A DNA stretch of 52,852 bases from Candidatus Nanoarchaeia archaeon (GTDB lineage Archaea; Nanobdellota; Nanobdellia; UBA10117): contig JAWCLD010000001.1 of the NCBI GenBank assembly GCA_038851215.1, positions 1-52,852 on the forward strand. The letters are read 5' to 3'. Below are positions 1 through 52,852 of the stretch, one piece after another. The position numbers were made by a program, and so were the translations under genes. Positions within the stretch are counted from its first letter, which is position 1. The number at the start of each line of letters is the position of its first letter. The notes under the pieces were generated by a model. It ran no database searches. It saw only the letters and a program-made list of their open reading frames with translations, and was not told the DNA's origin.

Positions 1-2245
1 TTGTTAGTGTTGTTGCCGTCTTATCAGCACATATACCCCTATAACCAGAGTTTATACCAACACCGTCAACAATATGTCCCTGTCCGTCAAATATGACATC
101 ACTTGAAGTAATGTTAATGCAGCACTCTGCGTGACTATTTAAAATATCCTGAGTTAGTGCATAATAGCCTGGTGTTGTAATATTTATGCAATTTGCTACA
201 TTAACAGAACCGACAAAGCCAAGAGGTGTAAATATACTGCCAAAATTAGTTATGTTTGCATAGACATAATTTGCTTCTGTGTTGACGCCGTAAGTTCCGT
301 CTGTAAATTCGTTAGGATCTGTAAACCACCCACTATTATTATGCTTAGCTATATTTAACTTGTTTTCATCAAGTTCTCCAAGCTCGTCTTCGTTATAGCT
401 TACATTTAGATAAAGCCATGAGCTTTCAGAATTATTTGTGGCTGTATTGTTTGTTAGAATGTTGTTGGAGCTGGAATAAAAGTAAATACCCTTGCTATCA
501 CTAGAATTAATGACGTTACCAGTAAATGTGTTATACCAACCATCGCCAAGTTCGATTCCGTTGCCTATACTTTTTGCAATAGTATTATTAGTAATGTTTG
601 TGTAATTCACATCCCATAATTCCATACCTTCCCAGTCGCTATAGTTGACATAATTATTCTCTATATTACTATAAACCAAAGAATCAAGTACTATTGCACT
701 ACCCCAACCATTTTTCTTAAGGTGTATAAAATTATTAGTAACATTTATGTAAATACCGTCGTCAACACAAATTCCCCAATTGGCTGAAAGCAAAGTATTG
801 TTTGCAATCGTTATATTAGTATTACCATTATAGCCGAAATCTATAGCATATCCAGCACCAGATATATTGTTATTTATTACAATGCTATTGTTCGCTTGAT
901 ATGCACCAATGCCTCGATCGTCGTTGTTAATGAGCGTGTTGTTTATTATCGTAAGATTAACAGAAAATCCATCTGTCTCTAAACCATTGCCATTATTGTT
1001 AATGATATTGTCTGTCAGGTTGTTGTTGGAGCTAGAATTAAGATAGATGCCATCATAAAAATTAGAAGAAACAAAATTATGGCTAATCAAACTGTTATTA
1101 ACGTTTTCCAACACTATACCAGCCTCGCCATTCGAGCTTGCAGTGTTATTATAGACTGTAACATTATTACTTTGTATAATTTTCAAGCCCGTTTTTAAGC
1201 CATAAGGCACGGAATTAAATATGTTGCTCGATATTGTACAATTTGTAATTTCAAGAAATACCGCATTATAATTACTATTACTACTTATATTATTGTTAAT
1301 AAAGTCCAAATTTGTGTATCTAGCATAAGTGCCATTCAGATTACTGTATATGTGATTGTCCGATATAGTTCCATTGACTATGCCTGAGGAAGAATCAGCA
1401 TAAAGGCCTAAATCATTATTCCATATCCTATTTGAGCTTATACTATATGTCGACAGACCAATAAGATCGTTACCAAGAACTAAGCCATAAGTATTGCTTG
1501 AAAGATTGCAATTCTGCAAAGTGGCTGTTTTAACGCCAAAGCCTACTCCTGTTCCCCAGTCTGTAACTACACAATTTTTTACAGTTACGTTTACTACTGC
1601 TCCGCCACCTTCATGCACGACATTAATGCCATAACTGCCAGTGTCATCGCCATCAATCGTATGATTTTGGCAATCCAACACAACATTTGAAGCATTAATT
1701 TTCATACAAGTATCTTGATTACTGTTAGAAATGTCTGCGGTCAAATAATAAGTTCCTGCAGCACTAAGGTCAGAACAAGTACTTATGTCTGCTTGTAGCT
1801 CAAAACTTGGCTGTTCTTCTACTGCTGGCTCTGTTTTGGTAATTTTACCATAATAAATTTCATAAGTGATGCTTTGCTGTTGTTGGGTTTCTGTCTGTAT
1901 TTCAAAAGTGGGTTCAATTTGTTTGTAAATTACATTATCAAAGATCACATCGGTTTCTGTACAAAGATTATCTGAATCGTAAATCTCATTTGTAGTTTCA
2001 AATAAAATAGCTTGGCCGTTTGCTTCTATGTAAATGCCTTCCTTGCAACTCGCCGGCTTATATCGACCAAATACAATGTGTTGTATAATTTTTTCTTGCG
2101 ATGAATTTGCAGCTATTGTAATGTGGTTTTCCCACTCTTGGCCATCGGCGGAGTAGCCTGCAAGACCAGTAAAGCTTGGTTTATACGTAAAGACCAATAA
2201 TACAAGACTAAAAATTATCACAAGGGCTGTAAACAATACTATCAT
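1..2245 (-). CDS. Partial (C-terminus runs off the window) membrane-anchored surface protein with right-handed parallel beta-helix (PbH1/NosD-like) repeats
   Basis: Absent from the ORF track because no stop lies inside the window. Reading the reverse complement from ATG 2245..2243 gives MIVLFTALVIIFSLVLLVFTYKPSF (hydrophobic anchor). Asn/Ile/Gly-rich ~22-residue repeats follow (ISSNSNYNAVFLEITNCTISSN, ITIANNTL, INVTNNFI). A second module head (TTPGYYALTQDILNS..CINITSSDVIFDGQGHIVDG) echoes the first (SAAGTYYLTADISNS..CMKINASNVVLDCQNHTIDG). The frame appears open to position 1 (hand translation). Confidence 0.7.
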   Translation of the reverse strand, partial: MIVLFTALVIIFSLVLLVFTYKPSFTGLAGYSADGQEWENHITIAANSSQEKIIQHIVFGRYKPASCKEGIYIEANGQAILFETTNEIYDSDNLCTETDVIFDNVIYKQIEPTFEIQTETQQQQSITYEIYYGKITKTEPAVEEQPSFELQADISTCSDLSAAGTYYLTADISNSNQDTCMKINASNVVLDCQNHTIDGDDTGSYGINVVHEGGGAVVNVTVKNCVVTDWGTGVGFGVKTATLQNCNLSSNTYGLVLGNDLIGLSTYSISSNRIWNNDLGLYADSSSGIVNGTISDNHIYSNLNGTYARYTNLDFINNNISSNSNYNAVFLEITNCTISSNIFNSVPYGLKTGLKIIQSNNVTVYNNTASSNGEAGIVLENVNNSLISHNFVSSNFYDGIYLNSSSNNNLTDNIINNNGNGLETDGFSVNLTIINNTLINNDDRGIGAYQANNSIVINNNISGAGYAIDFGYNGNTNITIANNTLLSANWGICVDDGIYINVTNNFIHLKKNGWGSAIVLDSLVYSNIENNYVNYSDWEGMELWDVNYTNITNNTIAKSIGNGIELGDGWYNTFTGNVINSSDSKGIYFYSSSNNILTNNTATNNSESSWLYLNVSYNEDELGELDENKLNIAKHNNSGWFTDPNEFTDGTYGVNTEANYVYANITNFGSIFTPLGFVGSVNVANCINITTPGYYALTQDILNSHAECCINITSSDVIFDGQGHIVDGVGINSGYRGICADKTATTLT

Positions 2246-2280
2246 CGTTTTAACGCCTTTGCTAAATATTTGCTTTTGTT

Positions 2281-2490
2281 CTACCTTTTTACTGCGAGCC
2301 ATAAGTTAACCCCTGCTTTTTTCATTCTTTGAACTTTACCTTCTAGCGTAAGTTCTAACATAAGCTTTTCAGCAGTGTTCCAACTAATTTTTAAGGCGGA
2401 GGCAACCTCTGTTGTTGTAAGAATTGGCGATTTTTTTAAAAGCTCAAGCACACTACGCTTGTTCGCACTTAATTCGTTATGATTATCCAT
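2281..2490 (-). CDS. Small winged-helix DNA-binding protein (putative transcription regulator)
   Basis: 69 aa; SVLELLKKSPILTTTEVASALKISWNTAEKLMLELTLEGKV looks like an HTH plus wing. A TATA-like CTTTATATAG lies about 40 nt upstream. It sits 35 nt upstream of the beta-helix gene on the same strand. Confidence 0.55.
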   Translation of the reverse strand: MDNHNELSANKRSVLELLKKSPILTTTEVASALKISWNTAEKLMLELTLEGKVQRMKKAGVNLWLAVKR

Positions 2491-2541
2491 AGCAAAGGCC
2501 AGTATGTTATTGTTATGAAATATAGAATGACTATATAAAGC

Positions 2542-2712
2542 TTACTTTTTGCCTTTCTTTTCTAAATCTGCGGTATCTATTTCTTGCACCACATAACCTA
2601 TGTAACCACACTTGTCACAAACCCATTGCTCAGGAAGGAGCCAACCTGCAGCAGGGTTGCTTAAATATATATTAGGATTCTTGCACCTTGGGCAAATCGG
2701 AATTTTAACCAT
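2542..2712 (-). CDS. 56-aa zinc-ribbon mini-protein (CPRC...CDKC)
   Basis: Hand translation gives MVKIPICPRCKNPNIYLSNPAAGWLLPEQWVCDKCGYIGYVVQEIDTADLEKKGKK*. It is below the track size cutoff. Its ATG overlaps the taw1 stop by 8 nt, which suggests coupling. Confidence 0.45.
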   Translation of the reverse strand: MVKIPICPRCKNPNIYLSNPAAGWLLPEQWVCDKCGYIGYVVQEIDTADLEKKGKK

Positions 2713-3658
2713 TTAATTGCATATCTTTAGAAAAGATGATAACTCTACTTACAGTATCTTTATACCTTACAACATAGCCAGTAAGCTTGCTGATTTTTCT
2801 TGCAAAGCTTTCGAGATCTCGCATCGTAGGCATATTATCCTGCTTCAACCTTTGCCTAGATTCTCCAAGCCAAGTGTAGCCCTTAAATTCGACGAACTTT
2901 GGCTTTGCTAGCTTTATCAATTTGGCCCAACCTTTAGCGTCTTTCAAATTAAGGCCTTTTACTAAAGTCATTCTGAAAATTGTGCGTGCCTCTTTAAAAT
3001 CCTGCATCATCTTAAGCGATTCTACAACCTTTTTCCAGGCGTCTTTAATAAAAGGTCTTGCGATTTTTTGATAGTCTTTTGAATTTGTTGCATAAACAGA
3101 AATGTAAAGGTTTGTTGGTTCTGCTTTTTTTATTAACAACTCTTTTAGTCTATGTGGCATAGTTCCGTTTGTTACAAGAAAAGCTGTCATGCCTCTTCTC
3201 TTTATTTCCTTGATAAGCTCTGCGAGCTTTGGATAAAGGGTTGGTTCTCCATCGAGAGAAATTGCAACATGTTTTGGCTCTAGGGCTTCTTTGTACCTCT
3301 CAATTGTTGTTTTAGGATTACCCTTCCAACCGCTTAAAAGTTCGCGTTGTGCTTTTATCGCAGCATCTAAAATCTCTTTCGGCGAATCCCATTTGCCTGT
3401 TGATTTAAATCTCTCCTTACCAAAAGTTCTCCAGCAGAATTGGCAATTAAAAGTGCAAAAATCTAATGTGGGCGTCATTTGTAAACATCTATGTGAAGAA
3501 ACACCATAAAAGCCTTTGTAGCAATTTCTTTCTCCTCTTAAGACAGATTTTGTCCAGCGACAAATCTCAACACCGCTGTGCTTGTTTTTACCTATAACCC
3601 GATAGCCTGCTTTCTTATATCGCGCGAGTTGCTCTGGCGTAAACTTAGTGGGATTCAT
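2705..3658 (-). CDS. taw1: 4-demethylwyosine synthase Taw1/TYW1 (radical SAM)
   Basis: 317 aa. Carries a radical-SAM CxxxCxxC (CTFNCQFC) plus the upstream Cys cluster (EICRW..CYK..HRC) typical of TYW1, and a Wyosine_form-like C-terminus. Confidence 0.85.
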   Translation of the reverse strand: MNPTKFTPEQLARYKKAGYRVIGKNKHSGVEICRWTKSVLRGERNCYKGFYGVSSHRCLQMTPTLDFCTFNCQFCWRTFGKERFKSTGKWDSPKEILDAAIKAQRELLSGWKGNPKTTIERYKEALEPKHVAISLDGEPTLYPKLAELIKEIKRRGMTAFLVTNGTMPHRLKELLIKKAEPTNLYISVYATNSKDYQKIARPFIKDAWKKVVESLKMMQDFKEARTIFRMTLVKGLNLKDAKGWAKLIKLAKPKFVEFKGYTWLGESRQRLKQDNMPTMRDLESFARKISKLTGYVVRYKDTVSRVIIFSKDMQLNG

Positions 3659-3688
3659 ACTAGAAATGATGAGTGACGATTTAAAGAG

Positions 3689-4723
3689 CTAACGCTTTTG
3701 AAGCACCAAAAATTTCCTCGTTAAACCGCCGTGCACATACAAGGAAGACTCGAAAATAGTTTTCCAAATCCTATTGTTGACAAACTTTTTTGCTTTAATG
3801 TAGTGTGGATAAATTAATGATAGGAAATGCTTCGGCTTTAGCACTTTATTAGCAGTAGCAAAGAAACCTCTGTAAAGTGCGTTAATGCTTCTAGCGCCAA
3901 CTTTTGTTGATTTGCCATAGGGCGGATCTGTAGCAATTGCATCTATAGAATTTGGCTTAAATAACTTTTCTAATTCGAGCGCATTACCTTCTTGCACCTT
4001 TGCTCGAAGCTTATAGAATTTCAAATTCGTTTTCGAGCCTTTTACCATTTCTGCGTCTATGTCGGTGCCTATAGGTTTGCAGCCCAAGATTGCAGCTTCT
4101 ATCAGGACGCTGCCAGTACCGCAAAAAGGATCCAACAAAGTTTGATTTTTTTTCGCTCTTGAAAGATTTACCAAAAGCCTGGCAAGCTTTGGCTTTAAGG
4201 ACGTTGGATGAAAGGCTGGCTTCTTTATTGGCTCTCGCTGCACAAATCGGCCTTTGCTAGCGCGCCATAGCAACTTTGCTACATATACCTTACCATCCGT
4301 TATAACAAAAAGAACTGTTGTTTTTGGATTTTCTAAAGAGACTAAAGCGGATGGCGTTTTGCCTCTTTCGTGAATTAGGTGATGGTAAATCGGACCTGCA
4401 AGCCTTGCCTCCAGCCTTGGCGCGGCAAGGTTTGTTAGGTCTATAACTCGAACGCAAAAAGGCGCCTTAACAAATGACCAATTAACTTTGTCGAGCTCTA
4501 CTAGCATTAAAGATTTTAGCTCTTTAATCACAAGGCTGGCTAAATGCAAAAATGCACTTCTTTCAGAGATCTTTTTAACGAAATCTTCAGATACGTTTGC
4601 CTTTACGAGAAGAAAATTATTGAAGCGCTTTTTTATGATAAATTTGCGTGGATAAAAAAGTGCTTCCAGCTCTTGCTGGGCTAAATCTAGACTTTCGCCA
4701 GATAGCTGAAAGAGATAGTGCAT
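3689..4723 (-). CDS. trm11: THUMP-domain tRNA (guanine-N2)-methyltransferase, Trm11/TrmG10-like
   Basis: 344 aa; an N-terminal THUMP-like region is followed by SAM motif I LLDPFCGTGSVLIEA and the catalytic DPPYG. Confidence 0.75.
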   Translation of the reverse strand: MHYLFQLSGESLDLAQQELEALFYPRKFIIKKRFNNFLLVKANVSEDFVKKISERSAFLHLASLVIKELKSLMLVELDKVNWSFVKAPFCVRVIDLTNLAAPRLEARLAGPIYHHLIHERGKTPSALVSLENPKTTVLFVITDGKVYVAKLLWRASKGRFVQREPIKKPAFHPTSLKPKLARLLVNLSRAKKNQTLLDPFCGTGSVLIEAAILGCKPIGTDIDAEMVKGSKTNLKFYKLRAKVQEGNALELEKLFKPNSIDAIATDPPYGKSTKVGARSINALYRGFFATANKVLKPKHFLSLIYPHYIKAKKFVNNRIWKTIFESSLYVHGGLTRKFLVLQKR

Positions 4724-4890
4724 TAGCGTCGCTTTCGTATTTCGAGCTTGTGCAGTATCTTATCGAGATGCTCTTCCATTCGCTCTATTCTTCTGTCAAT
4801 CACGACGATATACTTTAAGCTCCAGATAACTCCGACTAGAAGGCCTAGAATTGTGGCCCAAATTATCAACTCACCAGCTTCAACTGCCAT
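4723..4890 (-). CDS. 55-aa single-pass membrane mini-protein
   Basis: Hand translation gives MAVEAGELIIWATILGLLVGVIWSLKYIVVIDRRIERMEEHLDKILHKLEIRKRR*. Its TAA overlaps the trm11 ATG (TAATG). Confidence 0.35.
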   Translation of the reverse strand: MAVEAGELIIWATILGLLVGVIWSLKYIVVIDRRIERMEEHLDKILHKLEIRKRR

Positions 4891-5005
4891 ATTAGTTCAA
4901 ACTAAAATAGAAGTATAAAAAGGTATGCTGTCACTTGCCTTAAACTCTGTTGAATGCGCTGGGCAGCATAATCTGGCATTTAAAAGAGATTGTCGAGTTA
5001 GGAGC

Positions 5006-5425
5006 TTATAGCTCTTCATCTATATCTGTTGTTTCTGTACTTTGAGCTGCTGACTTTGGCGTGCCTGTGCCTGCTCTCCAAACCCTAGCGAAGCTTGGCG
5101 TTACCACTAAGAAATTCTCGCCGAAACCTGCAATGTCGCCTTCGTTTGCCTCAACAGTTTTCTTTATTTTATCAATAGCTCTTTTTAATTCAGCAAGATC
5201 TTTATCCTTCAACGGTTCTATATTGATTATTGAAATAGTATAACCTTCTCTAACGCATTGCAAAATATCTTTAATATCATCAAATTTTTCTAAAGTAAAA
5301 GGTCTAACGACAACCTTAGACGCCTGTTCTTTTATATCGGCTTCGAGCTCAACATAATCTTCGCCAAGTTCAACATCAGATTCCTTAGTAGTAAAAACTT
5401 TTTTCAGATTGTCAAGTATTGCCAT
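5006..5425 (-). CDS. sepF: Cell division protein SepF (archaeal FtsZ anchor)
   Basis: Matches the SepF/DUF552 pattern: VVVRPFTLEKFDDIKDILQCVREGYTISIINIEPL..LKRAIDKIKKTV..GDIAGFGENFLVVTP. I prefer the start at MAILDNL (5425) over the track start at 5461. Confidence 0.7.
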   Translation of the reverse strand: MAILDNLKKVFTTKESDVELGEDYVELEADIKEQASKVVVRPFTLEKFDDIKDILQCVREGYTISIINIEPLKDKDLAELKRAIDKIKKTVEANEGDIAGFGENFLVVTPSFARVWRAGTGTPKSAAQSTETTDIDEEL

Positions 5426-5540
5426 GTTACTCCTCTTTTCTTTGTTACTGTCAAATAACACAACAATATAAGCTTTTTGATATTGCAGTAGCTAAATGCA
5501 ATTGGAATTAACGAAAACAATGTTTTGCAATATAGGCAAT

Positions 5541-7148
5541 TCAGCTCGCAGAAAAACTGATTTCCAATCCTTTTAATAAGGCGTCTTCAATTAAACTGCC
5601 AAGCTTCGACTTCTTATGAATTTTTATTTCCCCACTACGAGGCACTGATAATTTTGTAACAGATTGTCCCGCAATTTCAAGATTTACAAAGCGGACAGGT
5701 CTTGTTAAGTAAAAGCTAATATACTTTTTAGCCTCCTTTACTTTGTATGGGATTGTGCCAATTGCGAGAATTTCTTGTTTTCTTTTTGTTTTTATTGGCA
5801 CTATAACAGTCTGCTCACCGTAAGTATAGATCTCAAACTCAAGTTCTTTTGTCTCTAGATCTCGTACTTCTACTACTGGTCGGGCAAGATCCGCTTCTGT
5901 CATTCCTGTTGGTACTTTAACTTTCATTGTTAGCTCTAAAACTTTGGCAACTTTACCATCTTCAATAAATATTATTGTGTCGATAATAGATGGCATCATT
6001 CCGAGCTCAATGCGACCAACAAATCTCTGTATAGCATCGATTGGGTTTGTGCCGTGTACAACTCCAACAAGACCAATTCCGGCAAGACGTAGATCGGCAT
6101 AAAGCTTGAAATCCTCGGTTACACGCATTTCGTCAAAGAAAGTATAATCTGGTCTTGTCAACAACATTACATTGTGAATGTCATCTCTATTGCCAAGATT
6201 TTTTGAATACTGAACGACTTCATCAGGGACTTGCAAATCTCGCGGACTTTCGATTGTCTTTACAATTTTGCCAAGCTTCAGATAGAATTTCGCCAAGGCA
6301 GAGGCAAAAGTTGTCTTGCCTGAGCCTGGCGCACCTGAAATTAAGATTCCTGCAGTGTTTCTGCTAAGTCTCTCTCGTAGTGCTGTTGGCAACTTGTAAT
6401 CTTCTATTTCTAGAACTGCAATAGGTCGTACTGCAGTAAGCTCCCAGCCATCAGAGAAAGGCGGTTTAGTTATAACAATTCTGAAGTTTTTAAACTGTAT
6501 AATTGTCACAGCCGGAGTATTCAGTTCGATGAAGGCGTTCTCTGCCAACTTCGTTTTTTCAATTATATCTGAAGAAAGCAATCTTATATCATGGCCAGAT
6601 AACGCTTCTTTTTGTAAGTTAACGAAGGACCAAGCACCCGGTCTACCTTTCTTTGCAATCGGAATTGTATTTTCCTTTAAATGAATCGACATTGTTTCAG
6701 CATCAAAGAATTTTTCTATATCGAGTTTGCCAACTTCCCTTATTGGCAGGGGTGTAAGTAGCATTACAGAGATGCCAAGCGCTTCTGCAACTAGAGCTTG
6801 TACTCTGTCTGCTGTTATCAACGTACCTTCTCTTTGTACTGCTATATCCCTTATAATATCATCAATTGCGCCTGCTTTTGCACCTTTTATGTAAGCCTCA
6901 ACAGGTTTAGCGCCTGCGAATTGAATAGAAATTTTTTTTGTTTCTGCAGCAATTGCCCGTAGTTCTTTTATTTCTTCTAAGCCAAGAAAACCTTCAGTTT
7001 GGTTTGTGTTTGCTTGGTGTTCCAGCTCTGCAAGGACTGCGTTAGGTATGATTATCTCACCTGAAATTTTATCTTTCTTAACCAAGTCGGATACTTGCCG
7101 TTCAATAAGAACGGAAGTATCTACGACATATACTTTTTTGTCTTTCAT
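5541..7148 (-). CDS. PIN-domain / PilT-like ATPase / KH-domain protein (COG1855-type)
   Basis: 535 aa with an N-terminal PIN (VVDTSVLI..), Walker A GAPGSGKTT, and a C-terminal KH-like region. Confidence 0.7.
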   Translation of the reverse strand: MKDKKVYVVDTSVLIERQVSDLVKKDKISGEIIIPNAVLAELEHQANTNQTEGFLGLEEIKELRAIAAETKKISIQFAGAKPVEAYIKGAKAGAIDDIIRDIAVQREGTLITADRVQALVAEALGISVMLLTPLPIREVGKLDIEKFFDAETMSIHLKENTIPIAKKGRPGAWSFVNLQKEALSGHDIRLLSSDIIEKTKLAENAFIELNTPAVTIIQFKNFRIVITKPPFSDGWELTAVRPIAVLEIEDYKLPTALRERLSRNTAGILISGAPGSGKTTFASALAKFYLKLGKIVKTIESPRDLQVPDEVVQYSKNLGNRDDIHNVMLLTRPDYTFFDEMRVTEDFKLYADLRLAGIGLVGVVHGTNPIDAIQRFVGRIELGMMPSIIDTIIFIEDGKVAKVLELTMKVKVPTGMTEADLARPVVEVRDLETKELEFEIYTYGEQTVIVPIKTKRKQEILAIGTIPYKVKEAKKYISFYLTRPVRFVNLEIAGQSVTKLSVPRSGEIKIHKKSKLGSLIEDALLKGLEISFSAS

Positions 7149-7154
7149 ATAATA

Positions 7155-7505
7155 TCAAGCTAGCCCGCGAGCCTTCTTGACTAACTCCAAGAAAGATTTT
7201 GTTGCTTTATAAGCATTTAGTGCAGCTTCTTTGCTGACAAGTGGTTTGATGGATAATTTCCACAAGTCAAGATAAGCGACAGAAAAGTCCTTTTCTTCTT
7301 TTGTTCCTAGAGAAAGTTTCTGGCTAGCCAGGATAGGACTTACGGAGGCCCCTTTGGGCAACTTTAGATACAGCATAACTAGCTTGTTTGCTGCGTTTAA
7401 TATGTGTTTGACGGCAGCATCAGGATAGCTTAATTCTCTATTAAGAAGATAATCTGCGTAGCGCAACTTTTCCTCGATTTCTGCAAAAAGAGATGAATCA
7501 GACAT
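7155..7505 (-). CDS. Hypothetical helical protein
   Basis: 116-aa ORF that overlaps the upstream ORF by 8 nt and sits 6 nt upstream of the PIN-ATPase gene. I recognise no motif. Confidence 0.45.
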   Translation of the reverse strand: MSDSSLFAEIEEKLRYADYLLNRELSYPDAAVKHILNAANKLVMLYLKLPKGASVSPILASQKLSLGTKEEKDFSVAYLDLWKLSIKPLVSKEAALNAYKATKSFLELVKKARGLA

Positions 7506-8004
7506 TTTTACCAGAAATTTTTATTAAACTTCTTTCTTTTTGTATTATGTTTGAAATCTCTGTGACAAACTTTTTGGTTAAATTTGAATATCGCTTAATC
7601 AGTTCTAAGTCCAAAACAGATAAATTTGATTCTGATGTTGATAAGATATATTTCTCACCCTTCTTGAACCTTACAACGGAGTCCTTATCAAATTTTTGTA
7701 TATCAAGCAGCTTTTGAAGTAGTTTGAAATACTTCACATCGAGCTTGTAACGAGGGGCAACTTTATTCTTATAGATACTTATCTCGGAGACAAAAGTTTT
7801 GTTATAAGCATCAAGCCTTTTGTAGTAGAACTCGAATTCTAGCAAAGCTTGAACTGCAAACCTAGCTGCATTTATAATATGTTCCATTATTGCAAGCAAG
7901 AATTTTGTTTCTAATACGAGTGGGTATGTAACGTAAATCATATGATCTGCTAGCTCGATCTGTTTTCTTGCTTGCTGTATTAGCTCAAGATAAGGTTCGC
8001 CCAT
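7498..8004 (-). CDS. Hypothetical helical protein
   Basis: The track ORF 7498..8094 runs into the tRNA gene. The internal start MGEPYLELIQQARK at 8004 avoids this. No motif recognised. Confidence 0.45.
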   Translation of the reverse strand: MGEPYLELIQQARKQIELADHMIYVTYPLVLETKFLLAIMEHIINAARFAVQALLEFEFYYKRLDAYNKTFVSEISIYKNKVAPRYKLDVKYFKLLQKLLDIQKFDKDSVVRFKKGEKYILSTSESNLSVLDLELIKRYSNLTKKFVTEISNIIQKERSLIKISGKNV

Positions 8005-8064
8005 TACCCACCAGCACCCATAAAATTTAAAGAAGGGTAAGAATAAAGCTTTTGCGCAAGGCGC

Positions 8065-8136
8065 GCCTCTGTAGCTCAGAAGTAGAGCGTCCACCTCGTA
8101 AGTGGAAGGTCGCAGGTGCGACTCCTGCCAGGGGCA
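8065..8136 (+). tRNA. tRNA-Thr (anticodon CGU)
   Basis: Cloverleaf drawn by hand: acceptor GCCTCTG/CAGGGGC (one G-U pair), D arm GCTC-AGAAGTA-GAGC, anticodon arm TCCAC-CTCGTAA-GTGGA, variable loop AGGTC, T arm GCAGG-TGCGACT-CCTGC, discriminator A. No encoded CCA. Confidence 0.8.
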
Positions 8137-8153
8137 CTAACTTTAATTACCAT

Positions 8154-8930
8154 ATGAAACCATTTGACGTACACTGTCACTTATACGATGAAAGTTTCAA
8201 TGCAGATAGAGTTAAAGTTATAGAAAAGGCCAGAAAAGTTCTCTCTGGCATTGTTGTTGTAGGCGAAGGCCCTAAAACAAATAGGAAAGTTTTAACATTA
8301 TGTAAAAATTATTCAAAGTTCTTATTTCCAGGGCTTGCTATACATCCCGACCATGTGTGGAAACTTTCAGACAAAGAAATTACAAATGAACTAAAGTTCA
8401 TTTCAGAGCAAAAAAATCTTGTTTGTATCGGAGAATGCGGCCTTGATTACAAATGGGCACCTGGCGAAAACTCTGAAGAATCTAAAGAAAGGCAAAAAGC
8501 AGTTTTTATTAAACAGATAGAATTGGCTAGAAAGTTAGATCTACCGTTAAATGTACATTCGCGTCGCGCAACTAGTGATGTGGTTAAGATTCTTAAAGAA
8601 AACAGGGCAAAAAAGGTTATCTTGCACGGATTCGTCACCACACCAGAAGAAGCTAGGAAAGCCACACGTCTTGGTTATAAAATAACAATAGGTACAACTT
8701 TGCTCTGGAAAGACAATAATCGACATTTAATATATTACTTAGAAAACTTTCCTCTTTCAACTTTTGTTTTGGAAACGGACTCCCCCGTCCTCGCCCCTAT
8801 AAGAGGGATGAGAAATGAACCCTCAAATATTTCTCTTGTTGTAAAAGAAATTGCTAAAATAAAGAAAATTCCTGAAGACAAAATAATTGAAATCACAAAT
8901 AAAAATGTTAGAGAATTATTCAAATTATAA
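8154..8930 (+). CDS. tatD: TatD-family metal-dependent hydrolase/DNase
   Basis: Starts MKPFDVHCHL (the HxH motif). Also has GECGLDY, LNVHSR, ILHGF and LETDSP motifs. The track start at 8052 overlaps the tRNA and is rejected. Confidence 0.8.
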   Translation: MKPFDVHCHLYDESFNADRVKVIEKARKVLSGIVVVGEGPKTNRKVLTLCKNYSKFLFPGLAIHPDHVWKLSDKEITNELKFISEQKNLVCIGECGLDYKWAPGENSEESKERQKAVFIKQIELARKLDLPLNVHSRRATSDVVKILKENRAKKVILHGFVTTPEEARKATRLGYKITIGTTLLWKDNNRHLIYYLENFPLSTFVLETDSPVLAPIRGMRNEPSNISLVVKEIAKIKKIPEDKIIEITNKNVRELFKL

Positions 8931-8954
8931 CTTTAGGCTTTATTATTTTATAGC

Positions 8955-9818
8955 TTAGCCGATATATGGCATCTCTTGTTCTTTATTTTTTTTCATCTCG
9001 CTAGCTTCTTTTGCTTTTTCTATGAATGCTTTTAGTCGCTCTTCGAATTCGCCAGCTCTTTTTAACAGTAATTTGTAATCGACTTTTAAGCCAAGGTATT
9101 TGTCGAGAACTTCAATTATCTTTGCAGCTGCTTTGTAATCTGGCAAATTACTATGCGTCTCAGCAAAAATTGCAGAGGCATTAATGTCTTTGTCCGCCTT
9201 GAGCATCAGAGCTGCTGACGGACCAAAAATAACACCTTCTCTTATTGTGCTTAAGCCTATAGCCTTATATTTTTTGCTTAAAGTTTCCTGGTTTGTATAA
9301 TAGTATGCTTCTGACATCTTCTTCTCGATAGGCCCGCCAATCCCTTCTATTGAAATTATCTCTTTTGCATCGATTTTTTTGTACAACTTAAGAAGTGCGT
9401 CAGCAACTTCCCACTCCATTCCTCCAATACCAGTAACCGCTTCCAACACAACTAAGTTGTACTTGTCATTATGTAAAATTTCCAGTGGCTGAACTAGTCG
9501 GTTGTTATGCACAAATACTAGCGGAGGAAGTTTGGGAGACCACAACGAACCAATTGAATGCATCTTTAAATGATCCATCAAAAATTCCACTGCAATTGTC
9601 GCGACGAAGCCGAAGCCAGGAAAGCCTTCTATTATAATAGCATTCTTGCGTGGCTTAATTTTAAGCTTTAGTTGCAGTTTTTTGTAACCATTTGCTACGT
9701 GCTTAATTACAGAATTTAAGTCGCGATCCCCTAAATTTGAATTTGTCGGTCTTATTTTGATTGTAGGCGACATTCTTTTTTCAGTTTTGCTAAGATCTGG
9801 GAGTAATGGTGTGGCCAT
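8955..9818 (-). CDS. PAC2-family proteasome assembly chaperone-like protein
   Basis: 287 aa; IIEGFPGFGFVATIAVEFLMDHL and the overall architecture resemble archaeal PAC2/COG1938 proteins. The start may be the internal MSPTIKI. Confidence 0.6.
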   Translation of the reverse strand: MATPLLPDLSKTEKRMSPTIKIRPTNSNLGDRDLNSVIKHVANGYKKLQLKLKIKPRKNAIIIEGFPGFGFVATIAVEFLMDHLKMHSIGSLWSPKLPPLVFVHNNRLVQPLEILHNDKYNLVVLEAVTGIGGMEWEVADALLKLYKKIDAKEIISIEGIGGPIEKKMSEAYYYTNQETLSKKYKAIGLSTIREGVIFGPSAALMLKADKDINASAIFAETHSNLPDYKAAAKIIEVLDKYLGLKVDYKLLLKRAGEFEERLKAFIEKAKEASEMKKNKEQEMPYIG

Positions 9819-9875
9819 AACTTTATGATTCTTGAATAGTATTTATAGCTTGTGTATAGCTTGCGATATCTGTAG

Positions 9876-9894
9876 CAAAGCTTAAAAATTAAAA
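9876..9894 (+). promoter_or_regulatory. Putative BRE/TATA element for the 5S rRNA gene
   Basis: CAAAGCTTAAAAATTAAAA is centred about 25 nt upstream of the inferred 5S 5' end. Confidence 0.35.
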
Positions 9895-9907
9895 TTTTAG
9901 ATTTTAA

Positions 9908-10072
9908 CCGCCAGCGGTCAAAGTACCGGGGCAAAACCCGTACCCATTCCGAACACGGAAGTTAACACGTTGAAATAGGAGTTTTGTCTATTTCGGCGCG
10001 GCTGAAATCCCGGTAACGTTTTGCCTTGTACTGGCCGGTAATCGGCCGGGAAGTGCAAAAAACTGCTGGCGT
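9908..10072 (+). rRNA. rrf: 5S rRNA, about 165 nt, with an extra ~42-nt segment
   Basis: Contains the conserved core CCCGTACCCATTCCGAACACGGAAGTTAAC and loop E/helix IV TTGTACTGGCCGGTAATCGGCCGGGAAG. Terminal helix I pairs CGCCAGCGG (9909..9917) with CTGCTGGCG (10063..10071). An oligo-T tract follows. The gene is not linked to 16S/23S in this window. Confidence 0.8.
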
Positions 10073-10105
10073 CTCATTTTTATAGTTCAAACTTATTTGA
10101 TTTGC

Positions 10106-10429
10106 ATGCAAAATAAGAATGAATGGCAAGCCATTGCAAAAGAAAGAATAGATATTTTGTTTAGGGAAGCAAATTTAGCAGCCAAAGAAGGGAACTTGCA
10201 AAGGGCTTCACGATATATTTTTTTAGCCAGGAAATTGGCAATGAAATATAATTTGCGATTATCAAGGGAACAAAGAAAGAAATTTTGCCACAAATGTTAC
10301 AAATACCTCATGCCTGGAAAAAACGTTTCCATTAAAATTAATCCTAAGTTACAATCGGTTGAATATCGGTGTAAGGAATGTGGGCATACTAATAGATACC
10401 CTTATATCAAGGAAAAGAAATTAAAGTAA
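10106..10429 (+). CDS. rnp4: RNase P protein component 4 (Rpp21/Rpr2)
   Basis: Has an N-terminal helical region (IAKERIDILFREANLAAKEG..ASRYIFLARKLAMKYNLRL) and a Zn ribbon (CHKC...CKEC). Confidence 0.8.
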   Translation: MQNKNEWQAIAKERIDILFREANLAAKEGNLQRASRYIFLARKLAMKYNLRLSREQRKKFCHKCYKYLMPGKNVSIKINPKLQSVEYRCKECGHTNRYPYIKEKKLK

Positions 10430-11261
10430 CCAAATCGCCATTTTCGTCAAACAAAAATGCTGTATCGCCGGCGTTGTTCCATATTGGTTCTTTAGAATTC
10501 CAATAAAGTTCCGTTTTGGTGTCTATCCCAGAGCCGGTATAAAGTATAATTTGCATATTCGGCTCTAAACTTATATTTTTGAAATAGTAGAAATGTGTTG
10601 CTTGGTCCTTAATACTCCACTTATCTATGTTAATTGTCCTAGCGTCTTCATTCTTAATTATGACAAACTCACCATTCAGATTTTCATTATCGTTGCCAGG
10701 AGCGTCATAACTAACTTCTAATTTAATGTTATAATTCGCAGTTGAGCTCCATAATCCTCTTTTGTTTTTCTTAGCCTCTTGTTCAAGGCAGCTAAACAAT
10801 GTGGAGTATTTTGTATTCGGCTCAACCGGATAAATTGTTGCAAGGCCCTGCCGCACAAGCTCCGCATTTATAAACTTGTCCTCTGTAAATGCGTATCTTA
10901 ACAATCTACCATATTGGTCTTTGTCTTCAACGTCCCTTGCCAGCATTATACCATTTTCAGACAGTTTTGTTGTTAGTTGAGCTGCTTCAGCAGACCATTT
11001 AAGCCCTTTTTCAGGCGTATTTATTCCAACAAAACGAACTTTGTCGCCATTTACTAGCTGAACTGTATCGCCATCTAAGATTTTCATTACGGTGAAAATT
11101 CTTCCCTGATTTTCTTCTATGATTTGAGGAAGCTTTGCAATCTCCTCTTCGCAATTTATTTGTGGTTGCAGAGGAATTAAGCCACCTATAATTGAGCATC
11201 CACTAACCAAAACCAGTGCAACAAACAACAATAGTAATAATGAAAATGGTCGGTTACACAT
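10407..11261 (-). CDS. Secreted lipoprotein-like thermonuclease (SNase) fused to a lamin-tail domain
   Basis: Signal/lipobox-like LLLLLFVALVLVSGC. SNase motifs DGDTVQL, RFVGINTPE, DQYGRLLRYAF and NAELVRQGLA. A C-terminal LTD-like segment GEFVIIKNEDARTINIDKWSIKD. Confidence 0.75.
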   Translation of the reverse strand: MCNRPFSLLLLLFVALVLVSGCSIIGGLIPLQPQINCEEEIAKLPQIIEENQGRIFTVMKILDGDTVQLVNGDKVRFVGINTPEKGLKWSAEAAQLTTKLSENGIMLARDVEDKDQYGRLLRYAFTEDKFINAELVRQGLATIYPVEPNTKYSTLFSCLEQEAKKNKRGLWSSTANYNIKLEVSYDAPGNDNENLNGEFVIIKNEDARTINIDKWSIKDQATHFYYFKNISLEPNMQIILYTGSGIDTKTELYWNSKEPIWNNAGDTAFLFDENGDLVTLISFP

Positions 11262-11294
11262 AAGCTTTTATGTAAGCTTTTGTTTAAATTCTTT

Positions 11295-11513
11295 ATGAAA
11301 TATATTAGAGTTAAGGTGAAACCAAATCGTCCTGAAACGAGAATTGTTTCTCAAACCTCAGATGAAGTTATTGTGGAGGTTGCCGCTTCCCCTAGAAACA
11401 ATGAGGCTAACATAGAATTAATAAAATTTCTTTCAAAGCATTTTAATTCTAATGTTAAGATTCTTAAAGGTAAAACATCTAAAAACAAGATTGTTGAAAT
11501 AGATATTACATAA
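11295..11513 (+). CDS. DUF167 (YggU-like) protein
   Basis: MKYIRVKVKPNRPETRIV...VEVAASPRNNEANIELIKFLSKHF...ILKGKTSKNKIVEI fits the DUF167 pattern. Confidence 0.6.
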   Translation: MKYIRVKVKPNRPETRIVSQTSDEVIVEVAASPRNNEANIELIKFLSKHFNSNVKILKGKTSKNKIVEIDIT

Positions 11514-11521
11514 GTACAATT

Positions 11522-12073
11522 TCAATAACTGTGCCCAGGGCAAAGTAAGCTCGGATTCAAACTTTGAAGCATCTGTACTGATTTTTTTAATTCTCTCAAA
11601 TTTCCAGTTGGCAAGTCCCACCTCCCAATATTATCGTTACCAAACCAGCAGTCGCCTGAAAATAGTATTTTGTAGATTGGTTCATAAATAGCTATACAGC
11701 CAGAAGTATGCCCGGGAACCTTCAAGATTTTGAATTTGTATTGTCCAGCATATATTTGAGTTCCATTACCAAGTATTAAATCGACTTTGAATTTTTCGAC
11801 AGGTTGAATTACGGCTTCGTCCATTGCTTTAATGTGAGCTGCGGCTTCTTCTGAGGCCGCAATGCTGCAATTAGGATTTTTTCTCTTTACCTCTGCTGCT
11901 CTAGCTATGTGATCAACGTGACAATGTGTTAAAATTAGAAGGTCAACTGGTCTTTCCAGCGCAAGGCCAGCATCGATTTGTACTTTCTTTACGTCATCGA
12001 TATAATAGATATTAGCTTTGAAATTTGGCTCTTCAAAACATAATATTTTGTCAGTTATTTGTTTAAATTTCAT
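11522..12073 (-). CDS. MBL-fold metallo-hydrolase
   Basis: THCHVDH (the HxHxDH motif), with GHTSG and CPGH downstream. Confidence 0.7.
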   Translation of the reverse strand: MKFKQITDKILCFEEPNFKANIYYIDDVKKVQIDAGLALERPVDLLILTHCHVDHIARAAEVKRKNPNCSIAASEEAAAHIKAMDEAVIQPVEKFKVDLILGNGTQIYAGQYKFKILKVPGHTSGCIAIYEPIYKILFSGDCWFGNDNIGRWDLPTGNLRELKKSVQMLQSLNPSLLCPGHSY

Positions 12074-12101
12074 TGTTATTTCTTATATTACAATTTAAGT
12101 A

Positions 12102-13849
12102 CTATCTTTTGGCTTCAATCTCTTTCTGTAAATCTTTAATGAAATCGTTAATCTTGATGCCGAATTTCACTTTTCCGCCTCTTGGCCGAACCGCAATCGT
12201 GTCAGATTTTTCTTCTTTATCTCCGGCTACAAGAATGTAAGGAACTTTTTCGATTTCTGCCTGTCTTACTTTATACTCTACAGTATTGCTGCTATAATCC
12301 GTCTCAACACGCAAACCGGCATTCCGGAGCTGCTTCTCAACCTTTTGTGCATAATTTAAGTTTCTGTCTGCAAATGTTAGCAATTTGACTTGCACTGGAG
12401 CAAGCCATGTTGGGAAAGCTCCACCATAGTTTTCTATTAAAATGCCAGTAAAGCGCTCGATCGCACCAAGTAAAGTACGATGTATCATAACAACCCTATG
12501 TAATTTATTATCTGCTCCTATATAATTCAAATCAAATTTTTCAGGAAGATTAAAGTCGAGTTGTATTGTTAAGCATTGCCATTTTCGGTTTAATGCGTCA
12601 AGTCCATGAACGTCTATTTTTGGGCCATAAAATGCTGCTTCGCCCGGCATTTTAGTATATTTTATTTTCTTTTTATCTAAAACTGATGTTAGCGCCGTTT
12701 CGGCTCTTTTCCATATTTCCTCAGAACCAAGATACTTTTCTTTCTCCGGGCCTCGCAAAGATAGCTCGATTATATAATTTTTAAAGCCAAATTGCTCTAG
12801 CATCCAGAGTCCGAATTCTAATACAGATTTTATTTCACCTTCAAGCTGATCAAGTGAGCAAAAAATGTGCGCATCATCTTGCGTTATGCTTCGCACTCGC
12901 ACTAAGCCGTGAAGCGCACCGCCAAACTCCGGTCTGTAAACTGTTGCAAGTTCACAATATCTAATTGGAAGCTCTCTGTAACTTCGTGGTTTAAACTTGT
13001 AAATTTGGATGTGAAAAGGGCAACTCATTGGTTTAAGCAAGTAATCTATTTCATCGACTTTCATTGGAGGATACATATTTGCTTTATAAAACACCCAATG
13101 CCCAGACGTTTTCCATAAGTCAATTTTACCAATATGTGGCGTAAACACATATTGGTAGCCGCGCTTGTCATGTTCTGTTTTCCAAAAGTCTTCTATTACT
13201 CTTCTTATGATAGCTCCCTTGGATGCCAAAGTGGTAATCCGGGCCCAACGGTTTCTGAGTAAATATTAAACAAATCTAGTTGCTGGCCAAGTTTAATGTG
13301 ATCTCTTTTTTCTGCTTCTTCTCGCCTCTTCAAAAAGGCGTCTAATTCTTTTTGTGTTGGGAAGCTAATTCCATATATGCGTTGGAGCACTGGTCTTTTT
13401 GGATTGCCACGCCAATAAGCTGCTGCAGTGTTTAGAAGCTTAAAAGCACCGATTTGACCAGTTGATTTTATTAAGGGACCGGCGCACAAATCTATAAATT
13501 TGCCATGTTGGTAAAAAGATATTTCTTTATCCGGAATCTCTTCCAAAAGTTCAAGTTTATACCTTTCATTTTTAAGTATCTTTTCGGCTTCTTTTCTTGG
13601 CAGCTTGAGATGTTTAAAAGCTAAGTCTGCTTTAATTATTTTAGCCATTTCTTTTTCTATTTTTGCTAAATCCTCTGCAGTAAAAGGGTCGCGCTTATCG
13701 AAATCATAGTAAAAGCCTTCGTCTATAGCTGGTCCTATGCCTAATTTTACATCAGGCCAGAGACGCTTAACAGCATCCGCTAATATGTGGGATGTTGAGT
13801 GCCAGAATGCCTTTTTATCCTTCTCCGTTACAAAGGGAGTCTTTACCAT
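12102..13849 (-). pseudogene. thrS: Threonyl-tRNA synthetase interrupted by a 1-nt frameshift (two ORFs, 13205..13849 and 12102..13229)
   Basis: The upstream ORF has the SAD/editing HxxxH (WHSTSHILADAV), DLCAGP and RDHIKLGQQLDLF, and ends ..GPGLPLWHPRELS*. The downstream ORF continues (M)ASKGAIIRRVIEDFW.. through the class II catalytic core and anticodon-binding domain. Adding one A at CCAAGGG (13216..13222 on the plus strand) would give the contiguous ..PLWHPKGAIIRR... Confidence 0.8.
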
Positions 13850-13942
13850 GCTAAAGTTTATGTTAGGCTCTTTATAAAGTCTCCTACACTTTTAATTGCG
13901 ATTTATCTTTAACGAATATTTTTTAATTTTATACTTTTAATT

Positions 13943-14590
13943 TTGGAAATGACTTACGCAGATGATATTATTGCTGGAAAGTACAAGATTCCAATAAGCT
14001 GGCTCCATACGCAAGCTTATTGCGAGTACCAAATTTTTCTAGAACATGTTAAAGGAATTTCTGTCGATAGAAGTATTGCGATGATTGTAGGTGCCGAAAG
14101 CCATGCAAAATTAGATGCAGAGCATGCGGCGAAGGTTGAAGAAATTATGAGCTTAGAAGAAGTTCTTGTCCAATCAACAGAACGAAAGGTTACTTTTGTA
14201 GCACGTGAAGTTGGTGTCGAAAACCTCTATTTGAAAGGTATCATAGATGAGATACGGATAAGTCCTGCAGAAATTATAATTATAGACGACAAGCCAACAA
14301 AAGGAAAAGCTTGGCCTGCCGATATAAGACAAGTCTGGGGTTATTGCTGGGCTTATTCAGATCAATATAAGCCCGATAGAACTCTTTATGGTGCTGTAAG
14401 GGACAGAGAAACGCAAGAATTTGTGTGGCAGGAACCTTTTACAGAAAATGCAAAAAAAGATGTAAAAGAAGCAACATTTAGAATTATAGATATTCTTAAA
14501 GGAGTTAGAGCTGCAGTTCCTACAAGAAAACCGCAAAAGTGTAAGCCATGTAGGTTTAGAAAAGTTTGCGATAAATGTTTAAGTACTTAA
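13943..14590 (+). CDS. Cas4/RecB-like PD-(D/E)xK exonuclease with 4-Cys cluster (no CRISPR context)
   Basis: N-terminal Cys (QAYCEYQ), nuclease motifs GIIDEI and IIIDDKPTK, QxxxY (QVWGYCWAY), and C-terminal CKPCRFRKVC. Confidence 0.7.
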   Translation: MEMTYADDIIAGKYKIPISWLHTQAYCEYQIFLEHVKGISVDRSIAMIVGAESHAKLDAEHAAKVEEIMSLEEVLVQSTERKVTFVAREVGVENLYLKGIIDEIRISPAEIIIIDDKPTKGKAWPADIRQVWGYCWAYSDQYKPDRTLYGAVRDRETQEFVWQEPFTENAKKDVKEATFRIIDILKGVRAAVPTRKPQKCKPCRFRKVCDKCLST

Positions 14591-14602
14591 CCACTTATTA
14601 GC

Positions 14603-14763
14603 CAATTGTCCAAATTATTACCAAATTTACCTAGATTGAGGCTAAGTTAAATTGTTTAATTGTCCAAAATTAAAAGATTAGAAATTTACCTAAAGCCCGA
14701 ATTTTCCAAAAGTATTGCACACATAATGATTCAATAGATTTATATTATTCAATTGTCCAAAAA
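14603..14763 (+). promoter_or_regulatory. Direct-repeat operator-like array plus TATA upstream of the wHTH gene
   Basis: AATTGTCCAAA occurs at 14604, 14658 and 14751. AAATTTACCTA occurs at 14623 and 14682. A TATA-like TTTATATTATT lies at about 14739..14749, and the third repeat sits between that TATA and the ATG at 14769. Confidence 0.4.
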
Positions 14764-14768
14764 TACTA

Positions 14769-15008
14769 ATGGGGCGCAGATCTGGTCCACATCAATATAA
14801 GCTTGAAATGATTCTCTACGTCTTGAAGGCACATCCTCAGGGTTTGTGGGTTCGTGAGATTTCTAGAATTAGTGGCCTTAAAAAATCAACAGTGTCATAT
14901 TATCTGCAAAATTATCTTAACAACAGGATTGAAATAGTACATCAGACAAATCATATAAAAATAATAAAGTTAAAAGCCACTGAACAAGGCCCAAGCTATT
15001 GCCAATAA
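14769..15008 (+). CDS. Small winged-helix transcription regulator
   Basis: 79 aa; ILYVLKAHPQGLWVREISRISGLKKSTVSYYLQNY is HTH-like. Confidence 0.5.
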   Translation: MGRRSGPHQYKLEMILYVLKAHPQGLWVREISRISGLKKSTVSYYLQNYLNNRIEIVHQTNHIKIIKLKATEQGPSYCQ

Positions 15009-15083
15009 TTGCTAAAATTAAAAATTAGATTGAACGTTCATATCTGCGAAAACTCTTAAAAATGATTTTAAGGAATAATCGCT

Positions 15084-16058
15084 ATGGCAAAAGCGATGGC
15101 GACACCAAGAACATGGTGGCTTCGAATAAGGTTATGGTTTTTACTGACGGTACTATTTGGAATTACTTATGGTCTTGTTTCGGTTGTTAGCTATATTTTA
15201 GGAATCGGCAATCTCATCTTTTATGGAGTTGTTGCAATTGGCTTTATTCTTTTGCAATATATGATCGGTCCTTCAATTGTAAACTGGACGATGCGTGTCA
15301 AGTACGTTGATGAGAAAGAAGAACCAGAACTTCATAAAATGATTGAAGAATTAGCAAAGGAAGCTGGCTTGCCAAAACCTCGTATCGGAATATCACAAAC
15401 GCTCATTCCAAATGCATTTGCATTTGGCAGATGGAAGTCTGATGGTAGAATTTGTGTCACGCAAGGCATCCTAAAGCTCTTGGACAAAAAAGAGCTTCGT
15501 GCAGTGCTCGGCCATGAAATGTCTCATTTAAAGCACAGAGACGTTGTTGTCATAACACTATTATCTGTAATACCGTTAATTTGTTGGTTCTTAGCCAGAG
15601 GAACGTTGTTTTCTGGCAGCGATAGAAAAGGTGCTGCTGCGACAATTGGTATTTTTGCATTCGTTCTTTACTTTATTACAAATTTGCTTGTCTTATACGC
15701 AAGCAGAATTCGCGAGTATTATGCAGATGCAGGTTCTGTTTCACTTGGCAATGAGCCACATAGCTTAGCGTCTGCTCTCTATAAATTGGTTTACGGCGCT
15801 GCAAAGACGCCGCCACAAATGCTTAAGCAAGTTGAAGGTATGAAAGCTTTTTTTGCCAACGATGTTAGCAGGGCACATGATGAAATCATAGCATTAAACG
15901 AATTAGACGTAGATAAATCAGGCACATTAGATGCTAATGAAATCGCGCTCTTGAAGAAAAAGCATATCAGGTTAAGTTTACTAGATAAACTAATGGAGCT
16001 AATGAGCACGCACCCTAATATGCTTAAAAGAATTCAAGCTTTGGCGGAGATGAAGTAA
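15084..16058 (+). CDS. htpX: HtpX-type M48 zinc metalloprotease (membrane)
   Basis: Has HEMSH, multiple TM segments and a C-terminal THPNMLKRIQAL. Also carries an EF-hand-like loop (see findings). Confidence 0.8.
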   Translation: MAKAMATPRTWWLRIRLWFLLTVLFGITYGLVSVVSYILGIGNLIFYGVVAIGFILLQYMIGPSIVNWTMRVKYVDEKEEPELHKMIEELAKEAGLPKPRIGISQTLIPNAFAFGRWKSDGRICVTQGILKLLDKKELRAVLGHEMSHLKHRDVVVITLLSVIPLICWFLARGTLFSGSDRKGAAATIGIFAFVLYFITNLLVLYASRIREYYADAGSVSLGNEPHSLASALYKLVYGAAKTPPQMLKQVEGMKAFFANDVSRAHDEIIALNELDVDKSGTLDANEIALLKKKHIRLSLLDKLMELMSTHPNMLKRIQALAEMK

Positions 16059-16468
16059 TGACGATTAGTAACGACGATAAAGATATGCAGCAAGCTATAT
16101 ATGAATATTTGAACTTGTGGGAAAGAATCGGATGCCCTTATACAATTTTACAAAGAGAATATAAATGCGAACTTTGTTCTATTGATGGCAAACCTTGCCA
16201 TTTTAAAGCAACAATTTTTGGCCCTTACTGTGACAGGCATGGCGACAGTGTTGGTATGGATAAAAAGGCTGGCAAAAATTACTGGAAAAGGTTTTTTAAA
16301 TACACTCAAATATTGGACTTTTCTGAATATAAAGAAATTTTGGAAGAGCTTGTTAAGAATCGTAATGCTGGGTGCTTGGATGGTTTGCTCAGCAGCCTTC
16401 AGAAAGCCGCCGAGGCTAAGTGGGGAGATAAAATAGAAAATGAAGAAAACTACATTCGTAATTACTAG
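16058..16468 (+). CDS. Hypothetical Cys-rich protein
   Basis: 136 aa with Cys/His at CPY, CELC, CHF and CDRH. Its start overlaps the htpX stop (TAATG). Confidence 0.45.
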   Translation: MTISNDDKDMQQAIYEYLNLWERIGCPYTILQREYKCELCSIDGKPCHFKATIFGPYCDRHGDSVGMDKKAGKNYWKRFFKYTQILDFSEYKEILEELVKNRNAGCLDGLLSSLQKAAEAKWGDKIENEENYIRNY

Positions 16469-16625
16469 TATTTTGTCATTAGTTGTAGTCGTACTGGGCT
16501 TTATTGTTACACTCTTACAAAACTATCTTGTATCTTGGCTACTTATTGCTGCTGGCGGAATTTGCTTCTGGTTTGTATTGAAAAAAGCTAAAAAGGAAGA
16601 CTGGTTTGGCAAGCCAGTAAAATGA
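16440..16625 (+). CDS. 61-aa two-TM membrane mini-protein
   Basis: Two hydrophobic segments. ATGA overlap with the downstream PP-loop gene. Confidence 0.4.
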   Translation: MKKTTFVITSILSLVVVVLGFIVTLLQNYLVSWLLIAAGGICFWFVLKKAKKEDWFGKPVK

Positions 16626-17527
16626 AACCAAAAGCTCTTGTTCTTTTGTCTGGCGGATTAGATTCAAGGCTAGCTGTAAAGCTCTTGCAGCAACAACTTG
16701 GTAAAAATGTTTCTGCAGTTTATATTAAATTGCCCTTTGGCACTCGCTATAGCAAGAATTTTGAATCTTTAAAGGAGTTTTGTAAAAAAGAAAAGGTTTC
16801 TTTGTATGTAATAGATTGTACGAAAGGTAGGCTATTGCAGGACTATCTCAAAATCGTAAGAAACCCCAAATACAAAAGAGGCTCTGCGCTAAATCCTTGC
16901 ATCGATTGTCATATATTTATGCTAAAGCTAGCAAAAAAGCTTGCTAAAAAAATTGGAGCAGACGTTATAGCAACAGGCGAAGTTCTTGGTCAGAGGCCAA
17001 TGAGCCAGCACAGGTCAGCCTTGGATTTAATCGAAAAAGAGGCTGGCTTAAGAGGAAGACTTCTTAGGCCGTTATCTGCTAAACTGCTGCCACAAACAAT
17101 TGCAGAAAAAGAGGGGTGGATTAAAAGGAATAAATTATGCGGCATTAGAGGTAGAAGTCGACAAAAGCAACTAGAATTGGCTAAGAAATTCAAAATTTCT
17201 TTTCCATCACCTGGAGGCGGTTGCTTACTCTGCGAGAAAGAATTTTGCAAAAAAGTCGGACCTTTGCTGAAAAAATTGTCCGAACTTGACATTGAGTTAC
17301 TAAAGATAGGGCGACATTTCAAAAAGAGTGCAATCGTCTTAGGAAAAAATCATGAGGAAAATCTAAAATTAAAACAAATTCATGACCGATTCAGAAAGGG
17401 TTTTCTGTTGGAGCCAAAGGAGCCAGGCCCTAGTGCTTTTGTAAAATCTAAAGTGCATATAAGCGAAGCTAAAAGGCTAATTCAAAAGTATTCAAAGCAT
17501 AAAATCAGGACAATTACAATAAAATAA
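16622..17527 (+). CDS. ThiI-like PP-loop ATP pyrophosphatase (tRNA sulfurtransferase family) lacking a THUMP domain
   Basis: PP-loop SGGLDS, NPCIDCHIFM, TGEVLGQRPMSQ and LLRPL motifs, and a CLLC pair. Confidence 0.6.
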   Translation: MKPKALVLLSGGLDSRLAVKLLQQQLGKNVSAVYIKLPFGTRYSKNFESLKEFCKKEKVSLYVIDCTKGRLLQDYLKIVRNPKYKRGSALNPCIDCHIFMLKLAKKLAKKIGADVIATGEVLGQRPMSQHRSALDLIEKEAGLRGRLLRPLSAKLLPQTIAEKEGWIKRNKLCGIRGRSRQKQLELAKKFKISFPSPGGGCLLCEKEFCKKVGPLLKKLSELDIELLKIGRHFKKSAIVLGKNHEENLKLKQIHDRFRKGFLLEPKEPGPSAFVKSKVHISEAKRLIQKYSKHKIRTITIK

Positions 17528-17531
17528 TAAT

Positions 17532-18803
17532 ATGAAAATTCACATTAAGACTTGGGGTTGCACAGCGGCACAATCTGATAGTGAGATTATGGCTGGCCTG
17601 CTGGCAAAAGAGCGCCATAAGCTCGTACCTAATGAAAGAAATGCTGACATTGTAATATTAAATACGTGCACAGTTAAGCACAGGGTTGAAATTGACGAGT
17701 TAAAAGAAATTGAACGGCTAAAGAAAAGGGGCAAAAAAATAATTGTAACAGGCTGTCTTGTCCAAGATGGCCAACATTTTGACAAATTAAAAGGAATTTC
17801 GCTAATTGGCTTGAATGATCAAGATAAAATTGTAAAATATGTTAAAGTTGTTGCAAATGGTAAAGTTATAAGACAGCTCTCGGCTAAAAAAATAGACAAG
17901 ACAAATTTACCCGTTTTAAGGACAAATCCAGTTATTGAAAAAATACAGCTGGCAACGGGCTGCGCATCTGAATGCACTTATTGTGCAACAAAGCTTGCCA
18001 AAGGCAACATTTACTCATTTTCAGAAGCGAGAATTCTGGCGCGGATAAAAGCTGCCATTAACGACGGTGTTAGAGAAATTTGGCTAACTTCACAAGATAA
18101 TGGTGCTTATGGTCTTGATAGAGGAACAAATCTTGCAAGTTTACTAGAGAAAATATGTGCAATTAATGGCGATTTTTTTATCAGAGTTGGAATGACAAAT
18201 CCTCAATGGGTAAAGAAATTCTTACCACAAATGATTGAAGCTTACAAAAATCCAAAGGTTTTCAAATTTTTGCACATACCTGTGCAATCAGGTTCTAATA
18301 AAGTACTAAGAGATATGGCACGAGGTTATAGTGTTGAGGATTTTAAATCAGTTATTAAAGTTTTCAGGAAGAAAATTCCAAATTTAACAATTAGCACAGA
18401 TATTATCTGCGGCTATCCTACTGAAACAGAAGCTGACTGGGAAAAAACTATAGAGCTAGTTAAATGGCTACGGCCAGATGTCATAAATATTAGTCAATTC
18501 TGGCCACGGCCTGGTACAGCTGCGGCGAAGTTAAAACAGCTTGGTGGCGATATAAAGAAAGAAAGAAGTAGGACACTAACAAAATTGTACCAAGAGCTAG
18601 CCCTCATGAAAAATAAAAGTTGGATTGGTTGGAGAGGAAAAGTATTAGTGGACGAAAAAGGCCAAAAAGGCGGGTTTATAGGACGAAATTTTGCTTATAA
18701 ACCTATTATTTTGAAAAGTAAAATAAAATTGAAATTAGGGACTTACCTTAAAGTAAAGATTGTTGGGGCAACTCAGAATTATTTAATAGGTGAAATTTGC
18801 TGA
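17532..18803 (+). CDS. MiaB/MtaB-family radical-SAM methylthiotransferase (archaeal CDKAL1-like, ms2t6A type)
   Basis: UPF0004 N-domain (KTWGCTAAQSDSE..NTCTV), radical-SAM CASECTYC, and a C-terminal TRAM-like domain. Confidence 0.8.
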   Translation: MKIHIKTWGCTAAQSDSEIMAGLLAKERHKLVPNERNADIVILNTCTVKHRVEIDELKEIERLKKRGKKIIVTGCLVQDGQHFDKLKGISLIGLNDQDKIVKYVKVVANGKVIRQLSAKKIDKTNLPVLRTNPVIEKIQLATGCASECTYCATKLAKGNIYSFSEARILARIKAAINDGVREIWLTSQDNGAYGLDRGTNLASLLEKICAINGDFFIRVGMTNPQWVKKFLPQMIEAYKNPKVFKFLHIPVQSGSNKVLRDMARGYSVEDFKSVIKVFRKKIPNLTISTDIICGYPTETEADWEKTIELVKWLRPDVINISQFWPRPGTAAAKLKQLGGDIKKERSRTLTKLYQELALMKNKSWIGWRGKVLVDEKGQKGGFIGRNFAYKPIILKSKIKLKLGTYLKVKIVGATQNYLIGEIC

Positions 18804-18810
18804 AAGTTCT

Positions 18811-19527
18811 TTAAGTTATTGTGATTCCAAATAATAATCCTATTACATAGCCTGCTGCAGCTGCCAGTAGTGCAACGGTGAGCATCTCCAGGCCTGACTT
18901 AAGCCAATTTCTTTTAGTTAATTTAGTTTTGTAGGCGCCAACTGCAAATAAAGTTGCACCTGTGCAAATTAATGCTATAATGCTAGCGAGCTTTGTATTT
19001 CGCAACAAAAACGGTAAAACCGGAAATAGCGAGCCAAGCATGTAGGCGAAAAAAATTACAATCGCGCCTTTGATTGGGTTTTCGTATTTTTCAGGCACTA
19101 TGCCTAGCTCCTCTTCTGCAAGTAATTTTAAGCTCATTTTTTTGTTTGTATTAAGGTGTTTGAGGAAATGCCTTATGTCTCTATCCGTTAACTTTGCAGC
19201 CCTGTAAAGGTGTTTTATTGCTTTGTATTCTTCGCCCGGCCTTTGCAGTCTGGCTTCTTCTTCCTTTATTTGCGCATCTAGAACTTCTCTTTGTGACTTT
19301 GTTGAAAGATAATCGCCAGCTGCCATACTAACCATGCCTGCAAACATCGCTGCTATGCCTGAAAGCAAAACATTAGTATTGGGAACGCCTGCAGCTGCAA
19401 CTCCAAGAACCAGGCCAAGATTTGTAATAAGAGCATCTTCCATTCCGAAAACTAGGTCACGAATCGTATCTTTTATTTCGAAAGAGAGTTTCGCAGTTTT
19501 AATCTTTTTAAATTTCTTTTTGCTCAT
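18811..19527 (-). CDS. VIT1/CCC1-family iron/manganese transporter
   Basis: DALITNLGLVLGVAAAG and a 5-TM layout with a central cytoplasmic helical insert. The start MSKKKF gives an ATGA overlap with the MFS gene stop. Confidence 0.7.
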   Translation of the reverse strand: MSKKKFKKIKTAKLSFEIKDTIRDLVFGMEDALITNLGLVLGVAAAGVPNTNVLLSGIAAMFAGMVSMAAGDYLSTKSQREVLDAQIKEEEARLQRPGEEYKAIKHLYRAAKLTDRDIRHFLKHLNTNKKMSLKLLAEEELGIVPEKYENPIKGAIVIFFAYMLGSLFPVLPFLLRNTKLASIIALICTGATLFAVGAYKTKLTKRNWLKSGLEMLTVALLAAAAGYVIGLLFGITIT

Positions 19528-20735
19528 TTTCTTTTCGCCTTTTCGGGCCAGAAAGCCCAACCAGCCAATAACGCGGCAATGCCTGCGGCAATTGTTACTA
19601 TTAAGAATGGTGCTAGAGGATTAGCTAAGTATGTTGCAAATAAACCTCCTGCAAAAGGTCCAACAATCAAACCAAAGTCTTTTGATGTATCAAAAACGCC
19701 TGACATTTCTCCATAAAGATTTGCTGGCAAAATTTCAGTAAGCAGAATCCAAGAAACCGCTGCTGCTGCAAACAGCGCCGAAAGGACAAAGACTGTTGGG
19801 TTCGTTGAAAGAAACATGAAGTAAGCTGACGTAAATAAAATAAGGAAGCCAGCGGTTATTATATACCGCTTGCCAACTTTGTCCATTACAAAGCCTGATG
19901 AGTAATACAGTGCACCTTCGATGGCCATCATTGCGCCCAATACTAAACCAACGCCAGCTTCCGAAAAAGCAAAACGCGTTATCCCTGCTAATGGTACGAA
20001 AGCCCATTCAATTGCAATCCACATATACACTATAAGAGTCAGAGTATAAAGAGGTGGGGCATACTTATGTATACCGAGAAATTCCTTAAGTATTATCGCT
20101 AGCAATGCTAACCTGGCTTTATGTTTGTGCCCCTTTTCCTCTTTAGTAAATTTTTTGGCTTTAAGCCCTCGGAAAATTGCAAGTCCAACGCCGACCGCTG
20201 CAAACATTAAAACCCAAACCAGCAGGAAATTGTGCTTATCAGAAAAAAATGTTGCAATTGTGCCTGCAACTATTGGGCCGAAGATCCAGCCGACCTGCGT
20301 GAGAGACATATAAACACCTTGTGCCTGCCCAAGCATTTTTCTTGGGCTGAAATCCCGCACCAGCACGGCGGATGGTATCCAAAAAGCTACTGCGAACATA
20401 CCAAAAATTAATGAGAGAATGGCTACTAAGATTAGGTTTTCTACGAAAAAGTAAACAAGACCTATTAAGCCCAGCACAGTCATTGCTAGGAGAAGTATAT
20501 TAATTCTTCCATATTTGTCGACCGCTAGACCAACTGGAATTTCTAACAGTAAAGAAGCGACATAAACTAGCGAAACGATGATGCCGACGATTGCAAAACT
20601 TTCTGCCCTGTTCTCTGTAAAAATAGGAAGTGTAAAATCGTAAATTGCAAATGCCAGAGTTGCAATAAAGGCGATTGCTGTAGTTTTAAACACGCCTGAA
20701 AGTGCTACAAGTTTGCCATAAACTCTGAAGCTCAT
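19524..20735 (-). CDS. MFS transporter
   Basis: 403 aa with about 12 hydrophobic segments and a GLAVDKYGR-type loop 2-3 motif. Confidence 0.7.
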   Translation of the reverse strand: MSFRVYGKLVALSGVFKTTAIAFIATLAFAIYDFTLPIFTENRAESFAIVGIIVSLVYVASLLLEIPVGLAVDKYGRINILLLAMTVLGLIGLVYFFVENLILVAILSLIFGMFAVAFWIPSAVLVRDFSPRKMLGQAQGVYMSLTQVGWIFGPIVAGTIATFFSDKHNFLLVWVLMFAAVGVGLAIFRGLKAKKFTKEEKGHKHKARLALLAIILKEFLGIHKYAPPLYTLTLIVYMWIAIEWAFVPLAGITRFAFSEAGVGLVLGAMMAIEGALYYSSGFVMDKVGKRYIITAGFLILFTSAYFMFLSTNPTVFVLSALFAAAAVSWILLTEILPANLYGEMSGVFDTSKDFGLIVGPFAGGLFATYLANPLAPFLIVTIAAGIAALLAGWAFWPEKAKRK

Positions 20736-20794
20736 TAGAGATTAAAATAGATATAACTATATTAAAAAGTAAGCCACAACGCCCAAATAACGAT

Positions 20795-21073
20795 TTAGCG
20801 TTTTTTCTTTGCTTTCAAATGTTCTAATTTAATTTTTTTCACATTTGGTCGCCAGATTTGCGAAGGCAACCACGCGGGTCTGTTTTCGGGTGCAGTCACG
20901 CGCTTTCTTCCGCCTTTAAAGATATGTAATCTATCAGTTCCGCGTTCCCTTAACTTAATATCTACAAAACCACGTGTTGCGGCTTTTAGTGCTGCTCGTC
21001 TAGGCGAACTCCCTGTGAAGACATGGTTTGTATCCTTACCACCTTGCATCAAAACATAGTATTTTACAGCCAT
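20795..21073 (-). CDS. Chromosomal protein MC1
   Basis: MAVKYYVLMQ..HVFTGSSPRRAALKAATRG..IKLRERGTDRLHIFKG..APENRPAWLP closely parallels Methanosarcina MC1 (..GVFTGKQPRQAALKAANRG..IRLRERGTKKVHVF..APKNRPAWMP). Confidence 0.85.
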   Translation of the reverse strand: MAVKYYVLMQGGKDTNHVFTGSSPRRAALKAATRGFVDIKLRERGTDRLHIFKGGRKRVTAPENRPAWLPSQIWRPNVKKIKLEHLKAKKKR

Positions 21074-21198
21074 AAAGCACCTCCAATAAAACAAACCTAT
21101 AGAGATATATAAAGCCTTCGCTATTTTGCAACTTTAATGTTATAATATGTTTAATGTTGATACTCAAAGTATTTAAATTGCCTTAATATGTTGATTCA

Positions 21199-21699
21199 AT
21201 GGTTACTGTTATAGGAATAGACCTTGCTGCTTCTATGCATAATGACAGTGGTATTGCTGTGATTAACAATGGTAAAATTGTCGAGACAAGGATTGTGAAA
21301 ACAGAAAAGGAAATTCTTAATTTTATTTTGAAATATAAGCCAAAGCTAGTTGCAATTGATGCACCACTGAGTTGGCCATCTGACACTAAAGATAGATATA
21401 GACAGGCAGAGAAGATTCTTCTCGTAATGGGTATACGAACCTTCCCTCTTCGCGGATTTAAAGCGATGGAGCTTCTTGTAAAGAGGGCTATAAGGTTGGC
21501 AAAAACGCTGAAAGAGAATAATTTTGCGGTGATTGAAACATTTCCTTCGCCACTGCGAGCACACTTTAACACAATTACAAAAAATCCTCACGTTAGAGAC
21601 GCCATAATCTGTGCAAATGTCGCAAATCTTTATCTTAGAGGACAAACGATTGCGTACGGCGATAAGAAGGAAGGACAAATTATTCTGCCATTACGATAA
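21199..21699 (+). CDS. DUF429-like predicted RNase H-fold nuclease
   Basis: VIGIDLAAS..GIAVI...KPKLVAIDAPLSWP pattern. Confidence 0.45.
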   Translation: MVTVIGIDLAASMHNDSGIAVINNGKIVETRIVKTEKEILNFILKYKPKLVAIDAPLSWPSDTKDRYRQAEKILLVMGIRTFPLRGFKAMELLVKRAIRLAKTLKENNFAVIETFPSPLRAHFNTITKNPHVRDAIICANVANLYLRGQTIAYGDKKEGQIILPLR

Positions 21700-21706
21700 A
21701 TAAACA

Positions 21707-21804
21707 CAGAAGCTCACTTAACTGGAGCTTCTGCGAACTGAGCTCGGACTTAGCATACTGCATTACAGCAGTAGAGCCGTCTCGGTACAGAATACCTAGT
21801 CGGC
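21707..21804. other. Three consecutive stable hairpins in a convergent intergenic region (candidate small structured RNA or terminator structures)
   Basis: CAGAAGCTC-N9-GAGCTTCTG (21707..21733), TACTGC-ATTACA-GCAGTA (21756..21773), and GCCGTCTCGGTA-CAGAA-TACCTAGTCGGC (21776..21804). By eye this stretch is noticeably less AT-rich than its surroundings. Confidence 0.25.
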
Positions 21805-21866
21805 TTCCAAGTTGCTCTATCTTTATTCAAAGATATTTTAAAATTTAAATCTTCGTCTTTATTATT

Positions 21867-22613
21867 TTATTTATTTTCGATTCTTGGAGCTAGAATGAAA
21901 GACATCTGCAACTTGTTGAGGGACTTAAAATCTAGCTTTAGCGGGTAATCTTTTGCAAATTGCACTGTAACTGCATCTGCAAGTATTGCTGCGCGAGCCA
22001 TTTTCCTAAGATATTCAACGCTATAAGTGGCCTTAACAGCATCCCCAACGGCTATTTGGAACAGGGGGTCTGCTCCTTTTGTCAGCTCGATACGGACTTT
22101 TGAGCCTATATCTCCTGCCGAAATTGCAAAAGTGTTTTTGTCCGCTTCTAAAACAACCGCGTCACCTGCAATTGCAGCATCGTCGATATAATCACGGAAT
22201 TCTGCTGCATCTAATTCTATTGTTGCCATAAAATCGAGACTAGGTATCTTTCGTTCTTTGCCTTCTCTTTCCAACAACGGAACAAAAAAGTTTTTAGTAG
22301 ACTTACCTGAAATACTGATTTTTAACTTGTTTTTATCTAGTGTCAATGTTACGGGGTCGGTGGGCTTCGCCCTTTTCACAGCTTGTTTCAACGCCTCTAA
22401 ATTGACAGTAATATCAACAGGCTGCTCAACTCTATATTCCATAAAGGCAGATGGCAGTATGTTTAGAATAACCATTGATATATTTGCGGGGTCTAGAGCA
22501 AGCAACTTTATGCCTTCTTTCTGAAAACTGAAGCTCGCCTCTGTTATAAAGTCTGACAAAATCGATACTGTGGCGTTTAGGATGCGCGGTTCGCTAAGTT
22601 TAGCGATGAACAT
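21867..22613 (-). CDS. pcn: DNA polymerase sliding clamp PCNA
   Basis: 248 aa with a typical archaeal PCNA N-terminus (F.A......L...V..L..L..EA.F....EGI.L.A.D..N..MV) and typical length. Confidence 0.85.
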   Translation of the reverse strand: MFIAKLSEPRILNATVSILSDFITEASFSFQKEGIKLLALDPANISMVILNILPSAFMEYRVEQPVDITVNLEALKQAVKRAKPTDPVTLTLDKNKLKISISGKSTKNFFVPLLEREGKERKIPSLDFMATIELDAAEFRDYIDDAAIAGDAVVLEADKNTFAISAGDIGSKVRIELTKGADPLFQIAVGDAVKATYSVEYLRKMARAAILADAVTVQFAKDYPLKLDFKSLNKLQMSFILAPRIENK

Positions 22614-22671
22614 AATTTTATGGATAGCAGATAGCTTTTTATTATTTTGTACAGCAAACTATACAGTTTAG

Positions 22672-22854
22672 TTACACTGTCCAAACTCTGCCCTTAAAAT
22701 ATCTTACATAAATTATATCTACAATTGCTATTGCAAGCACTATTGCAAATATCCAAAGAGCCACTTCGAATACAAATGATGCCAAAGCGAGTGCTAAGAG
22801 TATAATTCCATAGACAATCCATCTCGCAAAATCGAATTCTGTTTCTCGCAACAT
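22672..22854 (-). CDS. 60-aa two-TM membrane mini-protein
   Basis: Track ORF, strongly hydrophobic, 3 nt downstream of the preceding ORF. Confidence 0.4.
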   Translation of the reverse strand: MLRETEFDFARWIVYGIILLALALASFVFEVALWIFAIVLAIAIVDIIYVRYFKGRVWTV

Positions 22855-22857
22855 CTT

Positions 22858-23094
22858 TTACCTCCGAATTGGTTTTTTCGCTTTTAATACTGCGTGTTGT
22901 TTCGGATGATCTGCTGCGCAGCCAAACAGCCAATCAAACAACCAAACTAAAAAAATTGCAACTGGTATTCCAATTATGAAAAATGGAGCGCCCTTGCCTG
23001 CTAGATAACCAAATGCTAGGCCAAGGATAAGCCATAGTGCCTCTTCTATACCTATCAATTCACGCAATCGTATTGGTAGATGAGGTTTAGTCAT
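22858..23094 (-). CDS. 78-aa two-TM membrane mini-protein
   Basis: Track ORF. Its start lies 1 nt after the stop of the 51-aa ORF (TAATATG). Confidence 0.4.
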   Translation of the reverse strand: MTKPHLPIRLRELIGIEEALWLILGLAFGYLAGKGAPFFIIGIPVAIFLVWLFDWLFGCAADHPKQHAVLKAKKPIRR

Positions 23095-23095
23095 A

Positions 23096-23251
23096 TTAAG
23101 GCGACACCGGCGGCGCTGTGCAAATTAGATTTTGTATGAACGAAGCTTCTCTGAAATACCACATAAGTACTATTCCAATTATAATCCCGAACAACAAAAG
23201 AAAAATATCTGTAGCTCCCCACATATGCATTCCTTGACCTTTTTTATCCAT
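23096..23251 (-). CDS. 51-aa single-TM membrane mini-protein
   Basis: Hand translation gives MDKKGQGMHMWGATDIFLLLFGIIIGIVLMWYFREASFIQNLICTAPPVSP*. A strong AAGGAGG lies 6 nt upstream of the ATG. Confidence 0.45.
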   Translation of the reverse strand: MDKKGQGMHMWGATDIFLLLFGIIIGIVLMWYFREASFIQNLICTAPPVSP

Positions 23252-23341
23252 TGTGGCCTCCTTTATACTATCGTCAAATCTAAATATTTAAAGTTATTGC
23301 ACTATTAATATATAGAGAATAGGAACTTTCGGGGGAAAAGA

Positions 23342-23704
23342 ATGCTAACCTTGAACCAAATCGCAATTTCTATAATAATTATGGCTGGCCTGAGTGGCGG
23401 TACTCTTCTTTATTTTTACACTTATGAGGAAATCGATTCAATTAGAGCCAAGCTAAAGTTAAAATTGCCAAAATGGTTAGTGATTATGGTTGTTGGTGTT
23501 CTTGGCGCAATCCATGCCGTAACAATAGAAACACAATATACAGAATCACTTAGCTTAATTCTTTTTGCGTTTGTAATTTTGCTTGGCCTCTTTGGGATCG
23601 CCGAGAAGGATAAAAAAGCCACATTAAAGCGCATTATTACTGCAATTATTATATTTTTAGTGACTTTTGCACTTGTTTATTGGCTAAAAAATACTTTATT
23701 GTAA
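23342..23704 (+). CDS. Hypothetical 4-TM membrane protein
   Basis: 120-aa ORF with four hydrophobic segments. Confidence 0.45.
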   Translation: MLTLNQIAISIIIMAGLSGGTLLYFYTYEEIDSIRAKLKLKLPKWLVIMVVGVLGAIHAVTIETQYTESLSLILFAFVILLGLFGIAEKDKKATLKRIITAIIIFLVTFALVYWLKNTLL

Positions 23705-24039
23705 AGTTCCTTGTCGATTTTTGAAAAATCTTGTACCAATTCTGCCTGCAACTCAATTTCATCGCCACTACCCCAAACCTTTCCTAGAACCCTTACAGTT
23801 TGTCCCTCTTTTAGCTTTTCGATGTCTGCAGGATCATTCAACAAAACTAGCACAGAAGCAGAACCGTCGTCTATGACAATTGAACCTATATTAGCATTTT
23901 TGGAAATAATCGTTCCAAGCACTGCAACCCTGCCCATACTACTATTAAGCTTTGATATTTGAACTGGTATTGCGGGCGCTCGTCGCAATATCTTCTTCTC
24001 TTTCTCCTCTACGACAGGGACAGACAGTTCGTCAACCAT
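23677..24039 (-). CDS. OB-fold nucleic-acid-binding protein (RPA2/RPA32-like OB)
   Basis: GRVAVLGTIISKNANIGSIVIDDGSASVLVLL...GQTVRVLGKV matches the RPA32/Stn1-type OB pattern. Confidence 0.5.
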   Translation of the reverse strand: MVDELSVPVVEEKEKKILRRAPAIPVQISKLNSSMGRVAVLGTIISKNANIGSIVIDDGSASVLVLLNDPADIEKLKEGQTVRVLGKVWGSGDEIELQAELVQDFSKIDKELYNKVFFSQ

Positions 24040-24119
24040 AACGAGTGCAAAAATAAACTAAGAAATTTAAAAGATTATTGCAAGTTCAGCAAACTATTTG
24101 GTTTGAAAAAAACTATTTT

Positions 24120-24455
24120 TTAGCCCGCAGATTTTCTCCAAGTATATTTGCATTTGGTGCATCTGAAAAATTGCGTATCTACGGTGTCCTCGTCGCCAAT
24201 AGCGCCTGTTGTGATTTGCGTCCACCAGTATGCTTTTTTATTACCGCATTTAGGGCATTCAGCATCTGCAATTGGGAAAGTACCTTCAATCTCTTTTGGA
24301 GCTCTTTTGAAAGTCCTCTCCTTTACGGGGCGAGGTAATTTTTCCTTAATTAGTATGTCTGATTTTTCGGCCTTGATGCGTGAGCCACATCTAGGGCAAA
24401 TAGCTATCTTTTTACTAGGCAACATTAACGTCTTGCACTTGTGACAAAATTCCAT
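24120..24455 (-). CDS. Divergent transcription factor S / RpoM paralog
   Basis: N-terminal Zn ribbon CHKC..CPRC. The C-terminal TFIIS-type ribbon CPKCG..FFRCTKCKYTW has an altered, longer acidic loop QITTGAIGDEDTVDTQ. I prefer the start at MEFCHKC. Confidence 0.7.
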   Translation of the reverse strand: MEFCHKCKTLMLPSKKIAICPRCGSRIKAEKSDILIKEKLPRPVKERTFKRAPKEIEGTFPIADAECPKCGNKKAYWWTQITTGAIGDEDTVDTQFFRCTKCKYTWRKSAG

Positions 24456-24469
24456 TTTAATCAGCGCTC

Positions 24470-24772
24470 CTAGTACTTCCTCCATCTATAACCGCATTTC
24501 TTGCATATAAAGAATTGGGTTTCAGGCTCGTCAGCAGCTCTAGTTTGTTGTGTGTAAAAATAAGCTTCTTGGTGCTTGCATTTTGGACATTCTACAGCTA
24601 TAGTAGGCATAGTTTCTGGAATTTCTTCACCTTCTTTAACTGCCGTAACAGCTTTTCGTTTGACAGTTTCCTTTATTTCGGCAGTTTCCGTCTCCTTGTA
24701 GCCACAGCTGCTGCATAAGAGACCCTCTTTGGCAGGTACTAGTAAGCCTTTGCATTTGGGGCAAAATTTCAT
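24470..24772 (-). CDS. tfs: Transcription factor S (TFS, TFIIS C-terminal homolog)
   Basis: MKFCPKCKGLL..CSSCG, and a C-terminal CPKC..QTRAADEPETQFFICKKCGYRW with the canonical acidic hairpin. Confidence 0.85.
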   Translation of the reverse strand: MKFCPKCKGLLVPAKEGLLCSSCGYKETETAEIKETVKRKAVTAVKEGEEIPETMPTIAVECPKCKHQEAYFYTQQTRAADEPETQFFICKKCGYRWRKY

Positions 24773-24862
24773 GATACGAAAGGTAAAGTTTTCATATTTA
24801 AGTCTAACGGAAGAAGGCACAAATACTGTGTTTTTTGCGCTAAGTTCGCACAGAAAATTTGC

Positions 24863-25489
24863 TTACTTTAATATATTAACTAAATCTATAAATGCAACCT
24901 TAATCCATCCAATTAAAGGTACTCTGATAACAGCCTTACCCTTAACTTGCTCTTCTTTGATATCAAGCTCGAAATCTATCTGTGCAGGGTTGGCATCACC
25001 TTTTGTTTGTATCGTTTTATTTTTAATATCTATTGCTACAATTCTGTGTATTATAGGATCCCGTTTTCCAGAAATTGTAAAAACAATAACGTCACCAACT
25101 TTTAATTTTTCAATAGGTGCACCTTTCACGACAAAAACATCGCCTTTGTTAAAGCCATTAGCGTAAGGATAAGATTTGAATTGTTCTTTAGAGATATTAT
25201 GCATCTCATACCATCCGGATTGCTGAGCCCACCAATCATCAAAGTTTGCATTGTGGTCCATTGAACTCGAGACAACCGCAACTAATGGAAAACTAGTGCT
25301 TAAAAGAAAGCCAATTAGTGGAATAATAACAAATTTTCCTATTGCTAAAATTAAGATTGCATCTACGATGAAAGAAGCTATAGACTCTTCATGTGCAATA
25401 AAATGCCATACCTTTCCAAGCTTAGTTGGATGCGCATCATAGTCATGCTTTTCTTGTTTCTTAAATAATTCTCTAAGGTGAAATGCCAT
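24863..25489 (-). CDS. Signal peptidase I, archaeal/ER (Sec11) type
   Basis: TM anchor, catalytic Ser box VVSSSM, GDVIVF, His box IIHRIV, and GDAN. Confidence 0.75.
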   Translation of the reverse strand: MAFHLRELFKKQEKHDYDAHPTKLGKVWHFIAHEESIASFIVDAILILAIGKFVIIPLIGFLLSTSFPLVAVVSSSMDHNANFDDWWAQQSGWYEMHNISKEQFKSYPYANGFNKGDVFVVKGAPIEKLKVGDVIVFTISGKRDPIIHRIVAIDIKNKTIQTKGDANPAQIDFELDIKEEQVKGKAVIRVPLIGWIKVAFIDLVNILK

Positions 25490-25552
25490 TTTATTACATT
25501 TTTCTTTAGTTGTGCTGTGCTTGCTTAAGTAAATATTTTTTCTTTGTTCATG

Positions 25553-26155
25553 CTACGCTCTTCCTCTACTTTCTCCAAGTGCAATTCCTTGCCCAATGAT
25601 GTGTGCAACGCGCACAGGCTCGGGCACCGCTCCATGTCTGATTGTAAGTTTTAAAAGTTGTCTTACTTCTCTTGCGGATAGACCTGCGAACTGAAAATAT
25701 ATTTTTGCAGTTTTGGCTAATTCTTTATGTTTTACTTTGTGAACTTGAGGTTTGCCTGCCCGTTCTATAACTTTCCATCTTTTGTCGCCATCTTTGAAGT
25801 GTCTCAGTGCTTTTTTAATTGACCTGAAATTAGGCATATTTCTTGTCACAACAATTACTGGTAGTTTTGTTTTCCTGCTAAGCTCTTGGATATCGATGAC
25901 ATTGAAGCCTGCCAGAGCAATGCCATCAAGCATTATTACGCGCAAGGAGCTTCTAACTCTCGAATTGTTAATCATTTCTACAAGCTTGGCTGTTGCGTCC
26001 GTTCCATCAACTTTTACAAAAGTGCTGAGCAAATTATCAAGGTACTCCGCGCCACGAAAAATCGCGCCAATAACTAACACATCCTGCTTTTGGCCTTTAA
26101 TGTGTGCCGTATCGTCAATTCCAATAATTCTTAACTGCTTTTTTAGGTGTACCAT
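25553..26155 (-). CDS. DUF99/UPF0215 (endonuclease V-like fold) protein
   Basis: IIGIDD...VIGAIFRG...VDGTDAT...IMLDGIALAGFNVID pattern. Confidence 0.65.
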   Translation of the reverse strand: MVHLKKQLRIIGIDDTAHIKGQKQDVLVIGAIFRGAEYLDNLLSTFVKVDGTDATAKLVEMINNSRVRSSLRVIMLDGIALAGFNVIDIQELSRKTKLPVIVVTRNMPNFRSIKKALRHFKDGDKRWKVIERAGKPQVHKVKHKELAKTAKIYFQFAGLSAREVRQLLKLTIRHGAVPEPVRVAHIIGQGIALGESRGRA

Positions 26156-26173
26156 ACAGAAAAAATAAAATTG

Positions 26174-26446
26174 TTATTTTAATTTCTTTACTTCTTTGTC
26201 CAATTTATCTAGCTCGTTAGACAAAGAGTCTATTGCTAAATTCCAAACTTTTTTTGCATCTTTGTTCTTTGTTCTCAAAATAAACACTGGTTTGGATATT
26301 TCGGGATGGTCTAGTCTAAAGCTTGCTAGTTCGACTCCAGACTGTTTCCATAGCGCTTCTTTGATCATGTTTAGGAGACCGTGGTCAATTTCTGAAAACT
26401 TCAACTCTAAAAAGTCCTTTTCCTCTTTCAAAATCTCAATTTCCAT
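26174..26446 (-). CDS. rpo11: DNA-directed RNA polymerase subunit Rpo11 (RpoL)
   Basis: 90 aa; LELKFSEIDHGLLNMIKEAL..VELASFRLDHP....FILRT matches the RpoL/RPB11 pattern. Confidence 0.7.
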   Translation of the reverse strand: MEIEILKEEKDFLELKFSEIDHGLLNMIKEALWKQSGVELASFRLDHPEISKPVFILRTKNKDAKKVWNLAIDSLSNELDKLDKEVKKLK

Positions 26447-26465
26447 ACTTTCAAACTTTAAAATT

Positions 26466-27170
26466 TCATTTAAAAGGCTTTGGGATGTACAAGCACTCTA
26501 AATCTAGTGCATTAACAACCGGCTTTTCAAAGTAATCATCAACAAGCCGTGGGCAAGCAGTATTAACCCATGCTTCGATGTGGCTGAAATCGAGCAACAT
26601 TGTATTTGTAATTATATCGCAAATGAAGAGGTAAGCTTTTTTTCCCAATTTCTCAAGCTTTTCTTTTAGCTTTACTGCAGACATTTGCAATTCATATTGG
26701 CCTGGCTTTGTTGACACGAGAATTCCAACAACTTTTGCGCTTTTGAAGCGCTCTAATTCTAGAATGTGCTTTTTTAAAAGATTCTTTCTTTTCCCCTCAT
26801 CCAAAAGCGTCAATTGTCCTGTAAAGGGGTCAAATACTAGTATCGGCTTAGAGCTTTTCATAAGCAGACCGAAAGGGTGAAATTCTCCAGTGCCTATGTA
26901 TAAAAAAGCTTCAATCTTTCTTTCTATAGCTAATGCAGAAGAGACATCGCAGCCAAGCACCTGTCCTTCCAGTAGAGCTGAGCCAGTTGGTTTACCCAAA
27001 AAAACAGTAAAGCTTTTGTCAGATAAAAACTTTTTAATTTTTGGCAGTTGACGGGCAAACTGTACTGTTGTAAGAAGACCTATTTTCTTATAGGAAATAT
27101 CTGGTAAGACTTTTTCCAAGCCCTCTATAACACTTTTGTTAGCCTCGACTTCAATGAATATAGTTTTCAT
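26466..27170 (-). CDS. dph2: Diphthamide synthase Dph2, C-terminal piece (domains 2 and 3)
   Basis: MKTIFIEVEANKSVIEGL..IGLLTTVQF..EGQVLGCD..FLYIGTGEFHP..VNTACPRLVDD. An ATG at 27170 is preceded by the TATA-like AAAGTTTTTAAATTG (27194..27208). The track start is a TTG at 27188. Confidence 0.8.
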   Translation of the reverse strand: MKTIFIEVEANKSVIEGLEKVLPDISYKKIGLLTTVQFARQLPKIKKFLSDKSFTVFLGKPTGSALLEGQVLGCDVSSALAIERKIEAFLYIGTGEFHPFGLLMKSSKPILVFDPFTGQLTLLDEGKRKNLLKKHILELERFKSAKVVGILVSTKPGQYELQMSAVKLKEKLEKLGKKAYLFICDIITNTMLLDFSHIEAWVNTACPRLVDDYFEKPVVNALDLECLYIPKPFK

Positions 27171-27228
27171 GCTTAATTGTTTACCCAAATAAACAATTTA
27201 AAAACTTTGGTTTGCGCCTAGATATAAA

Positions 27229-30200
27229 TTACGGCAAAATATCCTTAAGTTTGTTTGGGTCCCAGCCAGCTTCTAGTAATGAGAGCTTAATTTGCTGCGG
27301 AGTGTGGCCTTCATCAAGCTCCTCTTTGATATAATCTTTTAGCTTGTCAATGTCATCTGTAGGTTTAAGGACGCCAGCTTTTCTTGCATGGCTTTTTACA
27401 TGCTTTTCTGTCAATTTGCCTAGAATATCGTCAATGATATTTGAAGGCCAATTTGCACTCAACAATGCGGTTCGCACTTGCGCCGCAGTGAAGCCCATTT
27501 CAAGACATTTTCTAGCATATCTTTCAGCCTGTTCGATTTCTTCTGTTGGGACACTAACTTTGTACTGCTCTGCAAGTGCATCTAATTTTACTTGTGTAGC
27601 ATGCGCTGCACTGAGTGCGTTGTTTATATCAGCCGCAGACCAACCTCCTGCAGCTAATTGCTGGGAAATTTCTGAAGGCGAATATCCTTGACTAAGCATT
27701 GTGTCAACTGCAGGTCCAAGCTCACCTTCTCCAGGTGTTTCGACGCCATGTGCTACTGTCAAAGCAGCCAGACCGTGTCTGCGTTTATACATATAATACA
27801 ATCCACCTGCTATAATAGCAAGTATCACTGCTACCACAGTTAGCCACACATTTGTGCCTATCTTTTTCTTACAATCGTATGGACTTATTGCAGGTGTCTC
27901 GCCAGCAGCACTGTCGCAAACGCCATCACCGATAAGATATGGGCACTTGCAGTTGGGTGTACAAAGACCTGGACAAGCTACATCTTTAGAGCCGTCGCAA
28001 TCCTCGCCAGCTTCAACAACATTGTTGCCGCAAACTCCCTCTTGAGAATCTGGCTTGCAATCCACTGGAGAATTGGCGTAATTTTCGCCGTACTTTACAT
28101 CGCAAATGCCATCCCCTACTTTATATTTAGGTAATATGTCTTGATAGAGCGTCTTGTTGCAGCCTTCTGTTATATCATCAATCTTACCGTTGCAGTTGTT
28201 ATCAACATAGTCACCACAAATCTCCGTGGCACCAGGATTGATATCCTTATCCAAATCGTCACAATCCTTTGCGCCGCAGTCTCCACCTTCTACAGCATAG
28301 CCGTCAGCATCGATATCTGTGCATTCTATTACCTTATAAACTAAACTGAGCTTTTCGCTTTTAGTCGGGTCTTTTATATTTGTGGCTGTAAAATTGATAG
28401 TATAATTGCCAATCTCTACATCCTTCGCCGATATTACTTCGAGCAAAATCTTATCTTTGTCGCCAACAGCTATTGTGCTATTTTTTGGCGAAATTTCGCA
28501 CTCCCAGTCGCTTGGGCATTTTACAGAATAATCGAACCTACCAACACAATCATCTTGATTTTCAACTGTAATGTTATAAGAAACTTCTGTGCCAGCAGTT
28601 GCGCTGATATGTTTTGTTTTTGTACTAAGGCTTGGTGCTTCTCTGCTGCAAATCTTTATAGTATAATTGAACGTCGTGCTTGCGTTATATTCTGGATTTT
28701 CAAAATCGTAAGCTAAGGCGCTGAAACTATAGTCGTTAAGGCTTGCAGTAGTTGGTGAAGTTATTGCAAAAGGTACTGAGGAAGTTTTGCCATTTTTTAT
28801 ATCAAGAGTCGTACTGTTTGGCTGACATTTCCAGCCACTCTTACAACTTATATTCAAGCCAAACGTCTTGTCAGCGCCTCTGTAATTAGTAATTTTTGCG
28901 GTATAAGTTAAAGTATCGCCTTTGTCGCCACTTTGGCTTAACGGCTCTATGGCAAGGACAACAGGAAATACTTCTGCCTCGAAACTTATATTAGAGCTTT
29001 CGCTACACTCTGGCCAGCCATTTTCACAAAGCTTAGTGAGATCAAATACGCCTTCACAAACAGCAGTGTGCTGTCCTTCCGAAACGGCTGGGCATTTAAA
29101 TTTCGCACCATTATTCGTCCACTCCACCAAAGAGCAGCGCGTTGTATTAGTATCAATGTATGCACTCAAAGCCTCGCACTTTAACGCGTTATTACAGGCC
29201 TGTGCAAGACATGTTAAATTAAATTCAGTATTTGGGCGTACTAAAGATGGTTCTAAGATAGGTGTGCTTAACCTACATTCATGACATGATAAAATTACAA
29301 ATACGGTAGAGTTACCTTCAACATAATTTGATGCGCTTGCCGTTATTTCAGCTTCTCCTACTTGAGTGGGGGAGCTGAAGGTCACAGAGCATCCACCATT
29401 TGAAGTAACACATTTATTTGGACTTACAGAACCAAAGCTTGGCGAAAAGCTAATTATAATACCGTTGGCCCTATCCAATGTATTGGCAGTGATTGTTGAG
29501 GTCTCTTTTATAGTTATAATTTTGGGATTTGCGGAGACATAAAGTATCTTTTGCTGCGAGGAAACCGTTATGATTGTTTCTTGTCCTATCCCTTCATTAT
29601 TAGCTGCATCGTAACATTTGAACTGGGCTTTATGAGTACCTACACTTTGTGGCGTAAATTCAGTTTGCCAGGTATTTGTATTGCCTATTTGTTTAGCGGA
29701 TGCTTGCAAGACGGAATCGTAATAAAAGTCGCACTTGATTACTTTGACATTATCTATTGCGTTAGCGGAGAAAGTAGTAAGTTGGCCTACAAATGCTGTT
29801 GTAGGACTTACTGCAGATACTTTCGGCTTTTCCGTATCCGTGATTGAGTTAAATGTTGCGGTTACAGCTTTAGTTGCATCCATAATTATATTGCAAGTTC
29901 CAGTACCACTGCAGCCTGCGCCAGACCAGCCTGCAAATACGCTTCCAGAAGCAGCACTTGCTGTCAAAGTAACTGATGTTCCGCTAGCATAAGTTTCAGA
30001 ACAATCTGCGCCGCAATTTATACCTGCGCCCGTAACTGTTCCAGAGCCGGTTCCAGCTTTTGATACTGTCAGAGTATATTGTGTTGGTAAACTCCAGGTA
30101 CAGCCATCTCCTGCTGATTGATGTTGCTTGCATTCAGCTTCACCAAGAGTAGGACAAGCGTGTGGCGTTCCGGTGCAAATGTAATCGTTTATGAATTTGT

Positions 30201-30627
30201 CATAGATCCACCGGCAATTGTGAGAAATACAATTTGATTGTGTGAAATATTGGTTGCAGGGTTTGTGATTGCCTATACATTCTCCACTTTCTCCCATAGG
30301 TTGTGCGGGCGCGGCGAATTTGGCTAGCTGTGTGCCTGCAAAAAGCATAAGCCCCCCAAGTATTAAAATAAAGACTACGAAGAAAAGCGTCAAATTTTTG
30401 CGGAATTCTTTTGGTGTTTTGGCTGAAAACTTGTTTTTGAAGAACAAGTAAAGAAACACGCTTGCTACAATTATAACAAAGGCAGTAAATGATATTAAAA
30501 CTAGATTTGGGTTACTTTCTGGCGAGACTGCTGCTCCTGTTATTTGGTTAAAGCTATGCCAGCCTAGTATTACTATACCTACAAGCATTAATAATATTAT
30601 TATGACGGCAGTGGCCGAGCCTCGCAT
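27229..30627 (-). CDS. 1132-aa multi-domain membrane-spanning surface protein
   Basis: Three N-terminal TM segments and a Cys-rich module. InlB-B-repeat-like domain (YTLTVSKAGTGSGTVTG..INCG.DCSETY..GTSVTLTA..GWSG..C, aa 183-260). Ig-like domains and two paralogous CARDB-like domains with C.SGW.C / CPSDWEC. MopE-like metal-binding motif (DADGY..DCDD.D..INPGATEICGD.VDNNCNGKIDD). Myxococcus-type Cys-rich repeat (CGNNVVEAGEDCDG). TM at aa 927-946, then a cytoplasmic tail with three copies of a ~35-aa repeat. Confidence 0.8.
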   Translation of the reverse strand: MRGSATAVIIILLMLVGIVILGWHSFNQITGAAVSPESNPNLVLISFTAFVIIVASVFLYLFFKNKFSAKTPKEFRKNLTLFFVVFILILGGLMLFAGTQLAKFAAPAQPMGESGECIGNHKPCNQYFTQSNCISHNCRWIYDKFINDYICTGTPHACPTLGEAECKQHQSAGDGCTWSLPTQYTLTVSKAGTGSGTVTGAGINCGADCSETYASGTSVTLTASAASGSVFAGWSGAGCSGTGTCNIIMDATKAVTATFNSITDTEKPKVSAVSPTTAFVGQLTTFSANAIDNVKVIKCDFYYDSVLQASAKQIGNTNTWQTEFTPQSVGTHKAQFKCYDAANNEGIGQETIITVSSQQKILYVSANPKIITIKETSTITANTLDRANGIIISFSPSFGSVSPNKCVTSNGGCSVTFSSPTQVGEAEITASASNYVEGNSTVFVILSCHECRLSTPILEPSLVRPNTEFNLTCLAQACNNALKCEALSAYIDTNTTRCSLVEWTNNGAKFKCPAVSEGQHTAVCEGVFDLTKLCENGWPECSESSNISFEAEVFPVVLAIEPLSQSGDKGDTLTYTAKITNYRGADKTFGLNISCKSGWKCQPNSTTLDIKNGKTSSVPFAITSPTTASLNDYSFSALAYDFENPEYNASTTFNYTIKICSREAPSLSTKTKHISATAGTEVSYNITVENQDDCVGRFDYSVKCPSDWECEISPKNSTIAVGDKDKILLEVISAKDVEIGNYTINFTATNIKDPTKSEKLSLVYKVIECTDIDADGYAVEGGDCGAKDCDDLDKDINPGATEICGDYVDNNCNGKIDDITEGCNKTLYQDILPKYKVGDGICDVKYGENYANSPVDCKPDSQEGVCGNNVVEAGEDCDGSKDVACPGLCTPNCKCPYLIGDGVCDSAAGETPAISPYDCKKKIGTNVWLTVVAVILAIIAGGLYYMYKRRHGLAALTVAHGVETPGEGELGPAVDTMLSQGYSPSEISQQLAAGGWSAADINNALSAAHATQVKLDALAEQYKVSVPTEEIEQAERYARKCLEMGFTAAQVRTALLSANWPSNIIDDILGKLTEKHVKSHARKAGVLKPTDDIDKLKDYIKEELDEGHTPQQIKLSLLEAGWDPNKLKDILP

Positions 30628-30706
30628 AGCCTTATTTAGAAAGGGACGTGAATATAAAAACTTTGCCTGAATTATTTCTTAACTTCGTCGAATGTGAAAT
30701 GAGGTT

Positions 30707-31264
30707 CTATCGCTGCTTTACAGCTTTATAAATATCGCTACCAAGTGCTATTCCGCCGATTGTAAGCAACACTTCTAAACCGTCGATTAGCAATTGCATA
30801 TATGGTTGTAGGGATTGGGCAAAATCATAATACGCTAAAAATGACGACGCGCCAATGATGCCAGCTAATCCTAAACTGTCAAGAATTATTCTCGAAACGT
30901 TCGAAACAGAACTTCTTATTGAGGTACTATAAAGTTCTAGCGCTTTCTCGTATTGCGCGGCAGGTAGACTATGGCTTAAAATCTCTGCAAGATCTGTGGG
31001 CTGCTGCACATTTTGGATTTCAAAAATATGATATTTTTTATCAGGCAGCAAGTGTGTCAATACGGGGCGCTCACCAGGCAACTGGTTATTGAGGTCATTC
31101 AAAACGCGCTTAACTTCATTACCCACAGCTGCTGGTACATAGATGAAAAGAGTTTGTGGAAACTCGTCTGTCTGCGTAACAAAGCATATCGGAATTGGAC
31201 CCTTTCCTTCGTACTTTTTAATCTGCCTCAAGGCTGTCTTGTTTGGCTTTGGTATGTTTAGCAT
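30707..31264 (-). CDS. Hypothetical protein with C-terminal membrane segments
   Basis: 185-aa ORF, 6 nt downstream of the 119-aa ORF. Hydrophobic C-terminal third. No recognised motif. Confidence 0.5.
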   Translation of the reverse strand: MLNIPKPNKTALRQIKKYEGKGPIPICFVTQTDEFPQTLFIYVPAAVGNEVKRVLNDLNNQLPGERPVLTHLLPDKKYHIFEIQNVQQPTDLAEILSHSLPAAQYEKALELYSTSIRSSVSNVSRIILDSLGLAGIIGASSFLAYYDFAQSLQPYMQLLIDGLEVLLTIGGIALGSDIYKAVKQR

Positions 31265-31270
31265 AGCTCT

Positions 31271-31630
31271 TTACTCACTTTTTAGGCAAGGTATTCGCAA
31301 TTTTGGTTTCGAGGTTTCTTGTGATGGTGAGGTTTGCGCATAAGATTGTGGCGGTTGAGCCAATGGCACTTGCTCTGGCATTTCTTTTGATGTTTGAACT
31401 TTAGCTTCTAAGGTAAGTTGGCTAGATTGACTTTGTTGTACTGGCACGCTCTCTTCCTTTGATTTGTACCGTTTATACAACTCCTGCGCGCCATAAAAGA
31501 TTGGAAGTGTTAAAAGACCGCCTGTAAGAGCGTAAGGTATCAGTTGGGGAGAACCGATACATGCTGCGACAATTCCGCCCAACCCACTTAGTATGGCTGC
31601 TATTTCTGCCTTACTCATAACCAAAAACAA
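31271..31630 (-). CDS. Hypothetical two-TM protein with Gln/Ser/Pro-rich tail
   Basis: 119-aa ORF with two N-terminal hydrophobic segments and a low-complexity C-terminus (QQSQSSQ..QPPQSYAQTSPSQ). Confidence 0.45.
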   Translation of the reverse strand: MFLVMSKAEIAAILSGLGGIVAACIGSPQLIPYALTGGLLTLPIFYGAQELYKRYKSKEESVPVQQSQSSQLTLEAKVQTSKEMPEQVPLAQPPQSYAQTSPSQETSKPKLRIPCLKSE

Positions 31631-31693
31631 TACGTTAAGAATTTAAGATTACCGTTTCTGCAACAAGCATTATTAGTTAGTGAAACAATAATT

Positions 31694-31714
31694 AAAACAA
31701 AAAAAGAGAAAAAG
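31694..31714 (-). terminator. Oligo-T tract (archaeal-type terminator) after the 95-aa membrane gene
   Basis: The minus strand reads CCTTTTTCTCTTTTTTTGTTTT just downstream of the stop at 31727. Confidence 0.35.
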
Positions 31715-31726
31715 GATTTTCAGCAA

Positions 31727-32014
31727 TTACTTTAGTTTGCTGAAAATCTGTATGGCCATTGCTATAGCACCTATCAACACTAGGATAAACGCAATTACTA
31801 AGAAAATTATGTTTATCCACCCAATCGCTGTTGCAATCGTTGGAATTGCAGTTGCAATGGGCTCTAGTGTTGAAGCAAGGATAAGGAACACTGCGCCCGA
31901 GGCAATGTAGCCTAACTCCTTCTTCAGTGCTTCTACATAGCCGCTGTACTTTAACAGCGCTAGGCCTACCAATATTCCTATTCCAGTTCCAAGTATACCT
32001 TCCCAAAAGGCCAT
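31727..32014 (-). CDS. 95-aa three-TM membrane protein (paralog B)
   Basis: MAFWEGILGTGIGILVGLALLKYSGY.. is similar to the upstream 94-aa ORF. AAGGAGGA lies about 10 nt upstream of the ATG. Confidence 0.55.
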   Translation of the reverse strand: MAFWEGILGTGIGILVGLALLKYSGYVEALKKELGYIASGAVFLILASTLEPIATAIPTIATAIGWINIIFLVIAFILVLIGAIAMAIQIFSKLK

Positions 32015-32107
32015 TTTGTCATGTCCTCCTTTGATTTTTCAAAGGATAATGTTCCATTTCTCAACTCAATATATAAGGCTGTTTCATTTCTAACCAGTAA
32101 TTACGTT

Positions 32108-32392
32108 TTAGCCCTTCATTAAGTCAGCTGCTGCCCACAGACTACCTATTACTATTAATATAAAGGCTATTAGCTCCCAAGCAAATGTTACCCAGGCAGC
32201 TGCTGTGGATGTAGCTATCTTAGCTGCAAATGCTCCTGCGTTCCAGGCCAAGTCTATTATGTAAAACATTAGACCTGCCGCTATGAAACCAGCTGGCTTC
32301 TGCACTAGGTGCAATATGCCTGCGTACCTGAGTAGCACAAGGGCCGCAGCCAATCCCAAGACTAAACCAAATATTGTTCCTTCGATTGCCAT
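32108..32392 (-). CDS. 94-aa three-TM membrane protein (paralog A)
   Basis: MAIEGTIFGLVLGLAAALVLLRYAGI.. with the ATG at 32392 preferred over the track TTG at 32401. TATA-like TTATATAATATG upstream. Confidence 0.55.
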   Translation of the reverse strand: MAIEGTIFGLVLGLAAALVLLRYAGILHLVQKPAGFIAAGLMFYIIDLAWNAGAFAAKIATSTAAAWVTFAWELIAFILIVIGSLWAAADLMKG

Positions 32393-32487
32393 TTTGCTCA
32401 ACTTTTATAGTTAAATCATATTATATAAGAGTGTGTCACTCAGGTCTTGTAGAAAACATCGAAAATAATACTTAATAAAATTCTTAA

Positions 32488-32805
32488 TTATGTATCAAGG
32501 TTTGGTTTTGTTACAACTTTCCTAAATGCTGTGTGTCCAAAATTAATTAGCAAATCGAAACCAATGTTCTTAAGTTGTAATGGCAAGTCGCAAGCTCCAA
32601 AATTGCTGCCTGCCCAGAGCCATAGTTGAGCCTTTAAGTTGCTATCTTTTAGCTTTTTACTTACTTCATCGTAGATTTTAGTAGCATGTTGTTTAAGCCC
32701 ATCTGGCAATTGTAGACAAACCTTTGGGTTCTCCTTTTTTATTTTGGCTATTTCTGCTACAACTTTATTGATATTCAAGTTGTAATCCATAATTTGTTTA
32801 CTCAA
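32488..32805 (-). CDS. dph2: Diphthamide synthase Dph2, N-terminal piece (domain 1)
   Basis: 105 aa; VCLQLPDGLKQHA..NFGACDLP..GFDLLINFGHTAF matches Dph2 domain 1 (compare P. horikoshii VLIQSPEGLR..NYGACDPA..CDALIHLGHSYM). Confidence 0.75.
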   Translation of the reverse strand: MSKQIMDYNLNINKVVAEIAKIKKENPKVCLQLPDGLKQHATKIYDEVSKKLKDSNLKAQLWLWAGSNFGACDLPLQLKNIGFDLLINFGHTAFRKVVTKPNLDT

Positions 32806-32844
32806 CTATACATTTTTAAATTTGTTTATTGCTAATTAGATAGG

Positions 32845-33120
32845 ATGGGAAAAGAAATAATCGACGAAAGGCTCAATAAGGAATTTGCTAGAACAGAAAA
32901 AGCATTGAAAATAATTAAAATTGTTTCTAATAAGAAAGAGGTGCGCGAACTCTACGATTTGGCAAAAAGATATTATGAAGATGCAAAATATTTCAAGGAA
33001 AAAGACGATTGGATTTCTGCCTTCGGCGCCCTTAATTATGCTTTTGGCCTTCTCGATGCGGGTGCAAAGCTGAAATTGTTTGATGTTTCAGCAGCAAAGG
33101 ATTTGTTTATTGTTGATTAA
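32845..33120 (+). CDS. DUF357-like protein
   Basis: 91 aa; RYYEDAKYFKEKDDWISAFGALNYAFGLLDAG fits my recollection of the DUF357 pattern. Confidence 0.5.
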   Translation: MGKEIIDERLNKEFARTEKALKIIKIVSNKKEVRELYDLAKRYYEDAKYFKEKDDWISAFGALNYAFGLLDAGAKLKLFDVSAAKDLFIVD

Positions 33121-33196
33121 GTATTGGCCTAATAGTAAAAAATTTGTTTGTAAATTAGAAAGATTTATTTTATTTATTTTCTTTATATTTAAAAGC

Positions 33197-33538
33197 GTGG
33201 CAATTTGGCAAACTTTGTTGGGCTTAGAGTTAGGGTATGCTGACCAGTATTTAGAAAGTATAAAAGAGGTTGCTGATTTCATCAAGCACAAGCAAGAAGC
33301 TTTTGAAGAAAAAGTTGAGGATAGAGGTACATTTTGGCTTGTAACAGAAGAAAGAGTGGGACAATTCTTTATACATTTCGTACCTAAAGAACTCTGGCCT
33401 ATTTTTAGGCAAGCTCAAATCAAAGAGCCTCAAGAGCAGGCGTTGCTAGAGCAGAATTCCTTTTTATTAAGACAGTTTAGGCGAGCAGATGTAAGATTTA
33501 TCTGTTACGGAATACCGAAAGACAAGATAAAATTATAA
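33197..33538 (+). CDS. Hypothetical protein
   Basis: I prefer a GTG start just after the TATA-like CTTTATATTTAAAA. The track start at 33080 overlaps the DUF357 gene and encodes low-complexity sequence. Confidence 0.35.
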   Translation: MAIWQTLLGLELGYADQYLESIKEVADFIKHKQEAFEEKVEDRGTFWLVTEERVGQFFIHFVPKELWPIFRQAQIKEPQEQALLEQNSFLLRQFRRADVRFICYGIPKDKIKL

Positions 33539-33606
33539 TTTATCTTGTTGTGCAACCATTGCCGATTAGCTTAATAATGTTCATCTCATTTCGTTTTTTT
33601 ATCAAA

Positions 33607-34395
33607 ATGAAATTCAAACAACTTCTTGCAAAGCTAACTCATATTCCTGCAGAAATTTTGCCATCTAGCTATCAAATACTCGGTAACATTATGTTGATAA
33701 AGTTGTTAAATCCTATTGCTCTAAGACAAAAAAGGAAAATTGCTAGAGCTATTTTAAAGAGTTTTCCTTATGTAAAAACAGTTTGCTTGCAGAAAGGCAT
33801 ATTTGGAGAATTTAGACAGCCAAGAATTGAAATTTTAGCTGGTACTCAAAATACAGAAACGATTCACAATGAGTTAAATTGCAAATTCAAGCTTGATGTG
33901 GCAAAAATAATGTGGTCTAAAGGAAATCACTTTGAGAGGCGAAGACTATTGCGGCTTGTGAAACCGAATGAAATTATTATTGACATGTTTGCAGGAATAG
34001 GCTATTGGTCTATAATTTTAGGAAAGCATACTAAGGCAAAAAAGATTATAGCAATAGAAAAAAACCCTGAGGCGTTTGATTTTCTAATTGAAAACATTTG
34101 CCTAAATAAATTGCTAAACATAACTGCAATTGAAGGTGATTGCAGGTTTTTTATCGGCGAGAAGGCAGATAGGATTTTAATGGGTTATTTTCCAAATACA
34201 ATAAAGTTCTTACCGCACGCTCTTAAACTTTCTAAGAAGGGAACGCACATACATTTTCACGAGCTTACTAGCGATTTGGATAATTTAAAAAAGAAAATTT
34301 CCAAATTTAAGGAGTTAGAAATAGAAAATATTCGAAAAGTCAAAGAGTATTCTCCAAATAAAACGCATTATGTCTTTGACCTAAAAGTTACATGA
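33607..34395 (+). CDS. trm5: Trm5/Taw2-family tRNA methyltransferase (Met-10 domain)
   Basis: ILGNIMLIKL.., ...FKLDVAKIMWSKGN..ER.R, and SAM motif IIIDMFAGIGYWSI. Confidence 0.75.
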   Translation: MKFKQLLAKLTHIPAEILPSSYQILGNIMLIKLLNPIALRQKRKIARAILKSFPYVKTVCLQKGIFGEFRQPRIEILAGTQNTETIHNELNCKFKLDVAKIMWSKGNHFERRRLLRLVKPNEIIIDMFAGIGYWSIILGKHTKAKKIIAIEKNPEAFDFLIENICLNKLLNITAIEGDCRFFIGEKADRILMGYFPNTIKFLPHALKLSKKGTHIHFHELTSDLDNLKKKISKFKELEIENIRKVKEYSPNKTHYVFDLKVT

Positions 34396-34433
34396 ATAAT
34401 GTGAATAAACTTCAAATAAGTCTTATTAATTTA

Positions 34434-34763
34434 TTAGGCATAAATCTTTACTTGTTTAGGTGCAAACGCTTGGGCAAACTCTATTGCGAGCTTCTCGTCT
34501 TTTGTGGCTAGCCAGCTGTGAATCCTTGCTGTGAAGCAAACGCTACAAAGTGCTTTTTCATGTTCTCCACGACAAATGCTACAAGAAATCTTTCCGTAAC
34601 GAGTTTTGTCTAGAATGTTACGGACTTCCTCTCGGTACGCCTTTATCAAAGATAATTTTCGCTTTTCTATCCAGATTTCGACCTTATCTGTGAGGCAAAG
34701 AGGACATATAGGTAGCGTAATCGTTGAGAAGCAAAGACCACATCTTGTCATAGCGTTCAACAT
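34434..34763 (-). CDS. Hypothetical multi-Cys (zinc-binding?) protein
   Basis: 109 aa with CGLC, CPLC, CSIC and CSVC pairs. Confidence 0.45.
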   Translation of the reverse strand: MLNAMTRCGLCFSTITLPICPLCLTDKVEIWIEKRKLSLIKAYREEVRNILDKTRYGKISCSICRGEHEKALCSVCFTARIHSWLATKDEKLAIEFAQAFAPKQVKIYA

Positions 34764-34828
34764 TAGAGGTTTTTAGTAGTATATAAAGTTTTATTGCAAA
34801 CAGAAAATAAATTTTCTAAAATTTTGAA

Positions 34829-37120
34829 TTATTTTTCCAGCTCTGCCACAACCTTTCTTATAGTTTGCACTGCGTCAACATTTGCGGATATGGAGTCAAT
34901 ACCAAATTCAACAAGAAGCTTTGCCATCTTCGGATCCGAGCCGGCCTGGCCGCAAATAGAGCTTTCAACATTATACTTTTTGCAAATTTTTATAACATGT
35001 TCTATTGCTTGCAACACTGCAGGATGAAATTCACTGTATAAACTTGCTATAATGGTATTTCCTCTATCAACTCCAAGTATCAATTGTGTTAAATCGTTGC
35101 TTCCAATTGACGCAAAATCTATTCCTTCTTTGCAAAATTCCTCTATTAAAAGCACAGAAGCAGGCGTTTCGACCATTATTCCAAACTGTACTTTTTTATC
35201 AGAATTCAACAAACCGACATCTTGAGCAATTCCTTTTGCGCGCTGAAGTTCTTCAACAGAAATTACAAATGGCAACATTACCCCGAGGTTGGTGAAGCCC
35301 TCATCAACTAGTCTTTTAATTGCTCTAAACTCCGCCTTGAGCAGTTCAGGTTGGTCTAGGCTTCGTCTAATAGCGTGCCAACCAAGCATAGGATTTGCTT
35401 CTTTTGGCTCTTCTTCACCTCCCTCCAGCTCGCGATACTCATCTGTCCTAATATCAGACGTACGTACCCAGACAGGCTTGTCTTTGAAGTAGTTTGCAAT
35501 TTCTTTGATTCCGTTGTAAATTAAATCTTCATAATCCTTTAACTTTTGGTCGCGAAGATATTTTGCAGGATGTATTTTGCCCGAAGCGATAATGCCTTCA
35601 AGACGGAGAAGACCGATGCCGTCGGCTTCGGTTTCTGCAGCTCGCCTCGCAAAGGCGGGCAAGTCCATTATAACTTTAACTTTAGTTTTAGTTTTAATCC
35701 CTATTACGGCCTTTGAAATTTTTGTGGGCTGTTCTTCTATTGTTGCAATCGACCCTTTATACACTGCTCCTGTAGAGCCATCAACTGTTACGACATCACC
35801 GTCCTTCAAAATCTTCGTTGCAGATTTTGTACCGACAACTGCAGGAACCCCCATTTCCCTACTTACAATGGCTGCATGACTTGTAATTCCGCCTTCGTCA
35901 CACACAATAGCTGCTGCCCGCTGCATTGCGGGTACTAAATCTGGGTTTGTCATAGTTGTAACAAGAATATCACCTTTCTGTATTTTATCAAGTTCTTTTA
36001 CAGATTTTATTAATTTTACAATGCCTGTTGCACGGCCAGGGCTTGCACCTAGTCCGCGTAGAATTGCCTCCGCCTCAATAATAATTTTTTCTTCGACTTT
36101 TGGCTTTATGGTTGTTACTGGCCTTGTCTGCACCAGATAAATTTTGTTTTTTTCTATTGCCCATTCAATGTCTTGTGGAGCTCCATAATACGCCTCTACA
36201 TCTAGGGCTAGCTTCCAAAGAGCTTTAAGTTGGGCGTCCGTAAGCACTTGCTGTTTTTGCTTTTCTTTCGGCAAGAGTTTCTTTATTGTTTGACCTGTAT
36301 AAGCGTCTCGTGTTAGGAAAAATTCTTGACCAGGAATATCTTTCTCTACAATTTCACCTGTTGCCTTATCAAGGATATAAGTATTTGGATTGACAGCACC
36401 AGATACAACAGCTTCGCCTAAGCCAAAGGCGGCTTCTATTACAATTTGCTTTTCATTATTTGTTGCAGGATTTATGGAAAACATTACTCCTGACGAATCG
36501 GAATTGATTTGTTTTTGCACAATAACAGCAATGGCAACTTTCATATGAGGAAAATTATTTTTTACACGATAATAAATGGCCCTAGCAGTAAAAAGCGAGG
36601 CCCAACATTCTTGTACCGCCCTTACGACATTGTCTTTGCCAAGAACATTCAAAATTGTTGCTTGTTGTCCTGCGAAGGATGCTGTAGGGAGGTCTTCGGC
36701 GGTAGCGGAGCTGCGCACCGCAACAAAAGATGCATCTCTACTCGTTACAGACAATAGAGCTTGTGCAGATTTAATTGTTTTAAGTTCTTCAGCAGCGTCT
36801 ATGTAGTTGTAAAATTCTTTTATTTCGTCTTGCATTTGAGTTGTCATAGAGCTGCTAAGAATCATCTCTTGGATTTCTTTCGCAACTTTTTGCAAAGTTG
36901 CGGTGTCTTCAACATTTAAGTTCTGTAGCTTTTCCTCGATTTTCTTATCGAGCTTTCTTATTTTGAGGAAATCTTTATACGCATTTGCCGTAACAACAAA
37001 ACCCGGAGGTACTGGAAAATGGGCATTAAACATTTCTGCAAGATTTGCTCCTTTTCCACCAGCTTCCGATATGCTGTTTTTGTTTAGTTGCTTAAACCAC
37101 TTGCAATAGGCCATTATCAT
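34829..37120 (-). CDS. ppsA: Phosphoenolpyruvate synthase (pyruvate, water dikinase)
   Basis: 763 aa with GGKGANLAEM, the phosphohistidine region GGITSHAAIVSREMGVPAVVG, and a C-terminal PEP-utilising TIM barrel (GSNDLTQL). Confidence 0.9.
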   Translation of the reverse strand: MIMAYCKWFKQLNKNSISEAGGKGANLAEMFNAHFPVPPGFVVTANAYKDFLKIRKLDKKIEEKLQNLNVEDTATLQKVAKEIQEMILSSSMTTQMQDEIKEFYNYIDAAEELKTIKSAQALLSVTSRDASFVAVRSSATAEDLPTASFAGQQATILNVLGKDNVVRAVQECWASLFTARAIYYRVKNNFPHMKVAIAVIVQKQINSDSSGVMFSINPATNNEKQIVIEAAFGLGEAVVSGAVNPNTYILDKATGEIVEKDIPGQEFFLTRDAYTGQTIKKLLPKEKQKQQVLTDAQLKALWKLALDVEAYYGAPQDIEWAIEKNKIYLVQTRPVTTIKPKVEEKIIIEAEAILRGLGASPGRATGIVKLIKSVKELDKIQKGDILVTTMTNPDLVPAMQRAAAIVCDEGGITSHAAIVSREMGVPAVVGTKSATKILKDGDVVTVDGSTGAVYKGSIATIEEQPTKISKAVIGIKTKTKVKVIMDLPAFARRAAETEADGIGLLRLEGIIASGKIHPAKYLRDQKLKDYEDLIYNGIKEIANYFKDKPVWVRTSDIRTDEYRELEGGEEEPKEANPMLGWHAIRRSLDQPELLKAEFRAIKRLVDEGFTNLGVMLPFVISVEELQRAKGIAQDVGLLNSDKKVQFGIMVETPASVLLIEEFCKEGIDFASIGSNDLTQLILGVDRGNTIIASLYSEFHPAVLQAIEHVIKICKKYNVESSICGQAGSDPKMAKLLVEFGIDSISANVDAVQTIRKVVAELEK

Positions 37121-37193
37121 TATATTGCCAAAATAGCTTTTAAAAGTTCTCCGAAATCGATAGTATTAAAAACATATATTTTAGTATGAAAAC

Positions 37194-37523
37194 ATGGCAA
37201 AGCAATATCTCAGCCCTGGTTGGGCAGTTGTGTTTTGGATAATTCCAATATTAAATTTAATCTTGTTCTATTTCTGGAACAAGGTATAAAACAAAAAGTG
37301 GAAACTTGATATTAGTCCTGGTTTGCGAACACTTGGTCTGCTAGTTCCAATTGTTAATTTAGTAATGTTTTATTTTATCCTCAGAGACATTAGAGCACAT
37401 GCTGGCAGGGTGAAGACGCTAAAGCCCTGGTTTGCAATTTTAATAATAATACCGTTTGTAATTCTTTATGTAGCTTACAAAATTCAGCAAGCTCTCAATA
37501 CACTAGGTGTAGAAACAATGTAA
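37194..37523 (+). CDS. Small membrane protein ORF pair in one frame, separated by a single TAA (37287..37289)
   Basis: MAKQYLSPGWAVVFWIIPILNLILFYFWNKV*NKKWKLDISPGLRTLGLLVPIVNLVMFYFILRD... The two halves repeat the motif SPG..(I/V)P(I/L)(L/V)NL..FYF. The track lists only 37323..37523 (TTG start). Confidence 0.4.
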
Positions 37524-37533
37524 CTATGCAAAA

Positions 37534-38055
37534 TTAGTCGGACTTTTTTACTTTTATTACACAATGCATTGGGAGTTTAGCCTTTGCCTTTGTTGCGGCC
37601 GTCTTTGCTAGCTTGAGCTTATCTTCTGGTACATAAATTGAAAAGATAACTTTGTCTTTGAATATTTGTGCAGCGTGACCTTCCGGTCTACCAAAACTCA
37701 GAGACATGCCTCGCTGGAAACGGTCGGCACCAGCGCCAGTTGCAAGAGGGTTTAGCCTTATGATATGATGTGGTACAACTCGTACCTTAGCCGACCAACC
37801 AGTCTTTGCAACACTTTCCATAACACGAACGATAACTTGTCTAGCTGCTTCTAAGGCATTATCTCGTACTTGGGCATTTTCGCTGGCCACCAATTGAATC
37901 TCATAAGGATAAACAACACCTTTGTCACCCATATCGTATTGTGCAATTTTAATATGTGGTGCTCCTTTAATGTAAGCTTTAGATTTAACTTTAGATACGC
38001 GTGTAAATGGTCGCTTAATTTTCCTGTACGACGAAGCTGGCCTTAACTTTGCCAT
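37534..38055 (-). CDS. rpl10e: 50S ribosomal protein uL16 (L10e)
   Basis: MAKLRPASSYRKIKRPFTR..YIKGAP.. is a typical L10e. Confidence 0.9.
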   Translation of the reverse strand: MAKLRPASSYRKIKRPFTRVSKVKSKAYIKGAPHIKIAQYDMGDKGVVYPYEIQLVASENAQVRDNALEAARQVIVRVMESVAKTGWSAKVRVVPHHIIRLNPLATGAGADRFQRGMSLSFGRPEGHAAQIFKDKVIFSIYVPEDKLKLAKTAATKAKAKLPMHCVIKVKKSD

Positions 38056-38131
38056 ACCAAGGTTTGAGAAAATTAGTTTTTAAGCTTATCCTATAATAAA
38101 ATTTATTAAGTAAGTTTGATATTTTTTAAAT

Positions 38132-38314
38132 ATGAAAACATTTAATGAGCAATTCGCTTTACTTTTATTTAGTTGTTTTGCAGTACCTCTTGCAGCTTTG
38201 CAGGCTTTCGAGAGTGGCGTTTCTTTAACTATTGGCATGGCACTAGTTGCAATAATGTTTTTAGCATTTTCATGTGTTTTGGCAATTGTAGAAGTAATGC
38301 GCAAAAAATGGTGA
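38132..38314 (+). CDS. 60-aa two-TM membrane mini-protein
   Basis: Track ORF. Its stop overlaps the start of the next gene (ATGGTGA). Confidence 0.35.
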   Translation: MKTFNEQFALLLFSCFAVPLAALQAFESGVSLTIGMALVAIMFLAFSCVLAIVEVMRKKW

Positions 38315-38538
38315 TTGCATACATTCTCGCAATAGTACGGTCGGGTGCGGAGAAAGAAGTTATAGATACCTTAAAAAAAGAAGCGAAAATAAAAGAGGTG
38401 CACATGGTTTACGGTGAATTTGATGTTGTGGCCAAGATAGAGTTAGATAGTATTTCGGATCTTAGCGATTTCGTTCTAGACAAAATTAGAGCCATACCTT
38501 ATATAGAAAAGACTACTACACTAATAGTTGCAGGTTAA
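38308..38538 (+). CDS. Stand-alone Lrp/AsnC-type ligand-binding (RAM) domain protein
   Basis: MVIAYILAIVRSGAEKEVIDTLKKEAKIKEVHMVYGEFDVVAKIELDSISDLSDFVLDKIRAIPYIEKTTTLIV fits the beta-alpha-beta-beta-alpha-beta RAM pattern. Confidence 0.55.
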   Translation: MVIAYILAIVRSGAEKEVIDTLKKEAKIKEVHMVYGEFDVVAKIELDSISDLSDFVLDKIRAIPYIEKTTTLIVAG

Positions 38539-38608
38539 TTTAAATCAATTTTTTACCTTTTGCTCTCTTGAAAAGCTTTTAAAAGACTCTTTTGCAGCTA
38601 TCCGTAGA

Positions 38609-39037
38609 ATGGTGTCCCCATTAGACGTCTCGCCACAAGCATTGGCAAAAGAGGTAGCTCAAGAACTTAAGAGTAAAATTGCAGCGCCAGCTTGGGCCAA
38701 ATTCGTTAAAACAGGATCCCATAAGGAGAGGCCTCCGCTGCAAGAAGATTGGTGGTATATTCGCGCAGCTTCCATTATGAGAACGATTTATAGGAATGCG
38801 CCTATTGGCGTCTCAAAGTTGCGCACAAAATATGGTGGTACAAAAAACCGTGGTGTTAAACCCGAACGTTTTAAAAAGGCCTCTGGCTCAATTATAAGGA
38901 AAATTCTGCAACAGCTTGAAAAGGCCGGGCTTGTTGCGCAAAAAAAGGAAAAAACCCACAAAGGTAGAGTACTTACACCTGCAGGTATTTCATTGCTAAC
39001 AAAAGCTGCGGCCAGAATCAAGGAAAATGAACAGTGA
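38609..39037 (+). CDS. rps19e: 30S ribosomal protein eS19
   Basis: ..PAWAKFVKTGSHKERPP..DWWYIRAASIMR.IY..GPIGV..LR..YGG. I prefer the start at MVSPLDV. Confidence 0.85.
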   Translation: MVSPLDVSPQALAKEVAQELKSKIAAPAWAKFVKTGSHKERPPLQEDWWYIRAASIMRTIYRNAPIGVSKLRTKYGGTKNRGVKPERFKKASGSIIRKILQQLEKAGLVAQKKEKTHKGRVLTPAGISLLTKAAARIKENEQ

Positions 39038-39353
39038 ATTAAGAGAAAAATATATTGTAGACTTTCGAAAAAGGTTAGCGGAGGAAAATACAAAGGCTGA
39101 GCAACAAGCTTTTGTTCAGAGACAGCTAGAATCGGCTAAAAAATCTGTTTTGCTAAAATTTTTGTCAAAAGAAGCTAGGCAGAGATTGTCAATAGTTCGT
39201 GTAGGCCATCCAGAGCTTGCAGAGCAGATTGAAACTGCATTATTGAATGCTGCGCAATGTGGCGCGCTCAAAGGCGAAATTTCGGAGTTACAGCTCCGTG
39301 CAATTCTAGAGAGAGCTATGGCAGAGAAAAAAAATTTCAAACTAATTAGGTAA
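39027..39353 (+). CDS. PDCD5/TFAR19-like dsDNA-binding protein
   Basis: ..KKSVLLKFLSKEARQRLSIVRV..PELAEQIE..L. Conserved position between eS19 and eL39 in archaeal clusters. Confidence 0.7.
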   Translation: MNSELREKYIVDFRKRLAEENTKAEQQAFVQRQLESAKKSVLLKFLSKEARQRLSIVRVGHPELAEQIETALLNAAQCGALKGEISELQLRAILERAMAEKKNFKLIR

Positions 39354-39354
39354 A

Positions 39355-39528
39355 ATGGTCAAAGTCCAAAGTTCTGGAAAGAAAAAAAGACTTGGAAAAG
39401 CCGCGAAACAAACAAGATGGGCACCTTTTTGGGTAGTCCTTAAGACTGGCGGGAAGGGAAAGAAAAAACATCCTTCTTCTCTAACAACAGTGAAAAGAAG
39501 CTGGCGGAGGACTAAAATAAAAGCATAG
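39355..39528 (+). CDS. rpl39e: 50S ribosomal protein eL39
   Basis: Hand translation gives MVKVQSSGKKKRLGKAAKQTRWAPFWVVLKTGGKGKKKHPSSLTTVKRSWRRTKIKA* (57 aa, below the track cutoff). Confidence 0.8.
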   Translation: MVKVQSSGKKKRLGKAAKQTRWAPFWVVLKTGGKGKKKHPSSLTTVKRSWRRTKIKA

Positions 39529-39534
39529 CGCAAA

Positions 39535-39981
39535 ATGGTAGAAAAAATTTACAACATACCACTAAGGCGAGAATGGCTCAAGGCACCAAAATGGCGACGT
39601 AGCAAAAAAGCCATTTCTGCAATCAAACTTTACTTGAAGAAACATACGAAAGTGCCTAATATAAAGCTTAGCAAGTGGATTAACGAAAAGATTTGGGCTC
39701 GCGGAGGTAAAAAACCACCAAGCAAAATTACTGTTAAAGTTGAGATTGATAAAGAGAAAGAAATTGCAAAGGCAGAGTTAGCAGAATTGCCAGAAGCCGC
39801 AAAGCGACTTGCCGAAAAAAAGAAAAAGCAAGAAGAAAAGGCAAAGAAAGTGGAGGCAAAGAAGCCTAAACCGGAAACACTTAGGGAAGAAACTGCAAAA
39901 GAGACGGCTGAGAAGGAGAAAGAAGAAAAGACTCCCGCCGCAATGTCGCAAAAGCAGGAAATGGCATTGCATAAGAAGTAA
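39535..39981 (+). CDS. rpl31e: 50S ribosomal protein eL31 with a Lys/Glu-rich C-terminal extension
   Basis: IYNIPLRREWLKAPKWRRSKKAISAIKLYLKKH...KLSKWINEKIWARG is followed by about 65 residues of K/E/A-rich tail. Confidence 0.8.
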   Translation: MVEKIYNIPLRREWLKAPKWRRSKKAISAIKLYLKKHTKVPNIKLSKWINEKIWARGGKKPPSKITVKVEIDKEKEIAKAELAELPEAAKRLAEKKKKQEEKAKKVEAKKPKPETLREETAKETAEKEKEEKTPAAMSQKQEMALHKK

Positions 39982-39989
39982 AGATTAGT

Positions 39990-40685
39990 ATGCACCACAA
40001 TAAACACATTTCAATTTTGAATTTTCACGGCGATCCAAATATAGGTTTACACGGCTTTGCTACAGATAGGTATTGCCTTGTTGGCAGATGTGTTGCCGAT
40101 AAGCAAGTTGCGGATTTGGAGAAAAAGCTCAAAGTACCAGTATTTCGCGTTTGCATTTATGGTACGGACCTGGTTGGCCTTTTCGCAGCAGGCAATTCTT
40201 CTTTACTGCTATTGCCTCATATAATTTTTGAAAATGAGCTTGAAACTCTGAAAAATTTGCTAGAACCTCTTAAAGTTGTAATTAAAGTTATAAAGACGGA
40301 ACATACAGCTTTTGGAAACAATATTCTTCTTAACGATAAGGTGGCTATTTTGTCACAAGTTTACAACAAGAAATCTGTCGTGGCGCTGAAGGCTGCACTT
40401 GGCGACCTTGGTGTTGAACAAATGAGTCTTGCAAACACTGCGGTGCCAGGCTCTGTTGGCAAGATTACAAACAAAGGCGGGATTTTCTCTCCGAACTTGT
40501 CAGATGCCGAAATCAAAATGCTTGAACGCTTATTGAAATTCGAAATTGGCCTTGGCACAGTAAACTTAGGTAATCCTTTTGTTGCCTCAGGTTTAATCGC
40601 AAACAGTTTTGGCTTTGCAATAGGCAGTTCAAGTTCTGGGTTTGAAATTAGCCGAGTAGACGAGAGTCTTGGCTTTTTAAGGTAG
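39990..40685 (+). CDS. eif6: Translation initiation factor 6 (aIF6)
   Basis: 231 aa with the pentein-repeat pattern (GDPNIGLHGFATDRYCLVG, ..TAFGNNILLND, ..VPGSVGKITNKGG, ..NPFVASGLIANS). Confidence 0.85.
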   Translation: MHHNKHISILNFHGDPNIGLHGFATDRYCLVGRCVADKQVADLEKKLKVPVFRVCIYGTDLVGLFAAGNSSLLLLPHIIFENELETLKNLLEPLKVVIKVIKTEHTAFGNNILLNDKVAILSQVYNKKSVVALKAALGDLGVEQMSLANTAVPGSVGKITNKGGIFSPNLSDAEIKMLERLLKFEIGLGTVNLGNPFVASGLIANSFGFAIGSSSSGFEISRVDESLGFLR

Positions 40686-40705
40686 TCTTTTTAAACCTAA
40701 ATTCC

Positions 40706-41137
40706 GTGTCTAATCTAATGACAGCACACTCTGAAGAAAACAAAAAAGTACTGCAAGAAAAATACATTGAACTGCAGTTGCTCAGTATGCAAATTCAACA
40801 ACTGGAGCAACAACTCGAAACGCTAGACCAAAGAATGCAAGAATTTTTAAATTTGAGGGAATCGTTGCAAAAGCTCAGCACGTTAAAAGCAAATACTAAG
40901 TCATTGACGCCAATAGGACCTGGGATTTTTGTTGATGGCACTGTTGATACAACAAAAGGTGTTTTAATTAATGTTGGCGCAGGCGTTATTGTTAGAAAGA
41001 CAATAGATGCCGCACAAGAAATAATTTCAAAACAACTTCAGAAGCTTGAAGAAATTACTTTAGAGCTTAGCGATAATTTACAAAGGCTTTCAGAACAAGC
41101 ACACATAGTTGAAATGCAAATAGATAAATTAACATGA
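40706..41137 (+). CDS. pfdA: Prefoldin alpha subunit
   Basis: Coiled coil, then beta hairpins (PIGPGIFVDGTV..VLINVGAGVIVRKT), then coiled coil. Confidence 0.7.
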   Translation: MSNLMTAHSEENKKVLQEKYIELQLLSMQIQQLEQQLETLDQRMQEFLNLRESLQKLSTLKANTKSLTPIGPGIFVDGTVDTTKGVLINVGAGVIVRKTIDAAQEIISKQLQKLEEITLELSDNLQRLSEQAHIVEMQIDKLT

Positions 41138-41146
41138 GGCAAGAAA

Positions 41147-42262
41147 ATGTTTGAGTTCTTGAAAAAGGCGTTCAAATCTTTCTCTGATAAGATTAGCAAG
41201 CCTGAAGCATTCAAACCAGAGGAAGCTACGAAAATAAAGCTAGAATTGAAGGGCAAGCTACCAGAGCATAAGGAGCCTCCGTCACGAGCTGAAACTTCTG
41301 TAAATGTTGAAAAATTGAAGGTGCCCGAAGAGCTCGCCTTAGAAAGGCCAAAGGAGATTGAAAAACTTGAAATTGAAGAAAAGCAAAAAGGCCTTTTGCA
41401 GAGATTGGCCGCAGCTATTACGGAAGTTAAAATTACAGATGAGCAGTTTGACCGACTTTTCAAAGACCTAGAGCTAGAACTCATACAAAACAATGTTGCG
41501 TTCCCAGTAATCCAACAACTCAGGACTAATTTAGAGGAGGAGCTTGTCGGCAAATCTTTACCAAAAATCAAAATTGTAGAAAAAGTGAAGCAGATTTTGA
41601 AAAATACTATTCTTGAAACTCTTGAAACCCCTAAACCAATTGACTTACTTGCACTAGCGAAAGAAAAAAAGGTTAAAAAAGAAGCTTTTGTCCTAATGTT
41701 TGTTGGCACAAACGGCCATGGAAAATCGACAACAATTGCGAAGATAGCAAACTTATTTCTAAAAAATGGCTTCTCACCAATTTTGGCTGCTTCAGATACA
41801 TTCAGAGCCGCGGCAATAGAGCAATTAGAGCATCATGCTAATAGACTTGGTGTGAGAATAATTAAACATAAGTATGGCGCAGATCCTGCGGCGGTTGCCT
41901 TTGATGCTATAAAGGCAAAAGATAAAGATATTGTTTTAATCGACACTGCGGGAAGGCAGACACCAAATACAAATTTAATGGACGAAATGGTTAAAATCAA
42001 ACGCGTTGCGAAACCCGACTTAACAATTTTTGTTGGAGAAGCAATCGCAGGTTCAGATTTAGTTGAGCAAGCAAAAGCCTTTAATGAAAAGGTAGGTGTT
42101 GATGCAATAATTTTGACAAAAGCAGATGTTGATGATAAAGGAGGGGCTTTCCTTTCTGTAGTGCAGGCAATAAACAAGCCAATACTTTACATAGGAGTCG
42201 GTCAAGAATATGAGGATTTGGAAAAATTTGAGCCTGAAAAGTTTGTCAGTAAAATTCTTTAA
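41147..42262 (+). CDS. ftsY: SRP receptor FtsY
   Basis: Acidic/charged N-terminal region, then an NG domain with GTNGHGKSTT, DTFRAAA, DTAGR and TKADVD. Confidence 0.85.
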   Translation: MFEFLKKAFKSFSDKISKPEAFKPEEATKIKLELKGKLPEHKEPPSRAETSVNVEKLKVPEELALERPKEIEKLEIEEKQKGLLQRLAAAITEVKITDEQFDRLFKDLELELIQNNVAFPVIQQLRTNLEEELVGKSLPKIKIVEKVKQILKNTILETLETPKPIDLLALAKEKKVKKEAFVLMFVGTNGHGKSTTIAKIANLFLKNGFSPILAASDTFRAAAIEQLEHHANRLGVRIIKHKYGADPAAVAFDAIKAKDKDIVLIDTAGRQTPNTNLMDEMVKIKRVAKPDLTIFVGEAIAGSDLVEQAKAFNEKVGVDAIILTKADVDDKGGAFLSVVQAINKPILYIGVGQEYEDLEKFEPEKFVSKIL

Positions 42263-42342
42263 TATATTGCGACAGCTATCATTCGCAAGAAGCTTCTTGA
42301 CATAACAAGTAGTCTTTTAAATTCCAAATTTCAAACAAAAGT

Positions 42343-43692
42343 ATGCTGGATAGGCTTAGCGAATCCCTTAAGGAAAGTCTAAGAAAATTGCTTAAAATAT
42401 CTTTAGTAGATAGGAAACTTGTCGAGTCCTTATCCGAAGACATTAAAAAATCATTGCTAGCCGGGGATGTAAACCCGCAACTCGCAACAAAAATTACAGA
42501 TTCAATCAAAAAGCGAGCTTTGGAAGAAAAGCCGAGACCCGGTTTAACACATAGAGAACATGTCATTAACATTGTCTATGAAGAACTTGTTAAACTGTTA
42601 GGGGCAGAACCTGGTAAATTTGAAATTAAAGAAAAGCCGACAAAGATTTTACTTGTTGGTCTTTTTGGCTCTGGAAAAACAACAACTGCTGCGAAATTGG
42701 CAAAATTGTTCAAGAAACAAGGCCAAAAGGTTTGTCTTGTGCAAACTGACACTTGGAGACCGGCCGCATATGAACAGCTAAAGCAGTTAGCTGAAAAAAT
42801 TAACGTTCCTTTTTACGGAATTAAAGAAGAAAAGGACCCCGTCAAAATTTATCAAAAATTTGAGCCCGATTATAATAGGTTTAATGTTGTAATTTTAGAT
42901 TCTGCAGGTAGAGATGCTTTAAGTAAAGAATTAATTGAAGAACTTAAAAAATTAAATGAGGTTGTGAAACCTCAAGAAAAACTCCTTGTCTTGTCCGCCG
43001 ACATAGGTCAAGCTGCCAAGGCACAAGCGAAAGCATTCCAAGATGCTATAGCCATATCTGGCGTAATTGTAACAAAGCTTGATGGAACTGCTAAAGGCGG
43101 TGGTGCGCTTTCGGCTTGCGCTGAGACGGGCGCAAAAGTCAAATTCATTGGTATTGGCGAACATATTGATGATTTTGAAGATTATGAGCCAAAACGTTTT
43201 GTTTCAAGACTTTTAGGACTTGGAGACTTACAAACTTTGCTGCGGAAAGCGGAAGAGGCTATCAACAAAGAAGAAGCTGAAGCGCTTGCGAAGAAGCTTA
43301 TCAAAGCAGAATTTACTTTTGATGATTTGATGAGACAAATGGAAGCTTTGCAAAAGATGGGTCCGTTATCACAAGTGATATCAATGATTCCGGGTATAGG
43401 TATGGCAAAAATCCCTTCTGAATTGCTGAATGTTCAAGAAGATAAGATGCGTTCTTGGCGTCACATTATACAAAGTATGACAAAACAGGAGAGAAATAAT
43501 CCTAATATTATAGATGCTTCTCGTATAAAAAGAATCGCTAAGGGCTCTGGAAAGTCAGAAGCTGAGGTTCGCGAACTTATCAAACAATATAACCAAATGA
43601 AAAAAATGATGAAAATGATAGGCGATCAAAAGCAAATGCGAAAGCTTCAGAAGATACTAGGGAGCAAGATGCCGAACATTTTACCATTTTAG
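42343..43692 (+). CDS. srp54: Signal recognition particle protein SRP54
   Basis: GLFGSGKTTT, DTWRPAA, DSAGR and TKLDG motifs, plus a Met-rich M domain. Confidence 0.9.
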   Translation: MLDRLSESLKESLRKLLKISLVDRKLVESLSEDIKKSLLAGDVNPQLATKITDSIKKRALEEKPRPGLTHREHVINIVYEELVKLLGAEPGKFEIKEKPTKILLVGLFGSGKTTTAAKLAKLFKKQGQKVCLVQTDTWRPAAYEQLKQLAEKINVPFYGIKEEKDPVKIYQKFEPDYNRFNVVILDSAGRDALSKELIEELKKLNEVVKPQEKLLVLSADIGQAAKAQAKAFQDAIAISGVIVTKLDGTAKGGGALSACAETGAKVKFIGIGEHIDDFEDYEPKRFVSRLLGLGDLQTLLRKAEEAINKEEAEALAKKLIKAEFTFDDLMRQMEALQKMGPLSQVISMIPGIGMAKIPSELLNVQEDKMRSWRHIIQSMTKQERNNPNIIDASRIKRIAKGSGKSEAEVRELIKQYNQMKKMMKMIGDQKQMRKLQKILGSKMPNILPF

Positions 43693-43807
43693 TGTCTTTA
43701 ATAACGGGCCAATTCTTTTTACAAATCGATTTGGTTGTTAGCTACTGAAACGCAAAGTCTTAAAAATACTGTTTAAGCTTTCTTTAGAATAGTCTCGAAA
43801 GAATAAA

Positions 43808-44113
43808 ATGGTGAAACGAGCAGGCACTTTTAGGTCAAGGACAAGACACAAATTGCGCAAAAGGCCTCGAGATAGAGGCAAAGTCCCTATTACGAAACTA
43901 CTTCAACAGTTTAATATCGGAGATAGCGTTGTGGTAAAGCATGAGCCTGCCTGTCACGGCGGAATGCCACACCCACGATTTAAGGGCCTTACAGGTATTA
44001 TTTTGGGAAAACGAGGATCTTCTTATCTTGTCCGGGTAAAGGATAAAGGGTTAACTAAGATTTTAATAGTGGCACCAGTACATTTGCAAAAGGTAAAAGT
44101 CGGTAAAAAATGA
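43808..44113 (+). CDS. rpl21e: 50S ribosomal protein eL21
   Basis: ..GTFRSRTRHKLRK..RDRG...I..LLQQF..GD.V........H.GMPH.RF.G.TG. Confidence 0.85.
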   Translation: MVKRAGTFRSRTRHKLRKRPRDRGKVPITKLLQQFNIGDSVVVKHEPACHGGMPHPRFKGLTGIILGKRGSSYLVRVKDKGLTKILIVAPVHLQKVKVGKK

Positions 44114-44457
44114 CAACTGCACAAATAATCTCTAAGGAGCCAATTGCAATACCACAATTAAATAAATTTCTTAAGGAAGTCAAAAAGGAGGAACGCTCTG
44201 AAATCCAAAATAAAATTATAGATTATAGTAAAAAGGCTTCTAAGTTGTCAGAAGCAGATTGCAAAGCTCTAATTGAAGAGCTAATAGGCCTTGGCATTCC
44301 CGGTTTCACAGAAGATTTAGCAGTAGCATTAGCAAATATTTTGCCTGTAACATTAACAGAAATAAGAACGCTGCTGGCTGGAAAATCTAATCTTAACCCG
44401 GAAAACTTTAAAAAGATCCAAGAGATACTTATGAAATATAGCAGTAAAGGAAAATGA
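44110..44457 (+). CDS. rpo4: DNA-directed RNA polymerase subunit Rpo4 (RpoF)
   Basis: 115 aa in the conserved position after eL21, with an HRDC-like helical C-terminus. ATGA overlap with rpl21e. Confidence 0.65.
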   Translation: MTTAQIISKEPIAIPQLNKFLKEVKKEERSEIQNKIIDYSKKASKLSEADCKALIEELIGLGIPGFTEDLAVALANILPVTLTEIRTLLAGKSNLNPENFKKIQEILMKYSSKGK

Positions 44458-44484
44458 GACTAAACTATCGCAAAAACATCGACC

Positions 44485-45042
44485 ATGATAATGCAACAAC
44501 GAAAAAAGGAAGAGAACGCAATAGTGTTAGAATACTTGAAGCATGGATACGTCGAAGACTCGAGGCCGATGCACAAGAAAGAACCTATAGCCCAAGTAAT
44601 AGGTAAGAATTTTTTTACTTTATTAGAAATAGTACCTTCTGCGGAGTTAAAACCTTATGATGAAATTTATATAGGTGAAGGTAAAAGGGACAAAGTAGCC
44701 TATATCAAAGGTGTTTTACCTTTCCATAGACTGACGCAAACGGCTAAAACAGAACTGCCTTTCGTAATAGAAAAAATTGTGGCTGCTAATGAAAAAAAAT
44801 ATGTAGAATTTTTTAATACAGCAGGGCCAATTAGTCTTAGGGCGCACCAGCTTGAGCTTTTGCCAGGTGTAGGTAAGAAACACGCGCAATCGCTTCTTGC
44901 AGAAAGGCAAAAGAAACCCTTTGAAACTTTTGAAGAAATAAAGCACAGAGTTCCTGCCGTAGACCCTAAAAAAGCAGTTATAGAGCGAATTCTTGCAGAG
45001 TTGCAAAATAAGGACAGGCATCGACTATTTGTTGGGCATTAG
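44485..45042 (+). CDS. DUF655 (OB + helix-hairpin-helix) putative RNA-binding protein
   Basis: ENAIVLEYLKHGY...PIAQVIG.NFFTLLE..., ...LELLPGVGKK.A. Conserved neighbour of rpoF in archaea. Confidence 0.65.
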   Translation: MIMQQRKKEENAIVLEYLKHGYVEDSRPMHKKEPIAQVIGKNFFTLLEIVPSAELKPYDEIYIGEGKRDKVAYIKGVLPFHRLTQTAKTELPFVIEKIVAANEKKYVEFFNTAGPISLRAHQLELLPGVGKKHAQSLLAERQKKPFETFEEIKHRVPAVDPKKAVIERILAELQNKDRHRLFVGH

Positions 45043-45522
45043 TATCAAGCCAACATCTTCGCCACAAGTTTTCATTTCCAAAATTTTGAAATATTTTTCA
45101 ACAAAAGCTAATTTATCTACAAATTTACTCAGCACAGTTAAGACAAATATGCCGTCAGGCTTTAAAATTCTCTTTACTTCTCTAAGCATAGCTTCTGCAT
45201 TTTCCAAATTTTGAAGAGCTGTAAAGCTCAAAACAGTTGCGAAACTATTATTCTTAAACGGTAGGTTTTCCATATCTCCTTGTATAGAGTACTCCTTTGA
45301 GCGTTTCAGCATCTTGAAAGAAATGTCGAGCCCTATTAATTTAGCCTTAAAGAATTTCTGCAGAAGGCCAGTACCGCATCCTAAATCCAAAATTGGCTTC
45401 TTGAGCTGTAAATCTTCTAGCATTATTCTGTATTTTTCTTCCTGAATTTTTCCGTAACGAGAATCGTAAATGTCTGCTGTTTTATCATATAGCTTACTTA
45501 TAATTTCTTTTTTGGCTTGCAT
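45025..45522 (-). CDS. Class I SAM-dependent methyltransferase
   Basis: ILDLGCGTG and a Methyltransf_11-like layout (..LKPDGIFVLTV). Confidence 0.65.
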   Translation of the reverse strand: MQAKKEIISKLYDKTADIYDSRYGKIQEEKYRIMLEDLQLKKPILDLGCGTGLLQKFFKAKLIGLDISFKMLKRSKEYSIQGDMENLPFKNNSFATVLSFTALQNLENAEAMLREVKRILKPDGIFVLTVLSKFVDKLAFVEKYFKILEMKTCGEDVGLILMPNK

Positions 45523-45555
45523 AATTTTTTAATTTAAGCTAGCTTTAAAGATGTT

Positions 45556-45924
45556 ATGAAAATCGTAATTGATACAAACGCACTAGTATATGCTGCTAAA
45601 AATAAAATAGACCTTTTTACCTTGCTGCAAAACTATGAAATTATAATCCCGAATCTTGTGCTTGGCGAGTTGCAGCTTATTAGCAAGGCGGCAAAAAAAG
45701 CTTCGGACAAAAAGGCAGCATTCCTAGCCTTGAAGCTATTGGAGCGCGCAACCTTTAAGTATGTACAACTTGCAGGTCCAACCGATAAAGCAATAGCGGA
45801 TTTTGCTAAAAATGAAAAGGCTTGTGTCTTAACAAATGATCTTGCTTTAAAGAAAAGGCTTGCAAAAGAAAATGTTAAGATCTTACACATTAGACAAAAG
45901 AAATACATTGAAGAATGGACATAA
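45556..45924 (+). CDS. PIN-domain protein (Fcf1/Utp24-like)
   Basis: MKIVIDTNALV..., ..CVLTNDLALKKRL. Conserved position upstream of rpo7 in archaea. Confidence 0.6.
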   Translation: MKIVIDTNALVYAAKNKIDLFTLLQNYEIIIPNLVLGELQLISKAAKKASDKKAAFLALKLLERATFKYVQLAGPTDKAIADFAKNEKACVLTNDLALKKRLAKENVKILHIRQKKYIEEWT

Positions 45925-45963
45925 GGCTTTTAAATCTGCAATTTGCCTCCTTTGTAACTCAAA

Positions 45964-46560
45964 ATGTACTATAAATCTGAAGTCAACGGTGTTGCGCGAA
46001 TACCTCCTACACTATTTTCAGAAAAGCTTGAGTTTGCTGTCGAAAAGCAACTAAAGGCAGATTTTGAGGGTCAGGTATTCGAAGAGTTAGGAAAAGTCAT
46101 TCAAATCTTAGAAGTAAAGGAGATCGACGAAGGCGTTATAATTCCTGGTGATGGTGCAGCCTATCATAGGACAAAATTTGTAATATTGCACTATGTTCCT
46201 GAAATCAATGAGGTTGTCGAAGGTGAAGTTAAAGACATTGCGAAATTCGGCGCCTTCATCGATTTTGGACCTTTTGAAGGTATGGTTCATGTAAGCCAAA
46301 CTATGGACGATTTTGTTTCATTCTCCAAGTCGGGTACATTGACAGGTAAAAAGTCAGGTAGAAGTTTGAAAATAGGCGATTATGTGAGAGCGAAGATTGT
46401 AGCAATTTCTTACAAAGATCCTAAAAATCCAAAAATAGGCTTAACAATGAGGCAACCAGCCCTCGGCAAGATAGAATGGATAGAAGCGGACACAAAAGAC
46501 GAAAGGAAAGCGATAGGGAAAGTTGCTGAGAAAGAAGAAAAGCCAAAAAAGAAAAGGTGA
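45964..46560 (+). CDS. rpo7: DNA-directed RNA polymerase subunit Rpo7 (RpoE')
   Basis: N-terminal SHS2 domain and an S1 domain (VVEGEVKDIAKFGAFIDFGPFEGMVHVSQ). Confidence 0.85.
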   Translation: MYYKSEVNGVARIPPTLFSEKLEFAVEKQLKADFEGQVFEELGKVIQILEVKEIDEGVIIPGDGAAYHRTKFVILHYVPEINEVVEGEVKDIAKFGAFIDFGPFEGMVHVSQTMDDFVSFSKSGTLTGKKSGRSLKIGDYVRAKIVAISYKDPKNPKIGLTMRQPALGKIEWIEADTKDERKAIGKVAEKEEKPKKKR

Positions 46561-46566
46561 ACCAAA

Positions 46567-46749
46567 ATGCCGAAGCTAGCATGCAAAATCTGCAAACGGA
46601 TTGTGATGAAGGAAAAATGCCCTGACCATCCTGATGCAAAAATGGTTGAAAATTGGAAGGGCCGTATTATAATACTCGATCCTGAAACTTCAGAACTTGC
46701 AAAAAAAATGGGTATAACAAAGAAAGGAGAATATGCAATCAGAGTGTAA
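46567..46749 (+). CDS. spt4: Transcription elongation factor Spt4 (RpoE'')
   Basis: 60 aa with Zn ribbon CKIC..CPDH, ..W.G.IIILDPE.SE.AK..G. Confidence 0.8.
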   Translation: MPKLACKICKRIVMKEKCPDHPDAKMVENWKGRIIILDPETSELAKKMGITKKGEYAIRV

Positions 46750-46754
46750 TTGAT

Positions 46755-47081
46755 ATGGAAGTGAAAATTCTAGATAAAAAAGATAATTTATTTTTTAATC
46801 GCACTGAGATTTTTGCTGAGATTAACCATCAAGGCTTGCCTACTCCAAAGCGTGCTGAAGTAAGAAAGCTTCTCGCAGAAGTATTGGGCGCATCATCGGA
46901 GTTACTAGTAATAAGGAGATGTAAATCGCAGTTTGGCTTTAAGGCCGTATGCGAAGCGATGCTTTACAAGAGCAAACAGGATTTGGAAAAATTTGAGCCT
47001 AAATATATTATTGGCCGAGAAACAGGGCAAAAGCTGCATAAAGTCAAGAGTAGCCCAGCTGCAGGTGCTACAACTAAATAA
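46755..47081 (+). CDS. rps24e: 30S ribosomal protein eS24
   Basis: ..[24 protein letters not shown]......ELLVI. Conserved cluster position. Confidence 0.8.
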
Positions 47082-47082
47082 A

Positions 47083-47271
47083 ATGGCGAAGCATAAACAC
47101 AAACCTGGAAAGTCAACAATGAAATATAAGAAATATAGGATTGAAGGCAACCAGCTAAAAAGAACTGGTAGAATTTGCCCTAAATGTGGGCCTGGAACTT
47201 TTATGGCAGAGCATAAAGATAGATATCACTGCGGCCGTTGCTCTTATATGGAACGAATTTCTAAATCCTAA
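47083..47271 (+). CDS. rps27ae: 30S ribosomal protein eS31 (S27ae)
   Basis: [22 protein letters not shown]....[19 protein letters not shown]. The track start at 46933 overlaps rps24e and is rejected. Confidence 0.8.
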
Positions 47272-47273
47272 TT

Positions 47274-48260
47274 ATGATCAGCATAGGTATAGAGTCTACT
47301 GCTCATACATTCGGAATTGGAATTGTCGATTCCAATGGCTTTAAGATTCTTGCAAATGAAAAGGAAATGCTTGTAACAGCTGAAGGTGGCATAAGACCAG
47401 TAAAAGCTGCAGAACACCACGTGCTCTTTTTTGAACAAGTATTGAATAGAGCTTTAGAAAAAGCTAAACTAAAATTAAAGGATATTAATTTAGTCACATT
47501 TGCACAAGGCCCTGGCCTTGGCCAATGCTTGAGAATTGGAGCTGTTGCTGCCAGAACACTTGCGTTGAAATTAAATGTACCTTTGCTTGGAGTTAATCAT
47601 TGTATAGCCCATATAGAAGCTGGCAAAATAGTATCTAGATTCAAAGACCCTATAACTTTATATGTTTCTGGCGCTAACACGCAGGTGCTTGCACTTGCTT
47701 CTGGCAGATACAGGCTTTTTGGCGAGACATTAGATATTGGCGTTGGCAACTTCCTAGATAGTTTTGGCAGAGCTTTAGGCCTAGGGTTTCCGGCAGGCCC
47801 AAAAATTGAGCAGCTTGCTAAGAAGGGTAAGCATTACATCGAGCTACCTTATACAATAAAAGGAATGGATTTTGCCTTTTCAGGTATTTTGACGAAGCTA
47901 GAACAATTTTGGAAAAGTGGAAAGTACTCGAAAGAAGATTTATGTTATAGCGCACAAGAAACTGTTTTTGCAATCTTAACAGAGGCTACAGAACGTGCAG
48001 TTGCGCACATTAATAAAGACGAGGTCGTGCTAACAGGGGGTGTTGCTGCAAATCAAAGGCTGGCCAATATGTTAAAAATTATGTGCAAGGAATGTGGTAT
48101 AAAGTTTGCTGTTGTTCCGAAACCTTTAGCAACAGACAACGGCGCAATGATAGCGATGCTTGGCATCCTTGAGCACAAAGCAGGCATTAGACAAGATATT
48201 AAAAACACGAAAGTAAACCCGTATCAAAGGACGGATTATATAGACGTAAAATGGGCGTAA
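47274..48260 (+). CDS. kae1: tRNA N6-adenosine threonylcarbamoyltransferase Kae1 (not fused to Bud32)
   Basis: IGIESTAHTFGIGIV, ..AEHH.., GPGLGQCLRIG, VNHCIAHIE, GGVAAN and DNGAMIA. Confidence 0.9.
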   Translation: MISIGIESTAHTFGIGIVDSNGFKILANEKEMLVTAEGGIRPVKAAEHHVLFFEQVLNRALEKAKLKLKDINLVTFAQGPGLGQCLRIGAVAARTLALKLNVPLLGVNHCIAHIEAGKIVSRFKDPITLYVSGANTQVLALASGRYRLFGETLDIGVGNFLDSFGRALGLGFPAGPKIEQLAKKGKHYIELPYTIKGMDFAFSGILTKLEQFWKSGKYSKEDLCYSAQETVFAILTEATERAVAHINKDEVVLTGGVAANQRLANMLKIMCKECGIKFAVVPKPLATDNGAMIAMLGILEHKAGIRQDIKNTKVNPYQRTDYIDVKWA

Positions 48261-48598
48261 TTTCAGTAGTATTCCCCTCAGGCGAAAGTATTGAAGCAGA
48301 ACTTGCAAACACACATTTAAAAAGAATTGTGGGTTTAAGTGGCTGCAAAGAAAAGAAAGCAATGCTCTTCAAGTTTCCTTTTTCCTTCAAATGGGGCTTT
48401 TGGATGCCAAATATGAATTATCCTCTAAAGATAATTTATATCAACAAGAATAAAGAAATTGTTGACATTAAAGATGCGATTCCGCTAACAAAAGATACTA
48501 AAACTTGGAAGAGATACGTACCTAAAAAAGGTTGTAAATATGTTCTTGAAACACCTTTTGAACACAATGTTAAAATTGGAGATAAGTTACAGTTTTAA
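48251..48598 (+). CDS. DUF192 protein
   Basis: ..A....R..GL.G......MLF.F......FWM.NM..PL.II.I......V... pattern. Confidence 0.6.
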   Translation: MGVISVVFPSGESIEAELANTHLKRIVGLSGCKEKKAMLFKFPFSFKWGFWMPNMNYPLKIIYINKNKEIVDIKDAIPLTKDTKTWKRYVPKKGCKYVLETPFEHNVKIGDKLQF

Positions 48599-48823
48599 GA
48601 GAGGAATTTAAATGGTTTTGAAGTCTATTTGCAGACTAACAAATAGCTTAAAAAATGGTTCCTTCATAAAATTAAAATGGGCTTACTCAATGACGTATTG
48701 AAGTTGGCGAGGCTTAAAATAAAACGCGTAAAAGAAGACGTACATAAGTACGTTGAGGAAGAGCTAAAGAAAGAGGAAGAACGTGAGAAGAAAAAAGCAA
48801 AAAAGTAAATTGCTACTAAATAG

Positions 48824-49330
48824 CTACTTTAATTCTGCTTTTAGTTCATTCAGAACGCGCTCCCAATTTACTCTGGACAAATAATAGATTTTAACATCCT
48901 TTCTTTCTTTAATTTTTTCTATGAAAAGATATTTTGACTTGAAGGAAATAGTTGCCAGTACCTTTTTTGCATCAAGAGCTTGTTCTACTAACTGTTTGAA
49001 TTTTTCCGAATGGATTTCCATAGTTCCAATTTCATCAATTACAACAAGATTAGCGTTTTCTATTGCCCATTGCATTGCAGGAATTGCAATTTTTTCGAAA
49101 GCTTCTACATCTAAGCCATATCTAGAAACAATAGCTGGCTTTATCTCTATAGAAGCGAAAACTGCCTCTCTGTTTGTTTTGACATCAACAACTTTAAAGC
49201 CCCATCTTTCGCCATCTTTCCTTATTTCAGGCGTGATTATGCCGCCAACATTCTTATCTTTAATTAACTCTTGCAACAATGTCGATTTACCTGATGCAGG
49301 CGGACCGCTGATTAAGATATTATATCTCAT
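48824..49330 (-). CDS. Nucleoside-triphosphatase THEP1-like (P-loop NTPase)
   Basis: ILISGPPASGKSTL, ..GFKVVD.., and VVIDEIGTMEIHS. Confidence 0.7.
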   Translation of the reverse strand: MRYNILISGPPASGKSTLLQELIKDKNVGGIITPEIRKDGERWGFKVVDVKTNREAVFASIEIKPAIVSRYGLDVEAFEKIAIPAMQWAIENANLVVIDEIGTMEIHSEKFKQLVEQALDAKKVLATISFKSKYLFIEKIKERKDVKIYYLSRVNWERVLNELKAELK

Positions 49331-49381
49331 TTCCCTAAGAGCTATTTAAAAAAAGCAAGTTCACTTAATAAAGATTAGCTG

Positions 49382-49525
49382 CTAAGGAATTAGGTTTCTA
49401 ACCCTGCTCACTGCGCCACTGACCAGGTCTTTTGTAAGATGTGGATAGTACCATAGTCCAACCACAAGTAAAATCAAAATCACAACTGCAATTATTAGCA
49501 GCGCATTGCCTTTTTTATTGTCCAT
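49382..49525 (-). CDS. 47-aa single-TM mini-protein (tentative)
   Basis: Hand translation gives MDNKKGNALLIIAVVILILLVVGLWYYPHLTKDLVSGAVSRVRNLIP*. No other support. Confidence 0.25.
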   Translation of the reverse strand: MDNKKGNALLIIAVVILILLVVGLWYYPHLTKDLVSGAVSRVRNLIP

Positions 49526-49550
49526 TTTATTTAAATTAATTTTATTAAAA

Positions 49551-50519
49551 TTAAAGCTTTTCTATGATGCAAGCTTTTATTGGCTTATCAAATCTTAACC
49601 TTTTGAAACTTGGCGCTCTGAGGTGTAAGCGATTTGTATAATTGAGGAATTGCACTTCAGCAACGTATTTGGGCCTTACCCAAATCACTTCTTTAGTCAG
49701 CTTTGGCACTTCTGAAAAAGGGGGGTGAGATGTTTTGATTTTCTTAAGTGCTTTTCCAAGTTCTTCTACTTGCTTCGAATCAAAACCTGTTCCGACTTGT
49801 CCAACATGAAGCAATTTGCCTCGGTAATATTGCCCAAGTACAAGCGAGGCAAAAGGCGAGCGTATGCCAACTGTATAGCCGCAAATTATACAGTCTGCAA
49901 CTTTTATGTTCTTTATCTTTAGCCAATGTCTGCTACGAATGCCAACGAGATATATCGAATTTCGATCTTTAGCCATTACACCTTCCATATTAAATTTTTT
50001 AACATCGCGCCAAAGTCTAAGTCCTTGGCCTTCTAGATAGAAAACTTTCCTGATGTGTATAAGATTATCTGGTATGACTTTTTCTAACACATGCTTCCTA
50101 TCAATTAATTTTTGTTTGGTAAGGTTATTATTATCATGAGCTAAAATATCAAAAACGTAAAGGGTTGCGGGCCATCGTGTTGAAAGCAACTTAATTTTGA
50201 ATGCATTTTCGGTTTGGTCTCTACTCTGCAACAAGCTAAAATTAGGCAAACCATTTTTATCTAACACTATTACTTCACCATCGAGAATTACATCGCCAAA
50301 AAGTTTTTTGGCTTCTTCAACAATTTCAGGAAATCGATGCTGAAACCAATTACCTCTGCGATTTAACATTCTGATGTTATTATTGCTTTTGTACAAAATA
50401 CAACGCGTACCATCGAGCTTAGGCTCGTAAATAAAGTTTTTTAGTTTCAAGTCAGTTTTGCGTCCTATTACGGCAAGCATTGGAAAAATCTTTTTCTTGT
50501 ATAACTCCAAATCACTCAT
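49551..50519 (-). CDS. Short ATP-dependent DNA ligase (LigD ligase-domain-like: adenylation + OB only)
   Basis: Motif I EPKLDGTR, ..LDGEVIV.., ..FDIL.., ..EGVMAK.., ..WLKIK. About 322 aa, with no N-terminal DNA-binding domain. The preferred start MSDLELYKK overlaps the Ku stop by 8 nt. Confidence 0.8.
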   Translation of the reverse strand: MSDLELYKKKIFPMLAVIGRKTDLKLKNFIYEPKLDGTRCILYKSNNNIRMLNRRGNWFQHRFPEIVEEAKKLFGDVILDGEVIVLDKNGLPNFSLLQSRDQTENAFKIKLLSTRWPATLYVFDILAHDNNNLTKQKLIDRKHVLEKVIPDNLIHIRKVFYLEGQGLRLWRDVKKFNMEGVMAKDRNSIYLVGIRSRHWLKIKNIKVADCIICGYTVGIRSPFASLVLGQYYRGKLLHVGQVGTGFDSKQVEELGKALKKIKTSHPPFSEVPKLTKEVIWVRPKYVAEVQFLNYTNRLHLRAPSFKRLRFDKPIKACIIEKL

Positions 50520-51297
50520 TTTTCGTTTTTGCTTTGGCTTTCGCCATCTTGAGGCTTGCCTCAAGCGCCACCATCAAGTCTTTAGTTGGTTTTGCAGTCG
50601 GAATTTCAACTTTTTTACCTTCAAGTTTAGCTTCTATAAATGACCGTAGAATTTCTTTGTACTTGTTCTTAAACTCGGAAAGATTAAAATGTTTTGTTAA
50701 CTTTGCAATAAGTTCTGCTGCAAGCTTTAACTCTTGTTTACTTGCTTTTGGTAAGGCGGTAAGCTCTGCAAAGAATTCTGGTTTTCTTATCTCGTCTGAA
50801 TAAAACAAAGTTGTAAGGAGCAGAGTATTTTTGTAGCCTCGCAGCACAACAAGATAATCTCTATCACGCATTACGACTTTACCAACTGCAACAATATTAG
50901 CTAATTGTAGCGCTTCCTTCAACAAGGAAAAAGCTTTTTCTGCGCCCTTTTCAGGAACTATAAAGTAATTCTTATCGTAAAATAATGGGTCTATTTCGGC
51001 CGAATCGACAAACTCTATAATTTCAATATTTTTAGATTGTGGTATTGGCAGCCGATGTAATTCTTCTCTATTAAATGTTACATATTTGCCTTTGACATAT
51101 TCAAAACCATGAAGCACCGAATCCCAAGATACTTCTGCTTTGCATTTTGCGCACCATCGCTTATATTGCAATCTCGATTTGCACTTTGGGCATAAAAGGT
51201 GGAAAGAGACTAGTTTTGGTTCTGTTGCGCTATAGAGTTTTATAGGTAGTACAATTAGACCAAATGCTATATTTCCACGCCAAATTGCTTTTGGCAT
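50512..51297 (-). CDS. ku: Ku-family DNA end-binding protein (prokaryotic type)
   Basis: MPKAIWRGNIAFGLIVLPIKLYSATEPK.VSFHLLC..C..RLQYKRWC.KC..EV......GFEY.KGKYV.F..EEL. Confidence 0.85.
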   Translation of the reverse strand: MPKAIWRGNIAFGLIVLPIKLYSATEPKLVSFHLLCPKCKSRLQYKRWCAKCKAEVSWDSVLHGFEYVKGKYVTFNREELHRLPIPQSKNIEIIEFVDSAEIDPLFYDKNYFIVPEKGAEKAFSLLKEALQLANIVAVGKVVMRDRDYLVVLRGYKNTLLLTTLFYSDEIRKPEFFAELTALPKASKQELKLAAELIAKLTKHFNLSEFKNKYKEILRSFIEAKLEGKKVEIPTAKPTKDLMVALEASLKMAKAKAKTKNE

Positions 51298-52577
51298 TAT
51301 TTCCTCTTGATTAGCTTAGGCCTTATTACTTTTCCTCTCTTTTCAATACATTCTTTTTCTATTTTTCCCAATTCTTGGCGCTTGCCATGCCGACCCGTTA
51401 CAGTCCACCATTTCTTGCCTTCTTCCTTGAATTTAAGTAAATCTAAATCCATAGCCTTAAGGGCCCAACTTATTGCTGTGTTGAGGTCGAAGTGTGCTTG
51501 TTCAACGGTAAAAATTTTAGCGGGTGTTGCAAGCCTTAGATGCACAGAATACTTTTTCTTTTTATGTTCCTTTTTTTCATACTCTTTAATGTGAACTAGG
51601 AAATATATAACATTACGAAAATAAGCTCTTCTTACTTTTTCATAAAACTCCGCAACTTGTTGCCTTACTGAATCGTAAAGCTGGCCAGGTAGCTGCTCAC
51701 AACCTACAAATTGTATACTCCAATATTCTGGTGCCTTAAGTTTGAAGAAGGCTCGGAGCACATCTCTTGTTGTAAGTATACCAATAGGCTTTCTATCCTG
51801 CGCAATTATTATGTCAGAAACTTTATGTTCAAACATTTCTGCAACAGCTGTGCCTAAAGTTGCTGTAGGAGGAACTGTAAAGACTGTAACTGAGGCCGCG
51901 TCGCCGATTGGTTGGTCAAGCATAAATTCTTTATCAGCTTCGAATGACTTTGACCCTGTAAAGGTTTTTCTTTCTTTTATTCTAGCTTTTGGCATTCCTT
52001 GTCTCTTTTCCTCTGGCGATAGAAAATGTTTTTTTAACAAATCAGTGATTGAAAAGATAGAGATTATTCTTCCCATTTTATCAACAATTGGCGCATGACT
52101 AAAATGTCGCTCTTTCATTATATTAACCGCGTCGCCTAATCTTGTCTCGTATTTAAAAATTAGTGGAGCAGTTGTTGCGACTTCTGTAACTTTGAGTTTT
52201 GCTAAGGCAGGAAATTTTGGTAAAGTTGACAGTATATCGCGAGACCTCACAACGCCTATAATTTTATTCCCCTTTTTAACTGGTAATAAGCAAGGGTAGT
52301 TATGGTACATCAGCTCTGCGGCTCTAAAAATGTCTGTATCTGGCGTGACAAGTGGCGGGTGAACTAAAAATGCGCTAATTTGTGTTTTAGGTTCTATTTT
52401 TGACTTTATTAGAAGTATTCTATCAAGTACTCCACGATAAGAAGGCTTGAAGCGCTTGTCGAAAACTAGTGCGTATCTTTCGTCGCTTTGTTGTAATTTA
52501 CCAATAGTTTTTGTTATAGTAACGGAAGAATCGAGCTTGAGAAAATTCCGCTGCATAATCTCACTAACTGTGACCAT
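51297..52577 (-). CDS. Multi-CBS-domain protein with a C-terminal HPF/RaiA (S30AE)-like domain
   Basis: Four CBS-like units (aa ~5-280). The region aa ~286-386, WSIQFVGCEQLPGQLYDSVRQQVAEFYEKVRR...YSVHLRLATPAKIFTVEQAHFDLNTAISWALKAMDLDLLKFKE, parallels E. coli HPF (LNITGNNVEITEALREFVTAKFAKLEQYF...[38 protein letters not shown]). Its stop overlaps the Ku ATG (TAATG). Confidence 0.65.
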   Translation of the reverse strand: MVTVSEIMQRNFLKLDSSVTITKTIGKLQQSDERYALVFDKRFKPSYRGVLDRILLIKSKIEPKTQISAFLVHPPLVTPDTDIFRAAELMYHNYPCLLPVKKGNKIIGVVRSRDILSTLPKFPALAKLKVTEVATTAPLIFKYETRLGDAVNIMKERHFSHAPIVDKMGRIISIFSITDLLKKHFLSPEEKRQGMPKARIKERKTFTGSKSFEADKEFMLDQPIGDAASVTVFTVPPTATLGTAVAEMFEHKVSDIIIAQDRKPIGILTTRDVLRAFFKLKAPEYWSIQFVGCEQLPGQLYDSVRQQVAEFYEKVRRAYFRNVIYFLVHIKEYEKKEHKKKKYSVHLRLATPAKIFTVEQAHFDLNTAISWALKAMDLDLLKFKEEGKKWWTVTGRHGKRQELGKIEKECIEKRGKVIRPKLIKRK

Positions 52578-52688
52578 ATAAACACTTTTAGAGTTGAATA
52601 TTTATACTTTTACTTATGCTCACGTATAAGCAGAAGCCTTTAAAAATCATCTATTCGAAGCAAAGATACCGCTTAGGCGGGAGCTGAA

Positions 52689-52852
52689 ATGGCGATAACA
52701 AAAGAAGCTATTCTGGAAGCTCTAAAGAAAATTCGTGAAGGGAAAAAGAGAAGATTTACTCAATCAATAGAGCTTATTATTAGCTTGAAAGAGCTTGATA
52801 CCAAAAAAGATGAAGGGAAGATTGATGAGTTTATCGTATTGCCAGCTGGGCG
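52689..52852 (+). CDS. rpl1: 50S ribosomal protein uL1, N-terminal part (runs off the window)
   Basis: MAITKEAILEALKKIREGKKRRFTQSIELIISLKELDTKKDEGKIDEFIVLPAG matches the uL1 N-terminus. Confidence 0.8.
   Translation, partial: MAITKEAILEALKKIREGKKRRFTQSIELIISLKELDTKKDEGKIDEFIVLPAG

Follow-up and report, generated by a model that had tools for sequence, protein, structure and literature searches.

Of the DPANN (Woesearchaeota-like) MAG examined here (G000; 468 kb, 34 contigs, estimated to be 93.8% complete), the sole 5S rRNA candidate is a locus at positions 9909-10071 of a 52,852-nt stretch of DNA, termed the window, and it carries about 42 nt more than the 5S rRNAs of its relatives. The assignment of the genome comes from neighbouring proteins and named homologues, which indicate a DPANN archaeon of the Nanoarchaeia/Woesearchaeota kind. 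The question raised by this locus is whether the additional nucleotides are kept in the mature rRNA or are removed from a precursor. A preliminary description had proposed a retained expansion, with a spliced element as its alternative. The gene, the site and the hairpin on which it relied were all recovered in the present analysis, the evidence from which favours the alternative: the 42-nt insert is likely to be a small protein-free bulge-helix-bulge (BHB) mini-intron in the single 5S gene of the cell, not a permanent expansion.

The interrupted 5S rRNA gene and its setting

On direct reading, five helices and the conserved motifs of loops A, C and E follow one another in canonical order (Table 1), and every element listed in the preliminary description was found again at the same positions. 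The gene had been put at about 165 nt, close to the 163 nt obtained here, and its surplus of about 42 nt had been placed between helix III and the 3' strand of helix II. Alignment with 15 normal 5S genes from relatives confirmed this placement, the exons matching those genes column for column and the insert lying between GGAAGUU and AA(U/G)CC. The 42 extra bases can be written as standing between ...GGAAGUUA and AUCCCGG..., at the junction of loop B and helix II, or equally between GGAAGUUAA and UCCCGG. Because of the A runs at its edges, the boundaries 9964-10005, 9965-10006 and 9966-10007 are equivalent descriptions of 42 nt, an ambiguity of up to 2 nt. In the numbering of our own alignment, anchored on the conserved AA bulge of helix III (E. 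coli A52, A53), the site corresponds to E. coli ~57/58.

The 7-bp hairpin noted earlier, formed by GAAAUAG (9973-9979) and CUAUUUC (9989-9995), is present and lengthens in MFE folds to 12 bp plus the pair C9966-G10000. The mismatch position within this helix is an A-U pair in the homologous inserts of two related genomes, G004 and G008, and one of its G-C pairs becomes G-U in G008. A BLAST search of the insert against its own genome revealed it nowhere else; nine nucleotides shared with tRNA-Phe, around the anticodon loop, were dismissed as a chance match. A C/D-box sRNA was likewise rejected: although CUGA occurs at the 3' end, a C box is missing from the window copy, and an element of 42 nt would be too small.

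At the gathering threshold, the only Rfam match in the window is a tRNA-Thr, and no 5S is reported. In E-value mode, RF00001 gives 27.1 bits against a cut-off of 38, with a forced and wrong alignment of 9910-10007 (98 nt), and no normal-length 5S with other boundaries emerged from this search; uninterrupted 5S genes of relatives reach 57-80 bits. The score lies below the cut-off because bridging the insert is beyond the model. Searches of the genomes of all three carriers of the insert, G000, G004 and G008, yielded no further 5S.

The gene had also been called an orphan, and the 16S-23S operon of the genome does lie on a separate contig (C5) and is devoid of a 5S. In the order, a 5S standing alone beside a PAC2 gene is the rule; this synteny is kept in relatives, in which PAC2 served as the anchor for locating the 5S genes, and the Rpr2/Rpp21 gene neighbours the 5S there too. 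The A/T-rich stretch upstream is matched at equal distance in G004, G008, G016 and a further locus, L105 (CCUUUUAAA / CCUUUAUAA), and a T6 run takes the corresponding place downstream in G004, G008 and G016. The roles of promoter and terminator assigned to 9882..9894 and 10077..10081 are putative. Elsewhere in the window, the threonyl-tRNA synthetase gene (12102-13849, minus strand) is read as two overlapping ORFs of 214 aa and 375 aa, possibly through a frameshift or sequencing error. On C5 (C5:4000-11000, locus L114), RNase P RNA (106 bits; 868-1121, minus strand) lies directly downstream of the 23S gene (1186-4084, minus strand) on the same strand, and a tRNA (4270-4341, plus strand) is located on the opposite strand in the 16S-23S spacer.

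Table 1. Features of the interrupted 5S rRNA gene, its neighbours and the predicted BHB motif, with the 16S mini-introns of the same genome (window positions unless L114 is named; ^ marks a predicted cut)
Feature	Position	Strand	Details
Interrupted 5S rRNA gene	9909..10071	+	163 nt as encoded; 121 nt after predicted splicing
Helix I	CGCCAGCGG 9909-9917 / CUGCUGGCG 10063-10071	+	9 bp, one G-U; direct reading
Helix II	UACCGGG 9924-9930 / CCCGGUA 10009-10015	+	7 perfect bp; direct reading
Loop C/helix III	9943-9966	+	CCCAUUCCGAACACGGAAGUUAAC; direct reading
Loop E/helix IV		+	GUACUGGCCG-GUAAU-CGGCCGGGAAG; direct reading
Helix V		+	UUUUGC/GCAAAA; direct reading
Predicted exon 1	9909..9964	+	helix I 5' strand, helix II 5' strand, helix III/loop C, ...GGAAGUUA; end at 9963 or 9965 equally possible
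Predicted 42-nt BHB mini-intron	9965..10006	+	A + hairpin 9966-10000 + GCUG + AA
Predicted exon 2	10007..10071	+	AU, helix II 3' strand, helix V, loop E, helix IV, helix I 3' strand
Predicted intron helix h'	9966..10000	+	C9966-G10000, A9967.C9999 mismatch, 12 bp 9968-9979/9987-9998; loop AGUUUUG
Predicted 5' BHB half	9959..9965	+	central strand A9959 A G U9962, bulge U9963 A9964 ^ A9965; predicted cut after 9964
Predicted 3' BHB half	10001..10007	+	central strand G10001 C U G10004, bulge A10005 A10006 ^ A10007; predicted cut after 10006
TATA-box-like A/T-rich stretch	9882..9894	+	UUAAAAAUUAAAA; ~15-27 nt upstream of the 5S; putative own promoter
T5 run	10077..10081	+	6 nt past the 5S 3' end; putative archaeal terminator
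PAC2-family proteasome assembly chaperone gene	8955..9818	-	divergent neighbour; Pfam PF09754, E 8e-36
RNase P protein subunit Rpr2/Rpp21 gene	10097..10429	+	downstream neighbour; Pfam PF04032, E 7e-17
Predicted 16S mini-intron, 47 nt	L114 ~5656-5702	-	loop GGUGGU-GUAAUG[..]G-ACCACC; bulges UG^U and AA^G
Predicted 16S mini-intron, 45 nt	L114 ~5124-5168	-	790 loop, GGGAUUAGAU[..]ACCCCUGUAG; bulges AU^A and AU^A

A candidate BHB motif in the restoring frame

EndA cuts between the second and third nucleotide of each 3-nt BHB bulge. Three excision frames restore the GUUAA(U/G)CC of the relatives, and under this rule only one of them forms a BHB, the two others giving 1/4 and 0/4 central pairs. In the frame so defined, the central helix consists of A9959.G10004, A9960-U10003, G9961-C10002 and U9962-G10001, that is, 3/4 standard pairs (one of them G-U) and an A.G, and exactly four positions separate the bulge UAA from the bulge AAA. 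On the intron side, helix h' supplies 7/8 pairs next to the motif and 13 bp overall with one mismatch. On the exonic side, helix h is limited in the window to G9958-U10008 and G9957-C10009 (2/3), and in G004 and G008 to essentially one pair; helix II may serve as the exonic helix across the three-way junction with helix III. The search for a BHB motif suggested by the preliminary description has yielded a motif of BHB type with splice points that restore the 5S, but it is relaxed, as only three central pairs are standard and the exonic helix is weak. The register is shared by G004 and G008, in which the bulge is adjoined by five uninterrupted pairs (CACGC/GCGUG or GUGUG), and GGCUGAAA at the 3' half is invariant in the three insert copies. 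When the central helix is added to the native fold, the computed energy falls from -56.1 to -59.2 kcal/mol.

The predicted product reads ...ACGGAAGUUA+AUCCCGGUAA. Spliced in silico, the 5S is 121 nt long with the junction GGAAGUUA^AUCCCGGUAACG, and it aligns without gaps to the 5S rRNAs of relatives, which have the same length and junction; the corresponding product of G004 has exactly the sequence seen at the empty sites of G016 and L105. Another register (AGUU/GGCU, 4/4, with bulges AA^C and GA^A) is structurally as good and was ranked second, because its product contains two extra A's and differs from every relative.

It should be noted that loose BHB-like motifs are abundant in the genome, with 24,631 matches (3.1e-4 per site pair, about one per 40 nt). 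As such patterns are common by chance, the motif taken alone is weak evidence and was not used as a significance test. Its weight comes from its coincidence with the sole restoring frame and from its context; the chance of that coincidence, given the hairpin, may be put at 1 in 20 to 1 in 50, a rough estimate rather than a computed value. Only two independent insert lineages are available, and for this reason the central helix offers no real covariation test.

Under the intron reading, the gene would be transcribed from its own promoter into a 5S precursor of ~163 nt, in which the insert would fold as a 13-bp hairpin (9966-10000) inside an otherwise native 5S fold. The 3' tail GCUG (10001-10004) would pair with AAGU (9959-9962) at the base of helix III, leaving two 3-nt bulges, U-A-A (9963-9965) and A-A-A (10005-10007), four positions apart. 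Subsequently, EndA would cleave after 9964 and after 10006, between the second and third bulge nucleotides, and RtcB would ligate the exons into a 121-nt 5S reading ...GGAAGUUA-AUCCCGG..., as in relatives. We infer transcription, cleavage and ligation of this precursor from the sequence.

The same genome provides a setting in which such processing can be judged. Its 16S gene (L114 4387-5945, minus strand) measures 1559 nt against a model of 1478 nt and contains two inserts (Table 1), both with a canonical BHB of 4/4 central pairs and 3-nt bulges. Cutting between the second and third bulge nucleotides gives GUAAUGG and GGGAUUAGAUACCCCUGUAG, which fit the Rfam consensus; the second junction can be written as GGGAUUAGAU^ACCCC. 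When the rule is applied to tRNA introns at the canonical position, the anticodon stem directly adjoins the motif. According to ARAGORN, which found a total of only 24 tRNA genes on contigs C4, C5, C6, C7, C9, C10 and C13, introns of 13-57 nt interrupt 12/24 of them, some at non-canonical positions outside 37/38, and several of the called introns likewise show 3/4 central pairs. Further tRNAs with non-canonical introns were probably missed. In tRNA-Phe (C7:2560-2667), the intron seemingly lies 5' of the anticodon loop (CACCC^...^CUGAAAUGGGUG).

As for the enzymes, EndA is encoded by a single gene on contig C30 (L075 1117-1788; PF01974, 96.3 bits, 223 aa), a second (beta) subunit being undetected by PF01974, and RtcB is present (PF01139, 563.8 bits). 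The EndA protein has an N-terminal extension of ~45 residues rich in Lys and Glu. Single-gene EndAs with an extra loop have been described by Kaneta et al. in DPANN lineages rich in disrupted tRNA genes (PMC5829648). Compared with the non-canonical tRNA introns with relaxed BHB motifs of DPANN and TACK archaea (PMC5829648), the 5S insert would involve the same enzymes and cut geometry, and relaxed motifs are tolerated there as well; it differs in that the exonic side of its motif lies at the three-way junction of helices II and III and not in an anticodon or other tRNA stem.

Cleavage need not imply religation. The insert might be excised or nicked by EndA or another RNase and the 5S left in two pieces of ~56 and 65 nt, an outcome that we regard as very unlikely. 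Only the cleavage part of the BHB argument is needed for it, and helices I and II would hold the halves together; against this, RtcB is encoded, must join many tRNA exons and has the products of EndA as its normal substrates. No data point specifically to a two-piece 5S, which would, to our knowledge, be without precedent in archaea. In bacteria, fragmented rRNAs left by the removal of intervening sequences are known (cited in PMC7812874).

Presence and absence of the insert among relatives

A covariance model comprising helices II and III and the insert was searched against 17 family, 39 order and 401 class genomes, among which the insert was found only in G000, G004 and G008. The 5S genes on G004:C1 and G008:C14 (33-34 bits with RF00001) hold a homologous 43-nt insert at the identical site; the comparison with related genomes, also proposed earlier, has in this way revealed both the 42 nt extra relative to normal 5S genes and two homologues. 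Between the window and these two, 34/43 insert columns are identical (79%), compared with 72% for the 5S cores. AACACG, GAAAUA, UCUAUUUC and GGCUGAAA are invariant across the three copies, and the differences between the two diverged lineages are confined to the loop and mid-stem. Genome contigs and metagenome contigs were also scanned with the exact pattern GAAGTTAACN{26,46}TATTTCN{4,8}RRCTGAAA; the matches, 5 + 5 loci in the two contig collections, are attributed to chance because none fits the covariance model.

Ordinary 5S genes of 115-117 nt are present in 32/41 of the relatives' genomes surveyed, and in the nearest relatives of both carrier lineages the empty site reads exactly GUUAA(U/G)CC. 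Five contigs whose PAC2 is 63-68% identical to that of the window carry an insert-free 5S, ...GAAGUUA-AUCCUGG..., almost identical to the window exons. In a further insert-free contig, PAC2 is 85% identical to that of G004 and the 5S core equals that of G004 at nearly every position. G016 is empty at the syntenic site and shares its terminator and downstream gene with G004 and G008. Look-ups of PAC2 neighbours on 10 contigs returned insert-free 5S genes only and no new insert copy.

On the RpoB tree (Rpb2_6 domain), the carriers are not monophyletic: G000 groups with genera g3, g4, g8 and g10, G004 groups with g7, and G008 is sister to the insert-free G016. The G008:C14 locus (L033, L036) is far closer to G004:C1 (L032, L035) than this tree allows, with a closely similar downstream gene and a nearly identical promoter region, and this contig is either mis-binned or the result of lateral transfer. 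In the sequences compared, the insert is present or absent among near relatives with a junction that is always precisely canonical, and the 5S cores follow species clades. The occurrence of a 79%-identical insert in non-sister lineages, the nearest relatives of which have clean empty sites, raises the possibility, offered here tentatively, of a mobile lineage of protein-free BHB mini-introns that moved between Woesearchaeota-like 5S genes and always entered the same site; alternatively, many precise losses may have taken place.

Several minor features of these loci were observed. Upstream of the 5S promoter, G004 and G008 share a conserved element of ~55 nt (L032 ~199-253, with its counterpart in L033), in which a U run comes after AAGCCAGAUCUCACACCUCCAACUCGGGCUCGCGCAAGCGGGCCC; it resembles a hairpin terminator or the 3' terminus of a small RNA. 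Several 5S genes of the family (L032 ~326-345, L103, L102, L105) have GAUC in loop C (CCCGUUUCGAUC) and not the nearly universal GAAC, a variant that occurs both with and without the insert. Between the 5S and Rpp21 genes of G004 (L035 2067-2847), the translated sequences include a nucleotidyltransferase-like and HEPN-like gene pair, which looks like a module of the toxin-antitoxin type.

It could be argued that the window locus is a decaying 5S pseudogene, or a product of assembly or binning, and that a working 5S lies in the unassembled ~6% of the genome. The MAG is indeed fragmented into 34 contigs and incomplete, and one of the carrier contigs, G008:C14, disagrees with the position that RpoB gives to its bin. 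An assembly artefact is nevertheless countered by the homologous insert at the identical site in two further assemblies, three independent assemblies in all, and decay by core helices that are all intact, with compensatory changes in helix V between G004 and G008 and in helices II and III between the window and relatives. The synteny with PAC2 and Rpp21 is also kept, as are the signals resembling a promoter and a terminator, and none of the three carrier genomes contains a second 5S. Such an origin is considered the least probable of those weighed here, and highly improbable in itself.

Retention, excision and comparable insertions

An alternative of more weight is that the 42 nt are kept in the mature 5S as a third arm at loop B, on the central protuberance, consisting of the 13-bp hairpin and a 7-9-nt linker. 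We hold this to be unlikely. Cells whose sole 5S is an expanded one are known (Halococcus and its relatives, some Firmicutes; PMC7812874), but the site ~57/58 is described as blocked by uL5 in bacteria, and inserts at sites occluded by uL5 or uL18 are judged unlikely to be functional or to assemble into ribosomes (PMC7812874). The insert folds on its own without disturbing the pairing of the core. An RNA of such a shape would face an EndA that already copes with relaxed motifs. It is at least as conserved as the core in two lineages, as a retained arm might be, but retention leaves the invariant 3' tail GGCUGAAA unexplained and must contend with near relatives that lack the insert, with exactly canonical junctions and with a non-monophyletic pattern. 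Finally, the BHB is imperfect and such motifs easily arise by chance, whereas the same genome removes 16S inserts of similar size, of which that in the 790 loop could not plausibly be retained.

The intron reading is favoured because the splice points restore the sequence of the relatives exactly, because two canonical BHB mini-introns occur in the 16S of the same genome, in which tRNA introns are abundant and both EndA and RtcB are encoded, because the distribution is patchy with precise empty sites in close relatives, and because in bacterial ribosomes uL5 is reported to occlude the site (PMC7812874). Counted on the same side are AACACG and GGCUGAAA at the junctions, which are unchanged between two diverged insert lineages.

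Stepanov and Fox (2021) catalogued 89 expanded prokaryotic 5S rRNAs of 15 structural types, in which the only archaeal expansion site is 104.1-105, in Halobacteria, and suggested, absent experiments, that inserts might be excised like introns (PMC7812874). The comparison with Halococcus made in the preliminary description is apt solely in that both are insertions in a 5S. The 108-nt insert of Halococcus morrhuae and other 5S expansions share with the present one a sole oversized 5S, a self-folding insert and patchy inheritance; those tested experimentally are retained, the archaeal ones at the exposed site 104.1-105, whereas the window insert lies at ~57/58, a site regarded as occluded, and has boundaries that fit a splicing motif (PMC7812874). 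Comparable, too, are the small protein-free BHB introns in the 16S and 23S rRNA genes of Thermoproteales and other Crenarchaeota (Jay and Inskeep 2015; PMC4496867). Like the present insert, these are short hairpin inserts in conserved rRNA regions, with two bulges around a short helix, predicted excision by EndA followed by ligation, and a patchy occurrence among close relatives; in contrast to them, the present host is a 5S, the lineage is DPANN and the BHB is relaxed (3/4 central pairs, weak exonic helix). The phrase "5S rRNA intron(s)" and its variants returned nothing from the searchable literature, and papers on BHB processing of archaeal rRNA name the 5S only for end maturation. If the insert is, as is probable, a BHB intron, both its host gene and its site are new.

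If it is spliced, the archaeal tRNA-splicing machinery would also mature 5S rRNA in DPANN, and the 5S would join tRNA, 16S and 23S as an archaeal intron host, whether the intron was gained by movement or kept after losses. The patchy and precise presence and absence would then offer a compact system for the gain and loss of protein-free BHB introns. It would also follow that standard 5S models miss such interrupted genes and, with the sole 5S gene here below the Rfam cut-off, that annotation and completeness estimates of such genomes are biased. Retention would instead make the insert the first 5S expansion in archaea other than Halobacteria, at a supposedly occluded site, and would imply a remodelled central protuberance.

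Oversized 5S genes also occur elsewhere in the class. In a survey of the 401 class genomes with RF00001, 373 have a normal 5S and about ten more have an oversized one of 136-179 nt (loci L118 and L120-L128, from G137, G422, G118, G195, G281, G425, G199, G440, G224 and G407). Their inserts, of 36-62 nt, are located in the helix III AA bulge, loop C or helix IV, none of them at the junction of loop B and helix II; they are unrelated in sequence, and none matches the covariance model of the window insert. The 5S genes of G195, G422, G137 and G118 resemble that of the window as DPANN 5S genes interrupted by 36-62 nt and differ from it in site and sequence. The G422 gene seems to hold two inserts. 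In G195 (L122 99-253), the 36-nt insert in the helix III AA bulge presents a perfect BHB, CUCG.GA^A.UGGAC...GUCCA.CGAG.AU^A, and cutting it by the same rule restores CUCGGAAGUUAAAC.

Follow-up and report, generated by a model that had tools for sequence, protein, structure and literature searches.

The division of the diphthamide synthesis gene dph2 into two genes has already been published. A split Dph1/2, broken at the site described below, was reported for DPANN archaea by Narrowe (2018; PMC6143161) and Dombrowski (2019; PMC6349945), and the split lineages given there are Woese-, Pace-, Parv- and Altiarchaeota. Nanoarchaeota Nst1 also makes Dph2 from two genes, Nst 222 and Nst 440, and a table in the same paper lists split genes of Nanoarchaeum equitans, including those for reverse gyrase, AlaRS and RNAP B (Podar et al. 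2013, PMC3655853). N. equitans itself has no Dph2. The split genes of N. equitans are broken at domain boundaries, and the pieces are presumed to reassemble.

Here, a 52,852-nucleotide stretch of archaeal DNA (the window) was analysed, in which the two pieces of dph2 are separated by 5.3 kb. The original prediction was that an accessory cassette of surface-protein genes had been inserted into an intact dph2, which then survived as two genes. The results point instead, with a probability of roughly 0.85, to a DPANN-typical two-gene Dph2 that arose by an old fission in the linker between domains, the gap having been filled later by a block of genes that is neither mobile nor the cause of the split.

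The first piece, dph2-N (32488..32805, minus strand), encodes a stand-alone Dph2 domain 1 with the first cluster cysteine (GSNFGACD), and was recognised by PF01866, TIGR03682 and TIGR00322. The ORF opens with a TTG at position 32805, and the true start is probably the ATG at 32790, giving the 100-aa product annotated by NCBI as P0121. The piece covered positions 1-60 of the 302 positions of PF01866 (E 4e-9; profile search), positions 2-67 of the 308 of TIGR03682 and positions 1-86 of TIGR00322, and it aligned with residues 6-86 of PDB 6q2d and with chain residues 47-121 of Pyrococcus horikoshii Dph2 (3lzc). As predicted, this minus-strand ORF holds domain 1 alone. All 62 homologues found were likewise stand-alone proteins, of 75-107 aa, and came from DPANN archaea. 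Of the 150 best representatives (at 50% identity) from an exhaustive profile search, 99 were no longer than 135 aa, and the top 55 were all of 158 aa or less.

The second piece, dph2-C (26466..27170, minus strand), encodes domains 2-3 with the second and third cluster cysteines (GQVLGCD and NTACPR), and was recognised by PF01866 and TIGR03682. The product of 234 aa is identical to P0001. It covered positions 62-290 of PF01866 (E 3e-49) and 72-295 of TIGR03682, and aligned with residues 92-309 of PDB 6bxm and 122-347 of 3lzc. The predicted assignment of this ORF to domains 2-3 was upheld. More than 100 of the closest homologues were stand-alone pieces from DPANN sources, and 117 of the 120 best matches were stand-alone C pieces of 214-249 aa.

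When placed on P. horikoshii Dph2 (3lzc), the two pieces were contiguous with zero overlap. Together they covered PF01866 and TIGR03682 (arCOG04112) end to end, and the profile check thus upheld the view that the gene was split at the domain 1/2 linker without loss. The TIGR03682 scores of dph2-N (51.0 bits) and dph2-C (185.2 bits) were each below the equivalog cut-off of 202.8, and their summed score of 236 exceeded it. All three cluster cysteines, one per domain as in Dph2, were kept; in alignments of 61 stand-alone N pieces and 120 C pieces, the motifs GSNFGACD (N), GQxLGC and NTACPR (C) were invariant or at least 90% conserved. No further Dph2-like ORF was found in the window, and EF-2, dph5 and dph6 were absent among the window ORFs with a length of at least about 170 aa.

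Dph2 is a radical-SAM 2-(3-amino-3-carboxypropyl)histidine synthase, and its two-gene form seems to be typical of a large DPANN clade. The products of dph2-N and dph2-C would be expected to assemble non-covalently, probably as (N.C)2, and in this way to rebuild the three-cysteine [4Fe-4S] site. As domain 1 is a separate polypeptide, this site would be made from two chains. The rebuilt Dph2 would then move the ACP group of SAM onto the target histidine of EF-2. An AF2 model of the N and C pieces, joined into one single sequence, was poor, with a pLDDT of 42, and gave no information on assembly.

Misassembly, or decay of dph2 into a pseudogene interrupted by unrelated DNA, might also produce two pieces, and at least one apparent frameshift is present in another essential gene of the window, that for ThrRS. 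However, the order N-p97-p95-surface protein-C (genes described below) recurs across many contigs and projects that are independent of each other. Both halves begin and end with clean start and stop codons, each is preceded by a promoter-like element of its own, and all catalytic motifs are kept across more than 60 N and more than 100 C homologues. Artefact or decay was accordingly given almost no weight, and the pieces are regarded, as originally proposed, as a maintained split gene. A chimeric assembly in particular is very unlikely, because several metagenome projects, independent of one another, yielded contigs with the same gene order. The ThrRS gene (12102..13849) was itself considered as a second domain-boundary split, and this was ruled out, because the reading frame is shifted by one base within WHPKG, a conserved motif.

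Five genes lie between the halves, all on the minus strand. They had been described as membrane or surface protein genes, and transmembrane segments were indeed predicted in all five ORFs. The gene next to dph2-N, p97 (32108..32401), encodes a small membrane protein with transmembrane segments and is a diverged paralogue of p95, with about 35-40% identity and reciprocal matches; it directly follows dph2-N throughout the clade labelled 'p95x2'. The p95 gene (31727..32014) encodes a 95-aa membrane protein with three transmembrane helices, and is the most conserved gene of the neighbourhood, above Rpo11. Its identity was 79-90% in four related loci (L001, L002, L008 and L013) and 60-69% in two others (L016 and L022) where p95 is the sole gene between the halves. 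A homologue search returned 68 clusters, none of which had a Pfam match, and every source name that gave a taxon was DPANN. The AF2 model of p95 (pLDDT 89) consisted of three helices, and a Foldseek comparison with the PDB gave no significant match (best E 2.5). As a membrane protein that is highly conserved and specific to DPANN, the p95 family may merit study in its own right.

The next two genes, p119 (31271..31630; an N-terminal transmembrane segment and a Q/S/P-rich tail) and p185 (30707..31264; two C-terminal transmembrane segments), were the only window-specific ones among the five, as neither was matched by tblastn in 160 related loci. None of p95, p97, p119 and p185 matched Pfam or NCBIfam. 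The fifth gene (27229..30627) encodes a Cys-rich surface protein of 1132 aa (48 Cys), identified by Pfam matches and transmembrane segments. It has three transmembrane segments at the N-terminus, an ectodomain with Ig-like, InlB B-repeat, NEW3 and MopE-like domains, and a transmembrane segment at 927-945; the cytoplasmic tail that follows contains three helical repeats. The ectodomain was variable among relatives, and the C-terminal part (from aa 556 or 800 to 1132) was conserved directly upstream of dph2-C.

The arrangement of the two halves was surveyed in the 160 related loci. In some loci the halves were adjacent and overlapped via ATGA or TAATG, with an SD-like GGAGG inside the 3' end of the N piece. 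In others the gap was occupied by small, unrelated genes, such as HicB/HicA-like pairs, by p95 as the one small membrane-protein gene in the gap (N-p95-C), or by p97, p95 and the surface protein, as in the window. The halves were inverted in some loci and unlinked (>10 kb apart) in others, and in L013 the N-p97-p95-surface block was inverted as a unit. Among the 160 loci, fused dph2 genes were confined to Euryarchaeota, Thermoplasmata and Aenigmatarchaeota-type sequences. Whether the halves are adjacent, spaced or unlinked, the N pieces of the window and its relatives end a few residues past the GH motif and the C pieces begin M-K/E-x-[LI]-F-[LI]-[ED], so the two ORFs of the window are broken as in the other split lineages. 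P0001 and P0121 are both annotated 'Candidatus Nanoarchaeia archaeon', and the loci nearest to the window came from Woesearchaeota or Nanoarchaeia MAGs. Downstream of dph2-C, the conserved neighbour is rpo11 (RNA polymerase subunit L/Rpb11-like; 26174..26446, minus strand; PF13656), and the order C-rpo11-endoDU-signal peptidase-TFS-TFS was syntenic in relatives.

These arrangements bear directly on the proposal that a 5.3-kb surface-protein cassette entered an intact dph2 fairly recently at the domain boundary, the gene surviving as two. Five membrane or surface genes occupy the gap between halves that are colinear on one strand, p185 and p119 are lineage-specific, and the GC content of the interval is slightly above that of the flanks (0.41 vs 0.37), all of which would fit such an event. 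However, many DPANN lineages share the identical break point with halves that overlap, are unlinked or have no cassette between them. The search for relatives with an intact dph2 found none among the close relatives, and no presence/absence polymorphism with an intact empty site was seen. Nor do the 5.3 kb behave as one accessory cassette, since the synteny of p97, p95 and the C-terminal portion of the surface protein extends throughout the clade.

Signatures of a mobile element were also absent. There were no integrase or transposase Pfam matches in the interval, the repeats at its borders were only short, chance-level matches, and the only tRNA in the window is at 8065, away from the borders. 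One inverted repeat (I8/I9) corresponds to an AT-rich promoter motif common to dph2-C and the divergent dph2-N/DUF357 intergenic region. The GC3 of the interval (0.33-0.43) was not atypical when compared with the flanks (0.32-0.39). As GC3 equals that of the flanks, the rise in GC reflects amino-acid composition, and it was ruled out as a sign of horizontal origin. Recent insertion of a cassette is thus largely refuted, and was considered highly unlikely.

In a neighbour-joining tree of the C pieces, all split forms made up one clade, the single-p95 and double-p95 clades were sisters, and the arrangement of the window, which falls within the double-p95 clade, was derived; the tree is a rough one (about 225 aa, without support values), and the polarity of the arrangements rests on it. 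The position of p95 might indicate that dph2 was first split by the insertion of this gene in a common ancestor, the adjacent, overlapping and unlinked forms having arisen by later loss or relocation of p95. In keeping with this, p95 lies directly between the halves in both sister clades, is the sole gene in the gap in L016, L022, L106, L127 and L150, and is nearly always directly downstream of dph2-N. Yet the halves are adjacent or overlap, with no p95, in Huberarchaeum (L024) and in a large separate clade. No p95 was found in the unlinked loci, those labelled Altiarchaeota included, except for L023, and in other lineages the same site is occupied by unrelated inserts. A precise deletion that restored the ATGA overlap would also be less parsimonious. 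An origin of the split by p95 insertion was thus judged unlikely.

An old fission followed by later filling of the gap is the preferred reading. The fission would have occurred at the domain 1/domain 2 linker, giving dph2-N (~90 aa) and dph2-C (~225 aa), and the resulting two-gene clade would include Woese-, Pace- and Nanoarchaeia, Altiarchaeota and others. The space between the halves would then have become ordinary intergenic DNA, filled differently by different lineages. In the clade of the window, p95 may have come first, followed by its duplicate p97 and then by the large, fast-evolving surface protein; the orphan membrane ORFs p119 and p185 would be the last step, taken in this genome only.

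The prediction that dph2-C has its own TATA-like element was confirmed by a BRE/TATA-like motif, AAAGTTTTTAAAT (27196..27208, minus strand), 26 nt upstream of the dph2-C ATG, which is a candidate promoter for dph2-C alone. It is near-identical to AAAGTTTTTATAT (30652..30664, minus strand; D13), 25 nt upstream of the surface-protein ATG. With at most one mismatch, AAAGTTTTTAAAT was found 7 times in the window against 2.2 expected. A TATA-like element is also present about 30 nt upstream of p97, and an archaeal promoter element of its own seems to precede every gene, dph2-C included. These archaeal motifs were read from the sequence, as a sigma-70 scan is not meaningful for an archaeon; the sigma-70 and terminator scan gave background levels (22 promoter-like matches vs 16.7 expected, and 6 terminator-like matches vs 6.9).

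A further reading is functional coupling, in which dph2-N, p97 and p95, perhaps together with the surface protein, would be regulated as one unit, for instance as a membrane-associated step or a partner of the split enzyme. The persistence of the genes between the halves would then be accounted for. The adjacency of N and p95 is kept at 40-50% Dph2 identity, p95 is exceptionally conserved, and the block was inverted together in L013. N and p95 are tightly linked even in divergent genomes, which could reflect functional coupling rather than mere synteny. However, the rpo11, endoDU, signal peptidase and TFS neighbourhood is equally syntenic, so that conserved order is not specific to the p95, p97 and surface genes. 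Many split lineages have no p95 near either half, p95 in L023 sits without dph2-N, and each gene has its own TATA-like element. No membrane role is known in diphthamide synthesis, which also counts against coupling. A co-regulated unit of this kind was considered quite improbable. Even when a tie of p95 to the split enzyme (by co-expression, membrane tethering or assembly) is taken together with p95 insertion as the original fission in a Woese/Pace ancestor, the combined chance is low.

The main value of these observations is practical, for annotation and completeness estimates. Archaeal completeness sets count dph2 as a single-copy marker, and the split gene confuses both, as Narrowe et al. 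had already pointed out (PMC6143161). The locus also shows how a fission becomes permanent, the gap behaving as normal intergenic space that collects unrelated genes. A three-cysteine [4Fe-4S] site made from two chains would be a natural test of Dph2 domain modularity; the idea is not new, as it follows directly from the published split.

Compared with intact archaeal Dph2 (3LZC/3LZD; 6BXM; 6Q2D), the split form has the same three domains and the same three Cys motifs, but the intact enzyme is a single-chain homodimer, whereas domain 1 is a separate polypeptide in the window. As in N. equitans, fission has occurred in DPANN archaea and the pieces are encoded apart, the N. equitans case being that of a genome-reduced member; the proteins affected differ. 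Nst1 has two Dph2 genes in a DPANN archaeon, as in the window, and its halves carry distant gene numbers and therefore appear unlinked (PMC3655853). The closest counterpart is the DPANN split Dph1/2, which likewise has separate N- and C-terminal genes and differs in nothing essential (PMC6143161, PMC6349945). The source names that give a taxon for the window pieces and their nearest relatives all fall within the split groups named there. Gene neighbourhoods are not described in the available parts of the two papers, and the detail added here is the series of arrangements and the nested p95, p97 and surface-protein genes.

The two open reading frames of the original prediction were both present on the minus strand. 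The first, dph2-N (32488..32805), encodes Dph2 domain 1 and matched positions 1-60 of the 302 of PF01866 (Diphthamide_syn); translation more likely begins at the ATG at 32790, which yields the 100-aa protein annotated by NCBI (P0121). The second, dph2-C (26466..27170), encodes domains 2-3 in 234 aa identical to P0001 and matched PF01866 positions 62-290. Coverage of TIGR03682 (NCBIfam, arCOG04112 Dph2, 308 positions) was likewise non-overlapping, with positions 2-67 in the N piece (51.0 bits) and 72-295 in the C piece (185.2 bits); each piece alone fell below the equivalog cut-off of 202.8 bits and the sum of the two lay above it. In alignments to solved Dph2 structures, the N and C pieces corresponded to chain residues 47-121 and 122-347 of 3lzc, and to residues 6-86 and 92-316 of 6q2d. 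As predicted, the break lies in the linker between domains 1 and 2, with nothing missing relative to these structures. When stand-alone pieces were aligned, the cluster-cysteine motifs GSNFGACD (N piece), GQxLGC and NTACPR (both C piece) were either unvarying or conserved at 90% or more. A six-frame HMM scan of the window detected no further Dph2-like ORF.

Among the 120 best homologues of the C piece, 117 were 214-249 aa long, and all taxon-bearing source names were Nanoarchaeia, Woesearchaeota, Parvarchaeota, Nanoarchaeota or 'DPANN group'. All 62 N-piece homologues were 75-107 aa long. The N-piece alignment profile, run exhaustively against 1.84 billion cluster representatives, gave 1373 matches; the top 55 were all at most 158 aa, and 99 of the best 150 were at most 135 aa. 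Both pieces are complete, strongly constrained at the catalytic motifs and conserved as stand-alone genes across hundreds of genomes. We infer that domain 1, supplied by chain N, docks onto domains 2-3 of chain C and rebuilds the three-cysteine [4Fe-4S] radical-SAM site; the N+C unit would probably dimerise as intact Dph2 does, and the reassembled enzyme would modify EF-2. No EF-2, dph5 or dph6 was found among the window ORFs of about 170 aa or longer. A TATA-like element, AAAGTTTTTAAAT, precedes the dph2-C ATG by 26 nt and is a candidate promoter, in line with the original prediction that the C piece is a maintained gene. The ATG of the surface-protein gene between the halves has a similar element, AAAGTTTTTATAT, 25 nt upstream, and others precede dph2-N and the small membrane-protein genes p97 and p95. 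These elements would fit independent archaeal transcripts with short leaders or none.

Eighty genome loci were retrieved by C-piece alignment and 80 metagenome loci by N-piece alignment, and N, C and p95 were located in these 160 loci by local HMMs. Dph2 was a single fused ORF in Methanococcoides, in Aenigmatarchaeota-type loci (L039, L060, L080) and in MAGs labelled Thermoplasmata, Methanomassiliicoccales/-coccaceae, Halobacteriales, Methanobacteriota or Euryarchaeota. Where the split halves were adjacent, they overlapped by ATGA (L122, L124, L125, L128, L130) or TAATG (L133, L155), abutted with an ambiguous start codon (L154, L158, L159) or had overlapping reading frames (L024, Huberarchaeum). 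An SD-like GGAGG or GAGGGG occurred within the 3' end of the N piece in L133, L154 and L159, and in none of the ATGA-overlap loci. A gap of 0.5-2 kb held unrelated genes, listed by ORF, in L136, L140, L147, L151 and L152 (cytoplasmic proteins of 226-260 aa in the last four), only a 283-aa opposite-strand ORF in L120, and no ORF of at least 50 aa in L123. Pairs resembling HicB/HicA toxin-antitoxin systems, so labelled from sequence appearance, sit exactly between dph2-N and dph2-C in L136 (10292..10803) and L151 (1739..2187), and L117 has a similar remnant (313..570).

A single small membrane gene, p95, separated the halves in L016, L022, L106, L108, L110, L113, L121, L127, L141 and L150. The window shares the order N-p97-p95-C, with 3-8 kb including a large surface protein before C, with L001, L002, L008, L084, L085, L088, L089, L092, L096, L099-L104 and L107. 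The N block was inverted relative to C in L013 (N, p97 and p95 with the surface gene); in L007 the inversion involves the N piece alone, and p95 was not detected. For 51 loci, including all those labelled Altiarchaeota, no partner was present in the flanking sequence available, in many cases 10 kb to either side. Several relatives also carry 0.5-2.1 kb of lineage-specific DNA between dph2-N and p97 (L001, 4505..6620; L099, L100 and L107, about 10273..11135; L093, 7465..8670), so the interval is plastic at more than one position.

The window's 5.3 kb interval had been proposed to be a surface-protein cassette whose insertion split dph2. The maintained split was borne out, but the cassette as its cause was not, because the break point is identical across all split forms and the interval bears no signs of mobility: no integrase, tRNA or meaningful flanking repeat was found there. 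Its GC3 (0.33-0.43) matches that of the flanks (0.32-0.39), so its slightly higher GC reflects amino-acid composition. The order PEP synthase-p109-TYW2-like-DUF357, then dph2-N-p97-p95-surface protein-dph2-C-rpo11-endoDU-signal peptidase-TFS-TFS-p120, is maintained at 40-60% Dph2 identity. In the surface protein (27229..30627, minus strand), the C-terminal transmembrane segment and the cytoplasmic tail with its repeats are conserved, and the Cys-rich ectodomain is variable. None of the 160 loci had a match to p119 (31271..31630, minus strand) or p185 (30707..31264, minus strand). The interval is no mobile cassette, and the greater part of it is non-accessory. The surface-protein tail (27229..27800, minus strand; residues about 945-1132) contains three repeats like G[YFH][ST]xxQ[IV]xxxLxxxGWxxxxIxxxL, with a weak UBA-like match. 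The tandem TFS/RpoM-like zinc-ribbon proteins, read as such by eye, are slightly overlapping paralogues of 116 and 121 aa (24120..24820, minus strand; about 38-44% mutual identity) and are kept in L001, L002, L004, L007 and L013.

The best conserved protein of the neighbourhood was p95 (31727..32014, minus strand), a DPANN-only protein of 95 aa with three transmembrane helices, of which p97 (32108..32401, minus strand) is a diverged paralogue. The identity of p95 was 79-90%, versus 40-59% for Dph2-C and 43-79% for Rpo11, and it exceeded both Rpo11 and Dph2 in the same genome pairs; where Dph2-C identity was 39%, that of p95 was 60-69%. The AF2 model (pLDDT 89) has helices at 6-24, 31-56 and 58-93; the third helix and the stretch VIAFILVLIGAIAMAIQIFSKLK are nearly invariant. 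No match was found in Pfam, NCBIfam or PDB folds. The persistent placement of p95 after dph2-N across relatives might indicate functional coupling to split Dph2, but we consider this improbable, as the whole region is syntenic and many split lineages have no p95 near either half.

In a rough NJ tree of the C piece, the fused forms rooted outside and all split forms made up one clade; within it the single-p95 and double-p95 clades were sisters, with the window in the latter. The simplest history would be a single old fission, after which the gap was filled lineage by lineage. In the window's lineage, p95 would have come first, followed by its duplicate p97, the surface protein, and then p119 and p185.

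Elsewhere in the window, the threonyl-tRNA synthetase gene (12102..13849, minus strand) appears as two overlapping ORFs (junction 13205..13229). A domain-boundary split like that of dph2 was ruled out, as a one-base frameshift falls within GPGLPLWHP-KGA, a conserved motif in which ccaaggg seems to lack one A; either the sequencing is in error there or the frameshift is real. At 49551..51297 on the minus strand, the gene for a 261-aa Ku-domain protein immediately precedes that for a 337-aa ATP-dependent DNA ligase; in this small DPANN genome the pair may be a two-gene NHEJ module. The window's only tRNA, tRNA-Thr CGT (8065..8137, plus strand), overlaps the mechanical 5' end of a TatD-like ORF (8052..8930); the Pfam match of this ORF begins at residue 38, so TatD translation probably starts past the tRNA. 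A 284-aa fusion of staphylococcal-nuclease and lamin-tail domains (10407..11261, minus strand) is possibly a nuclease that is secreted or displayed at the surface.

Split dph2 is already known. Podar et al. (2013; PMC3655853) list it for Nanoarchaeota Nst1, Narrowe et al. (2018; PMC6143161) describe the Dph1/2 NTD and CTD as two genes in several DPANN genomes and caution against Dph1/2 as a marker, and Dombrowski et al. (2019; PMC6349945) name Parv-, Pace-, Woese- and Altiarchaeota as having the split. To these reports the present analysis adds the p95 family and a comparative series in which the gap between dph2-N and dph2-C gathers different genes in different lineages.

Follow-up and report, generated by a model that had tools for sequence, protein, structure and literature searches.

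The closest described counterpart of this locus is the split dph2 of DPANN archaea. Two reports describe, in the passages dealing with this gene, dph2 as separate N-terminal and C-terminal genes in several DPANN genomes (Narrowe et al. 2018, PMC6143161; Podar et al. 2013, PMC3655853), and in the nanoarchaeon Nst1 the gene numbers of the two halves, Nst 222 and 440, lie far apart (Podar et al. 2013, PMC3655853). Those passages of the two reports do not mention nested genes. The window analysed here, the whole 52,852-nucleotide stretch from a Candidatus Nanoarchaeia archaeon, shares the separately encoded halves but differs in that they bracket a small gene, p95, to which relatives often add genes for surface proteins. 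The first-pass annotation had described a five-gene membrane/surface cassette and missed its flanks: the cassette fills the gap between the N-terminal half (dph2N) and the C-terminal half (dph2C) of the split gene. All five minus-strand open reading frames of the cassette are present (Table 1); for p97 and p119, orthologs suggest shorter frames that begin at the internal ATG codons 32392 and 31618.

Table 1. Features of the dph2 gene nest, in coordinates of the window
Feature	Coordinates	Strand	Description
dph2 C-terminal half	26466-27188	minus	likely start ATG 27170, or TTG 27188
Large protein	27229-30627	minus	1132 aa
Cytoplasmic tail	27232-27792	minus	residues 946-1132, 187 aa; three UBA/RecX-like three-helix repeats
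TM4	27793-27849	minus	residues 927-945
Conserved stalk	27850-28971	minus	residues 553-926; two NPCBM_assoc/CARDB-like domains, MopE motif, CGNNxxExGEDCDG segment, two GDGxCD...SPxDCK repeats
Variable head	28972-30300	minus	residues 110-552; Cys-rich module, InlB B-repeat, weak Ig-like matches, Cys-rich segments
N-terminal signal/anchor helix and TM2-TM3 hairpin	30337-30621	minus	residues 3-97; from hydropathy
p185	30707-31264	minus	185 aa; ~120 aa soluble N-terminal part and two C-terminal TM helices; orphan
p119	31271-31630	minus	119 aa; likely start ATG 31618; lineage-specific
p95	31727-32014	minus	95-aa three-helix membrane protein; core nested gene
p97	32108-32401	minus	97 aa; likely start ATG 32392 (94 aa); p95 paralog
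dph2 N-terminal half	32488-32805	minus	~100 aa; likely true start ATG 32790

Together, the two dph2 halves cover the whole family profile. The N-terminal half corresponds to positions 1-60 of the 302 in Pfam Diphthamide_syn (PF01866) and matches residues 6-86 of Dph2 in PDB 6q2d, while the C-terminal half corresponds to positions 62-290 and matches Dph2 residues 92-309 in PDB 6bxm. Both are collinear with intact Dph2, the former up to 'GH..F' in the Hadarchaeota protein and the latter from 'MGL..LPTLYIE'; the split point lies after the 'GH..F' strand, and no residues are lost. The three Fe-S cysteines are kept, in 'GACD' of the N-terminal half and in 'LGCD' and 'TACPR' of the C-terminal half, and align with the motifs of solved and intact Dph2; from PhDph2, we take them to be the ligands of a 4Fe-4S cluster, each domain supplying one. 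A TATA-like box is found ~25-33 nt upstream of the ATG of each half, in the window as in the eight relatives inspected, and every gene of the interval between them is preceded by a promoter-like box of its own.

The core of the nest is p95, found in 82 loci as 57 unique sequences with a median amino-acid identity of 73%, raw counts that overstate independence because many metagenome loci are near-duplicates. It is preceded on the same strand by dph2N in 61 of the 62 loci with sufficient flank and followed on the same strand by dph2C in 32 of 34, the remaining two being local inversions. The minimal arrangement is dph2N-p95-dph2C, with gaps of 58-130 nt. A GGAGG Shine-Dalgarno sequence upstream of p95 is conserved, and the protein is better conserved than Dph2C (50/50 loci) and RpoL (45/45 loci), with pN/pS values of 0.07-0.25 and synonymous sites saturated. 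Judged from these substitution patterns, p95 is a real gene under strong purifying selection. An AF2 model (pLDDT 82) predicts helices at residues 2-22, 31-56 and 58-93, a fold with no match in PDB or BFVD. Its sequence lacks Cys and His as well as any motif for binding a cofactor or protein, and no p95 was found on viral contigs. Some Woesearchaeota loci carry a short, split-type dph2 C-half whose retrieved flank matched neither dph2N nor p95, among them L020 and L048 with ~10 kb on either side.

The other small genes are distributed very differently. As the first-pass annotation had it, two of the four small membrane proteins are paralogs (p95 and p97, 37% identity over 65 aa, E 2e-9), and none of the four, p119 and p185 included, has a family match in Pfam, NCBIfam, PHROG or PADLOC. 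The last two databases gave no match anywhere in the cassette. The helical membrane protein p97 carries a conserved D and E in its TM2 and TM3 motifs, FYVIDVAW and WELIAFIL. All of its 26 unique orthologs lie between dph2N and p95; they are confined to a subclade and accompanied by a relative of the large protein in 11/11 loci. A tally of gap content over 41 non-redundant loci gave 11 with p97 and the large family, three with the large family but not p97, and 27 with neither, an association in which phylogeny is a confounder, one clade containing every p97-positive locus. MscL was considered for p95 and p97 and rejected: the PDB profile match is collinear but has an E-value of 0.13, Pfam MscL matches 0/40 members, and the AF2 model of p95 has three helices as opposed to the two TM helices of MscL, which Foldseek did not find. 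The p119 protein consists of an N-terminal membrane anchor and a low-complexity tail rich in Q, S, P and E. It had no tblastn match in 124 related loci, and a weak match (29% identity over 80 aa) to the N-terminus of a 364-aa positional counterpart in one locus (L064). No match to p185 was found in the 124 loci either, and a search of 5.8 billion proteins yielded one match only, P0122, a copy with 99% identity. Two of the small frames, p95 and p97, are thus genuine and well conserved, and many related genomes have them together with the large protein in the same order (p97, p95, large protein); the five genes as a whole do not form a conserved unit.

The large protein has four TM helices by hydropathy (residues 3-21, 42-60, 79-97 and 927-945). 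Residues 98-926 hold 48 of its 49 Cys and 13/13 N-x-S/T sequons, and YKRR follows directly after TM4 in keeping with the positive-inside rule. This placement fits an ectodomain outside and a tail inside, and thus upholds the outside-TM-inside layout proposed earlier. The three-TM N-terminus recurs in P0133, most relatives having a single N-terminal helix, and its helices are unrelated to p95 (hhalign probability 1.6%). The protein starts 'MRG-SATAV...', with an ITGA motif further on. Most of the closer relatives compared have [KR][GA]S at the corresponding place, for which a class III prepilin-type signal (a [KR][GA] cleavage motif just ahead of the hydrophobic helix, cut by a prepilin peptidase) was considered; more distant ones have ordinary signal peptides, and the later (I/V)TGA motif is common to all.

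Domain searches confirmed some of the ectodomain modules named in the first-pass annotation and narrowed others. The InlB-B-repeat-like domain stands, with Flg_new_2 (PF18998) at residues 187-262 reaching 36.6 bits against a cut-off of 23.6. Ig-like domains are no more than suggested, because the matches to Big_7 (268-333) and FixG_C (574-628) fall below the Pfam cut-off. Paralogy of the two CARDB-like domains is borne out by 17% identity over 92 aa (pairwise E 1e-6), and NPCBM_assoc matches two stretches (35.2 bits, cut-off 24.4), but CARDB PF07705 itself has no Pfam match, so the name is valid only at the superfamily level. The putative metal-binding Cu-binding_MopE motif at residues 788-818 exceeds its curated cut-off with 40.8 bits; homology to the MopE copper protein is limited to this 30-aa Pfam motif, and no MopE-type model of NCBIfam is matched. 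The NCBI name of the large protein is 'MopE-related protein'. The GDG(I/V)CD...DCK duplicates are real (58% identity over 24 aa). The label of Myxococcus-type Cys-rich repeats is unconfirmed: DUF4215 and TIGR02232 do not match the large protein at E<=1 in Pfam and NCBIfam, and the CGNNxxExGEDCDG segment shows no more than a resemblance to such a repeat. DUF4215 does occur in one relative (P0149).

The tail was annotated as three helical repeats, and it is indeed predicted to be compact and folded: its AF2 model has 10 helices with high confidence (pLDDT 93.2, pTM 0.88), and 18 family tails align at 24-58% identity. The repeats follow the signature Y(V/I)xxxLxxG(Y/F/H)(T/S)PxQIxxxLxxxGW, the second and third being 37% identical over 43 aa. 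They match the UBA, RecX_HTH1/2, RuvA_C or RepB_primase_C families in 10-18 of the 18 members (RepB_primase_C 18/18; RecX_HTH1 14/18, best E 1.8e-8; UBA 10/18). When the tail of the window was scanned alone, the whole-sequence scores were 23.0 bits vs 22.4 for UBA and 27.7 vs 26.1 for RepB_primase_C. Three tandem three-helix units also occur in RecX, to which weak PDB profile matches were obtained (E 0.002-0.1). Unlike UBA and RecX proteins, however, the tail is fused to the TM helix of a surface protein, and it has no significant whole-domain structural match (Foldseek against PDB, best E 1.1). Pfam and NCBIfam revealed no kinase, histidine kinase, HAMP, MCP, GGDEF or similar output domain in the large protein, so that the earlier label 'signalling-like' is backed by topology only.

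The large protein belongs to a lineage-specific family: its C-terminal 340-580 aa recur in about 25 representative clusters with differing heads. The common core consists of the stalk with its MopE motif and GDGxCD repeats (aligned at 40-47% identity in P0124-P0131), one TM helix and the 187-aa tail. Most relatives do not share the head of the window's protein and carry CBM96, Laminin_G_3, FN3 or DUF2341 instead; the modules found among their heads include CBM96 and ConA-like lectin types. Where the family is present, a nest has one to three copies, with divergent tandem copies in L057, L060, L084 and L093, and all members with retrieved context sit in a Nanoarchaeia-type dph2 neighbourhood. 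When family members were chosen independently of dph2 and p95, those with informative context mapped to the same nest in 5/5 cases. A search with the whole protein is dominated by bacterial InlB-repeat proteins. The large protein has the same extracellular module types as modular prokaryotic surface proteins and adhesins (InlB B-repeat, CARDB/NPCBM_assoc, Big, MopE motif), but the likeness does not extend beyond single modules, which cover 5-19% of the query, and the stalk-TM-tail unit is found only in the ~25 clusters.

Given the topology, domain content, family structure and synteny established above, the interval is probably an old, conserved gene nest between separately expressed dph2 halves in Nanoarchaeia (DPANN of the Woesearchaeota/Pacearchaeota type), with an adhesin-like large protein. 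By gene order, it is a conserved neighbourhood and not a self-contained five-gene machine: the nest contains p95, joined by p97 in a subclade, and one to three receptor-like surface proteins, while p119 and p185 are present here only. The large protein is most likely an adhesin that is anchored in the membrane and has a docking tail in the cytoplasm, adhesion being read only from the types of its domains. The variable, disulfide-rich and probably glycosylated head would bind a ligand outside the cell, for instance a glycan or the surface of a host or partner cell. The conserved stalk, with its CARDB-like domains, MopE motif and GDGxCD repeats, would keep the head away from the membrane, the single TM helix would serve as anchor, and the three UBA/RecX-like bundles of the tail may dock a cytoplasmic protein partner, a role proposed by analogy to small three-helix modules as the tail has no whole-domain fold match. 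Such a layout would work as an anchoring adhesin does, with no enzymatic signalling output. Cadherin- and integrin-type receptors of eukaryotes likewise place variable binding modules outside, cross the membrane once and end inside in a conserved tail that docks partners and has no enzymatic function; the analogy is functional only, with no known relationship in sequence or fold to the large protein.

Several other readings were weighed against this one. That a normally single gene is interrupted, and that the interval has a GC content of 0.41 compared to 0.36-0.37 in the flanks, could point to a recently acquired island or mobile element that broke dph2 into two pseudogene fragments. This is effectively refuted. 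The same split with p95 inside recurs in 46 loci, where identity to the window's Dph2 halves is only 34-66%, so the arrangement is ancient; homology extends over the full length of both halves, the three Fe-S cysteines are all retained, and the arrangement is shared across the clade and not patchy. The GC3 of 0.338 is the same in interval and flanks, which makes the rise in GC an effect of amino-acid composition and leaves horizontal acquisition, for which the first-pass annotation had suggested this comparison, unsupported. The interval contains no integrase, transposase, terminal repeats or viral matches, and no flanking repeats beyond the promoter-like AT boxes. The tight linkage of the nested genes to dph2 could reflect a functional tie. 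If p95, with or without p97, worked for the split enzyme, perhaps tethering its halves to the membrane or helping them to assemble, and the adhesin genes were later passengers, this would explain the nesting, the near-invariant dph2N-p95 adjacency, the minimal three-gene units with their short gaps, and a p95 more conserved than either dph2 half. However, Dph2 is a soluble enzyme in solved archaeal structures, p95 lacks Cys, His and any cofactor or protein-binding motif, some Woesearchaeota loci, such as L020 and L048, have the dph2 C-half with neither dph2N nor p95 matched in the retrieved flank, and adjacency can persist through inertia in small genomes. We consider this role of p95 in the split Dph2 very unlikely.

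A different question is whether the large protein is a structural envelope component, S-layer or S-layer-anchoring, instead of an adhesin for a host or partner, with stalk, TM helix and tail as the anchor and the head as an exposed, fast-evolving face. An N-terminal signal with a C-terminal TM anchor, an ectodomain that is acidic, rich in Cys and contains sequons, a position among housekeeping genes conserved in many genomes, and a conserved base below a variable top would all agree with it. We nevertheless judge it unlikely, as the protein is missing from the nest in 27/41 non-redundant loci, occurs in one to three divergent tandem copies, bears lectin and CBM modules on its heads and has no S-layer family match in Pfam or NCBIfam. 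To our knowledge, a folded 187-aa cytoplasmic domain is also not usual in S-layer proteins. The attachment or interaction system proposed in the first-pass annotation finds support in the adhesin-type surface protein but not in the five genes as one unit. A single dedicated system with the small membrane proteins as adhesin subunits or accessories would account for one strand and short gaps, for the shared order of p97, p95 and the large protein seen in at least 11 non-redundant loci and around independently located members, and for a p97 never seen without the large family. Yet p185 is an orphan and p119 nearly so, L072 and L085, the closest complete relatives compared, have the large gene directly after p95, and each gene has its own promoter-like box. 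Moreover, p95 persists in 27 non-redundant loci with no large protein in the gap, so that it cannot need the adhesin for its role. Taken together, one dedicated five-gene system is quite improbable.

A more far-reaching proposal can also be made, which we regard as a long shot: p97/p95 and the tail-bearing surface proteins may together be a membrane apparatus for attachment that is specific to Nanoarchaeia, its genes staying within the split dph2 through expression coupled to that gene. The small three-helix proteins would then be its membrane partners, and the UBA-like tail its link to a cytoplasmic partner. If this were true, the nest would encode an archaeal system for cell contact that has not been described before, in organisms that are thought to live attached to a host.

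The five minus-strand ORFs described in the first-pass annotation are present exactly as reported, and they are directly flanked on both sides by the halves of a split dph2 gene. The window is an entire contig from a 'Candidatus Nanoarchaeia archaeon' MAG. Within the split gene lies a nest of genes that is conserved in Nanoarchaeia and here comprises a core small membrane protein (p95, named like the other small ORFs by its length), its paralog p97 and a receptor-like surface protein; a conserved five-gene system it is not. The N-terminal half, dph2N, matches positions 1-60 of the Diphthamide_syn profile and residues 6-86 of a solved Dph2, and the C-terminal half, dph2C, matches positions 62-290 and residues 92-309, respectively. 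Compared with an intact Hadarchaeota Dph2, the break follows 'GH..F' and the C half is collinear again from 'MG...TIFIE'; no residue is missing, and the three Fe-S cysteine motifs are all present. Reading of the sequence ruled out a split intein, since the extra residues at the junction number only about 10 and 8, too few to accommodate one.

Split Dph1/2 genes have already been published for DPANN archaea (Narrowe et al. 2018, PMC6143161; Podar et al. 2013, PMC3655853), and the split itself is therefore not new; it has so far been treated only as a curiosity and as a nuisance for completeness estimates. Loci from Hadarchaeota and Thermoplasmata carry an unbroken dph2. In some Woesearchaeota loci the C half is of the split type and neither dph2N nor p95 is matched in the retrieved flank, which in two of them (L020, L048) extends about 10 kb to each side. 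Three MAGs labelled 'uncultured Methanosarcinales archaeon' (L034, L044, L045) contain a short split-type C-half ORF that has no N-terminal extension; either the split also occurs beyond DPANN or the bins are mislabelled. Elsewhere in the window, threonyl-tRNA synthetase is encoded by two ORFs, one with the tRNA_SAD part and the other with the class II core and anticodon-binding domain; the pair represents a further split gene or results from a frameshift.

Coordinates of the features discussed, in the window unless a related locus is named
Feature	Locus	Position	Strand	Remarks
dph2N	window	32488-32805	-	N-terminal half of dph2
p97	window	32108-32401	-	
p95	window	31727-32014	-	
Shine-Dalgarno region of p95	window	32015-32040		GGAGG
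104-aa ORF	window	31692-32006	-	overlaps p95 in another frame
p119	window	31271-31630	-	
p185	window	30707-31264	-	
Large protein	window	27229-30627	-	1132 aa
Large protein, residues 1-32	window	30532-30627		N-terminal motif
dph2C	window	26466-27188	-	C-terminal half of dph2
Near-repeat at dph2N	window	32794-32820		27 nt
Near-repeat at dph2C	window	27177-27203		27 nt
Zinc-ribbon paralog	window	24470-24820	-	slight overlap with the next
Zinc-ribbon paralog	window	24120-24485	-	
Threonyl-tRNA synthetase ORF	window	13205-13849	-	25-nt overlap with the next
Threonyl-tRNA synthetase ORF	window	12102-13229	-	
Second large surface protein	window	2-2302	-	runs off contig end
Tandem tail-bearing copies	L057	10407-17494		
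Tandem tail-bearing copies	L060	10410-16773		
Tandem tail-bearing copies	L084	8903-16325		
Tandem tail-bearing copies	L093	11372-17093		
Run of five large proteins	L126	1-14212		

Related loci were collected by scanning species-representative genomes with the dph2 C half (L001-L049) and metagenomes with an alignment of p95 (L050-L124), and all window proteins were run against these 124 loci using tblastn. A p95 ortholog was found in 82 loci; dph2N precedes it on its own strand in 61 of the 62 that have enough flank, and dph2C follows it, again on that strand, in 32 of 34, with a local inversion in the remaining two. The resulting gene order is DUF357(-), dph2N, [p97], p95, [variable], dph2C, rpoL, (endoDU) and signal peptidase, and at its smallest it is reduced to dph2N-p95-dph2C, whose genes are 58-130 nt apart. 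Since many of the metagenome loci nearly duplicate one another, raw counts overstate independence, and co-occurrence was counted on 41 non-redundant loci. A member of the large-protein family sits between p95 and dph2C in 14 of these, as one to three tandem copies, and the copy closest to dph2C ends directly upstream of it. The family and p97 are both present in 11 loci and both absent in 27, the family occurs without p97 in three and p97 without the family in none, an association that is confounded by phylogeny. Six family members were picked solely for their protein similarity, and the five whose contigs are informative all proved to lie in the dph2 nest, three of them with the full dph2N-p97-p95-large order; the sixth contig is too short to tell. 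Co-occurrence of all five genes, which had been proposed as a check, thus holds for p97, p95 and the large protein, which are found together and in order, but fails for p119 and p185, neither of which has a match in any of the 124 loci.

Several local variations were seen. In L009, L060 and L128, an inversion puts dph2C-rpoL on the opposite strand and leaves the dph2N-p97-p95-large order unchanged. Four nests contain two or three tandem, divergent tail-bearing copies, and L126, one of the loci reached from relatives of the large protein, has a run of five large proteins, one of which is a Kelch beta-propeller/MopE protein. These arrays in relatives suggest local expansion and head swapping. 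The window also carries tandem TFS/TFIIS-type zinc-ribbon paralogs, and such a pair is likewise found downstream of signal peptidase in L125, L127, L128 and L129.

Among 5.8 billion proteins, p185 has a single relative, a 99%-identical copy. In L072 and L085, the closest of the complete relatives examined, the large gene directly follows p95, and L064 has a 364-aa gene at the p119/p185 position, with a weak resemblance to p119 in its first 80 residues (29% identity). That p119 and p185 are fragments of this gene was rejected, as only the p119 N-terminus matches, and weakly, while p185 does not match. Both are putative genes, lineage-specific fillers of a variable zone. The analysis as a whole cautions against taking the five adjacent ORFs as one system.

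The paralogy noted for two of the small membrane proteins was borne out for p95 and p97 (37% identity, E 2e-9), and all four small proteins indeed lack a family in Pfam, NCBIfam, PHROGs or PADLOC. The most conserved gene of the neighbourhood is p95, with a median amino-acid identity to the window of 73%, compared to 50% for dph2N, 40% for dph2C and 44% for RpoL; in conservation it surpasses dph2C in all 50 loci compared and RpoL in all 45, and exceeds the signal-peptidase gene as well. Its pN/pS of 0.07-0.25 (pN 0.05-0.19; pS 0.67-0.88, with synonymous sites saturated) therefore identifies a translated gene under strong purifying selection. The 104-aa ORF that overlaps p95 is very likely spurious, the conservation pattern of the orthologs favouring the p95 frame. 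A GGAGG Shine-Dalgarno sequence precedes the p95 ATG by 7-12 nt in the window, as it does in six (L001, L050, L057, L072, L082, L085) of eight relatives inspected. A TATA-like box lies about 25-33 nt 5' of the ATG of each gene except p95, which is leadered, and p185, which starts 6 nt after p119; judged from these signals, the genes neighbouring p95 look leaderless.

An AF2 model of p95, calculated with 31 sequences from database orthologs, comprises helices 2-22, 31-56 and 58-93 (pLDDT 82, pTM 0.70), and the charge distribution fits an N-out, C-in orientation. Searches of the PDB and BFVD returned no significant match. A profile match to MscL is collinear but non-significant (E 0.13) and has neither Pfam nor fold support, and matches to MARVEL/SUR7 and holins are weak, fit a hydrophobic composition bias and again lack fold support, so that all these assignments were rejected. 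The 26 unique p97 orthologs are always located between dph2N and p95, and have a conserved D and E in their TM motifs.

A compositional comparison had been proposed as a test for horizontal acquisition of the cassette. The higher GC of the interval stems from codon positions 1 and 2, and the GC3 of the large gene (0.338) is within the range of the flanks; on this ground, together with the absence of an integrase or terminal repeat at the nest and with clade-wide conservation, recent insertion or horizontal transfer was rejected. A viral origin was likewise dismissed, given that there are no PHROG matches and that p95 is absent from viral contigs. No RNA gene was found in the region. Both dph2 halves begin with a near-repeat (22 of 27 nt) that spans a TATA-like box and the first codons (TTG-G/AGT-AAA-CAA), and its exact 12-mer core occurs at those two sites only. 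With up to one mismatch, however, the core count is three, which 15 of 100 shuffles reach and which is not above chance, and in relatives the 5' similarity of the two halves is no more than that of generic TATA boxes (mean 15.1 versus 14.3-14.5 of 24). A conserved duplicated promoter was therefore rejected.

The large protein, named 'MopE-related protein' by NCBI, has hydropathy-predicted TM helices at residues 3-21, 42-60, 79-97 and 927-945. Residues 98-926 hold 48 of the 49 cysteines and all 13 N-x-S/T sequons, while the tail (residues 946-1132) has one cysteine and no sequon, and YKRR directly follows TM4; the outside-TM-inside layout put forward earlier is thus well supported by sequence. 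The proposed ectodomain modules were recovered in part. Pfam matches above curated cut-offs cover the InlB B-repeat (Flg_new_2, 187-262), two NPCBM_assoc (CARDB-like) stretches and a 30-aa Cu-binding_MopE motif (788-818), but the Ig-like matches (Big_7, FixG_C) are below cut-off, and neither CARDB itself nor the Myxococcus Cys-repeat models match in Pfam or NCBIfam. The CARDB-like pair and the GDGxCD...DCK duplicates are genuine internal repeats. That the N-terminal three-TM region is a fused p95-like unit was ruled out (hhalign probability 1.6%). A second large membrane-anchored surface protein in the window, with right-handed beta-helix/NosD repeats, is unrelated to the dph2-nest family.

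With the whole protein as query, bacterial multi-copy InlB-repeat proteins dominated the matches and no orthologs were returned; we therefore used residues 263-1132 in an exhaustive HMMER search. About 25 representative clusters have the C-terminal part in common, consisting of the MopE motif, a CGNxxxExGExCDG segment, two GDGxCD...SPxDC repeats, one TM helix and a tail of roughly 187 aa, with two CARDB-like domains added in the closest relatives. The heads, in contrast, vary, and include CBM96, Laminin_G_3 (a ConA-like lectin), Big_7, InlB-B, FN3-like, CarboxypepD_reg, DUF2341 and DUF4215 domains. Closer family members carry [KR][GA]-S-A-T-A immediately before the N-terminal hydrophobic helix, resembling a class III/prepilin signal, and an (I/V)TGA(A/Q) motif lies just past this helix in every member read, whether close or distant.

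The 18 tails that were aligned are 24-58% identical and, in agreement with the three helical repeats reported earlier, share three repeats with the signature Y(V/I)xxxLxxG(Y/F/H)(T/S)PxQIxxxLxxxGW. The AF2 model is compact and all-helical, with ten helices (pLDDT 93.2, pTM 0.88). Repeats 2 and 3 are also genuine internal repeats in the window protein. Scanned singly, the 18 tails match RepB_primase_C (18), RecX_HTH1 (14), UBA (10), RecX_HTH2 (5) and RuvA_C (5), all small three-helix bundles. Comparison with PDB profiles gave weak matches to RecX and UBA, and Foldseek returned no whole-domain analogue (best E 1.1). The description 'signalling-like' did not survive: Pfam and NCBIfam identify no kinase, HAMP, MCP or other output domain, and the protein cannot demonstrably be called a signalling receptor. 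We infer that the tail is a protein-docking module rather than a signalling enzyme, and the family most likely represents anchored adhesins with a cytoplasmic docking tail.

A light full-text search, directed at such DPANN surface proteins, returned nothing relevant, and we provisionally regard both the nesting in dph2 and the surface-protein family as undescribed. DPANN archaea of the Woesearchaeota/Pacearchaeota type occur in abundance, have mostly not been cultured and presumably depend on other cells; their means of attachment are, to our knowledge, almost undescribed. The split dph2 is shown here to bracket a small membrane protein regularly, and p95, highly conserved and annotated only as 'hypothetical protein' in databases, is an obvious target for functional work. 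The nest also provides a diagnostic genomic address that makes members of the large-protein family easy to find, and with swappable binding heads, a conserved stalk (residues 553-926) and a conserved tail that has no structural match in the PDB search, a candidate family is now testable.

What the first reader, a model, noticed from the sequence alone, without database searches (positions are those of the whole stretch)
49551..52577. Translationally coupled CBS/HPF-like - Ku - minimal DNA ligase operon in an archaeon
Three minus-strand genes are chained by overlaps: TAATG at 51295..51299 and an 8-nt overlap at 50512..50519.

Ku is clearly prokaryotic-type, with an internal CxxC...CxxC ribbon. 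The ligase is a ~322-aa adenylation+OB enzyme like the LigD ligase domain.

Ku-dependent end joining is patchy in archaea. Complete systems are known in Methanocella and Ku is reported in a few others, and such systems normally come with a primase-polymerase and a phosphoesterase. Neither is in this window.

Instead, the first gene of the operon is a CBS-domain (adenosyl-ligand sensing) protein with a ribosome-hibernation-like domain. This hints that end joining is co-expressed with a dormancy or energy-state response, as NHEJ is in stationary-phase or sporulating bacteria.
Basis: partly seen in the sequence, partly recalled or inferred. Interest (0 to 1): 0.65.

Follow-up and report, generated by a model that had tools for sequence, protein, structure and literature searches.

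The report
Hibernation factor gene followed by Ku-ligase pair
In this tiny uncultivated (DPANN/Woesearchaeota) archaeon, a two-gene DNA end-joining kit (Ku plus a small ligase) sits directly behind the gene for the recently described ribosome hibernation factor HibA and is probably transcribed with it. Relatives show the pairing is a local arrangement of known parts, not a conserved new system.

Summary
Three minus-strand genes are chained by a TAATG overlap and an 8-nt overlap.

- **Gene 1** is a full-length member of the HibA/AHA archaeal ribosome hibernation factor family (4xCBS + HPF/RaiA; described 2025-26).
- **Gene 2** is a prokaryotic Ku that passes the NCBIfam Ku equivalog cut-off.
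- **Gene 3** is a LIG-only "NHEJ ligase". It passes TIGR02779, fails the Lig1-type dnl1 cut-off, and its best solved-structure match is the M. tuberculosis LigD ligase domain.

No polymerase or phosphoesterase domain is in the window.

A promoter-like TATA box lies 29 nt upstream of hibA. None lies upstream of ku or lig, so co-transcription is likely in this genome.

Relatives weaken the functional reading:
- hibA plus a 47-aa membrane peptide is a fixed backbone gene next to the L1-L10-L12 operon.
- Ku-Lig occupies a variable slot. Ku follows hibA directly or after the peptide gene in 6 lineages. It lies behind an opposite-strand ABC transporter in one, and Ku and Lig are both absent in 5.
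- Ku-Lig pairs sit in other contexts in at least four other, more distant archaeal lineages.
- Ku has its own TATA box in three relatives.
- None of 80 more distant Ku loci has HibA nearby.
- Gene overlaps are routine in this genome.

Verdict: known parts in a lineage-specific juxtaposition. Interest is moderate.

The parts
52689..52852 (+). 5' part of ribosomal protein L1 gene, divergent from hibA (runs off the window end)
   Evidence: The translation MAITKEAILEALKKIREGKKRRF... matches the L1 genes upstream of hibA in relatives at 52-76% identity. These are called PF00687 Ribosomal_L1 in L001, L002, L004, L013, L017 and L018.
52599..52606 (-). TATA-box-like promoter element (TATAAATA) preceded by AAAAG, 29 nt upstream of the hibA ATG. 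This predicts a leaderless or near-leaderless mRNA.
   Evidence: The same motif class (TTTAAA/TATAAA/TTTATA at -40..-18) is found at 14 of 32 unit-heading genes. It occurs at 6% of random positions and at 0 of 17 tightly following genes. A TATA-like hexamer lies between -27 and -33 of hibA in 10 of 12 relatives.
51297..52577 (-). hibA/AHA-type ribosome hibernation factor gene, 426 aa. Four-CBS module at about residues 1-281 (51735..52577). HPF/RaiA-like domain at about residues 287-387 (51417..51719). Lys/Arg-rich tail at residues 388-426.
   Evidence: Pfam CBS E 4e-32; PF02482 21.8 bits, below its cut-off. phmmer gives full-length matches to P. abyssi HibA (9sr9_H, E 6.9e-21) and to 9l96_a (E 8.5e-28). 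The 9SR9-9SRF entries are HibA entries. [quoted passage not shown] Foldseek top hits are CBS tetrads: SriA and AMPK gamma.
51303..51306 (-). GAGG Shine-Dalgarno-like element 6-9 nt upstream of the ku ATG, inside the hibA 3' end
   Evidence: Read directly from the sequence. Its function is inferred.
51295..51299 (-). TAATG stop/start overlap between hibA and ku
50512..51297 (-). Ku gene (261 aa), prokaryotic single-domain type, with a C36-x2-C39...C49-x2-C52 motif (51142..51192)
   Evidence: PF02735 E 4e-43. NCBIfam TIGR02772 Ku_bact scores 261 bits against a cut-off of 150. Best PDB matches are chains deposited as 'Non-homologous end joining protein Ku' (9vnq, 8v53, 9i91), E 1e-42 to 4e-44. 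The four-Cys form occurs in 7 of 120 homologues and a His + 3 Cys form in 36 of 120.
50512..50519 (-). 8-nt overlap (ATGAGTGA) between the ku stop and the ligase start
49551..50519 (-). LIG-only ATP-dependent DNA ligase (322 aa; adenylation + OB domains; KxDG lysine K34 at 50418..50420)
   Evidence: PF01068 + PF04679. TIGR02779 NHEJ_ligase_lig scores 258 bits against a cut-off of 227.75, while dnl1 scores 124 against 217.8. Best PDB matches are 6nhx_A (ATP-dependent DNA ligase, 307 aa), E 5.5e-33, and the M. tuberculosis LigD ligase domain 1vs0, E 7.6e-33. Close homologues are named 'non-homologous end-joining DNA ligase [Candidatus Nanoarchaeia archaeon]' by NCBI.
49382..49525 (-). 47-aa single-pass membrane peptide gene, a conserved partner of hibA in relatives
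   Evidence: tblastn/blastp matches lie directly downstream of hibA in L001, L002, L005, L007, L008 and L010. A 45-54-aa ORF is called at the same position in L012, L017 and L018. It is fused in frame to the HibA C-terminus in P0011, P0012 and L013.
48824..49330 (-). NTPase_1 (THEP1-like) gene, last gene of the same-strand string. It is a backbone gene present with or without Ku-Lig.
   Evidence: PF03266 E 5e-43. NF010248 scores 156.5 bits against a cut-off of 156. Present in L002, L004, L005, L007, L008, L010, L012, L013, L017 and L018.

Best explanation
The region is a same-strand gene string in a Woesearchaeota (DPANN) genome: hibA - ku - lig - membrane peptide - NTPase.

**What each part does**
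- hibA encodes a HibA/AHA-type ribosome hibernation factor. By homology, its four-CBS module binds adenine nucleotides. Its HPF/RaiA domain plugs the small-subunit decoding and mRNA channel. This is inferred from the characterised homologues.
- ku and lig form a minimal two-protein end-joining module. A Ku homodimer would thread onto double-strand break ends. It would present them to a stand-alone LigD-type ligase (adenylation + OB domains only), which seals them. No dedicated polymerase or phosphoesterase is present, so any end processing must come from other cell enzymes (inferred).

**How it is expressed**
- ku and lig have no promoter-like element of their own.
- ku has a GAGG ribosome-binding site, and both genes overlap the preceding gene.
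- They are therefore most likely transcribed from the hibA promoter and co-expressed with the hibernation factor in this genome.

**Why the pairing exists**
- The juxtaposition is best explained by local history, not by an obligatory functional unit.
- hibA with its membrane peptide is a fixed gene beside the L1-L10-L12 operon.
- Ku-Lig is an accessory pair inherited within this clade. It sits in a variable slot between hibA and the NTPase gene.
- It has been shuffled, lost several times (always both genes together), and in some relatives carries its own promoter.
For: **Gene identities**
- Ku and ligase: curated NCBIfam cut-offs passed; PDB matches.
- No PE or PolDom.

**Operon structure**
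- Overlaps.
- TATA motif at -29 of hibA, conserved in relatives.
- The motif is absent before ku and lig. Overall it is present at 14 of 32 unit heads, 0 of 17 internal genes and 6% of random sites.

**Evolution**
- Ku follows hibA directly or after the peptide gene in the window, L001, L004/L009, L010, L013/L014 and L018.
- Ku lies behind a reverse-strand ABC transporter in L012.
- Ku and Lig are both absent in L002/L006, L005, L007, L008 and L017.
- HibA, Ku, Lig, NTPase and Kae1 NJ trees resolve the same three subclades, as expected for vertical descent with losses.
- Ku-Lig pairs occur without HibA in L015 (Micrarchaeota), L019, L020 and L029.
Against: - No transcript data exist. Co-transcription rests on a promoter motif derived from this window alone.
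- Chance TATA-like hexamers exist inside the coding sequence and could serve as internal promoters. One lies at 50640, 121 nt upstream of the ligase ATG.
- The hibA-Ku adjacency has persisted in three subclades that are only about 45-50% identical in HibA. That could reflect selection rather than inertia.
- The trees are simple NJ trees on 8-13 sequences.
- I could not inspect the rest of the genome for a Lig1-type ligase, PolDom or PE.
Confidence: 0.55

Rival explanations
1. Adaptive dormancy operon. Placing ku-lig behind hibA is selected because non-growing cells have no sister copy for recombination. Such cells need template-independent break repair at the time ribosomes hibernate. The energy-sensing hibernation programme and NHEJ would then form one regulon.
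For: - Same-strand, promoter-less ku and lig behind hibA in the window and in clade B (L004, L013, L010).
- Ku follows hibA directly or after the peptide gene in 6 lineages across three subclades.
- Loss of Ku and ligase makes B. subtilis and M. smegmatis more radiation-sensitive in stationary phase and as spores (PMC11936186).
- HibA/AHA deletion mutants recover poorly from stationary phase (PMC13324472, PMC12934967).
Against: - hibA is kept without Ku-Lig in at least 5 lineages, including the window's closest relatives by Kae1 (L002 83%, L005 82%).
- Ku has its own TATA box at -29 or -33 in L001, L012 and L018.
- In L012 an opposite-strand ABC transporter separates hibA from Ku.
- Ku-Lig pairs lie elsewhere in L015, L019, L020 and L029.
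- None of 80 more distant Ku loci has HibA or HPF within 6 kb.
- The whole neighbourhood is syntenic, so adjacency is not independent evidence.
Confidence: 0.25
2. No co-expression at all. The overlaps only reflect genome compaction, and ku and lig are transcribed from cryptic promoters inside the upstream coding sequences.
For: - 13 of 47 same-strand neighbour pairs overlap and 20 of 47 are 10 nt or less apart, including unrelated genes such as S27ae-Kae1-DUF192 and VIT1-MFS.
- TATA-like hexamers occur inside hibA (52157) and inside ku (51244, 50964, 50640).
- Relatives L001, L012 and L018 do give Ku its own promoter.
Against: - No motif lies in the -40..-18 window of ku or lig.
- The motif sits in that window at 14 of 32 unit heads and 0 of 17 internal genes.
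- ku has a GAGG ribosome-binding site, which I regard (my own knowledge, not tested here) as typical of internal cistrons in archaea with leaderless first genes.
Confidence: 0.12
3. The ligase is the genome's general or replicative ligase, and its position next to Ku is incidental.
For: - No Lig1-type ligase is in the 52.8-kb window.
- DPANN genomes are reduced.
- The rest of the genome could not be searched.
Against: - It passes the NHEJ-ligase equivalog-domain cut-off and fails the dnl1 cut-off.
- At 322 aa it has no N-terminal DNA-binding domain. It aligns only to the catalytic core (from about residue 245) of the 550-570-aa archaeal ligases.
- It is absent together with Ku in L002, L005, L007, L008 and L017.
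- It is paired with Ku in every lineage where both could be seen.
Confidence: 0.04
4. Ku-Lig is cargo of a mobile or defence-related element that repeatedly lands in a hot spot next to hibA.
For: - The slot between hibA and the NTPase gene is variable: Ku-Lig, an ABC transporter, both, or neither.
- The order of Ku, Lig, the peptide gene and NTPase differs between lineages.
- L019 has a nucleotidyltransferase plus a small ORF between Ku and Lig.
- NHEJ has been linked to antiphage defence in mycobacteria (PMC12848934, seen).
Against: - No integrase, transposase or tRNA lies at the slot.
- GC content is unremarkable: 0.357-0.367 in the 48-52 kb windows against 0.346-0.41 across the window.
- Ku and Lig trees mirror the HibA, Kae1 and NTPase trees, as for vertical inheritance.
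Confidence: 0.04

Closest known systems
HibA (Pyrococcus abyssi / Thermococcus barophilus), also called AHA (Haloferax volcanii HVO_2384): archaeal ribosome hibernation factor, 4xCBS + HPF/RaiA (PMC13324472; PMC12934967)
   Same: Same two-module architecture and order. Full-length sequence alignment to the solved HibA chain (9SR9_H, E 6.9e-21) and to 9L96_a (E 8.5e-28). [quoted passage not shown]
   Different: - About 35 extra Lys/Arg-rich C-terminal residues.
- A conserved 47-aa membrane peptide partner, fused to HibA in some relatives.
- In this genome it is followed directly by ku-lig.
- Neither paper's text mentions operons, neighbourhoods or DNA repair.
- Ribosome and nucleotide binding are untested.
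Archaeal NHEJ of Methanocella paludicola (separate Ku, Lig, Pol, PE proteins; as described in 10.1101/2023.09.30.560322, and PMC4797286, abstract seen)
   Same: Stand-alone Ku and stand-alone LIG-only ligase of the LigD family encoded as separate genes in an archaeon.
   Different: No Pol or PE gene is in the window or in the fetched flanks (up to 8-10 kb where the contig allows) of the related Woesearchaeal loci. The host is a DPANN archaeon.
Bacterial 'nonconventional' NHEJ: Ku with a LIG-only ligase such as LigC (PMC7719229)
   Same: Ku plus a ligase made only of adenylation and OB domains. The best solved-structure match is 6nhx_A (E 5.5e-33), closely followed by the M. tuberculosis LigD ligase domain 1vs0 (E 7.6e-33). 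Both the Ku and NHEJ-ligase NCBIfam models are passed.
   Different: - Archaeal host.
- Ku carries a four-cysteine motif found in only 7 of 120 homologues.
- The pair lies behind a hibernation factor gene.
Bacterial stationary-phase / spore NHEJ (B. subtilis and M. smegmatis Ku and ligase; stationary-phase and spore radiation sensitivity as stated in PMC11936186)
   Same: Conceptual parallel: template-independent repair deployed in non-growing cells.
   Different: Here the link to dormancy is only positional (a shared promoter with hibA is inferred). No regulator, sigma factor or expression data are available.

Membership tests
HibA/AHA archaeal ribosome hibernation factors | N-terminal module of four tandem CBS domains (CBS tetrad) | tested here: met
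   Pfam CBS E 4e-32 in three stretches. The AF2 model shows four CBS-like units at residues 1-281. Foldseek top hits are CBS tetrads: SriA 9znf_4 (E 4.7e-20), SSO3205 and AMPK gamma.
HibA/AHA archaeal ribosome hibernation factors | [quoted passage not shown] | tested here: met
   AF2 secondary structure: E289-291, H298-318, E325-332, E343-350, E355-362, H365-387. The alignment to HibA 9sr9_H runs through this domain, to residue 384. The Pfam PF02482 hit alone is below its cut-off (21.8 against 23.7 bits).
HibA/AHA archaeal ribosome hibernation factors | Full-length sequence homology to an experimentally characterised member | tested here: met
   phmmer: 9sr9_H (P. abyssi HibA, 392 aa) E 6.9e-21, residues 3-384 against 5-372. 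9l96_a E 8.5e-28, residues 4-387 against 3-384. PDB codes confirmed in PMC13324472.
HibA/AHA archaeal ribosome hibernation factors | Binds the ribosome (30S decoding/mRNA channel) and adenine nucleotides; protects ribosomes in stationary phase | not testable with these tools
   Needs biochemistry or cryo-EM. Inferred by homology only.
Prokaryotic Ku (TIGR02772 / PF02735) | Single Ku core (beta-barrel + bridge) domain scoring above the curated cut-off, with the conserved C-terminal motif | tested here: met
   TIGR02772 scores 261 bits against a cut-off of 150 over model positions 1-259 of 259. PF02735 E 4e-43. PDB chains deposited as 'Non-homologous end joining protein Ku' match at E about 1e-42 to 4e-44. 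A C-terminal KDLMVALEASL stretch is conserved in the clade alignment.
LigD-type NHEJ ligase (LIG-only; TIGR02779) | Adenylation + OB domains only, KxDG active-site lysine, score above the NHEJ-ligase cut-off | tested here: met
   TIGR02779 scores 258 bits against 227.75. PF01068 + PF04679. K34-L-D-G37 read from the translation. 1vs0 (Mtb LigD LigDom) E 7.6e-33.
Replicative Lig1-type archaeal ligase (TIGR00574 dnl1) | N-terminal DNA-binding domain plus catalytic core; score above the dnl1 cut-off | tested here: not met
   dnl1 scores 124.2 bits against a cut-off of 217.8. At 322 aa the protein aligns only to the C-terminal part (from about residue 245) of the 550-570-aa archaeal ligases.
Complete archaeo-prokaryotic NHEJ (Ku + Lig + Pol + PE) | Primase-polymerase (PolDom) and 3'-phosphoesterase (PE) encoded with or near Ku and Lig | tested here: not met
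   tblastn with nine multi-domain LigD proteins hit only the ligase domain in the window and in L001-L012. Pfam scans of 36 window ORFs were negative. The rest of the genome could not be searched.
Operon (single transcription unit hibA-ku-lig) | Same strand, no intergenic space, promoter only upstream of the first gene | tested here: met
   Overlaps of 1 and 8 nt. TATA motif at -29 of hibA and none in the -40..-18 windows of ku or lig. The motif is present at 14 of 32 unit heads, 0 of 17 internal genes and 6% of random sites.
Operon (single transcription unit hibA-ku-lig) | One transcript covering all three genes | not testable with these tools
   Needs RNA-seq, RT-PCR or TSS mapping.
Conserved functional gene cluster HibA + NHEJ | Adjacency recurs in independent lineages and contexts | tested here: not met
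   Adjacency is seen only inside one syntenic Woesearchaeal clade. None of 80 more distant Ku loci has HibA or HPF within 6 kb. Ku-Lig lies elsewhere in L015, L019, L020 and L029. hibA lacks Ku-Lig in 5 lineages.

The most novel reading that the evidence does not exclude
In this Woesearchaeal clade the hibA promoter may drive a small 'dormancy survival' operon. An AMP/ATP-sensing hibernation factor would shut down and protect ribosomes. The co-transcribed Ku + LIG-only ligase would repair double-strand breaks in the single, non-replicating chromosome. This would be the first positional link between ribosome hibernation and end joining. Relatives in which HibA is fused to a membrane peptide add a further possibility: hibernating ribosomes may be tethered to the membrane.
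Probability: 0.2. Interest if true: 0.6.

Novelty: new member of a known kind. Interest (0 to 1): 0.4.

Why it matters
- **Annotation.** The first gene should be named HibA/AHA rather than "CBS domain protein". NCBIfam release 20 has no model for the family.
- **Distribution of NHEJ.** Minimal Ku + LIG-only pairs are present in several uncultivated archaeal lineages: Woesearchaeota/Nanoarchaeia, Micrarchaeota and others. Published archaeal Ku surveys used 10-19 cultured species and do not mention DPANN.
- **A testable idea.** In some of these genomes ku-lig has lost its own promoter and rides on the hibA promoter. If transcript data confirmed this, it would give a simple natural case for asking whether end joining is deployed with ribosome hibernation.
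- **Limits.** As it stands this is a lineage-specific arrangement of known parts, not a new system.

Tried and rejected
- **Genome-collection scan with the 20-sequence HibA alignment.** It failed because no stretch was conserved enough. It was repeated with 15 sequences.
- **Foldseek of the HibA model against PDB.** The hits were dominated by CBS tetrads. The HibA entries themselves did not appear, so fold search added nothing for the HPF domain. Sequence search did that job.
- **Ku horizontal transfer within the clade.** I considered it because L012 has HibA 40% but Ku 68% identical to the window. I rejected it as the main story. The Ku, Lig, HibA, NTPase and Kae1 trees resolve the same three subclades, and Ku simply evolves more slowly in one of them.
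- **Bacterial contamination.** Rejected on the archaeal housekeeping genes across the window.
- **Bacterial versus archaeal origin of Ku and Lig.** This could not be resolved.
- **Literature.** Searches for NHEJ with DPANN or Woesearchaeota, and for hibernation with NHEJ, found nothing describing this arrangement.
- **Sigma-70 promoter scanner.** Not used, because it does not apply to archaea. A window-derived TATA motif was used instead.
- **Rfam and tRNA scans.** They found only one tRNA-Thr far from the region.

Full report
**1. Observation**

The three minus-strand ORFs are present as described:
- Gene 1 at 51297..52577, 426 aa.
- Ku at 50512..51297, 261 aa.
- A ligase at 49551..50519, 322 aa from the ATG. 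A longer TTG-started ORF exists, but homologues are 316-323 aa.

The TAATG junction (51295..51299) and the 8-nt overlap (50512..50519) are real.

Such overlaps are the rule in this genome. 13 of 47 same-strand neighbour pairs overlap and 20 of 47 are 10 nt or less apart, including unrelated genes. The overlap alone therefore says little.

The same-strand string continues with a 47-aa membrane peptide gene (49382..49525) and an NTPase_1 gene (48824..49330). Upstream, the L1 ribosomal protein gene starts divergently at 52689.

**2. Organism**

The window carries archaeal housekeeping genes: PCNA, eIF6, SRP54, L10e, Kae1, S24e and S27ae. The closest loci in species-representative genomes are all labelled Candidatus Woesearchaeota or Nanoarchaeia. 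It is a DPANN archaeon, not a bacterial contaminant.

**3. Gene 1 is a HibA/AHA hibernation factor**

- Pfam finds CBS domains (E 4e-32) and a sub-threshold S30AE/HPF hit.
- The protein aligns over its full length to two solved chains. One is 9sr9_H (392 aa, E 6.9e-21) and the other is 9l96_a (406 aa, E 8.5e-28).
- Entries 9SR9-9SRF and 9T7H are the Pyrococcus abyssi HibA-ribosome structures.
- HibA is defined as four CBS domains (residues 1-269) plus a C-terminal HPF/RaiA domain (270-392). It occurs in 47% of archaeal genomes (PMC13324472).
- The same family was described independently as AHA, with AMP bound in the CBS tetrad (PMC12934967).
- Foldseek hits are CBS tetrads of other hibernation factors and AMPK gamma.

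NCBIfam has no model for the family yet.

**4. Ku and ligase**

- Ku passes the curated Ku equivalog model (261 bits against a cut-off of 150).
- The ligase passes the NHEJ-ligase model (258 against 227.75) and fails the Lig1-type dnl1 model (124 against 217.8).
- The best solved relatives of the ligase are 6nhx_A (E 5.5e-33) and the M. tuberculosis LigD ligase domain 1vs0 (E 7.6e-33). Those of Ku are chains deposited as 'Non-homologous end joining protein Ku'.
- The ligase has the KxDG motif (K34).
- Ku has C36, C39, C49 and C52. Only 7 of 120 homologues have all four cysteines, and 36 have three cysteines with a histidine in the first position.
- NCBI already names close homologues "Ku protein" and "non-homologous end-joining DNA ligase" in Nanoarchaeia, Micrarchaeota and Aenigmarchaeota genome bins.
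- No PolDom or PE is in the window or in the related Woesearchaeal loci.

**5. Neighbourhood in relatives**

The backbone is: L1 (divergent) | hibA - membrane peptide - [variable slot] - NTPase_1, then convergent DUF192-Kae1-S27ae-S24e-Spt4-Rpb7.

| Locus | Gene order after hibA |
|---|---|
| Window | Ku - Lig - peptide - NTPase |
| L001 | peptide - Ku - Lig |
| L004/L009, L013/L014 | peptide fused to HibA - Ku - NTPase - Lig |
| L018 | peptide - Ku - NTPase - Lig |
| L010 | peptide - Ku - NTPase - Lig (Lig on the opposite strand) |
| L012 | peptide - reverse-strand ABC transporter - Ku; no ligase in the 8-kb contig |
| L002/L006, L005, L008, L017 | ABC transporter; no Ku or Lig |
| L007 | neither Ku-Lig nor the transporter |

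- The window's closest relatives by Kae1 identity (L002 83%, L005 82%) lack Ku and Lig.
- NJ trees of HibA, Ku, Lig, NTPase and Kae1 resolve the same three subclades. This fits an ancestral Ku-Lig pair at this slot followed by rearrangements and several joint losses.
- Joint loss argues that the ligase works with Ku and is not the cell's only ligase.

**6. Beyond the clade**

- Ku-Lig pairs lie in unrelated contexts in a Micrarchaeota bin (L015), in L019 and in the archaeal contigs L020 and L029.
- I fetched 80 more distant Ku loci (35-52% identity) from metagenomes. None has a HibA or HPF-domain gene within 6 kb. 51 have a ligase, 38 a PolDom and 9 a PE.
- 23 of the 51 ligase-bearing loci show no PolDom or PE in the flank.
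- Ku + LIG-only is thus a common layout. It is a recognised "nonconventional" class (PMC7719229).

**7. Transcription signals**

- Upstream regions of unit-heading genes in the window share an A-rich stretch plus TTTAAA/TATAAA/TTTATA about 22-30 nt before the ATG. This implies leaderless mRNAs.
- The motif starts between -40 and -18 at 14 of 32 unit heads, 0 of 17 tightly following genes and 6% of random positions.
- hibA has TATAAATA at -29 (52599..52606), and a TATA-like hexamer lies between -27 and -33 in 10 of 12 relatives.
- ku and lig have none. ku has a GAGG 6-9 nt upstream.
- Co-transcription from the hibA promoter is therefore the most likely state here and in L004, L013 and L010.
- In L001, L012 and L018, Ku has its own TTTATA at -29 or -33 in the gap after the peptide gene. 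Co-transcription with hibA is thus not a conserved property.
- Stray hexamers inside the coding regions, such as the one at 50640, leave room for internal promoters.

**8. Mechanism**

- *Shown:* family memberships, gene order, the promoter-motif pattern, and presence or absence across relatives.
- *Inferred by homology:*
  - HibA senses adenine nucleotides and blocks the 30S decoding and mRNA channel.
  - Ku rings bind break ends and recruit the ligase, which seals them.
  - End processing, if needed, must use other enzymes.
- *Inferred from position:* ku and lig are co-expressed with hibA in this genome.
- Co-expression would make biological sense. Loss of Ku and ligase sensitises B. subtilis and M. 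smegmatis in stationary phase and as spores (PMC11936186). HibA/AHA mutants recover poorly from stationary phase.
- The comparative data nevertheless favour a local, historical arrangement over a selected functional unit.

**9. Novelty**

- Each part belongs to a known family.
- I found no paper that describes NHEJ genes in DPANN archaea or a HibA-Ku linkage. The juxtaposition appears unreported.
- It is confined to one syntenic clade and is not obligatory there.
- I rate it a new member of known kinds, of moderate interest.
- The hibA-driven expression of ku-lig and the HibA-membrane peptide fusion are the points most worth following up.

Noticed in passing
window 49382..49525 (-); L004 9288..9425; L013 about 6590..6729; proteins P0011, P0012: A 47-aa single-pass membrane peptide gene follows hibA in most relatives. 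It is fused in frame to the HibA C-terminus in three distinct sequences (474, 455 and 455 aa). This hints that the hibernation factor may be membrane-tethered in this clade. In the window, Ku-Lig has been placed between hibA and this peptide gene.
   Followed up: partly
window, upstream of about 14 unit-heading genes (e.g. 52599..52606, upstream of 49330, 37120, 15084, 42343): A shared promoter-like motif (A-rich stretch + TTTAAA/TATAAA/TTTATA) lies 22-30 nt before start codons. It is seen at 14 of 32 unit heads against 6% of random positions, implying mostly leaderless transcripts in this organism.
   Followed up: partly
L002 9580..12141, L005 2280..4842, L008 11437..13986, L017 9433..11980, L012 1735..4276: The slot between hibA/peptide and NTPase_1 holds an opposite-strand ABC-2 type transporter (two permeases + ATPase) in relatives that lack Ku-Lig. 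L012 has both, and L007 has neither.
   Followed up: partly
window 51142..51192 (-), Ku residues 36-52: Possible zinc site C-x2-C...C-x2-C in Ku. Only 7 of 120 homologues have four Cys, 36 of 120 have three Cys with a histidine in the first position (H-x2-C...C-x2-C), and the close relatives P0037 and P0038 have lost it.
   Followed up: partly
L019 7649..8577: In one relative, a nucleotidyltransferase (NTP_transf_2) gene and a 137-aa ORF sit between Ku and the ligase. This looks like a toxin-antitoxin-like pair inserted into the Ku-Lig module.
   Followed up: no
L001 11678..12712: A 344-aa ORF with a faint LAGLIDADG hit lies between DUF192 and Kae1 in the 692-kb relative contig. It is absent from the window.
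   Followed up: no
window 10407..11261 (-), 13943..14590 (+), 25553..26155 (-): Other nucleic-acid enzymes are in the window: a staphylococcal-nuclease + lamin-tail-domain protein, a PD-(D/E)XK/Cas4-like nuclease, and an Endonuclease dU family protein. None is adjacent to the Ku-Lig genes.
   Followed up: no
window 27229..30627 (-): A 1132-aa ORF with only weak repeat or metal-binding-motif hits (MopE, InlB B-repeat, NEW3). It is probably a large surface protein.
   Followed up: no
window 5541..7148 (-): A 535-aa protein combines an N-terminal PIN domain with a T2SSE-type ATPase region.
   Followed up: no
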